A DNA stretch of 25,644 nt from a virus (taxonomy: Duplodnaviria > Caudoviricetes). Under the pieces are notes generated by a model, which searched no databases, was not told the origin of the DNA, and saw nothing but the letters and a program-made list of their open reading frames with translations. The stretch is taken from positions 1 through 25,644 of IMG/VR virus record IMGVR_UViG_3300025382_000042. One strand, 5' to 3'. Position 1 is the first letter of the stretch, and the number at the start of each line of letters is the position of its first letter. Both the position numbers and the translations under genes were made by a program. Below are positions 1-25,644 of this stretch, piece by piece.

Positions 1-85
1 TTGACGCGAATCGGTGATCCATCGCACGCGCGCGTGCGCGTTCACTATATATATGCACGCTGCGGCGTCGGTCAGGTCGGACAAC

Positions 86-257
86 GATATCGGACGCAAT
101 GCGCAATGATATCGAACGCAATGCGCAACGTAGTGGCACGCAATCGGGAACGATATTGTTTGCTAATTGGCAATGAAACTAGACGCGGTTTGAAACGAAA
201 CTAAACGCAATTTGCAATGAAACTACACGTCGTTTGCAATGAAATTATGCCCACAAT
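86..257. repeat. 22-bp-period tandem repeats (iteron-like): 2 copies at 86-129 and 4 copies at 170-257
   Basis: GATATCGGACGCAATGCGCAAT / GATATCGAACGCAATGCGCAAC at 86 and 108. GCAATGAAACTA-type units start at 170, 192, 214 and 236. Confidence 0.85.
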
Positions 258-283
258 GGCAACGGAATAATGTCCTATAATTC

Positions 284-540
284 TTTGTAACTGAATGTAG
301 CTGCAAACAGATACAGTTGGATGCATATGCTACGTAGCTACTGTAGCTACAAATGGGGCTTTGTAGCTACAGTAGCTACTGTAGGCGACAATAGCTACTG
401 TAGCTACGGTAACCTACTGTAGCTACAGTAGCTACAGTAGCTACAGTAGCTACTGTAAGTTACAAATAGTGGTTTGTAGCTACAGTAGCTACAAATGGGG
501 TTTTGTAGCTACAAATGGGGGATTTGTAACTGAATGTAGC
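284..540. repeat. Array of the palindromic octamer GTAGCTAC, bounded by an 18-bp direct repeat
   Basis: 12 exact GTAGCTAC copies (334, 343, 363, 372, 400, 419, 428, 437, 446, 476, 485, 505) plus degenerate ones. TTTGTAACTGAATGTAGC occurs at 284-301 and 523-540. Confidence 0.95.
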
Positions 541-623
541 AAAAATACCGTGTTTGTAGATCGGGGACCACCATACCCCCCCCAACCGCAAACCCAAATT
601 TTCAAGCCCTGCGCATTTTGCGC

Positions 624-782
624 TTAGAACACCCCCGCCACGAAGATCAACCAGCACCCCGTGGCAAAAATCCACGCCCCTGGGACCAGCATCCCATCGC
701 TCAGCGTTGACATGCTCCCCAGGATGCACCCGATACCCCCGGCGGCAAGGGTCAATTCCAGCGCCCAGCGAGGAAAGACCAT
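624..782 (-). CDS. Small putative membrane protein (about 52 aa, two hydrophobic segments)
   Basis: C-terminal part of ORF 624..884 (MVFPRWALELTLAAGGIGCILGSM...GAWIFATGCWLIFVAGVF). It lies downstream of and slightly overlaps the 752..1117 gene. The start is uncertain. Confidence 0.4.
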   Translation of the reverse strand: MVFPRWALELTLAAGGIGCILGSMSTLSDGMLVPGAWIFATGCWLIFVAGVF

Positions 783-1117
783 TTCCTGTGGTAGTGACGT
801 GCGCTGTTTTGATCCACGCCCACGATCTCGCCTACTTGTCTCCATGTCATATTCTCCCGTCTCAGTTGGTTGATTTTCTGCCACTTGGTGACTTGCTCTG
901 CCGTTGGCACACGGACCGGCGGGCCACTAGACTTGCTGGTGTAAGTTGTCCTGGCGGGCACCATGCCTAGGGCCGCGAGGACGCGGCCTGTGGTGCTGAC
1001 TGTCGGGACATCCAGGCGCAGTTCTTCTGCGATCTGGGGGTAGGTGAGGCGAGGTGTTGCGCCAAGCAGCGCAACGAGCCTCTTTGCTGTTTCCTTCTTC
1101 ACAGCTTGCTCGCGCAC
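752..1117 (-). CDS. Helix-turn-helix DNA-binding protein (two HTH-like motifs)
   Basis: LTYPQIAEELRLDVPTVS and MTWRQVGEIVGVDQNSARHY. Overlaps the end of the upstream gene. Confidence 0.75.
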   Translation of the reverse strand: MREQAVKKETAKRLVALLGATPRLTYPQIAEELRLDVPTVSTTGRVLAALGMVPARTTYTSKSSGPPVRVPTAEQVTKWQKINQLRRENMTWRQVGEIVGVDQNSARHYHRKWSFLAGRWN

Positions 1118-1524
1118 TCGGGGCCGATCCCCCGGTCTATGCTGTCTGGCGTGGTCAGGGGCCTGCCACAGCGGGCGCAGCGTCCTTCGTGGCGGACCTC
1201 TAAGCCTACCTCGTGCGGGTCATGCCCACCCAGGATGACTTTGTCGGCAAGCCACTTGAAGGCGAGGGCTGGCTTGCTTTCCGGCCGGTAGCGTGACTTT
1301 GCCGTCACGCGGAACCCGGTGTCGCTCAGGATGCCCAGGTAGGTAAAGTCTGACGTGTTGTCAGCCCCGGCCAGCAGCGACACGAAGAACAGGTTCTCTG
1401 TGTCTTTGGTCGCCTTCACCTTGTAGGTGTAGCGGGCGTTGGTCTTTTTAGACGAGATCGTCAGCGTGGCGTTGCCGGCCGTGACAAACTCTGAGACCTT
1501 GTGGGCATCGCATATCATGCACAT
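1099..1524 (-). CDS. DUF6011-like Zn-finger phage protein
   Basis: C-terminal CARCGRPLTTPDSIDRGIGPEC motif. SD GGAGA upstream of the ATG. Confidence 0.85.
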   Translation of the reverse strand: MCMICDAHKVSEFVTAGNATLTISSKKTNARYTYKVKATKDTENLFFVSLLAGADNTSDFTYLGILSDTGFRVTAKSRYRPESKPALAFKWLADKVILGGHDPHEVGLEVRHEGRCARCGRPLTTPDSIDRGIGPECASKL

Positions 1525-1550
1525 TGGCTTTCTCCGTGTTGATGAAGCAA

Positions 1551-1579
1551 ACCTTAATCACGCCAACAAATGTGGTCAA
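1551..1579 (-). promoter_or_regulatory. Sigma70-like leftward promoter
   Basis: Minus strand TTGACC-17 nt-TAAGGT, about 25 nt upstream of the 1524 start. Confidence 0.5.
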
Positions 1580-1910
1580 GAGCGTTTTGCGCATTTTGCG
1601 CTTAAACTTGTGCAAGCCAGGACGTAAGTTGCCGAGGTTTATGCCGCAAGTTCCCCCAGGGGGTATCGTAAAAAAAGTAAGTAAAAACAATATATTATAT
1701 ATATATTATTATCCTATAATACCTCTTTCGTCTTTCGTCCTGCCACCCCCCCCCTTTTTTTCATCTCATTTTTGAGATACGTTCTAAGGGTAAAGATAAA
1801 GACCCTCTTGGCGAAAGCCATAAGTCCAAAAAACCCAGGACGCTCTAGGGCTAACTTCGGCAAGCGCTGTGCCACAAGTGATAGCGCTATGCCACAAGAT
1901 GATAGCGCGC

Positions 1911-1948
1911 AAAAAAAACCCTCTCCGCGCATATGCAGCAGGAGAGGG
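1911..1948 (-). terminator. Rho-independent terminator of the leftward operon
   Basis: Minus strand CCCTCTCC...GGAGAGGG stem followed by T8, just after the 1998..2345 gene. Confidence 0.8.
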
Positions 1949-1997
1949 CTAGAGTTGAGACACGGAGGAACATGCGCAACGCGCATGTCCTTTATGG

Positions 1998-2345
1998 CTA
2001 GTTGGTTCTGGCGTCGTCAACACCTTCCCACACCGCCTTGATTTGGACGGGGTGTCCATCATCGGCGTTCGGTTCGATGTTGTGGAGTTGGCACCATTCG
2101 GACCATGCAAGTGCTGTGGTGTGATACATGGCATCCAGCAGGGCGGGACCGCCTAGTTCGTGCAACATATTCTTGATATTATGGAGTGCGATGCTTCCAT
2201 CTGTTGTTGTTGCCTTGTTGGCTAGGACGAGTTTCATCATAACCGCCACCACCCGTCTGAGGGCGACATCTTCTCTGGCGTCGCCCGACAGGTCGAGGAT
2301 GGGGACGCCATCGATGTAAGCGCCTCTGGCGGTGGGGTTACTCAT
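1998..2345 (-). CDS. Hypothetical phage protein (115 aa)
   Basis: Overlaps the preceding gene's stop, has a purine-rich SD region, and is followed by a terminator. Confidence 0.7.
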   Translation of the reverse strand: MSNPTARGAYIDGVPILDLSGDAREDVALRRVVAVMMKLVLANKATTTDGSIALHNIKNMLHELGGPALLDAMYHTTALAWSEWCQLHNIEPNADDGHPVQIKAVWEGVDDARTN

Positions 2346-2568
2346 CTTTTTTTCCTTTCGGTCTTTGGATGCGGATTTGCGGTGGCGGGTTTTGCCGCAT
2401 GATGTCCACCATGCGTTCTAGCCACTCGACCACGCCTTTTGGCGGGCCGATGGTCAGCCACGATTGGCAGGTGCGTGAGCCGCACTTTAGCCAAGGTGCG
2501 ATGGACCGCGCCGACCAGTGAAGGGTGTCGAGGGCTTGCGCGTATCGATCTGCGAGGTCTCGGTTCAT
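2338..2568 (-). CDS. Small HTH (Cro/XRE-like) protein (76 aa)
   Basis: ALDTLHWSARSIAPWLKCGSRTCQSW resembles an XRE-type HTH. ATGA overlap with the upstream gene. Confidence 0.7.
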   Translation of the reverse strand: MNRDLADRYAQALDTLHWSARSIAPWLKCGSRTCQSWLTIGPPKGVVEWLERMVDIMRQNPPPQIRIQRPKGKKDE

Positions 2569-2996
2569 AGTGGTAGCGCCCCCTGGCGCAGACGGAATAG
2601 GTGGTAGCGTTTGCGGTCTGCTGATGGCACAAGGCGGATGTGGCCATCGGGGATTTTTGCTTCTTTGATGAGGGTTTGGGACAAGATGGTTCTGACGTGT
2701 TTGCTGTCGGTCATCTTGTTATTGCGGATGAGGGCCTTGCCGACCTCGTAGGTCGTGAACAGCATGTCTGGGTTGGCGTTGAAGATCGCCATGATGTCGG
2801 CAAACTTTGGCAAGACGACCTCAGAGACCGCCACGGCAGGCTTTGGTGTGGCAGGAACGACGTTGGCGGCAGGTTCAACGTGCAGATCGGCGTAAGGGTT
2901 TTTGAACGCCTCTACCACGTTGTTGTCTTCTACTAAGAGGAAGTCGCCGGGTTCAGCGACAATCCGGTTTACGCATGTGATGATATAACGGGTCAT
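2565..2996 (-). CDS. Hypothetical protein, possible C-terminal winged helix (143 aa)
   Basis: ATG at 2996 in a TAATG overlap with the upstream stop, SD AAGGA. C-terminal FTTYEVGKAL...YHLFRL pattern. Confidence 0.7.
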   Translation of the reverse strand: MTRYIITCVNRIVAEPGDFLLVEDNNVVEAFKNPYADLHVEPAANVVPATPKPAVAVSEVVLPKFADIMAIFNANPDMLFTTYEVGKALIRNNKMTDSKHVRTILSQTLIKEAKIPDGHIRLVPSADRKRYHLFRLRQGALPL

Positions 2997-3652
2997 TACA
3001 CATATTCCTTTTTTAGTTGTTTCAACCACCAATCTGGGTATTCGATGGGTGCCTCTCGCCGTGGCATGATGATGCCGACAACGTCTTGTCTTTGGTTGTG
3101 GAAGACGATGTAAAGACCGCCATCCTCATCCCCTGCGACCAAACGGATGCCACCATCTTTCCCCCCAAGGTGTTCAAATGCGCCAAGGTAAGCGGGGTTG
3201 AGCGCGAAGGTGTGACTGTTGAACACGCGGGGAAAGCGTTCTTTGGGGAACACCCGCATGTAATTGGGAAACGAGCCATCGATCAGCAGGTCAGAAAAAT
3301 TGGCCTGCACCAATCCTCGGTGGCTAAAAATATCGCCGTCTAGAATCACCGACACATCAGTGCCTTTGACAGCAATCCAGTTTTGCATCGTTTGGTGTTG
3401 GTGGATCTTAGCCTTGCACGCAGAGATTAACCGCTTGTCGGTTTTGATGGTGATAGACCCGTTCTCTAACGCAAAGCCATTGGGTGCGTTGGCAAGTAAC
3501 AAAATGTGGCCAGACGTGGCGCAGATGTTGACGCCGCCGCTAGAAGCCGGTTGGACATTGACACCTTGCAGATAAAAGCGGCTTGCGTCCTTGCTGACGA
3601 ACGGCAGGCAGTCCAGAAACAGACTTGCCGGAAAAGCGTAATCATACCCCAT
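2996..3652 (-). CDS. DNA polymerase III beta-clamp-like protein (218 aa, shorter than DnaN)
   Basis: SKDASRFYLQGVNV, ICATSGHILL and LIDGSFPNYMRVFP match clamp central-domain motifs. SD AGGAGAGG. Confidence 0.75.
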   Translation of the reverse strand: MGYDYAFPASLFLDCLPFVSKDASRFYLQGVNVQPASSGGVNICATSGHILLLANAPNGFALENGSITIKTDKRLISACKAKIHQHQTMQNWIAVKGTDVSVILDGDIFSHRGLVQANFSDLLIDGSFPNYMRVFPKERFPRVFNSHTFALNPAYLGAFEHLGGKDGGIRLVAGDEDGGLYIVFHNQRQDVVGIIMPRREAPIEYPDWWLKQLKKEYV

Positions 3653-3656
3653 TGTC

Positions 3657-3926
3657 TTATCCTCTCCTTTTGCGTGGCATGGCCCTAGCGAACAGGCACA
3701 ATTCCCTTGTGTCGGGATGACGGCCAGTTACCACGCTGATTGACGGTTTGTTTTTGTCTTGAATTGCGGTCATCGACAAAAACAGTTTGCGTTCGCTGAT
3801 GTCGTCCAGCGCACCGCAATATTTCCAGACAAACATTTGTTTGTCGTTTTCCACACGCCTTGCGGCGATTTTCCAGTCTTCCGCGATATCGTTGATGTCG
3901 CGGACTTCTTCTCGCGTGTTGATCAT
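3657..3926 (-). CDS. Hypothetical phage protein (89 aa)
   Basis: Strong SD AAGGAGG before the ATG at 3926. Abuts the next gene. Confidence 0.75.
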   Translation of the reverse strand: MINTREEVRDINDIAEDWKIAARRVENDKQMFVWKYCGALDDISERKLFLSMTAIQDKNKPSISVVTGRHPDTRELCLFARAMPRKRRG

Positions 3927-3948
3927 TATGTCCTCCTTTTTTTTGCTG

Positions 3949-4176
3949 CTATCCCAGATGCACAAAATGCGCAATGGGTGTTTTGGTTCGCACGCCCTCG
4001 GTGATGTTGACTGGCAAGCGGATGTCTTGGTTGCGCCACGTCCAACATTCGCCGGTCTCGCGGATGAAGGTCACCCAGCGCAGATCGTGGTCCTGGCTGT
4101 AGTCCACGACCAAATAGGCAAGCGCTGCCCCCTTGGGCGTGTCTAGGGGGATGGGTGGATCGAGGCGGTGTATCAT
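3949..4176 (-). CDS. Hypothetical phage protein (75 aa)
   Basis: ATGA overlap with the dUTPase stop. Protein-like sequence (LDPPIPLDTPKG...VDYSQDHDLRWV...TGECWTW). Confidence 0.8.
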   Translation of the reverse strand: MIHRLDPPIPLDTPKGAALAYLVVDYSQDHDLRWVTFIRETGECWTWRNQDIRLPVNITEGVRTKTPIAHFVHLG

Positions 4177-4604
4177 ATGCCTGTGCTTCCAAACCCGCCG
4201 TCACCGCGTTCTGTGCCCGGTAATTCGCTCACCGTTTGCCATTCGATGCGGACCACCGGGCATAGGACGGCTTGTGCGATCCTCATCCCCCGTTCGATGA
4301 TAAAGGGCTTGTCACCATGGTTGATGAGAAGGACCAAAATCTGACCACGGAAGTCAGAGTCGATGGTGCCAGGGGTGTTTAGCACCGTCACTTGGTTGCG
4401 CGCTGCAAGGCCAGAACGAGGGCGGATTTGCAATTCGTAACCGGCTGGGATGGCGACGGACAATCCTGTTGGGATTGCCTTGCTATCGCCGCTGTAGAGC
4501 GTGATGTCGCGTTCAATCGCAGCTTGTAGGTCTAGCCCCGCCGCTCCTGACGTAGCGTATTTCGGCAGCGGCAGGGCAGACGTGTTTACGACGGATATGA
4601 TCAT
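4173..4604 (-). CDS. dut: Trimeric dUTPase
   Basis: All five motifs are present: AGLDL, RPRSGLA, GTIDSDFRG, RIAQ, RGDGGFGSTG. SD AAGGAGG before ATG 4604 (alternative start 4640). Confidence 0.97.
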   Translation of the reverse strand: MIISVVNTSALPLPKYATSGAAGLDLQAAIERDITLYSGDSKAIPTGLSVAIPAGYELQIRPRSGLAARNQVTVLNTPGTIDSDFRGQILVLLINHGDKPFIIERGMRIAQAVLCPVVRIEWQTVSELPGTERGDGGFGSTGI

Positions 4605-4636
4605 ATTGTCCTCCTTGATTGATGTTAAGGTGATCG

Positions 4637-4951
4637 TCATTTTTTGGACACTTCAGCGGCGATGGCGAGATAGGCTGCGCCATCGACGTAATTATCTTCG
4701 TTGAATTTGGAACCGGCGGCGATCCTGGCGACTTTGGACAAAACCATGATCATAGCAGCGTCGTGCGCTGTTAAATGATTCCCGTGGAAGTCTAAATAAC
4801 CATTCACGAAACGCGCAAAGCACGCCATATTGCGCTCTGGCGGGCCATACACTTTGTCCCTGGTTTGCGTCGTCAATTCGATGGCACGTTCTAGCAAGAT
4901 TTGCCTTTGGGCTTTTGCCGGAATTACCCCGTCCATTCTTGTTTTAGTCAT
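4637..4951 (-). CDS. DUF6378-like protein (all-alpha NTP pyrophosphatase-like)
   Basis: RDKVYGPPERN, AMIMVLSKVAR and DNYVDGAAYLAIAAE. Confidence 0.8.
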   Translation of the reverse strand: MTKTRMDGVIPAKAQRQILLERAIELTTQTRDKVYGPPERNMACFARFVNGYLDFHGNHLTAHDAAMIMVLSKVARIAAGSKFNEDNYVDGAAYLAIAAEVSKK

Positions 4952-5162
4952 TTGGTTGTTCCTTCAGTTCGTAAATTGCCATTTCGTCTTTGGTCAATGG
5001 CCGGTCTGTGCGGATCACACCAAAGCGATGTGAAGATCGCGGTATGTCGGTGCGCACGCACAAACCTGACATTGTTGGCGCTTCAACGTATTCCCACCGC
5101 AAGCCGCGTGGCATCGTGGCATAACCGGCTGGCCGATACATTGGTATGTAGCAATTACCCAT
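4944..5162 (-). CDS. Small protein resembling the DarA C-terminal domain
   Basis: YRPAGYATMPRG...HRFGVIRTDRPLTKDEMAIYEL. SD GGGAGG. Overlaps both neighbours. Confidence 0.6.
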   Translation of the reverse strand: MGNCYIPMYRPAGYATMPRGLRWEYVEAPTMSGLCVRTDIPRSSHRFGVIRTDRPLTKDEMAIYELKEQPND

Positions 5163-5376
5163 TGGTCGCCTCCCTCAACTCGCGTGTCGCACGAACAACG
5201 GCGATGACAGACGCTGCCCATGCGTCAAAAGTGACATCACGCATCTTCCAGGCTGCGGCAAGGACCCCAACGGGAGCGGTTGTCACGAACGCTTTGGCCT
5301 TCGTGTAAGCCTCAAAGCACTCTTGCTGGGTTTTGCGCAATTCCGCCAATTCTGCGCGCATGGCGTTAATGTCCAT
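5155..5376 (-). CDS. Hypothetical helical protein (73 aa)
   Basis: SD GAGGA. Start directly abuts the upstream stop. Confidence 0.7.
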   Translation of the reverse strand: MDINAMRAELAELRKTQQECFEAYTKAKAFVTTAPVGVLAAAWKMRDVTFDAWAASVIAVVRATRELREATNG

Positions 5377-5562
5377 TTATTCCTCGACGTGTTGAACGGC
5401 AGACATCAGGGCTTGCAGCAGTTCGCAAGCCTCCTCTAGCGTCATTTTCAATTCCGCCGTTTCCTCCAACAATTCATCGTCAAACAGCAGAGAAATTGGC
5501 GCGTCATTGTTTAATTCAGACGCTTGAACGGTAAACTTTTCAGTCACTATAGTCATTAACAT
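5377..5562 (-). CDS. Small acidic hypothetical protein (61 aa), first gene of the leftward operon
   Basis: SD AAGGAGG before the ATG at 5562. Rich in Glu and Asp. Confidence 0.7.
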   Translation of the reverse strand: MLMTIVTEKFTVQASELNNDAPISLLFDDELLEETAELKMTLEEACELLQALMSAVQHVEE

Positions 5563-5589
5563 TGCCACCTCCTTGTCTTCAACGCAATC

Positions 5590-5618
5590 ACGCTATGCGC
5601 ATAATGCGATTGTGTAAA
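5590..5618 (-). promoter_or_regulatory. Sigma70-like leftward promoter with a palindromic site in the spacer
   Basis: Minus strand TTTACA-17 nt-TAGCGT. The spacer contains GCGCATAATGCG. Confidence 0.5.
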
Positions 5619-5733
5619 TGACCCCGACTGAATTTTATCTATGCACAAATATCATATCAGGTATGATGTGCATGGCATTTTGTAAATTTACAATTACCTT
5701 ATGTAATGCTGTGTCTTTGATTAGGAGAGGTTT

Positions 5734-5973
5734 ATGTTTTCTGTTGAAAAGAATGTTCCGGTTGTTGAAGCAAAGCGTGGTCGCGTAGCGGTTCGTCCCA
5801 GCCGTTATCCGGTGGCGCAAATGTTGCCGGGTGATAGTTTCTTCGTGAATAGCAAAGAGGACCGCTTTGCGGCCCTGCGCACGGCGAAGATGCTGTTCAG
5901 CAACCACGCCGAAAAGCCGGTTTTCATTTCTCGCGCTGTCGAGGGTGGATTTCGTATTTGGCGTTTGTCCTGA
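5734..5973 (+). CDS. Small phage protein, probable nucleic-acid binder (79 aa)
   Basis: SD AGGAGAGG. YP-x2-QMLPGDSFFV...FISRAVEGGFRIWR pattern typical of a widespread small phage family. Confidence 0.85.
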   Translation: MFSVEKNVPVVEAKRGRVAVRPSRYPVAQMLPGDSFFVNSKEDRFAALRTAKMLFSNHAEKPVFISRAVEGGFRIWRLS

Positions 5974-5994
5974 TATTTACTATCTTGTCGCATA

Positions 5995-6023
5995 AAGAGG
6001 GGGAGGGTCATCCTCCCTCTCTT
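5995..6023. terminator. Stable hairpin (terminator or attenuator) upstream of the small terminase gene
   Basis: AAGAGGGGGAGGG-TCA-TCCTCCCTCTCTT: 13-bp stem with two G-U pairs and a weak U-tract. Confidence 0.5.
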
Positions 6024-6046
6024 ACAAATGTCGATGGGAATTTCTC

Positions 6047-6511
6047 ATGTTTCAGATTGACCGTTTAGAAAGGCGTCCTGCCGACCTGCCTTTGATTGAA
6101 GACGATGGCGAAGCCCCGATGGTCGATGAGGGGAAGGGTAACCGATACATTTTCACGGATCGTGATCGACGGCAGGTCGAAACTATGGCGGGCCTGGGTC
6201 TCACCCATGAGCAAATCGCCGCCGTCATGCGCATTGGCATTTCTACGTTGGTGCGGAAATTCGCCAACGAATTGCAGGTGGGGACTGCAGAGGCAAACTT
6301 TGAAGTTGCCAAGAACCTCTACAGCATCGCTACCAGCCGGGAGCAGGGGTGTGTGCCTGCTGCGATTTTCTGGATGAAGGCGCGGGCTGGCTGGCGGCAG
6401 AACGATCCCCAGCAGGATCAGGCCCAGCAGAGCGTTACCATCAAGATCGAGGGCGGTCTTCCCGAATTGAGGGTCGAAAATGGACAAATTAGTTCAGATA
6501 ATAAGCCGTGA
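6047..6511 (+). CDS. terS: Terminase small subunit
   Basis: HTH (GLTHEQIAAVMRIGISTL), AAIFWMKARAGW motif, and position upstream of TerL. Confidence 0.85.
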   Translation: MFQIDRLERRPADLPLIEDDGEAPMVDEGKGNRYIFTDRDRRQVETMAGLGLTHEQIAAVMRIGISTLVRKFANELQVGTAEANFEVAKNLYSIATSREQGCVPAAIFWMKARAGWRQNDPQQDQAQQSVTIKIEGGLPELRVENGQISSDNKP

Positions 6512-6665
6512 AGACGCCCCCAGCTATGATGCTTTGAAAGATGTGATCAAAGAGGCAAGAGAACTCCTGTTCTTACACGACTCGGGCCAGCCAGGATTCG
6601 TCCTTTGGCTGGCCATGGACAGGGTAAAAACCGAGATTGAAAGAGCGGAAGACGTGCCCCTTTGA
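6480..6665 (+). CDS. Hypothetical protein between terS and terL (61 aa)
   Basis: Fills the gap, and its stop overlaps the terL start (TTGA). Confidence 0.55.
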   Translation: MDKLVQIISREDAPSYDALKDVIKEARELLFLHDSGQPGFVLWLAMDRVKTEIERAEDVPL

Positions 6666-7954
6666 ATGAAGTTGTTGTTAAATTCCCCACGCTACACCCT
6701 GGCCAGATTGCTGCGTATTTCCTCAAGGATGCACAAGGCAATCCGGCTAGGTTTAGGGCGATCCGTTGTGGCAGACGGTGGGGTAAGACGGCCTATGCGC
6801 AAACGCTGGCTGGAAATGCGGCTATAAAGGGTGAGCTGGTTGGGTATTTCACTCCTGCGTATAAATATCAATCAGAAGTCTACAACGAACTAATAGACGT
6901 TCTCAAACCAGTTATACTCTCGTCATCAAAAACAGATGGCGTTATTCGCACCAAGACGGGTGGTCGCATAGACTTTTGGTCGTTGGAGAACGAAAGCGCG
7001 GGCCGGTCAAGAAAATACCATCAGGCCATCATTGACGAGGCGGCGTTCACCAAGCCTAACATGATGGACATTTGGAACCGTTCTATCCAGCCGACCTTGC
7101 TGGATTACATGGGTTCCGCGACGGCTCTCAGTAACACGAATGGCGTGGACCAAGACAACTTCTTCTGGCGCATTTGTAATGAGCCAGAACACGGGTTCAC
7201 CGAGTTTCATGCGCCCACGAGCAGTAACCCTTACATGCCAAAGGCTGAACTGGAGCGGTTGCAGCGTGAGCGTCCGCCGTTGGTGTGGCAGCAGGAGTAT
7301 CTGGCCGAGTTTGTGGACTGGGCTGGCGTGCAGTTCTTTGCCCTGGCGAATTTGCTGGTCAACGATCACCCGGTCAAATACCCAGAACTATGCTCTGGCG
7401 TGTTTGCGGTGATCGACACCGCCACCAAGGTCGGCAAGGACCACGACGGCACGGCGGTGGTCTATTGTGCCCTGAGCCATTTCGAGGGGCATCACCCTTT
7501 GATCATTCTGGATTATGACATCAAACAGATCGAAGGTGCGGTGCTTGAGGAGTGGCTGCCGTCTGTCTTTGAGCATTGCGAGTATTTGGCCGGTGAGTGC
7601 CATGCGCAGATGGGGTCTTTGGGCGTCTGGATTGAAGACAAGAACAGCGGATCGATCTTGCTGCAGCAAGGCCAGCGCCGTGGCTGGAATACCAACAAGA
7701 TCGACAGCAAGCTAACGCAGCTTGGCAAGACCGAGCGCGCTATTTCGGTGTCTGGTTACGTTTATAGAAACCAAGTCAAGTTGTCTAAATTCGCATATGA
7801 AAAATCAGTCAAATATAAGGGCGCAGTAAGAAATCACTTATTGAATCAAGTATTGATGTTCACAATAGGCATAAAAGATCAGCATGAAGACGACCTTTTG
7901 GACGCTTTTACCTATGCTATAGCCATCGCCCTGGGCGACAGTGGAGGCTTTTAG
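6662..7954 (+). CDS. terL: Terminase large subunit
   Basis: Q motif LHPGQ, Walker A GRRWGKT, Walker B IIDEAA, QEYLAEF, and nuclease acidic motifs VIDTA and EDDLLDA. Confidence 0.95.
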   Translation: MNEVVVKFPTLHPGQIAAYFLKDAQGNPARFRAIRCGRRWGKTAYAQTLAGNAAIKGELVGYFTPAYKYQSEVYNELIDVLKPVILSSSKTDGVIRTKTGGRIDFWSLENESAGRSRKYHQAIIDEAAFTKPNMMDIWNRSIQPTLLDYMGSATALSNTNGVDQDNFFWRICNEPEHGFTEFHAPTSSNPYMPKAELERLQRERPPLVWQQEYLAEFVDWAGVQFFALANLLVNDHPVKYPELCSGVFAVIDTATKVGKDHDGTAVVYCALSHFEGHHPLIILDYDIKQIEGAVLEEWLPSVFEHCEYLAGECHAQMGSLGVWIEDKNSGSILLQQGQRRGWNTNKIDSKLTQLGKTERAISVSGYVYRNQVKLSKFAYEKSVKYKGAVRNHLLNQVLMFTIGIKDQHEDDLLDAFTYAIAIALGDSGGF

Positions 7955-8142
7955 TTGCATCCTATCGTTCTTTTGTATAACGCTTTATGCCGACATGGTG
8001 TAAAGTTGTCACCCGAGACGCTTGCGCAGGCGATTTCGGCTTCAGGCGTCAGCGTCAGTTTGGCACAAGGCGAAAAGACGGCATCGCAACATTTGCAGCA
8101 ACATGATGTGTTGTCGAAGTCTGTTATGAGTGGGGATTCGTT

Positions 8143-9576
8143 TTGGCATCTTTGAACATCATTTCTTCCTCGCTCAACAGTTCGCTTCAAGACCTGTTGA
8201 TGGTCGATGAGATTGTCCCAGGTTCTGATGCCAGCTATCAAATCTGCAAGACGATTTACTCATACCACCCATTAGGCCGCAAGATGGTCGATGCGCCGAT
8301 TGTCATGGCGCAATCCCAACAGCGGCAGATCACTATCAAAAACGCCCCAGAGAACCGCGTGCGCGAAGCGTTTGAGCGGGAATGGGAAAGGATTAACGCC
8401 GATACCTACATTGCCCAATTGGCTGGTGTAGCGCGTATTTATGGCGTGGGATCGATTGTCGTGGGTGCCGAGGGCATTGCGCCCGAAAAGGAATTACCAG
8501 CGGACAAGATGGCTGACCTCGCCGTCTACTTCAACGTCCTTGATCCGCTGAACACGGCAGGGTCTTTGGTTCTAAATCAAGACCCAAATTCACCCGATTT
8601 CCAAAAATACACCGTCATCACGGCGGCTGGCGTGCCGTATCACCGCAGTCGGTCTGTGGTGCTGATGAACGAACGCCCGATATACATCGAATACACATCG
8701 TCAGCCTTTGGCTACGTTGGCCGGTCGGTGTATCAGCGTGCGCTATTCCCTTTGAAGTCGTTCGTCAACAGCATGGTTGCCGACGATATGGTGGCCACGA
8801 AGGTCGGCGTGATCGTCGCCAAGATCAAAGCGCCAGGATCGATCATTGACAACGCCATGCAGCGTCTGGCGGGCGTCAAGCGGGCATTGCTGCAGGAGGC
8901 CCGGACCAACAACGTGATGTCCATCGACATTGCCGAGGACATCAGCGCGATTGACCTGACCAACATTGACGGCGCGGGCACCTACTCCCGCACCAACATC
9001 CTCAAGAACATCGCCACCGCTGCCGACATGCCAGCAAAGATGCTGGAGAACGAAACTATGGTGTCTGGCTTTGGCGAGGGCACCGAGGATGCCAAAAATC
9101 TAGCACGATACATCGACAGCATCCGCCAGTGGATGCAACCGGCATATCGCTTCTTTGATGAAGTTGTCATGCGCCGTGCGTGGAACGAAGATTTCTACGA
9201 AATTATCCAGCGCGAATACCCGGAAGAATATAAAGACGTTAAATACAACGATGCGTTCTATCGTTGGAAAAACAGTTTTGAGGCTGAATGGCCGTCACTT
9301 CTGAGGGACCCGGATTCCGACTCCAAGGTCGAGGAGGTTCGTCAGCGTGCCATCATCTCCATGATGGAAATTCTCTTGCCAGAGATGGACCCGGACAACA
9401 AGGCGCGTGTAATTGAGTGGGCTGTGGCTAACGCTGGCGAGAACAGGCTGCTGTTCCCGCAACCTCTGCTGCTCGACTATGACGCATTGAAAGAATATGT
9501 CCCGCCAGACATGCACCCAGGGGATGAGCGGGAGCCAAAGCCCCATAAGCCATCCCTCATGCGGTTGGTGGATTGA
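8143..9576 (+). CDS. Portal protein (DUF1073-like)
   Basis: 477 aa, directly after TerL. ARIYGVG, GYVGRSVYQR and GFGEGTEDAKN motifs. TTG start with SD GGGGA. Confidence 0.88.
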   Translation: MASLNIISSSLNSSLQDLLMVDEIVPGSDASYQICKTIYSYHPLGRKMVDAPIVMAQSQQRQITIKNAPENRVREAFEREWERINADTYIAQLAGVARIYGVGSIVVGAEGIAPEKELPADKMADLAVYFNVLDPLNTAGSLVLNQDPNSPDFQKYTVITAAGVPYHRSRSVVLMNERPIYIEYTSSAFGYVGRSVYQRALFPLKSFVNSMVADDMVATKVGVIVAKIKAPGSIIDNAMQRLAGVKRALLQEARTNNVMSIDIAEDISAIDLTNIDGAGTYSRTNILKNIATAADMPAKMLENETMVSGFGEGTEDAKNLARYIDSIRQWMQPAYRFFDEVVMRRAWNEDFYEIIQREYPEEYKDVKYNDAFYRWKNSFEAEWPSLLRDPDSDSKVEEVRQRAIISMMEILLPEMDPDNKARVIEWAVANAGENRLLFPQPLLLDYDALKEYVPPDMHPGDEREPKPHKPSLMRLVD

Positions 9577-9690
9577 ACTCGTGTTGGGGTTGCTGACCCA
9601 GCACGATACTACCGGGTGTAGGATGTCCTCTCCCGTTCTTGCTCGGCAGGGCTGGGGAGGCGTTGTATTCGGCGTCTCCCACGTCCTGTC

Positions 9691-11466
9691 ATGAGCAAGC
9701 CCTTATCATTCTTTGAGGTGGTTACTGCCGCCGTCAAAGACATCAGTGAACATGGCTATGACAGCCAAGAGCGTGTCGATTATTGGATGCGTGAGATCGT
9801 CGTGGCAGCGCGACGTGACATGGTGTCTGAAACCACCCTAGAACTGGCGCTGTTTGGCCACCTACGCACACTTTACACGTCGATGGTGGAAAAGGGCACG
9901 ATCCTCAAGCGCCACCCTGGCGTGTCTAAATTCACCCTAGAGCGCATCAAGCCAAAGCTAAGGAATGAGTTAGACCGACGCATTATGACATCGGCACAAC
10001 TCATCAAGTTGAACCGCGAAACCGCAATCCAAAAAACCTTGCAGCGTTTCAGTGGTTGGGCCACTTCAATCCCGGCAGGCGGGTCTGAGGCCGTTGATAA
10101 GGTCGAGACAAAAAGCAAAATCCGCAAGTCTCTGACTGACTTGCCGTTTGAAGAACGGCGGGTTCTTATAGATCAAGGACATAAATTAGTTTCATCAATA
10201 AATGACATAATTGCTCACGACAATAATGCCATAGCGGCAGAGTGGCACAGCCATTGGAAAGAATTGAACTACAATTATCGAGACGACCACAAAGAGCGAG
10301 ACATGAAAGTCTACGCGATACGAGATAATTGGGCAATTCAAGCCGGATTGATGAAAAAGGGACCAGACGGCTACACCGACGAGATAACTCACCCCGGCGA
10401 GGAAGTTTATTGTTTTCCTGGAGATTCAAAAATTCCATTCGCTTATGGTGTAAAAAAAGCGTTCAGGCGTTGGTATAGCGGTCAGTTGACCGAGGTTATT
10501 TCGGCTTCTGGCAAATCTCTCCGAGGAACACCTAACCACCCAATTCTTACCACCAATGGCTGGATTGCTATTGGCGCTTTGAAGAAAGGCGACTACATTA
10601 TCGAGATTCCCGATGAGTTGTTCAACTCGGCGGAAAAAAATCAAAATGACACGATACCCACAATTTTGGAGATATTTACTGCGCTCCAAAAAAACGGGAT
10701 CACTCATACGACGCACCAAAGGCCCACAGACTTCCACGGCGATGGAGCCGAGGGCAATGTCGATATTGTATATACCACAGGGCCATTGTCCTTCGGGGTT
10801 GCATCCAAGTTCAACCAGTCGGTTGATAATGTCCTCCTCTCCATAACCGACAAACCTGTTGCGATGGGAGGCACGTTTGATTTTACTAGAAATTGTTTGT
10901 TTTTTTCCAATGATAGAAGCGTGCGCAGCACTTACTCTAATTTTCTTTTGCTCAGCACTCATTTGAGCCATGCTAATGACATTGGCTTCCGATCCGCCAC
11001 GAATGGCAATCTTGTTCTCAATCAATCTATTTCTCACAGCGCCTCGGGAAATGTTCAATCTTTTAGAGATCGACAATTCGCTTTCACCTCCAAGATAGGA
11101 AGTGCAAATAGCCTCGTCATCGAGCGCCAAACGACGACCATTGTTGATGATTTGCGGCCCTATATCAATGTTCAGGGCGTGGAGTCGCGCAAACAAGGAA
11201 CTGGTTTTCCAGCCGAGCATCTCGGCAATAACTGGCACAGACTTCCCTTCGGCGCGAAGGCGGTTGAAGTGATCGATGTCAAGGTCTCTAGCTTTGCGGG
11301 GCATGTTTACAACCTTCAGACGGTAGATGAATGGTATGTAGCACAAGGCGTGATCGCACACAACTGCCGGTGTTATTATCGTTACATATATAATTTGCGC
11401 GATCTGCCGCAAGAAATGTTGACAGTAAAAGGCGCAAATGAACTCAAAAGAGTGAGTATAAATTGA
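9691..11466 (+). CDS. MuF/gp7-like head morphogenesis protein containing an intein (precursor 591 aa, spliced 273 aa)
   Basis: Follows the portal gene. WHSH...YR-x2-H motif. After intein removal the MuF C-terminal motif HPGEEVY-CRC is restored. Confidence 0.9.
   Translation: MSKPLSFFEVVTAAVKDISEHGYDSQERVDYWMREIVVAARRDMVSETTLELALFGHLRTLYTSMVEKGTILKRHPGVSKFTLERIKPKLRNELDRRIMTSAQLIKLNRETAIQKTLQRFSGWATSIPAGGSEAVDKVETKSKIRKSLTDLPFEERRVLIDQGHKLVSSINDIIAHDNNAIAAEWHSHWKELNYNYRDDHKERDMKVYAIRDNWAIQAGLMKKGPDGYTDEITHPGEEVYCFPGDSKIPFAYGVKKAFRRWYSGQLTEVISASGKSLRGTPNHPILTTNGWIAIGALKKGDYIIEIPDELFNSAEKNQNDTIPTILEIFTALQKNGITHTTHQRPTDFHGDGAEGNVDIVYTTGPLSFGVASKFNQSVDNVLLSITDKPVAMGGTFDFTRNCLFFSNDRSVRSTYSNFLLLSTHLSHANDIGFRSATNGNLVLNQSISHSASGNVQSFRDRQFAFTSKIGSANSLVIERQTTTIVDDLRPYINVQGVESRKQGTGFPAEHLGNNWHRLPFGAKAVEVIDVKVSSFAGHVYNLQTVDEWYVAQGVIAHNCRCYYRYIYNLRDLPQEMLTVKGANELKRVSIN
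10411..11364 (+). mobile_element. Intein (318 aa)
   Basis: Block A CFPGDSKI, block B LRGTPNHPILT, GWIAIGALKKGD, block F GHVYNLQT, and block G IAHN followed by Cys+1. Confidence 0.95.
10426..11304 (-). CDS. Antisense intein-nested gene: tandem HTH plus Vsr/DUF559-like (PD-(D/E)xK) endonuclease, putative homing endonuclease (292 aa)
   Basis: Two HTH repeats (GKSVPVIAEMLGWKTSSLFARL; GESELSISKRLNISRGAVRNRL), a basic linker, and a nuclease core GEEDI...QWPCGIYNIDIA...IAVEVCG...ERSKYLQNCGYRVILI. SD-like GAAGGT before ATG 11304. Confidence 0.85.
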   Translation of the reverse strand: MPRKARDLDIDHFNRLRAEGKSVPVIAEMLGWKTSSLFARLHALNIDIGPQIINNGRRLALDDEAICTSYLGGESELSISKRLNISRGAVRNRLIENKIAIRGGSEANVISMAQMSAEQKKIRVSAAHASIIGKKQTISSKIKRASHRNRFVGYGEEDIINRLVELGCNPEGQWPCGIYNIDIALGSIAVEVCGPLVRRMSDPVFLERSKYLQNCGYRVILIFFRRVEQLIGNLDNVVAFLQSANSNPAIGGKNWVVRCSSERFARSRNNLGQLTAIPTPERFFYTISEWNF

Positions 11467-11846
11467 TGTCTGAAATAATACGCGCTGCTGGTGTTATGTT
11501 TCTGACGGATTCTGGCGACACATTGCTTTTGAAGCGTGCCATGACATCCGATGAAGGCGGGACCTGGGCTTTCCCTGGCGGGCACATTGAAGAAGGCGAG
11601 ACGGCCGAGGAAGCCGCAAAGCGCGAATGTGAGGAGGAGATCGGATTTTTGCCTGATGGAGACATGCGCTATTGGACGAGGCGCATTTCCAATGATGTCG
11701 ATTACATAACTTACTTGCAGCGGATCGACAAAAGGTTTATTCCTAACCTTAATGGCGAGCATACAGACTACGCCTGGATTCACGTATCTAAGGTTTTGCC
11801 CCATAATTCCATGGAACCCGAGCATGGCAAGGAAATTGTCAGGTGA
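11466..11846 (+). CDS. Nudix hydrolase
   Basis: Nudix box GGHIEEGETAEEAAKRECEEEIG, plus LNGEHTDYAW. TGATG overlap with the MuF stop. Confidence 0.95.
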   Translation: MSEIIRAAGVMFLTDSGDTLLLKRAMTSDEGGTWAFPGGHIEEGETAEEAAKRECEEEIGFLPDGDMRYWTRRISNDVDYITYLQRIDKRFIPNLNGEHTDYAWIHVSKVLPHNSMEPEHGKEIVR

Positions 11847-13516
11847 GTGAATATCACCCTGACGATCTGCATCCTGGGGTGAAGGTCTCAATCAATCGAT
11901 TGGGAATGGATGAACTCGGCGTGGCTAAAGCCATTCGTAACGGTGAATTAACAAGCCCACAAAAATACGAAAACATAACGCTATTTGCCATCCGAATTAC
12001 TGGCACAGGTAACGCTTACAGAACGAAACTAGATGAACACGTTTATCGAGACCCAAAACTCTACCTTAATAAGGAGTTCTTGGAACGATGCAACGGTCTG
12101 CCGGTGATTTGGGAACATCCCGATACTGGAAAATTAAATTCAAAAGAATTTGCTGATAGAATTATTGGCACGGTTTTGTTGCCTTACATCAAAGGCGATG
12201 AAGTCTGGGGAATTGCCAAAATATATGACGATTCCGCCGCCAAGATGATGGAATCAAAACAGCTTTCTACTTCGCCCGCCGTTGTTTTTCGTAACACTGA
12301 TGGCAATGTAAAGGCGGAGTTGAAGGACGGTTCTTCCCTTTTGGTCGAGGGAAAGCCGAGTTTGCTTGACCACATAGCCATCTGTGAAGAAGGCGTCTGG
12401 GACAAAGGTCGGGACCCGACCGGAGTCGAATTACCAACTACACCAACCTCTGAGGGTTCTGACATGCCAGAAATGGAAATGGAGAAGCGGCATGATGCCG
12501 CTGAGAACATCGACAAGCTGCTGAAGGGCGTTGATGCGCTCGTTGGTCGCCTCGATGCCATGGAAAAGCGTATGGATTCCATGATGAAGCATCGTGATGA
12601 CGATGATGATGATGACGATGATGATGACGACCGCAAGGACGCCAAGCATCGCAAGGACGACGACGATGACGATGATCGTCGCGCCCGCAAGGATTCCAAG
12701 AAGCGTCACCGCAAGGACGACGACGACGAAGGCGGCGAGTCTTTCAAGAAGTGGGCTGAAGAAGAAGCCAAAGAGAAAGAACACAAAGCCGACGACAACG
12801 ACGACGACGATGACGACGACGACGATGATCGTAAGGACGACGACGAGGATGAGCCTGAGATGGGCGAACCCAAGAAACTCGCCGCCGACAAGAAGCATCA
12901 TCGCAAGGATGATGACGATGATGACGACGACAAGCATCGCAAGGATGCTAAGAAGCATCATCGCAAGGACGACGATGACGAAGACGATGACGATGACGAC
13001 GACGACCGTCGCAGCGATTCGGTGAAGCGCATGAACAAAGCTACCATGGCTGAACTTCGCCGCCTGTCCGAAACCATTTCGCGTATGCCCAAGTCCATGA
13101 CGGATGCGGACTATGCCGCGATGGCTGACTATCAGGCGAAAGCTGACAGCGTTTACGGCGCTTTCGGTGAACGCGCTCCTGCGCCGCTGCAGGGCGAGTC
13201 CGCGACTGCGTATCGTATCCGCCTTGCCAAGGGGATGCAGAAGCACTCTGCGCCGTGGAAGGAAGTTTCCTTGCGCGACCTGCCGGGTAAGGCTCTGGCC
13301 ATTGCTGAGGCGCAGATTTACGCCGATGCGACTGCCGCTGCTCGCAGCCCGAATGACGTGCCGATGGGTTCTCTCCGTGCGATCCGTCGCAAGGATGCCG
13401 CTGACCGCGTCATGACTGAATTTGTTGGCGATCCGAGTGCTTGGATGGGCGAGTTCCGCACTGCTCCTCGCAGCATCACGAAGCCGTTCTTTCGCCCCCG
13501 CCAGATTGGAGGTTAA
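11843..13516 (+). CDS. DUF2213-like prohead protease/scaffold protein with a poly-Asp region
   Basis: GLPVIWEHP, LSTSPAV and LDHIAICEEGVWD motifs. Position before the capsid genes. Charged, low-complexity C-terminal half. Confidence 0.85.
   Translation: MSEYHPDDLHPGVKVSINRLGMDELGVAKAIRNGELTSPQKYENITLFAIRITGTGNAYRTKLDEHVYRDPKLYLNKEFLERCNGLPVIWEHPDTGKLNSKEFADRIIGTVLLPYIKGDEVWGIAKIYDDSAAKMMESKQLSTSPAVVFRNTDGNVKAELKDGSSLLVEGKPSLLDHIAICEEGVWDKGRDPTGVELPTTPTSEGSDMPEMEMEKRHDAAENIDKLLKGVDALVGRLDAMEKRMDSMMKHRDDDDDDDDDDDDRKDAKHRKDDDDDDDRRARKDSKKRHRKDDDDEGGESFKKWAEEEAKEKEHKADDNDDDDDDDDDDRKDDDEDEPEMGEPKKLAADKKHHRKDDDDDDDDKHRKDAKKHHRKDDDDEDDDDDDDDRRSDSVKRMNKATMAELRRLSETISRMPKSMTDADYAAMADYQAKADSVYGAFGERAPAPLQGESATAYRIRLAKGMQKHSAPWKEVSLRDLPGKALAIAEAQIYADATAAARSPNDVPMGSLRAIRRKDAADRVMTEFVGDPSAWMGEFRTAPRSITKPFFRPRQIGG
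12590..13010 (+). repeat. In-frame GAY-triplet / (H)RK-Dn low-complexity repeats
   Basis: About six Asp tracts of up to 12 residues. AAGAAGCATCATCGCAAGGA is duplicated at 12890 and 12950. Confidence 0.95.
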
Positions 13517-13522
13517 TAACCA

Positions 13523-14437
13523 ATGGCTAACTCGATTTCGGTAAATCCGATGCTGACGACCACCAATTACGGTGGTTTCAGCACCCAGTCTGTCGGCCTT
13601 GTTCAAGGCGTTGTGATGGACGACCCGGCAGTGCGTTTCGCGCTAACCGGTGGCCCGCTGGCTGCCACTGAAACCCTGCCGATGTGGGGTGGCGTTGGCA
13701 TCTATGCCACCGTCCCCGCTTACAGCGGCGCGGGCACTCCCGGCGGCGAACTTGGCCCGGTCATCAGCCGCGCCACGACCCAGACGGCTGGCGCTTCTGG
13801 CCAGTTGCTTGGGTTCAGCACCTTCAATCAGGCGACGGCGTGGATTTCCACCCCGCAGTCTCCGGTGCCGACCGCTTCTGCCAACATGAGCGTTCCTTAC
13901 TTCCCGTTGGGTTCGGGTGCGCGCATTGCGGTTGCTTGCGATCCGTCGCTTGCGGCCTCTCTCGTTGGCGGTTCGCTGGCGCAGGCAGTGTCGTGGGACT
14001 TCAACAACCAAGTCCTGCAGGCGTATGACGCTTCCACACCGTCATATTCTCTGACCAGCATCACATCCTCCTACTCGTCCACCACTGGCCTCTACACCTT
14101 CGTGGTGGTCGCGGCGGCGGCGACTCCGGTGGGTGCGGTTGGTGACTCCATTTACATCGGCGGCGTGACCAGCACTGGCGCGGCTTATGTGAACGGCACG
14201 CAGACCGTTTCGGCGTTCACCAACAACCAGAACTTCAGCTTCCAGGTTGCCGCACCGTCTGGTGCGATTGCCACTGGCGCGCTGTCTGGCACGTTGACGC
14301 TGACTTATGGCACTGCGGCCCTGCCGTGCAAAATCCTGCGCGTGCAGTCCGGCAACAGCAAAACGGTTGTTTACAACTCGGTTGCTGGCACTGCGAATTG
14401 GAACAATTCGGGCACCTGCGCCCTGATCCAGATTTAA
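13523..14437 (+). CDS. Head decoration/cement protein with an inserted beta-rich module
   Basis: Lies between the scaffold and capsid genes. SD GGAGG. Rich in Gly, Ala, Thr and Ser. PMWGGVGI and LGSGARI motifs. Confidence 0.75.
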   Translation: MANSISVNPMLTTTNYGGFSTQSVGLVQGVVMDDPAVRFALTGGPLAATETLPMWGGVGIYATVPAYSGAGTPGGELGPVISRATTQTAGASGQLLGFSTFNQATAWISTPQSPVPTASANMSVPYFPLGSGARIAVACDPSLAASLVGGSLAQAVSWDFNNQVLQAYDASTPSYSLTSITSSYSSTTGLYTFVVVAAAATPVGAVGDSIYIGGVTSTGAAYVNGTQTVSAFTNNQNFSFQVAAPSGAIATGALSGTLTLTYGTAALPCKILRVQSGNSKTVVYNSVAGTANWNNSGTCALIQI

Positions 14438-14451
14438 GGGGAGCCACATAA

Positions 14452-15474
14452 ATGGCGAATATCACTCCGTCGCGGGTAATGGTCAGCCCGCACTACATGG
14501 AACCGGCCAAGCTGTTGCAATACAATCAGGCGTCCGGCGCGTTTGATGCCCTGGCGGGTGGCAACCCGCTGGTGCGTCTGGGCGAAGGCGATCTGTATGT
14601 ATATATCGATGCGTTCGATATTCGCACTGTGATGTCGGCTGGCCAGAGCGAATATAATTCGCTCCCGTCCGTCACCGTCACGGCGCGTCAGATCAGCACG
14701 CCGACGTATCTGCAGCGCGTTCGCGCTGAATACGATCATCATGACACCGCTGCGATGTCGCAGTGGGGCGTGAGCATCGTTGAAGCGCAGCGCCTTGGTA
14801 TGCGCCAGGGTCACTTCCAGTTGATGCGCAGCGCGCTGCTGTATGGCTTCAACGGCGCGAACGGCGAGGGCCTGCTGAACGCTAGCGGTGCCACCACTGT
14901 CAGCTTGCCGCCGGACAGCAACGGCAACACGACTGTTGTCACCTATGACAACGGCCAGATGGCGTTCTTCCTGCTGTCGCAGATCAGCGCGATGAAGACC
15001 CGCACCATGCAGCTTGGCATTGGCCATCGCATCGTGGTGCTTGGTCCGCAGCGCGTGCTTGGCACCTGGGAATATCAGGACATCGTTCAGTTGACCCAGT
15101 TCCAGCGCGCTGGTGCTGGTTCGCTCTCGACCGCTGGCGTCGTTAAGGCGGTTGGCGAAATGAACGAGGACGAAATCCTGTGGTGCTATGACGACACGCT
15201 GATTGGCAAGGGTGCCGGTGGCACTGACGCCGTTCTGATCGTCATGCCGGAAGTTGAAAAGCCCAAGAACGGCCGCATCAACACGAACGTGTTTGCGGAA
15301 CTGGCTCCTGGCTTGGCAGCTTGCACCCTGCAGTATTGCGACATGGCCGCGCCGCGTGAAATCCCGACACCGCTTGCCGGTGGCGCGATTGACGTGCTGT
15401 CGGAACTGCGCATCACGTCCGGCTGGGGCGTGCGACCGGAAGCGATTGCCGTCCTGTCGATGCAGTATCAGTAA
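14452..15474 (+). CDS. Major capsid protein
   Basis: 340 aa, strong SD GGGGAG, strongly biased codons, LLYG...GEGLLN motif, and synteny. Confidence 0.85.
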   Translation: MANITPSRVMVSPHYMEPAKLLQYNQASGAFDALAGGNPLVRLGEGDLYVYIDAFDIRTVMSAGQSEYNSLPSVTVTARQISTPTYLQRVRAEYDHHDTAAMSQWGVSIVEAQRLGMRQGHFQLMRSALLYGFNGANGEGLLNASGATTVSLPPDSNGNTTVVTYDNGQMAFFLLSQISAMKTRTMQLGIGHRIVVLGPQRVLGTWEYQDIVQLTQFQRAGAGSLSTAGVVKAVGEMNEDEILWCYDDTLIGKGAGGTDAVLIVMPEVEKPKNGRINTNVFAELAPGLAACTLQYCDMAAPREIPTPLAGGAIDVLSELRITSGWGVRPEAIAVLSMQYQ

Positions 15475-15497
15475 CCGAAACTAGGAGAGGGGTTTCT

Positions 15498-16016
15498 ATG
15501 CCGACACTTTACGTCGCCAATGCCAGCAAGCAACGGCACGATTTTATCTACCGCATCCCGGAAGAAACAGCCGTTCGCCGCCAGCAAATTCAGCCCGGTG
15601 GCCAGATCACGGTTTATCAACCTAATGCGGCACCGGAAGTGGTTTCTGCTATCATCGACCAGCACAAAAGGTATGGGCTGGTCGATGTGGCAGAAATTGA
15701 CCGCAGGAAGGAATTTGTCGGTTTGTGCTATTGCATCGACAAACCGATTAAGGTTGAAAAATTCATGTATGCCGAGGAGTCAAACTCTGACGTGTTGACA
15801 AAGGCCAGCGAGGAAGCGCGTCAGCTTTCTGCCGCTGCCTTACACAATGCGTTGGAGATGGCGACGGAAGGCGGCGCGAAGATCGAATCGCTTGAACTGG
15901 AGATCGTTCAGCAGAATGGCAAGAATGAGCCTGGGCTGAATGAGATCATGCAAGTGAGTCGCAACATCGAGTCGCCCACGCCCCGGCCTCGCGGTCGGCC
16001 TAGGAAAGTTGCCTAA
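15498..16016 (+). CDS. Head-associated hypothetical protein with a C-terminal AT-hook-like motif
   Basis: SD AGGAGAGG. Ends with PRPRGRPRKVA. Confidence 0.8.
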   Translation: MPTLYVANASKQRHDFIYRIPEETAVRRQQIQPGGQITVYQPNAAPEVVSAIIDQHKRYGLVDVAEIDRRKEFVGLCYCIDKPIKVEKFMYAEESNSDVLTKASEEARQLSAAALHNALEMATEGGAKIESLELEIVQQNGKNEPGLNEIMQVSRNIESPTPRPRGRPRKVA

Positions 16017-16018
16017 CC

Positions 16019-16483
16019 ATGCTTCCAACCGTCACGGGATTTCAATCGTTCATCTACAACGTCATGGGGATCGACCCTCTGGTGTTGCCGAGCGATAGTC
16101 CCGTGATTGGTTGGGCTTTCCAAGTCGCTATGATGATCGTCAGCCCTGACCTTGCGATTGTCGCAACGGCGAATGGCACGACCCCGGCCACATCGTTGTA
16201 TGAGTTGGCGGTGTATAATTTGGCTGGGGACAACCTTGTCAATTATGCGCAGGATCAGGCGGGCCGCACGTATTTTGCTGATCTGCGGGCAAGCCTCAAA
16301 ATCAATGCGTTTGCGGCTGGCGTGGTCACGTCGGCGTCTGACGCTGGCACCAGCGATAGTTTAGCTGTGCCGGAGTCGCTGAAGAACCTGACGCTATCTG
16401 ACTTGCAGAATCTCAAGACGCCCTGGGGGCGTGCCTATTTGGCGATTGCGCAGCGGTATGGAACACTGTGGGGCCTGACATGA
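16019..16483 (+). CDS. Head-tail adaptor (DUF4054-like)
   Basis: Synteny. GVVTSASD...LKTPWGRAYL motif. Confidence 0.75.
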   Translation: MLPTVTGFQSFIYNVMGIDPLVLPSDSPVIGWAFQVAMMIVSPDLAIVATANGTTPATSLYELAVYNLAGDNLVNYAQDQAGRTYFADLRASLKINAFAAGVVTSASDAGTSDSLAVPESLKNLTLSDLQNLKTPWGRAYLAIAQRYGTLWGLT

Positions 16484-16989
16484 CAACCCTGCATCTTGGC
16501 GTGATTGATATGCCCTACATGGAACCCAACAAAGGATTCCAGGGGAGAAAGCCGCACCATACGCACGCTGAAGAATACGAAAATGTGACGACATATGAAG
16601 TCGCAAAAGACCTCGAAGAACGCTATGGAATTATGCAAGCGTTCTTTCGCGTTTATCAAACCAAAATTGCGGAAGATGTCGAAAATTCGTTAAAGGGTGC
16701 GCTAGAGAGTTTGCTTTCTGGTGCGCCTAAGTCGTCACCGTATTCTGCCGCGAGCAGCGACATCGGCGCAAAATTCAAAAATTTCCTGTCTTCGCAAGAA
16801 GTCGAGCATGTTGGCTTGCCCAATGTCCCGACGTTGGCTGCAGAGATGGGCATCCGCCACCGCTATAAAGACCCGCGTGGCAAATGGGTTGGCAAGGGCA
16901 AAGATCGCAAGTTTGTCTACAACCCGCCGCGCCCGTCGTTTATCGACACTGGCTTGTATCAGGCGTCTTTCAAAGCGTGGTTTGACTGA
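16480..16989 (+). CDS. Neck / tail-completion protein
   Basis: ATGA overlap with the upstream gene. C-terminal RPSFIDTGLYQAS motif typical of neck proteins. Confidence 0.7.
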   Translation: MTTLHLGVIDMPYMEPNKGFQGRKPHHTHAEEYENVTTYEVAKDLEERYGIMQAFFRVYQTKIAEDVENSLKGALESLLSGAPKSSPYSAASSDIGAKFKNFLSSQEVEHVGLPNVPTLAAEMGIRHRYKDPRGKWVGKGKDRKFVYNPPRPSFIDTGLYQASFKAWFD

Positions 16990-17939
16990 TGGCGACAGTC
17001 ACTGAAAGCATGGGCGCAGGCCAACAGTTAAAAGCCGTTCTTGAGAGCGGCTTGACGATGCTTTCTGCGTCTCAGACGTTGACGTTTACAAAATACGTTA
17101 AACGCATTTTGCCGCTTGATGGATATGTGTTTTGGTTGGCCGGTGAACAGATCACTGCGCAAGGTTCGCTGCACTATGCAACGGACTTGGCGGTGAATGA
17201 AGATGAGACGATCACGATCAACAATATCGTGTTCACAACCACACGGCCAATCACCGAATTAAATACGATCAACCAGCAAATCATCTGGATTGCATCGTAT
17301 GACGGTCTTCGCTTTGCGTTTTCGCAGCGCGGCATGTTCTACGAACAGGCGGGACTGTATCACTACGGCGGACATGCGGTTTATTCCGCCTTGGCCTCGC
17401 AGTTGGTGGACAATCTCTATACGTTCACGCCGGATGATCTGATCGTTTCAAACAGTCTACCGGCATGGTTGGCTATACAGTCATATTCGCCAATTTGGTT
17501 GCAGCCTAGCAATCCTGGCATTATGCTATACCCATCATTCCTTGTGCCATCAAACATTTATCCGCCATATGGCGTCGTCCACATAGAACCAGGGGAGACG
17601 AGAGCGATCCAGGCTGCGCCTTACCTGAGTTCTAACGTGTCGCATTATCAGTTGGCAACTGACCGGGTCCGAGTGACGTTGTATGGCTACAACAACCAAG
17701 CCGCATTGGACTTTGTAGACACGGTCAATCAATACAGCTTGGACACAGATGTTATTGGCATCATGAATATGCCGATGATGCGTGACGAAAAAAGAGCGCA
17801 ACCAGAATTGCAAGCTATTGCAATGAAGAAAACGATAGATTTTGATGTGAGTTATTATCAAACTCGCATCAACGATTTGGCTAGACAGCTCATTGAACAG
17901 GCTTTCGTTCAATATACTGTTTCACCATACCCAAACTAA
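16989..17939 (+). CDS. Head-closure / tail-terminator-type structural protein
   Basis: TGATG overlap, 316 aa, located between the neck and sheath genes. Confidence 0.6.
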   Translation: MATVTESMGAGQQLKAVLESGLTMLSASQTLTFTKYVKRILPLDGYVFWLAGEQITAQGSLHYATDLAVNEDETITINNIVFTTTRPITELNTINQQIIWIASYDGLRFAFSQRGMFYEQAGLYHYGGHAVYSALASQLVDNLYTFTPDDLIVSNSLPAWLAIQSYSPIWLQPSNPGIMLYPSFLVPSNIYPPYGVVHIEPGETRAIQAAPYLSSNVSHYQLATDRVRVTLYGYNNQAALDFVDTVNQYSLDTDVIGIMNMPMMRDEKRAQPELQAIAMKKTIDFDVSYYQTRINDLARQLIEQAFVQYTVSPYPN

Positions 17940-17952
17940 CGAGGAGTTTGTT

Positions 17953-18315
17953 ATGCCGCAGTCCCCTTCACAAGTTTACCCTGCAGTTTCTAGCGGCGTT
18001 GCCAAGCCGCTGAACCTTGATCCGAATGGCAACCTGCTGGTTGCTGACAATCAGGGCGCGGAATCGTCTACTCTTAACATCACGGCGGCGACCGTGGTGA
18101 AGGCGTCTTCTGGCTATATTGGCAAGATTTCCGTGACGACAGCTGGTTCGGCTGGCGCTGTCTATGACTATGCTTCGACCAGCGGCACTGGCGCTGCGAC
18201 CTTGGTCGCCGTCATTCCGGCCACGGTTGGCGTGTATGCGTTTGACTGGCCGGTCAACACTGGCATCGTCATTGCCCCTGGTGCTTCTCAGGTTGTGTCG
18301 GTCAGCTATCGCTAA
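17953..18315 (+). CDS. Small beta-rich virion protein (120 aa)
   Basis: SD GAGGAG before ATG 17953. Rich in Ala, Ser, Val and Thr. Confidence 0.75.
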   Translation: MPQSPSQVYPAVSSGVAKPLNLDPNGNLLVADNQGAESSTLNITAATVVKASSGYIGKISVTTAGSAGAVYDYASTSGTGAATLVAVIPATVGVYAFDWPVNTGIVIAPGASQVVSVSYR

Positions 18316-18351
18316 TCAACACCGTCGCACCCGCAACTGTCGGAGCGCATA

Positions 18352-19965
18352 ATGAGCGTCAACATTGTTACCGTTAATGTAACGCAGACTGTTGGGCCTA
18401 CGCCCTCCACTCTGCAATCTACCGGCGCGCTCGTCAGCACGGGTGCGACTAACACGTCTCCTGGCACGATCACGCTGCTAACCCAGCTTTCTGATCTGAC
18501 GGCGATCCTTAATGGATCGTTGGCTGTCACGTCGATCTCTTGGGCAGCTAACGTGGCCACCGTGACTACCACGGCGGCACACGGCCTGACTATTGGTCAG
18601 ACTTACCCGATCACCATTGCAGGCAGCTTAATCACTGCCTACAACGGAAATTGGCTCTGCACGGTCACCACAACGACAGCGTTCACGTTTACGCTGGTTG
18701 TGGCAAGCAACCCTGGCACCGCGTCCAATACCGGCATCGTTTGGTCACAGGAAGATGTGAGCGAACTGCTGGCGATGGCGACCACGTTCTTTGCGCAGGG
18801 GGCCAATCTGGCGTGCTACGTGCTGGAATTGGGTGCTGCGTCGGTGACGCAGAGCGTAGCCAATTTGCAGACGTATCTCAATGCCAACCCCAACAGCAAC
18901 TACACGGCTGGCTCTGTCGGTTACTTCTATGCTTACGTGGTTCCGCGTGAATGGGACGGCAATGCGGCGTTCCTGGCGCTGCTTGCCAGCTATGAATCCA
19001 CTACGGCGCAGACGTATTTCTTCATCACGACGACGCTTGCCACTTACGGCAGCTATACGAATTTGATGAAGTGCGCGTTTACGATGATCGAATCGCCGTC
19101 TTACGGCGTTTACCCCGCCAACGTCTTGACGGCGATCAGCTATTCAAGCGTCACCGGTTATGTAACGGCGACAACCACGACATCGCACAACGTGTCTGTC
19201 GGCAACTGGTTTACAATCAGTGGCTGCACGCCGAGTGGCTATAATGGCACGTTCCAGGCGCTCCCTGGCACGACCGGCAACACGCTGATTTATGCGGTGT
19301 CTTCCAACCCTGGCGCTGAGACGATCCTCGGCACACTACAGGCCAGCCTGTATGCCAATGCTGGCGTGCCCAGCACCGAGTTCAGCGTGGTGTCTGCCTT
19401 CTGGCGGTTGTTGAATTATGCGCCGTCTGCGGCGAACCTCGTGACGCCGTTTAGCTTTGGCTACGTCTACGGCGTAACGCCGTTCCCGACACGCGGTCAA
19501 AACTCGCTTCTGAACACGCTGAAGAACTCTTACACCAATGTCATCGGCACGGGTGCAGAGGGTGGTATCAGCAACACGATCATCCTGTGGGGAACCACGG
19601 AAGACGGCCATGACTTCACGTATTGGTATTCGGTTGACTGGGTGCAAATCACGTCAAACGAAATGCTGTCCAATGTCATCATCAACGGGTCGAACAACCC
19701 GCAGAACCCGCTCTACTACGATCAGAACGGCATCAACCGTCTGAAAGCGGCAGAGCAGACCGTGATGAACAATGGCATTGCGTTTGGCCTCGTGCTTGGC
19801 CCGGTAACGGTCAATGCAGTGCCATTCGCCACCTACGTGACAGAAAACCCCACGGATTACCCGGCGGGCATTTATCGCGGTCTGTCGGTCACCTACACGC
19901 CGCAACGTGGCTTCACGCAGATCGTGTTCTACGTCAACGTCACTTCGTTCCCGGCTGGAGGCTAA
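18352..19965 (+). CDS. Tail sheath protein (DUF3383-like) with two inserted beta modules
   Basis: YWYSVDWVQI, PLYYDQNGINRL and Y-x-G-x-Y-x-GLSV C-terminal sheath motifs. Precedes a tube-sized gene. Confidence 0.85.
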   Translation: MSVNIVTVNVTQTVGPTPSTLQSTGALVSTGATNTSPGTITLLTQLSDLTAILNGSLAVTSISWAANVATVTTTAAHGLTIGQTYPITIAGSLITAYNGNWLCTVTTTTAFTFTLVVASNPGTASNTGIVWSQEDVSELLAMATTFFAQGANLACYVLELGAASVTQSVANLQTYLNANPNSNYTAGSVGYFYAYVVPREWDGNAAFLALLASYESTTAQTYFFITTTLATYGSYTNLMKCAFTMIESPSYGVYPANVLTAISYSSVTGYVTATTTTSHNVSVGNWFTISGCTPSGYNGTFQALPGTTGNTLIYAVSSNPGAETILGTLQASLYANAGVPSTEFSVVSAFWRLLNYAPSAANLVTPFSFGYVYGVTPFPTRGQNSLLNTLKNSYTNVIGTGAEGGISNTIILWGTTEDGHDFTYWYSVDWVQITSNEMLSNVIINGSNNPQNPLYYDQNGINRLKAAEQTVMNNGIAFGLVLGPVTVNAVPFATYVTENPTDYPAGIYRGLSVTYTPQRGFTQIVFYVNVTSFPAGG

Positions 19966-19968
19966 CAA

Positions 19969-20415
19969 ATGGCTGGCAATCCGCAAATCACCCAGGGAAC
20001 ACTGAACCGCCTTCGCGGTTCAGTCGTTATCCCCAACTTTCCCGCACTGAACGTCACCGCCCCATTTCTGGGGCGTCCTGGCATTAGCATTTCATTTGAA
20101 GGTGAGACGACGACATCGATCCCGACTATGACAGGGACGGTGCAGTCGCCTATGCCTTATCAAATGGTGACGGTCACTGTTGCGTTGTTGAAAACGCAAT
20201 CTTTGGCTGCTCAATGGGAAGCGCAACGGCAAAAATTGTCTTTGATTGGTGATGTGACCGTCACCACTGACACCTCGACGTTGCCGGACTACACGTTCAA
20301 TAACTGCGCCATCGACAACATTCGGGATTTGAATTTTGCCGGTGAAGATGCTGGTTATGTTGCGACCATCAAAGGTTACTACCAGATCAACAGCAGCCTC
20401 TGGTCGCTGATCTAA
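19969..20415 (+). CDS. Tail tube protein
   Basis: 148 aa, directly after the sheath gene, SD GGAGG, followed by a hairpin. Confidence 0.75.
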   Translation: MAGNPQITQGTLNRLRGSVVIPNFPALNVTAPFLGRPGISISFEGETTTSIPTMTGTVQSPMPYQMVTVTVALLKTQSLAAQWEAQRQKLSLIGDVTVTTDTSTLPDYTFNNCAIDNIRDLNFAGEDAGYVATIKGYYQINSSLWSLI

Positions 20416-20422
20416 TCGCATC

Positions 20423-20444
20423 CAGGCGGGCAGCAACCCGCCTG
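20423..20444 (+). terminator. Hairpin/terminator after the tube gene
   Basis: CAGGCGGG-CAGCAA-CCCGCCTG followed by a weak ATTGCTT tail. Confidence 0.6.
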
Positions 20445-20465
20445 ATTGCTTGAAGGAGAGGGCTT

Positions 20466-21038
20466 ATGCGAATTGATAACAAGCTGAATTTGGTGGTGGA
20501 AGTCGAAACCGACGAAGGCCATACAATTTACGTCCACAGCACGCCAATTTCACGAGAAGTGTTTGAAAAATACTTCCTCATCATCGGCAAAACGTTTTCT
20601 TCGTTGATTTCCGAGGGTTTGAGTTTTGTGTCTGGCCCGCGTGTTGCGGCGATGATGTTGAAAAAAATTGCCACCGATCAAGGGGTGTGGGAAGGCCGAG
20701 ACGGCATACAAAATGGCTTGATGGCTGAAATTCGCCGTTTGTCAAATGTCATCATGTCAACTGAACGCGGCTGGCAGACAATTCCTTTCCAAGATGCCAT
20801 AGACAAAAAAATGATGAGTCAATCTGACATCGATGAGGTGGAAGGACTAATCTGTTTTTTTATCTGCGTCTCTGCTATGTCTCGGAAGAACGAACTTCCT
20901 CCAATTTTGGAAAAGATGCGTTTATGGGGATCGCAGGTAACATCCTCGAATTGTATGGAATACGCCGCTTCTTTGCCGACGTTGACCGCGACCGAGACTT
21001 CACCAGAGATGGAGAACACATCGTCAGTGCCACACTAG
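20466..21038 (+). CDS. Tail assembly chaperone
   Basis: SD AAGGAG. Located between the tube and tape measure genes. Confidence 0.7.
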   Translation: MRIDNKLNLVVEVETDEGHTIYVHSTPISREVFEKYFLIIGKTFSSLISEGLSFVSGPRVAAMMLKKIATDQGVWEGRDGIQNGLMAEIRRLSNVIMSTERGWQTIPFQDAIDKKMMSQSDIDEVEGLICFFICVSAMSRKNELPPILEKMRLWGSQVTSSNCMEYAASLPTLTATETSPEMENTSSVPH

Positions 21039-21166
21039 ATTGGTTGTTGAATGAAGGATTTTATGATTTCTTCAATGGCGTTTCAGACCAGTGGCAATGG
21101 GAAGATTCTCATGAATACCGACAGCGGTATTTGGTGAAATCAATTAGACAGATTGGAATGGTTTGA
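20924..21166 (+). CDS. Second tail-chaperone ORF in the -1 frame (possible frameshift extension)
   Basis: Overlaps the chaperone 3' end, and its stop overlaps the TMP start (TGATG). The start is uncertain. Confidence 0.55.
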   Translation: MGIAGNILELYGIRRFFADVDRDRDFTRDGEHIVSATLDWLLNEGFYDFFNGVSDQWQWEDSHEYRQRYLVKSIRQIGMV

Positions 21167-23019
21167 TGCCCGTAAAATCCGTCATAGATGTCGAGGTCAA
21201 TGACAAAGCCTTTACGGCGTTTTATGAAAAATTCTCGCAATACAAACAAGAACTGTCTGAATTGCCTGTTCTTTGGGGCGAGTCAGACACAGCCTTAAAG
21301 GAAACGGCAAATGCTTTGACCGACATGGTTAAAGCAATGACTGATTTGTCTAAAACCAACAAGGTGGTTGTTGATGGCCAATCAAGAGTGCGATTGGAAG
21401 TTGAAAAAACTAACTATTCAATGGTCAGGCTGGTTGCGACAACTGGAAAATTTGCTAATTTCATAAAAGATGCAACATTCTCGTTAATGAAATGGGCCAG
21501 CCTAACCAGCGTATTCACTGGTCTGGCAGGTTATTTTTCATTTGGTGGGTTAATGAATTTGGGTCAGGCCGCTTCCGGTAGGCGGTCTGAGGCTATGGGC
21601 CTTGGTATTCAACCGGGCGAATTGAAAGCCATTAACACCACATATAGCACCAGAGTTCCTGGTGCATCTCGGCTGCTTAGTTCTTTAGCAGACATTAAGG
21701 CAGATAGACAACAATGGTGGAAATTACATAGATTTGGTATTTCTAACGAAGAAATAGCGACAAAAAGCGCGGCTGAACTTTTTCCGTCTTATATAGAGGG
21801 CGCGCAAAGAATAGCAAAAAGAACCCCAGAAGGTAATTGGGCTGCTCAATTATTCAATCCTGGCACCATGAGTGGCACCGGCTTTGATATAACCACGCTT
21901 CGTCAAGTTCGTGATCTTGGCCCAGAAGTAACTGAATTAAATAGAAATTATCGTCAAAATCTTTTAACATTTAACGAAAGTTCAAAAGAAGATAAATTAT
22001 GGTCTGATTTTATAGAAAGAATTAGCAAATCATGGGAAAGAATGAATACAGACCTGACAAAGGTTTTAGCGCCTTTGGCTGGTCCAGTGTCAAATGTTGT
22101 TGATGCTTTTACGCATTTAGCAAATGTTATTTTTACAGATGAGAATTTCAAAGCTGGCATAAATCAATTTGCAAATTTTATTGAAGAAATAGCAAAAGAT
22201 CTAAAAAAAGAAGGTGTCAAAAATGCATTAAGTGAAGCAATAAAAGAAATTGGCGAATTTGCTCATCATGTTGCCACCATTTCTAAGTGGATATGGAATC
22301 ACACTCCTGATTTTATTAAAAATCCAGAAGGTGTAAACAAATCAGCAGATGAAATGCAGCGTATGATGGAGGGGGGAGGTATGCCGGAGAGTTCTCCGGG
22401 TGATGAAAATTTCAACATTTGGGATCGAAAAAATTGGATTCCTAACTTAAATCCTGATTTATACAACACAAATCCAGAAGGCGGACCTTACGGTGATTTG
22501 TTGCACAAGAGTGCATACAGAGGGCGTAGAGGTGGCCTAATCAGCGCCATAATGCGCGCTGAGTCGGGCGGAAATCCCAATGCAACATCATCCGCTGGTG
22601 CTATGGGCCTGATGCAACTTATGCCGGGAACGTATGCAGACTTGCGCAAAAATAGGCCCGACTTAAACCTTGGTTCCAATCCATACGATCCAGTTGACAA
22701 CATGAAAGCTGGAACAGCTTACATCCAGCAAATGCTAGGCATGTTTGGCAATGATCCAGAAAAAGCACTGGCCGCTTACAACTGGGGACCGGGTAACCTT
22801 CAAAAAGACATTGCTGCTCATGGCTCTCGTTGGCGGCAATATCTGCCCAGAGAGACTTCGCAATATGTTGCTCGTGTTCTTGGCTCATCTGGTGGCGGCA
22901 ATGGTGGATATTCTAGTGTGGATGTAAATCTTTACGTGCATCAAGAAGCTGGATCAAACACTATTATCAACGCCAATCAGTTGAAAACTAGAACGACAAC
23001 AAGAGGGGTTAGCGCATGA
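21166..23019 (+). CDS. Tape measure protein with a C-terminal lytic transglycosylase (SLT) domain
   Basis: Helical N-terminus. AESGGNPNATSSAGAMGLMQLMPGT and ALAAYNWGPG SLT motifs. Confidence 0.9.
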   Translation: MPVKSVIDVEVNDKAFTAFYEKFSQYKQELSELPVLWGESDTALKETANALTDMVKAMTDLSKTNKVVVDGQSRVRLEVEKTNYSMVRLVATTGKFANFIKDATFSLMKWASLTSVFTGLAGYFSFGGLMNLGQAASGRRSEAMGLGIQPGELKAINTTYSTRVPGASRLLSSLADIKADRQQWWKLHRFGISNEEIATKSAAELFPSYIEGAQRIAKRTPEGNWAAQLFNPGTMSGTGFDITTLRQVRDLGPEVTELNRNYRQNLLTFNESSKEDKLWSDFIERISKSWERMNTDLTKVLAPLAGPVSNVVDAFTHLANVIFTDENFKAGINQFANFIEEIAKDLKKEGVKNALSEAIKEIGEFAHHVATISKWIWNHTPDFIKNPEGVNKSADEMQRMMEGGGMPESSPGDENFNIWDRKNWIPNLNPDLYNTNPEGGPYGDLLHKSAYRGRRGGLISAIMRAESGGNPNATSSAGAMGLMQLMPGTYADLRKNRPDLNLGSNPYDPVDNMKAGTAYIQQMLGMFGNDPEKALAAYNWGPGNLQKDIAAHGSRWRQYLPRETSQYVARVLGSSGGGNGGYSSVDVNLYVHQEAGSNTIINANQLKTRTTTRGVSA

Positions 23020-23687
23020 GTGGCGTTCTAAATACCCTTGGTCGAGTATCTTATCAGCTTGCTTTTCAATGCTCGCCAATCATTTTCACTGGTGGCATCG
23101 CAGGCCAATTCGGCTTGAACATCGGCAATATTGGATACATGCCGATCATCGAAATCACAGAGGCGGCAAATTTTGTTGCCAACATTTTGTCTGGAAAAAT
23201 TCCATTCAATCTTGATGATTTTTTTGCTCATTTTTCGCCCATGCCAGGGGGCACGCTGGCAAAATATTCGATTGGTCAATATCCATTTGCCAACCAATCG
23301 GTTGCAGCAAACGCAATCATCTCAGAGCCACTAACGCTATCAATACGCATGATGATACCCGTCAAAGCGCCAGGAGGACATCCGGCGAAATTGGTCACGA
23401 TGATTATGTTGCAAGCTGCGATTGCTCGGCACGCCCAACTTGGTGGAACATATACGGTTGCCACACCGGCAGGACTATACACCAATCTCATTCTAACCGG
23501 GCTGACTGACGTTAGTTCTGGTCTAAACCCCATTCCTCAAAACACATGGCAATGGGATTTTGTTCAGCCTTTGGTTACCATTCAACAGGCCCAAGGCGCA
23601 CAAAGCACGCTCATGAGCAATTTCACCAATGGAACGCCGCCTCTTTCCACTGATGGTCTAGTTCCTGGGCAAGTTCAAGGGCAATAA
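23016..23687 (+). CDS. Baseplate / tube-initiator protein
   Basis: ATGA overlap after TMP. YPFANQSVAANAII...WQWDFVQPL. Confidence 0.65.
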   Translation: MSGVLNTLGRVSYQLAFQCSPIIFTGGIAGQFGLNIGNIGYMPIIEITEAANFVANILSGKIPFNLDDFFAHFSPMPGGTLAKYSIGQYPFANQSVAANAIISEPLTLSIRMMIPVKAPGGHPAKLVTMIMLQAAIARHAQLGGTYTVATPAGLYTNLILTGLTDVSSGLNPIPQNTWQWDFVQPLVTIQQAQGAQSTLMSNFTNGTPPLSTDGLVPGQVQGQ

Positions 23688-23690
23688 AAT

Positions 23691-24260
23691 ATGACAATAT
23701 ATTATTCCTTTTCGCCCGTCGCTTCATTTGCCAATGTTCAAGTCCCGTCAGTTCTCACAAACTTGACGCCAGCCGGGTTAAATCCGGTTGCAAATTTACA
23801 AGGAACATTGCCATTTAATTTTCAGCCGTTCTTAGATGGCGTTCAATATAACATAACTGTTCCGTGGAATTTTTTCGGTCAAAGATACTACGTTCAATGC
23901 ACAACGCTTTCTGGTAAATTGGTGTTTTATTTGCCTTTAATTGGCTCCCAAAACGCAATTTACATTAAATCAATTAGCTGGGTTCCGAACTACGTTACTG
24001 TCACAACGGTGGTCCCGCATGGATTTAATGTTGGCGAAATTGTCAATTTGACAATTAACAATACAATTCCTTTATCATATAATGGCGTATATTCATGCAG
24101 CGTAATAAATGAAACGCAATTTACATACGTTTTTAATTTTGATCCTGGTTCTGTAACTTCGTTTGGAATTGTGTCTTTTGATGTCAACATCGCGGCAGGA
24201 TATTTCAATTCAACGCTGGTTTATCGCACAAACAATCAGCAATTTGAGGTCAGCCCGTGA
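23691..24260 (+). CDS. Small baseplate protein with an inserted beta module
   Basis: FQPFLDGVQYNITVPWNFFGQRYY N-terminal part and NIAAGYFNSTLVYR C-terminal part flank a TVTT-x3-HG...YNG module. Confidence 0.7.
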   Translation: MTIYYSFSPVASFANVQVPSVLTNLTPAGLNPVANLQGTLPFNFQPFLDGVQYNITVPWNFFGQRYYVQCTTLSGKLVFYLPLIGSQNAIYIKSISWVPNYVTVTTVVPHGFNVGEIVNLTINNTIPLSYNGVYSCSVINETQFTYVFNFDPGSVTSFGIVSFDVNIAAGYFNSTLVYRTNNQQFEVSP

Positions 24261-25324
24261 GGTATTACGAGATCACGATTGTTGATCCAAACAACCCAGA
24301 TGCGGCACCGACCGTGTATAAAAGCCAACAATCTAACGGCAGGCCCGATCCCGGCGCGCTGAACATTCAATTCGATATTCCAATATCCACATACGACAAC
24401 CCGCAGGGCAATTCATCTTTGCACATTTGGGGCATACCGCTGCAATCAATAGCCAATGCTTTTTATGAAAATGGAAAAAACATTTACATAAAGGCTGGCT
24501 TCCAACGCGGTTTGCCTCTTGCTACTGAAGCCGCAAAATTTGCCGGTCCTATTTTTCAAGGACAAGTCTTGCAATGTTTTGGAAATTGGCAAGGCACAGA
24601 AATGACGTTGCACTATATGATTACGGGTGGCCTCGCTGAAGCCACCGCGTCTTCATCCCCTGCGACCGCAATGCAATCTTCTAATGTCGCGCCCGCTTCC
24701 GCGCCATTGACGGGCGATCTAACTCAGCCGTTCAACGGCGTTTTTAATTGGCCCGCAAATGCTTCTCTTGAACAGGCATTGAAACAATTTTTTGCCACGT
24801 CTATGAAAGTGAACAACCCTTACATAAGCATTAATCCAACGCTTGTCGCGCCATCCGCCCAGCCGGGTGTTTATTCGAGCCTAAATCAGTTTGCAGACTG
24901 GTTGCGTCAATTTACGCAACGGCAAATTGGCGGATCATACAATGGCGTCACCATACAACAAAATGCAAATGGCATTTTTGTTGTGACTGATGGGACACAG
25001 CCAACAAGCCCGACAAATGATCCAAATGAACCAAAAACAGTAACTGTGGATTTCAAAGACTACATAGGGCAACCCACTTGGATTAATGTTCAAACAATTC
25101 AATTCAAAACGGCCATGAGAACAGATATCAATGTAAATGATACAGCCATTTTGCCCTCTGGCTTTTTTGGAATAGCTTCGCAACAACCTTTTGCGCAACA
25201 AAATTACAGAGACAAATTGGCTCAAAATGGTTCGTTTATTATAAACAGCGTAAGGCATGTTGGGAATTTCCGTCAACCTGACGCAAATTCTTGGGTGACT
25301 GTTTTTGAGGGTGTGCCTTCATGA
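24257..25324 (+). CDS. Baseplate hub protein
   Basis: GTGA overlap. IGQPTW and VRHVGNFRQPDANSWVTVF motifs. Synteny. Confidence 0.75.
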   Translation: MRYYEITIVDPNNPDAAPTVYKSQQSNGRPDPGALNIQFDIPISTYDNPQGNSSLHIWGIPLQSIANAFYENGKNIYIKAGFQRGLPLATEAAKFAGPIFQGQVLQCFGNWQGTEMTLHYMITGGLAEATASSSPATAMQSSNVAPASAPLTGDLTQPFNGVFNWPANASLEQALKQFFATSMKVNNPYISINPTLVAPSAQPGVYSSLNQFADWLRQFTQRQIGGSYNGVTIQQNANGIFVVTDGTQPTSPTNDPNEPKTVTVDFKDYIGQPTWINVQTIQFKTAMRTDINVNDTAILPSGFFGIASQQPFAQQNYRDKLAQNGSFIINSVRHVGNFRQPDANSWVTVFEGVPS

Positions 25325-25644
25325 GCATCGGCCAAAAAATACCGTTTGCGGCCTCTATGACAAATTTTGTTAAGGGCGCTATCGACGGCAGATCGCAGCT
25401 AAATGGTCAACAGCTTCCATGTTCCGTCGTCGCAATAGATGGATCAATGGTCACTGTGAAATTTGAACTGACCAGCAACATCACGTTTCCGCAAATCACT
25501 GTGCCACAAGCTATCTCCCGATATGCTCGGCCACCGACACAAGTTGGCGACAAAGGATTCCTTGTGTCGGCTGACGTTTATCTCGGCGGCATGACTGGCC
25601 TTGGTGGTGGTGTGGCGAATTATTCGCGGTTAGATGCCAATTTA
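25321..25644 (+). CDS. Baseplate spike / assembly protein V-like, N-terminal part (runs off the window)
   Basis: ATGA overlap. Open to the window end: MSIGQKIPF...LPCSVVAIDGSMVTVKF...PTQVGDKGFLV... Confidence 0.7.
   Translation, partial: MSIGQKIPFAASMTNFVKGAIDGRSQLNGQQLPCSVVAIDGSMVTVKFELTSNITFPQITVPQAISRYARPPTQVGDKGFLVSADVYLGGMTGLGGGVANYSRLDANL

Follow-up and report, generated by a model that had tools for sequence, protein, structure and literature searches.

A MuF-like phage head gene with an intein and a putative homing endonuclease gene encoded antisense to the intein

An intein in the head gene of an uncultured phage is, along most of its length, also open on its opposite strand, which raises the question whether this second frame is a gene of its own and whether that gene makes the intein mobile. 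We analyzed the locus in a window of 25,644 nt, the whole stretch of the IMG/VR record IMGVR_UViG_3300025382_000042 considered here. Our preferred reading, to which we give a probability of about 85%, is that of a mobile intein in a MuF-like head gene, for which a gene of its own on the other strand, aligned codon by codon with the sense frame, likely provides the homing endonuclease.

The intein and its host gene

The sense strand of the locus contains the following features:

9691-11466, plus strand: MuF-like head gene, open reading frame of 591 aa
9691-10410, plus strand: N-extein of 240 aa, MuF-like head-morphogenesis gene, with PHROG matches
10411-11364, plus strand: class-1-type intein of 318 codons (Cys1 to His-Asn, then Cys+1), recognized by its blocks and by intein-less alleles
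10411-10590, plus strand: N-terminal part of the Hint domain (sense codons 1-60), overlapping the C-terminal tail of the nuclease, with sense-dominated selection
10804-11202, plus strand: sense residues 132-264, predicted to be disordered, a translated shadow of the nuclease gene
11257-11364, plus strand: C-terminal part of the Hint domain, blocks F and G (GHVYNLQT ... VIAHN), with a sense-type substitution pattern
11365-11466, plus strand: C-extein starting at the CRC motif, stop codon included, as read from the sequence

A Phage_portal_3 gene at 8143-9576 precedes the head gene. The N-extein matched phrog_324 (head morphogenesis, E 1.4e-24) and phrog_15127 (head protein, E 7.8e-56), and against Pfam Phage_Mu_F (PF04233) it gave no match at E ≤ 0.001. 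Phage_Mu_F does match four relatives (L028, L006, L069 and L078), where the match stops just 5' of the intein or CRC site; we use the label ‘MuF-like’ because of the PHROG matches together with these relatives. The intein, present once in the window's own record (25.6 kb, estimated to be 47% complete), extends from Cys1 (CFPGDSK...) to ...VIAHN and is followed by Cys+1. Its splicing residues are C1, T40-P-N-H43 (the TxxH of block B), H317-N318 and Cys+1, and C1, T40, H43 and N318 are invariant in 36 relatives. With a Pfam Intein_splicing score of 36.2 bits (E 6.5e-9), narrowly above the cut-off of 35.8, the 318-aa intein with intact splicing blocks that the preliminary description had reported is borne out. 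Close relatives have an uninterrupted gene exactly at the intein site: four loci without intein (L088-L091, 70-71% identity in the N-extein) read ...GEEVF|CRCFYR..., and since these alleles join the exteins exactly at the predicted position they confirm the intein boundaries. Three others (L012, L013 and L092, ∼66% N-extein identity) carry the intein.

In an AlphaFold model of the sense product both ends of the intein form a confident Hint domain (pLDDT 91-97 in the N-terminal and 92-96 in the C-terminal part), and residues 132-264 stay below pLDDT 50 without secondary structure. The best 12 Foldseek matches of this model were all intein splicing domains (Mtu RecA, RadA, GyrA, DnaB), with weak E-values of 6e-3 and above, and a Pfam search with the sense middle returned no match. 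The sense strand encodes an intact Hint domain that is split by ∼220 codons, the sense translation of which lacks conservation and is predicted to be disordered.

The protein encoded on the opposite strand

On the minus strand we find the following features, listed in the direction of the gene:

11313-11317, minus strand: Shine-Dalgarno-like (SD-like) motif GAAGG, located 8 nt upstream of the antisense start codon and formed by the reverse complement of Asn-Leu in block F
10426-11304, minus strand: antisense gene for a 292-aa HTH-HTH-nuclease protein, a putative homing endonuclease, stop included
11302-11304, minus strand: antisense ATG, reverse complement of the block-F His298 codon CAT
11176-11277, minus strand: HTH unit 1, antisense residues 10-43, HTH_23
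11017-11118, minus strand: HTH unit 2, antisense residues 63-96
10555-10854, minus strand: Vsr-fold nuclease core, antisense residues 151-250, with invariant E156, D182 and E191
10837-10839, 10759-10761 and 10732-10734, minus strand: codons of E156, D182 and E191, respectively
10438-10542, minus strand: predicted C-terminal beta-hairpin, antisense residues 255-289, overlapping Hint blocks A and B
10426-10428, minus strand: antisense stop TGA, reverse complement of the intein Ser6 codon TCA

The antisense frame is, as had been noticed from the letters alone, open from 11304 to 10426 in exact codon register with the sense frame (sense residue s = 299 - a for antisense residue a), so that positions 10729-10773, which give a peptide on the sense strand, encode in reverse complement the antisense residues 178-192. 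The frame starts at the His codon of block F, ends at codon 6 of the intein and thus overlaps both Hint parts. The avoidance of TTA, CTA and TCA codons on both strands, also claimed before, was found again: none occurs among the 24 Leu and 25 Ser codons of the antisense ORF, and the sense intein contains a single TCA, codon 6, which is the antisense stop. Using the codon usage of the 16 other plus-strand ORFs in the window we calculated a chance of ∼3e-4 for the avoidance on either strand. When the same 16 ORFs served as controls, in-register antisense open runs of 340 and 360 codons were observed in two of them, and we rejected the open frame as statistically decisive. Since long in-register runs are not rare in the window, an open frame alone is weak evidence; the weight for an antisense gene comes from homology and selection. 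The two control ORFs with long runs are an Asp-rich low-complexity gene and a capsid-like gene.

M1 of the antisense protein is nearly invariant in an alignment of 94 sequences, and of 40 distinct relatives carrying the motif 36 use CAT and 4 use CAC for the His of block F. The SD-like motif precedes the ATG in 35 of the 40 relatives, and judged from its sequence GAAGG may act as the ribosome-binding signal of the antisense gene; the antisense stop lies at sense codon 6 in 23 of the 40. A promoter scan of the minus strand between 11305 and 11500 found nothing convincing. The nearest minus-strand candidate, a 9-of-12 match, is located at 11830-11803, and a terminator-like hairpin (11412-11395) lies between this candidate and the ATG.

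The antisense strand encodes a conserved, confidently folded protein composed of two HTH units and a Vsr-fold nuclease. The two HTH repeats and the nuclease-like core proposed in the preliminary description were recovered by Pfam as HTH_23 (residues 15-43, E 1.2e-4), Sigma70_r4_2 (residues 69-94, E 1e-5) and, below the cut-off of 38.2 bits, REase MTES_1575 (PF18741; residues 156-222, E 6e-3, 17.1 bits). The HTH units resemble sigma-70 region 4 and resolvase, unit 1 has predicted helices at 10-18, 23-30 and 34-43, and the antisense profile matches the tandem HTH structure 2lvs over positions 7-100 (E 1.7e-7). A profile of the nuclease domain only (26 sequences) was weaker than the full profile, with 3hrl at E 0.01 and 3r3p not found. 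The model of the antisense protein reached a pLDDT of 94.5. The folds expected earlier for the two strands, Hint ends with a disordered insert on the sense and HTH plus Vsr folds on the antisense strand, were both obtained.

Both catalytic acidic residues, E156 and D182, occur in 94 of 94 sequences, Q173, Y179, E191 and a basic residue at 208 are conserved in the family as well, and the window copy has every family-invariant residue (E156, Q173, Y179, D182, E191, R208). A conserved His or second Asp between positions 192 and 230 was not found in the 94-sequence alignment, where the best column holds at most 10 His or 31 Asp, an absence judged from the alignment. The earlier assignment to Vsr/EDxHD-like nucleases thus stands for the fold, but not for the conserved His and second Asp of a strict EDxHD site. 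The predicted C-terminal hairpin would be encoded by the same ∼60 codons as the N-terminal Hint part. Its high AlphaFold confidence could come from covariation of the sense Hint strands; a tail of equal length is present in a free-standing homologue.

Frame-specific selection and distribution

We next compared substitutions at the three sense codon positions. Between the window and L012 the differences at positions 1/2/3 were 64/51/145 in the N-extein, 116/48/72 in intein codons 106-290 and 4/1/16 in the C-terminal Hint part. In the intein middle the sense identity was 0.30 with a pN/pS of 0.96, compared to an antisense identity of 0.58 with a pN/pS of 0.39; across codons 106-290 the sense pN/pS was 0.88-0.96, and the antisense pN/pS against L012 and L013 was 0.39-0.41. 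In the L012-L013 pair the Hint-C and C-extein rows were left out. In 12 disjoint pairs the substitution at positions 1/2/3 was 0.477/0.215/0.301 in the nuclease core and, of sense type, 0.145/0.120/0.380 in the C-terminal Hint part 3' of the His codon; a normal sense pattern was seen in the Hint ends and exteins. The selection switches strand near sense codon 60 and again 30-45 codons before the intein end, and the same switch was observed in the BLOSUM62 conservation of eight distant homologues. For sense codons 1-60 the ratio of position 1 to position 3 substitution was 0.48-0.85 (12 pairs) and the BLOSUM62 conservation 1.6-3.0 for the sense and 0.3-1.3 for the antisense frame. Antisense constraint is modest in these codons (position-3 change of 0.33-0.40 versus 0.42 in the non-overlapped C-terminal Hint part). 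Purifying selection acts on the sense frame at both ends of the intein, whereas between them it is the antisense frame that is under purifying selection. The per-strand values, about 0.9-1.0 for the sense and about 0.4 for the antisense middle, agree with the preliminary view of the middle as shadow translation without a recognizable domain, as do the absence of a Pfam match and the low pLDDT.

Homologues of the antisense protein are widespread: 1465 cluster representatives were found at E ≤ 1e-3, 730 at E ≤ 1e-10 and 42 at E ≤ 1e-30. A tblastn search returned 114 phage records, of which 22 had a query coverage of 80% or more; the relatives include phages of Salmonella, Klebsiella, Pseudomonas, Vibrio, Edwardsiella and Aggregatibacter; a word-indexed protein search gave 5 relatives, and with blastn the gene matched nothing among the GenBank phages. 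We inspected 9 GenBank loci, and at 8 of them an annotated head or MuF gene with an open sense frame is located across from the match (7 with the head gene alone annotated, phage PK1 with both). At the ninth, in Acinetobacter phage IME285, the homologue is free-standing and collinear and adjoins the 3' end of an intein-less MuF gene; the strand opposite to this homologue contains 13 stops and is without Hint signal. Together with the frame-specific selection, the two folds and the intein-less alleles, this homologue bears out the dual coding that had been put forward.

In a census of IMG/VR, which was seeded from a 10-sequence alignment and is biased since one of the two patterns used belongs to the tail shadowing block A of the Hint domain, the N-terminal Hint part was present on the opposite strand at 76 of 76 loci. 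Both Hint parts occurred in one opposite-strand ORF at 66 of these loci, which are not independent (52 distinct antisense sequences), and two more were contiguous by eye, giving a contiguous intein at 68 of 76. An antisense run of at least 240 codons is kept open in 64 of the 66, and most of the 66 viral loci share the CRC junction. In one relative, L051, the sense frame contains a single in-frame TAG, and the antisense ORF is intact. Two others (L042 and L082) have decayed antisense ORFs, for which reason any single copy, including that of the window, could be inactive.

Mobility, rival explanations and known systems

In the mechanism we propose, the antisense gene would be transcribed and translated on its own, from an SD-like motif and ATG that are the reverse complement of block F. 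During co-infection the nuclease would bind and cut an intein-less MuF allele near the ...GEEV(F/Y)|CRC... junction, and recombinational repair would copy the intein and the nuclease gene into the cut allele. The sense frame would stay open, as head protein would result only when the intein is translated in full and spliced out; because of this requirement the nuclease gene would be barred from TTA, CTA and TCA. Antisense expression, mobility and an uncoupling of the nuclease from the late head gene may all be features of this element.

The antisense gene of the window might instead be a relic, a former homing endonuclease that is now inactive or unexpressed in an intein inherited only vertically. 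The lack of a convincing promoter in our scan and the decayed ORFs of L042 and L082 would fit this, as would several VSR-like cases that look vertically inherited according to the available text of a preprint (bioRxiv 10.1101/2025.01.02.630785), but the window ORF is intact with all family-invariant residues, its pN/pS against L012 and L013 is low and the closest extein relatives are without intein, so that we consider a relic unlikely. Marginally less probable again is a real product with a role other than homing, be it an HTH regulator, an anti-phage or anti-host nuclease, or an antisense RNA tuning the head gene. Tandem DNA-binding units joined to a Vsr-fold nuclease are the architecture of the homing endonuclease I-Bth0305I, the gene is tied to a sporadic intein at one fixed site, a free-standing homologue is found next to a target gene that lacks the intein and the catalytic acidic residues are invariant in 94 of 94 sequences; these points outweigh the similarity of the HTH units to sigma-70 region 4 and resolvase and the ∼880 nt of perfect sense-antisense complementarity.

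That the antisense ORF is a mere shadow of sense constraint, with the sense insert as the functional domain, is very improbable. Conservation of one frame does leak into the in-register opposite frame, and two of 16 control ORFs were open by chance. This reading is already contradicted by the variability in the middle, which is highest at sense position 1, by 30% sense identity where the antisense frame has 58%, by a disordered sense insert opposite a confidently folded antisense product with Pfam, PDB and structural matches, and by a free-standing homologue without an open opposite frame.

The architecture of an intein with an opposite-strand nuclease gene is already described: Gosselin, Arsenault and Gogarten (bioRxiv 10.1101/2025.01.02.630785) reported full inteins from actinophages that contain anti-sense VSR-like homing endonucleases, and the window adds a case but no new principle. 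As in the inteins of that preprint, going by its available sections, the window has a separate antisense ORF for a Vsr-fold nuclease in a contiguous intein and an in-frame sense insert without recognizable fold. Unlike the preprint, whose scope in these sections is PhagesDB, the window derives from an uncultured IMG/VR phage and has relatives outside that scope. Antisense LAGLIDADG ORFs in inteins were described for Synechocystis DnaX (Gorbalenya 1998 and Gogarten 2002, as cited in 10.1101/2025.01.02.630785) and, in its available text, by bioRxiv 10.64898/2026.09.14.751524; they likewise place the endonuclease gene inside the intein and not in the intein polypeptide, but differ from the window in the nuclease (LAGLIDADG versus Vsr fold) and the host genes. 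Two further candidates for antisense-intein precedents (PMC8966425 and PMC4853749) were rejected, since their accessible parts use the terms in other senses.

The EDxHD prototype I-Bth0305I (Taylor et al. 2011, PMC3239194; residues E170, D196, H213 and D222 in the text available) shares with the window nuclease the tandem DNA-binding units and the Vsr-like catalytic fold. E156 and D182 correspond to its E170 and D196, as matched by order and fold, whereas H213 and D222 have no conserved counterpart in the family of the window; moreover, I-Bth0305I resides in a group I intron and the window nuclease in an intein. The fractured genes of Dassa et al. (2009, PMC2677866) involve, according to the main text, the same endonuclease superfamily in phage hosts with the endonuclease gene between two Hint halves. 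There the host gene is broken and the halves splice in trans, whereas in the window the sense frame is open throughout; the main text does not contain the terms antisense, complementary strand, reverse, Aaphi23 or both strands. Judged from its sequence, L051 may be a possible bridge between the contiguous antisense layout and such fractured genes.

We tentatively suggest, as a view we hold to be somewhat less probable than its opposite, that the nuclease gene is interlocked with the Hint domain instead of just sitting in the linker of the intein, forming a fixed two-strand unit at one MuF site in hundreds of phage lineages, many of them remote from actinophages, and offering a one-step route to fractured genes. 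If this is true, a Leu to CTA change as in L051, synonymous for the nuclease, would split the host gene, turning a contiguous intein into a split-intein fractured gene in one step. The element illustrates how the same DNA can serve a selfish nuclease as well as a self-splicing protein, with selection switching strand along its length. The layout was first reported from actinophages but is found far outside this group. The family may be a source of numerous natural nucleases that combine HTH units with a Vsr fold and for which the target, the MuF CRC junction, can be predicted. About 880 bases code on both strands here, and standard gene callers report one gene.

Layout of the intein and its opposite-strand frame

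We re-examined the head-gene block, which lies on the + strand of the 25.6-kb IMG/VR virus record, and all details of the preliminary description hold, including the reverse-complementary peptide pair at 10729-10773. A codon count likewise confirms that both strands avoid TTA, CTA and TCA. The features concerned are as follows.

8143-9576, + strand: portal gene (Phage_portal_3, E 6e-20)
9691-11466, + strand: intein-bearing head gene, 591-aa product
10411 (Cys1) to 11364 (Asn318), + strand: intein, followed by Cys+1 of the CRC motif
11304 (ATG) to stop 10426-10428, - strand: antisense ORF, 292 aa, its codons aligned exactly with those of the sense frame
11463-11846, + strand: NUDIX gene, immediately downstream of the head gene (NUDIX hydrolase, E 1e-21)
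14452-15474, + strand: capsid-like gene (Major_capside, E 1.5e-5, below cut-off)

The 591-aa product matched the PHROG head-morphogenesis families phrog_15127 (E 7.8e-56) and phrog_324 (E 1.4e-24) as well as Pfam Intein_splicing (36.2 bits, cut-off 35.8). Read in reverse complement, the His codon of block F supplies the antisense ATG. The motif was located in 40 distinct inteins, of which 36 use CAT for this His and 4 use CAC. In 35 of these 40 an SD-like motif, formed from the block-F Asn-Leu codons, lies 5-16 nt upstream of this ATG, and in 23 the antisense frame terminates at intein codon 6. We infer that this start region (ATG and SD-like motif) is used; a promoter scan for the antisense gene gave nothing convincing.

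An antisense frame of this length might also stay open by chance. Given the codon usage of the window, the probability that 49 Leu and Ser codons avoid the three forbidden codons is ~3e-4. However, the open frame by itself is not decisive, because 2 of the 16 other window ORFs have in-register antisense runs as well (340 and 360 codons), and the decisive evidence is comparative. The capsid-like ORF contains zero TTA, CTA or TCA codons, so that its in-register antisense frame is open over all 340 codons. The 557-aa ORF at 11843-13516 (+) consists in part of long Asp/Lys/Arg-rich low-complexity runs and has no Pfam match; its composition alone yields a 391-aa antisense ORF (12431-13606, -), a reminder that long antisense ORFs in the window need not be genes.

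Codon-position constraint on the two strands

We compared the window with the related loci L012 and L013 (64% identity to the antisense protein) by counting differences at each sense codon position.

Differences at sense positions 1/2/3, window versus L012
N-extein: 64/51/145, ordinary sense pattern
Hint-N, codons 1-105: 25/7/30, mixed pattern
Intein codons 106-290: 116/48/72, antisense pattern
Hint-C: 4/1/16, ordinary sense pattern

Against L012, the freest site in the intein middle is sense position 1, which corresponds to antisense position 3; here the sense translation shows 30% identity with a pN/pS of 0.96 and the antisense translation 58% identity with a pN/pS of 0.39. A second test on 12 disjoint pairs drawn from 48 distinct inteins gave 0.477/0.215/0.301 at sense positions 1/2/3 for the nuclease core, 0.145/0.120/0.380 for Hint-C past the antisense start and 0.304/0.129/0.327 for the overlapped Hint-N. 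In bins of 15 codons the frame switches near sense codon 60 and again 30-45 codons ahead of the intein end, and the switch recurs in the BLOSUM62 conservation of 8 distant homologues (leaving out L009, Salmonella phage PK1, a near-duplicate of L007). Over sense codons 1-60 the constraint is mainly that of the sense frame, to which the antisense frame adds only a modest amount. Constraint thus acts on the antisense frame in the intein middle and on the sense frame in Hint-C and the N-extein, which supports the earlier proposal of splicing encoded on the sense strand and a putative nuclease on the antisense strand.

Predicted folds and homologues of the antisense protein

The predicted structures agree with the folds anticipated for the two strands. 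The sense intein model (36 relatives) has confident Hint ends and a low-confidence insert (residues 132-264, pLDDT <50), and intein splicing domains fill the first 12 rows of its Foldseek result. The antisense model (94-sequence alignment; mean pLDDT 94.5, pTM 0.73) comprises three-helix units at 10-43 and 63-96 together with a stretch of helix, a nuclease core of alpha/beta type and a hairpin at the C-terminus; Foldseek is in agreement with weak E-values, and the profile matched the PDB sequences 2lvs (tandem HTH, 1.7e-7), 3hrl (8e-5) and 3r3p (6.8e-3). All 94 sequences have E156, D182 and E191, Q173 and Y179 are each found in 93, and only Arg or Lys occurs at position 208. Measured against the EDxHD signature of Taylor et al. 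(PMC3239194), the protein has the fold but not the strict motif, since no conserved His or second Asp was found after E191 in this alignment. The hairpin at 255-289 mirrors one in the Hint domain of the sense strand, and its modelled confidence may be borrowed from sense-frame covariation, although the free-standing homologue of Acinetobacter phage IME285 (L006) has a tail of equal length.

In a library of 1.84 billion proteins the antisense protein matched 1465 cluster representatives at E<=1e-3; tightening the threshold to E<=1e-10 left 730, and 42 remained at E<=1e-30. By tblastn it matched 114 GenBank phage records. Salmonella phages contribute the largest share (62), ahead of those of Pseudomonas (15), Klebsiella (8) and Gordonia (8), and identity is 27-34% among the 40 records listed. 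At 8 of 9 inspected GenBank loci the match lies opposite an annotated head or MuF gene whose own frame stays open through it. In the PK1 record both genes are annotated, the head-morphogenesis CDS and, as an overlapping opposite-strand 'hypothetical protein' (1402-2211, +), the nuclease gene; at the other 7 embedded loci annotation is limited to the head gene. At the ninth locus, L006, the homologue is an annotated free-standing, collinear gene (1345-2127, -), convergent with an intein-less MuF gene (455-1348, +; Phage_Mu_F, E 7e-12) whose 3' end it overlaps by a few bases; the strand opposite this homologue holds 13 stops and no Hint signal.

Distribution, apparent decay and relation to described inteins

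In four related loci (L088-L091, 70-71% N-extein identity) the gene is uninterrupted and reads ...GEEVF|CRC... precisely at the predicted junction; the more distant L012, L013 and L092 (about 66%) carry the intein. An IMG/VR census, which is biased in that one of the two patterns used as seeds falls within the nuclease tail, gave an opposite-strand Hint-N match in 76 of 76 loci and both Hint-N and Hint-C within one opposite-strand ORF in 66. These 66 are partly redundant (52 distinct antisense sequences), and in 64 of them the antisense frame runs open for 240 codons or more. The remaining 10 comprise 2 that are contiguous by eye (divergent block F), 7 cut by contig ends, and L051. Among related loci, L078 (782-4696, -) joins a MuF domain, an intein and a NUDIX domain in a single 1305-aa open frame, and in L077 one frame is common to a portal domain and the intein.

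Anti-sense VSR-like homing endonucleases in actinobacteriophage inteins were described in a 2025 preprint (bioRxiv 10.1101/2025.01.02.630785), which refers to Gorbalenya 1998 and Gogarten 2002 for inteins with antisense LAGLIDADG ORFs. A 2026 preprint (bioRxiv 10.64898/2026.09.14.751524) has the cyanobacterial dnaX intein as its subject, and Dassa et al. 2009 (PMC2677866) report this nuclease superfamily from between the two halves of split inteins. The present locus and its relatives may extend the 2025 preprint in three details, namely the reach past actinophages, the interlocking of the nuclease gene with Hint blocks F (at its start) and A (at its stop), and the one-stop 'fractured' relative L051. 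This locus (1327-3246, -) has a single in-frame TAG at 1573-1575 in the sense shadow region of its intein and an intact 270-aa antisense nuclease ORF; possible readings are a split-intein ('fractured gene') intermediate, a nonfunctional head gene and a sequencing error. In L042 and L082, the latter with a different extein context (...HN|CTLD), the sense intein frame is open and internal stops interrupt the antisense ORF, the longest antisense runs being 183 codons out of 289 and 125 out of 213, respectively. Both look like decaying endonuclease genes, which would fit the expectation that some endonucleases decay.
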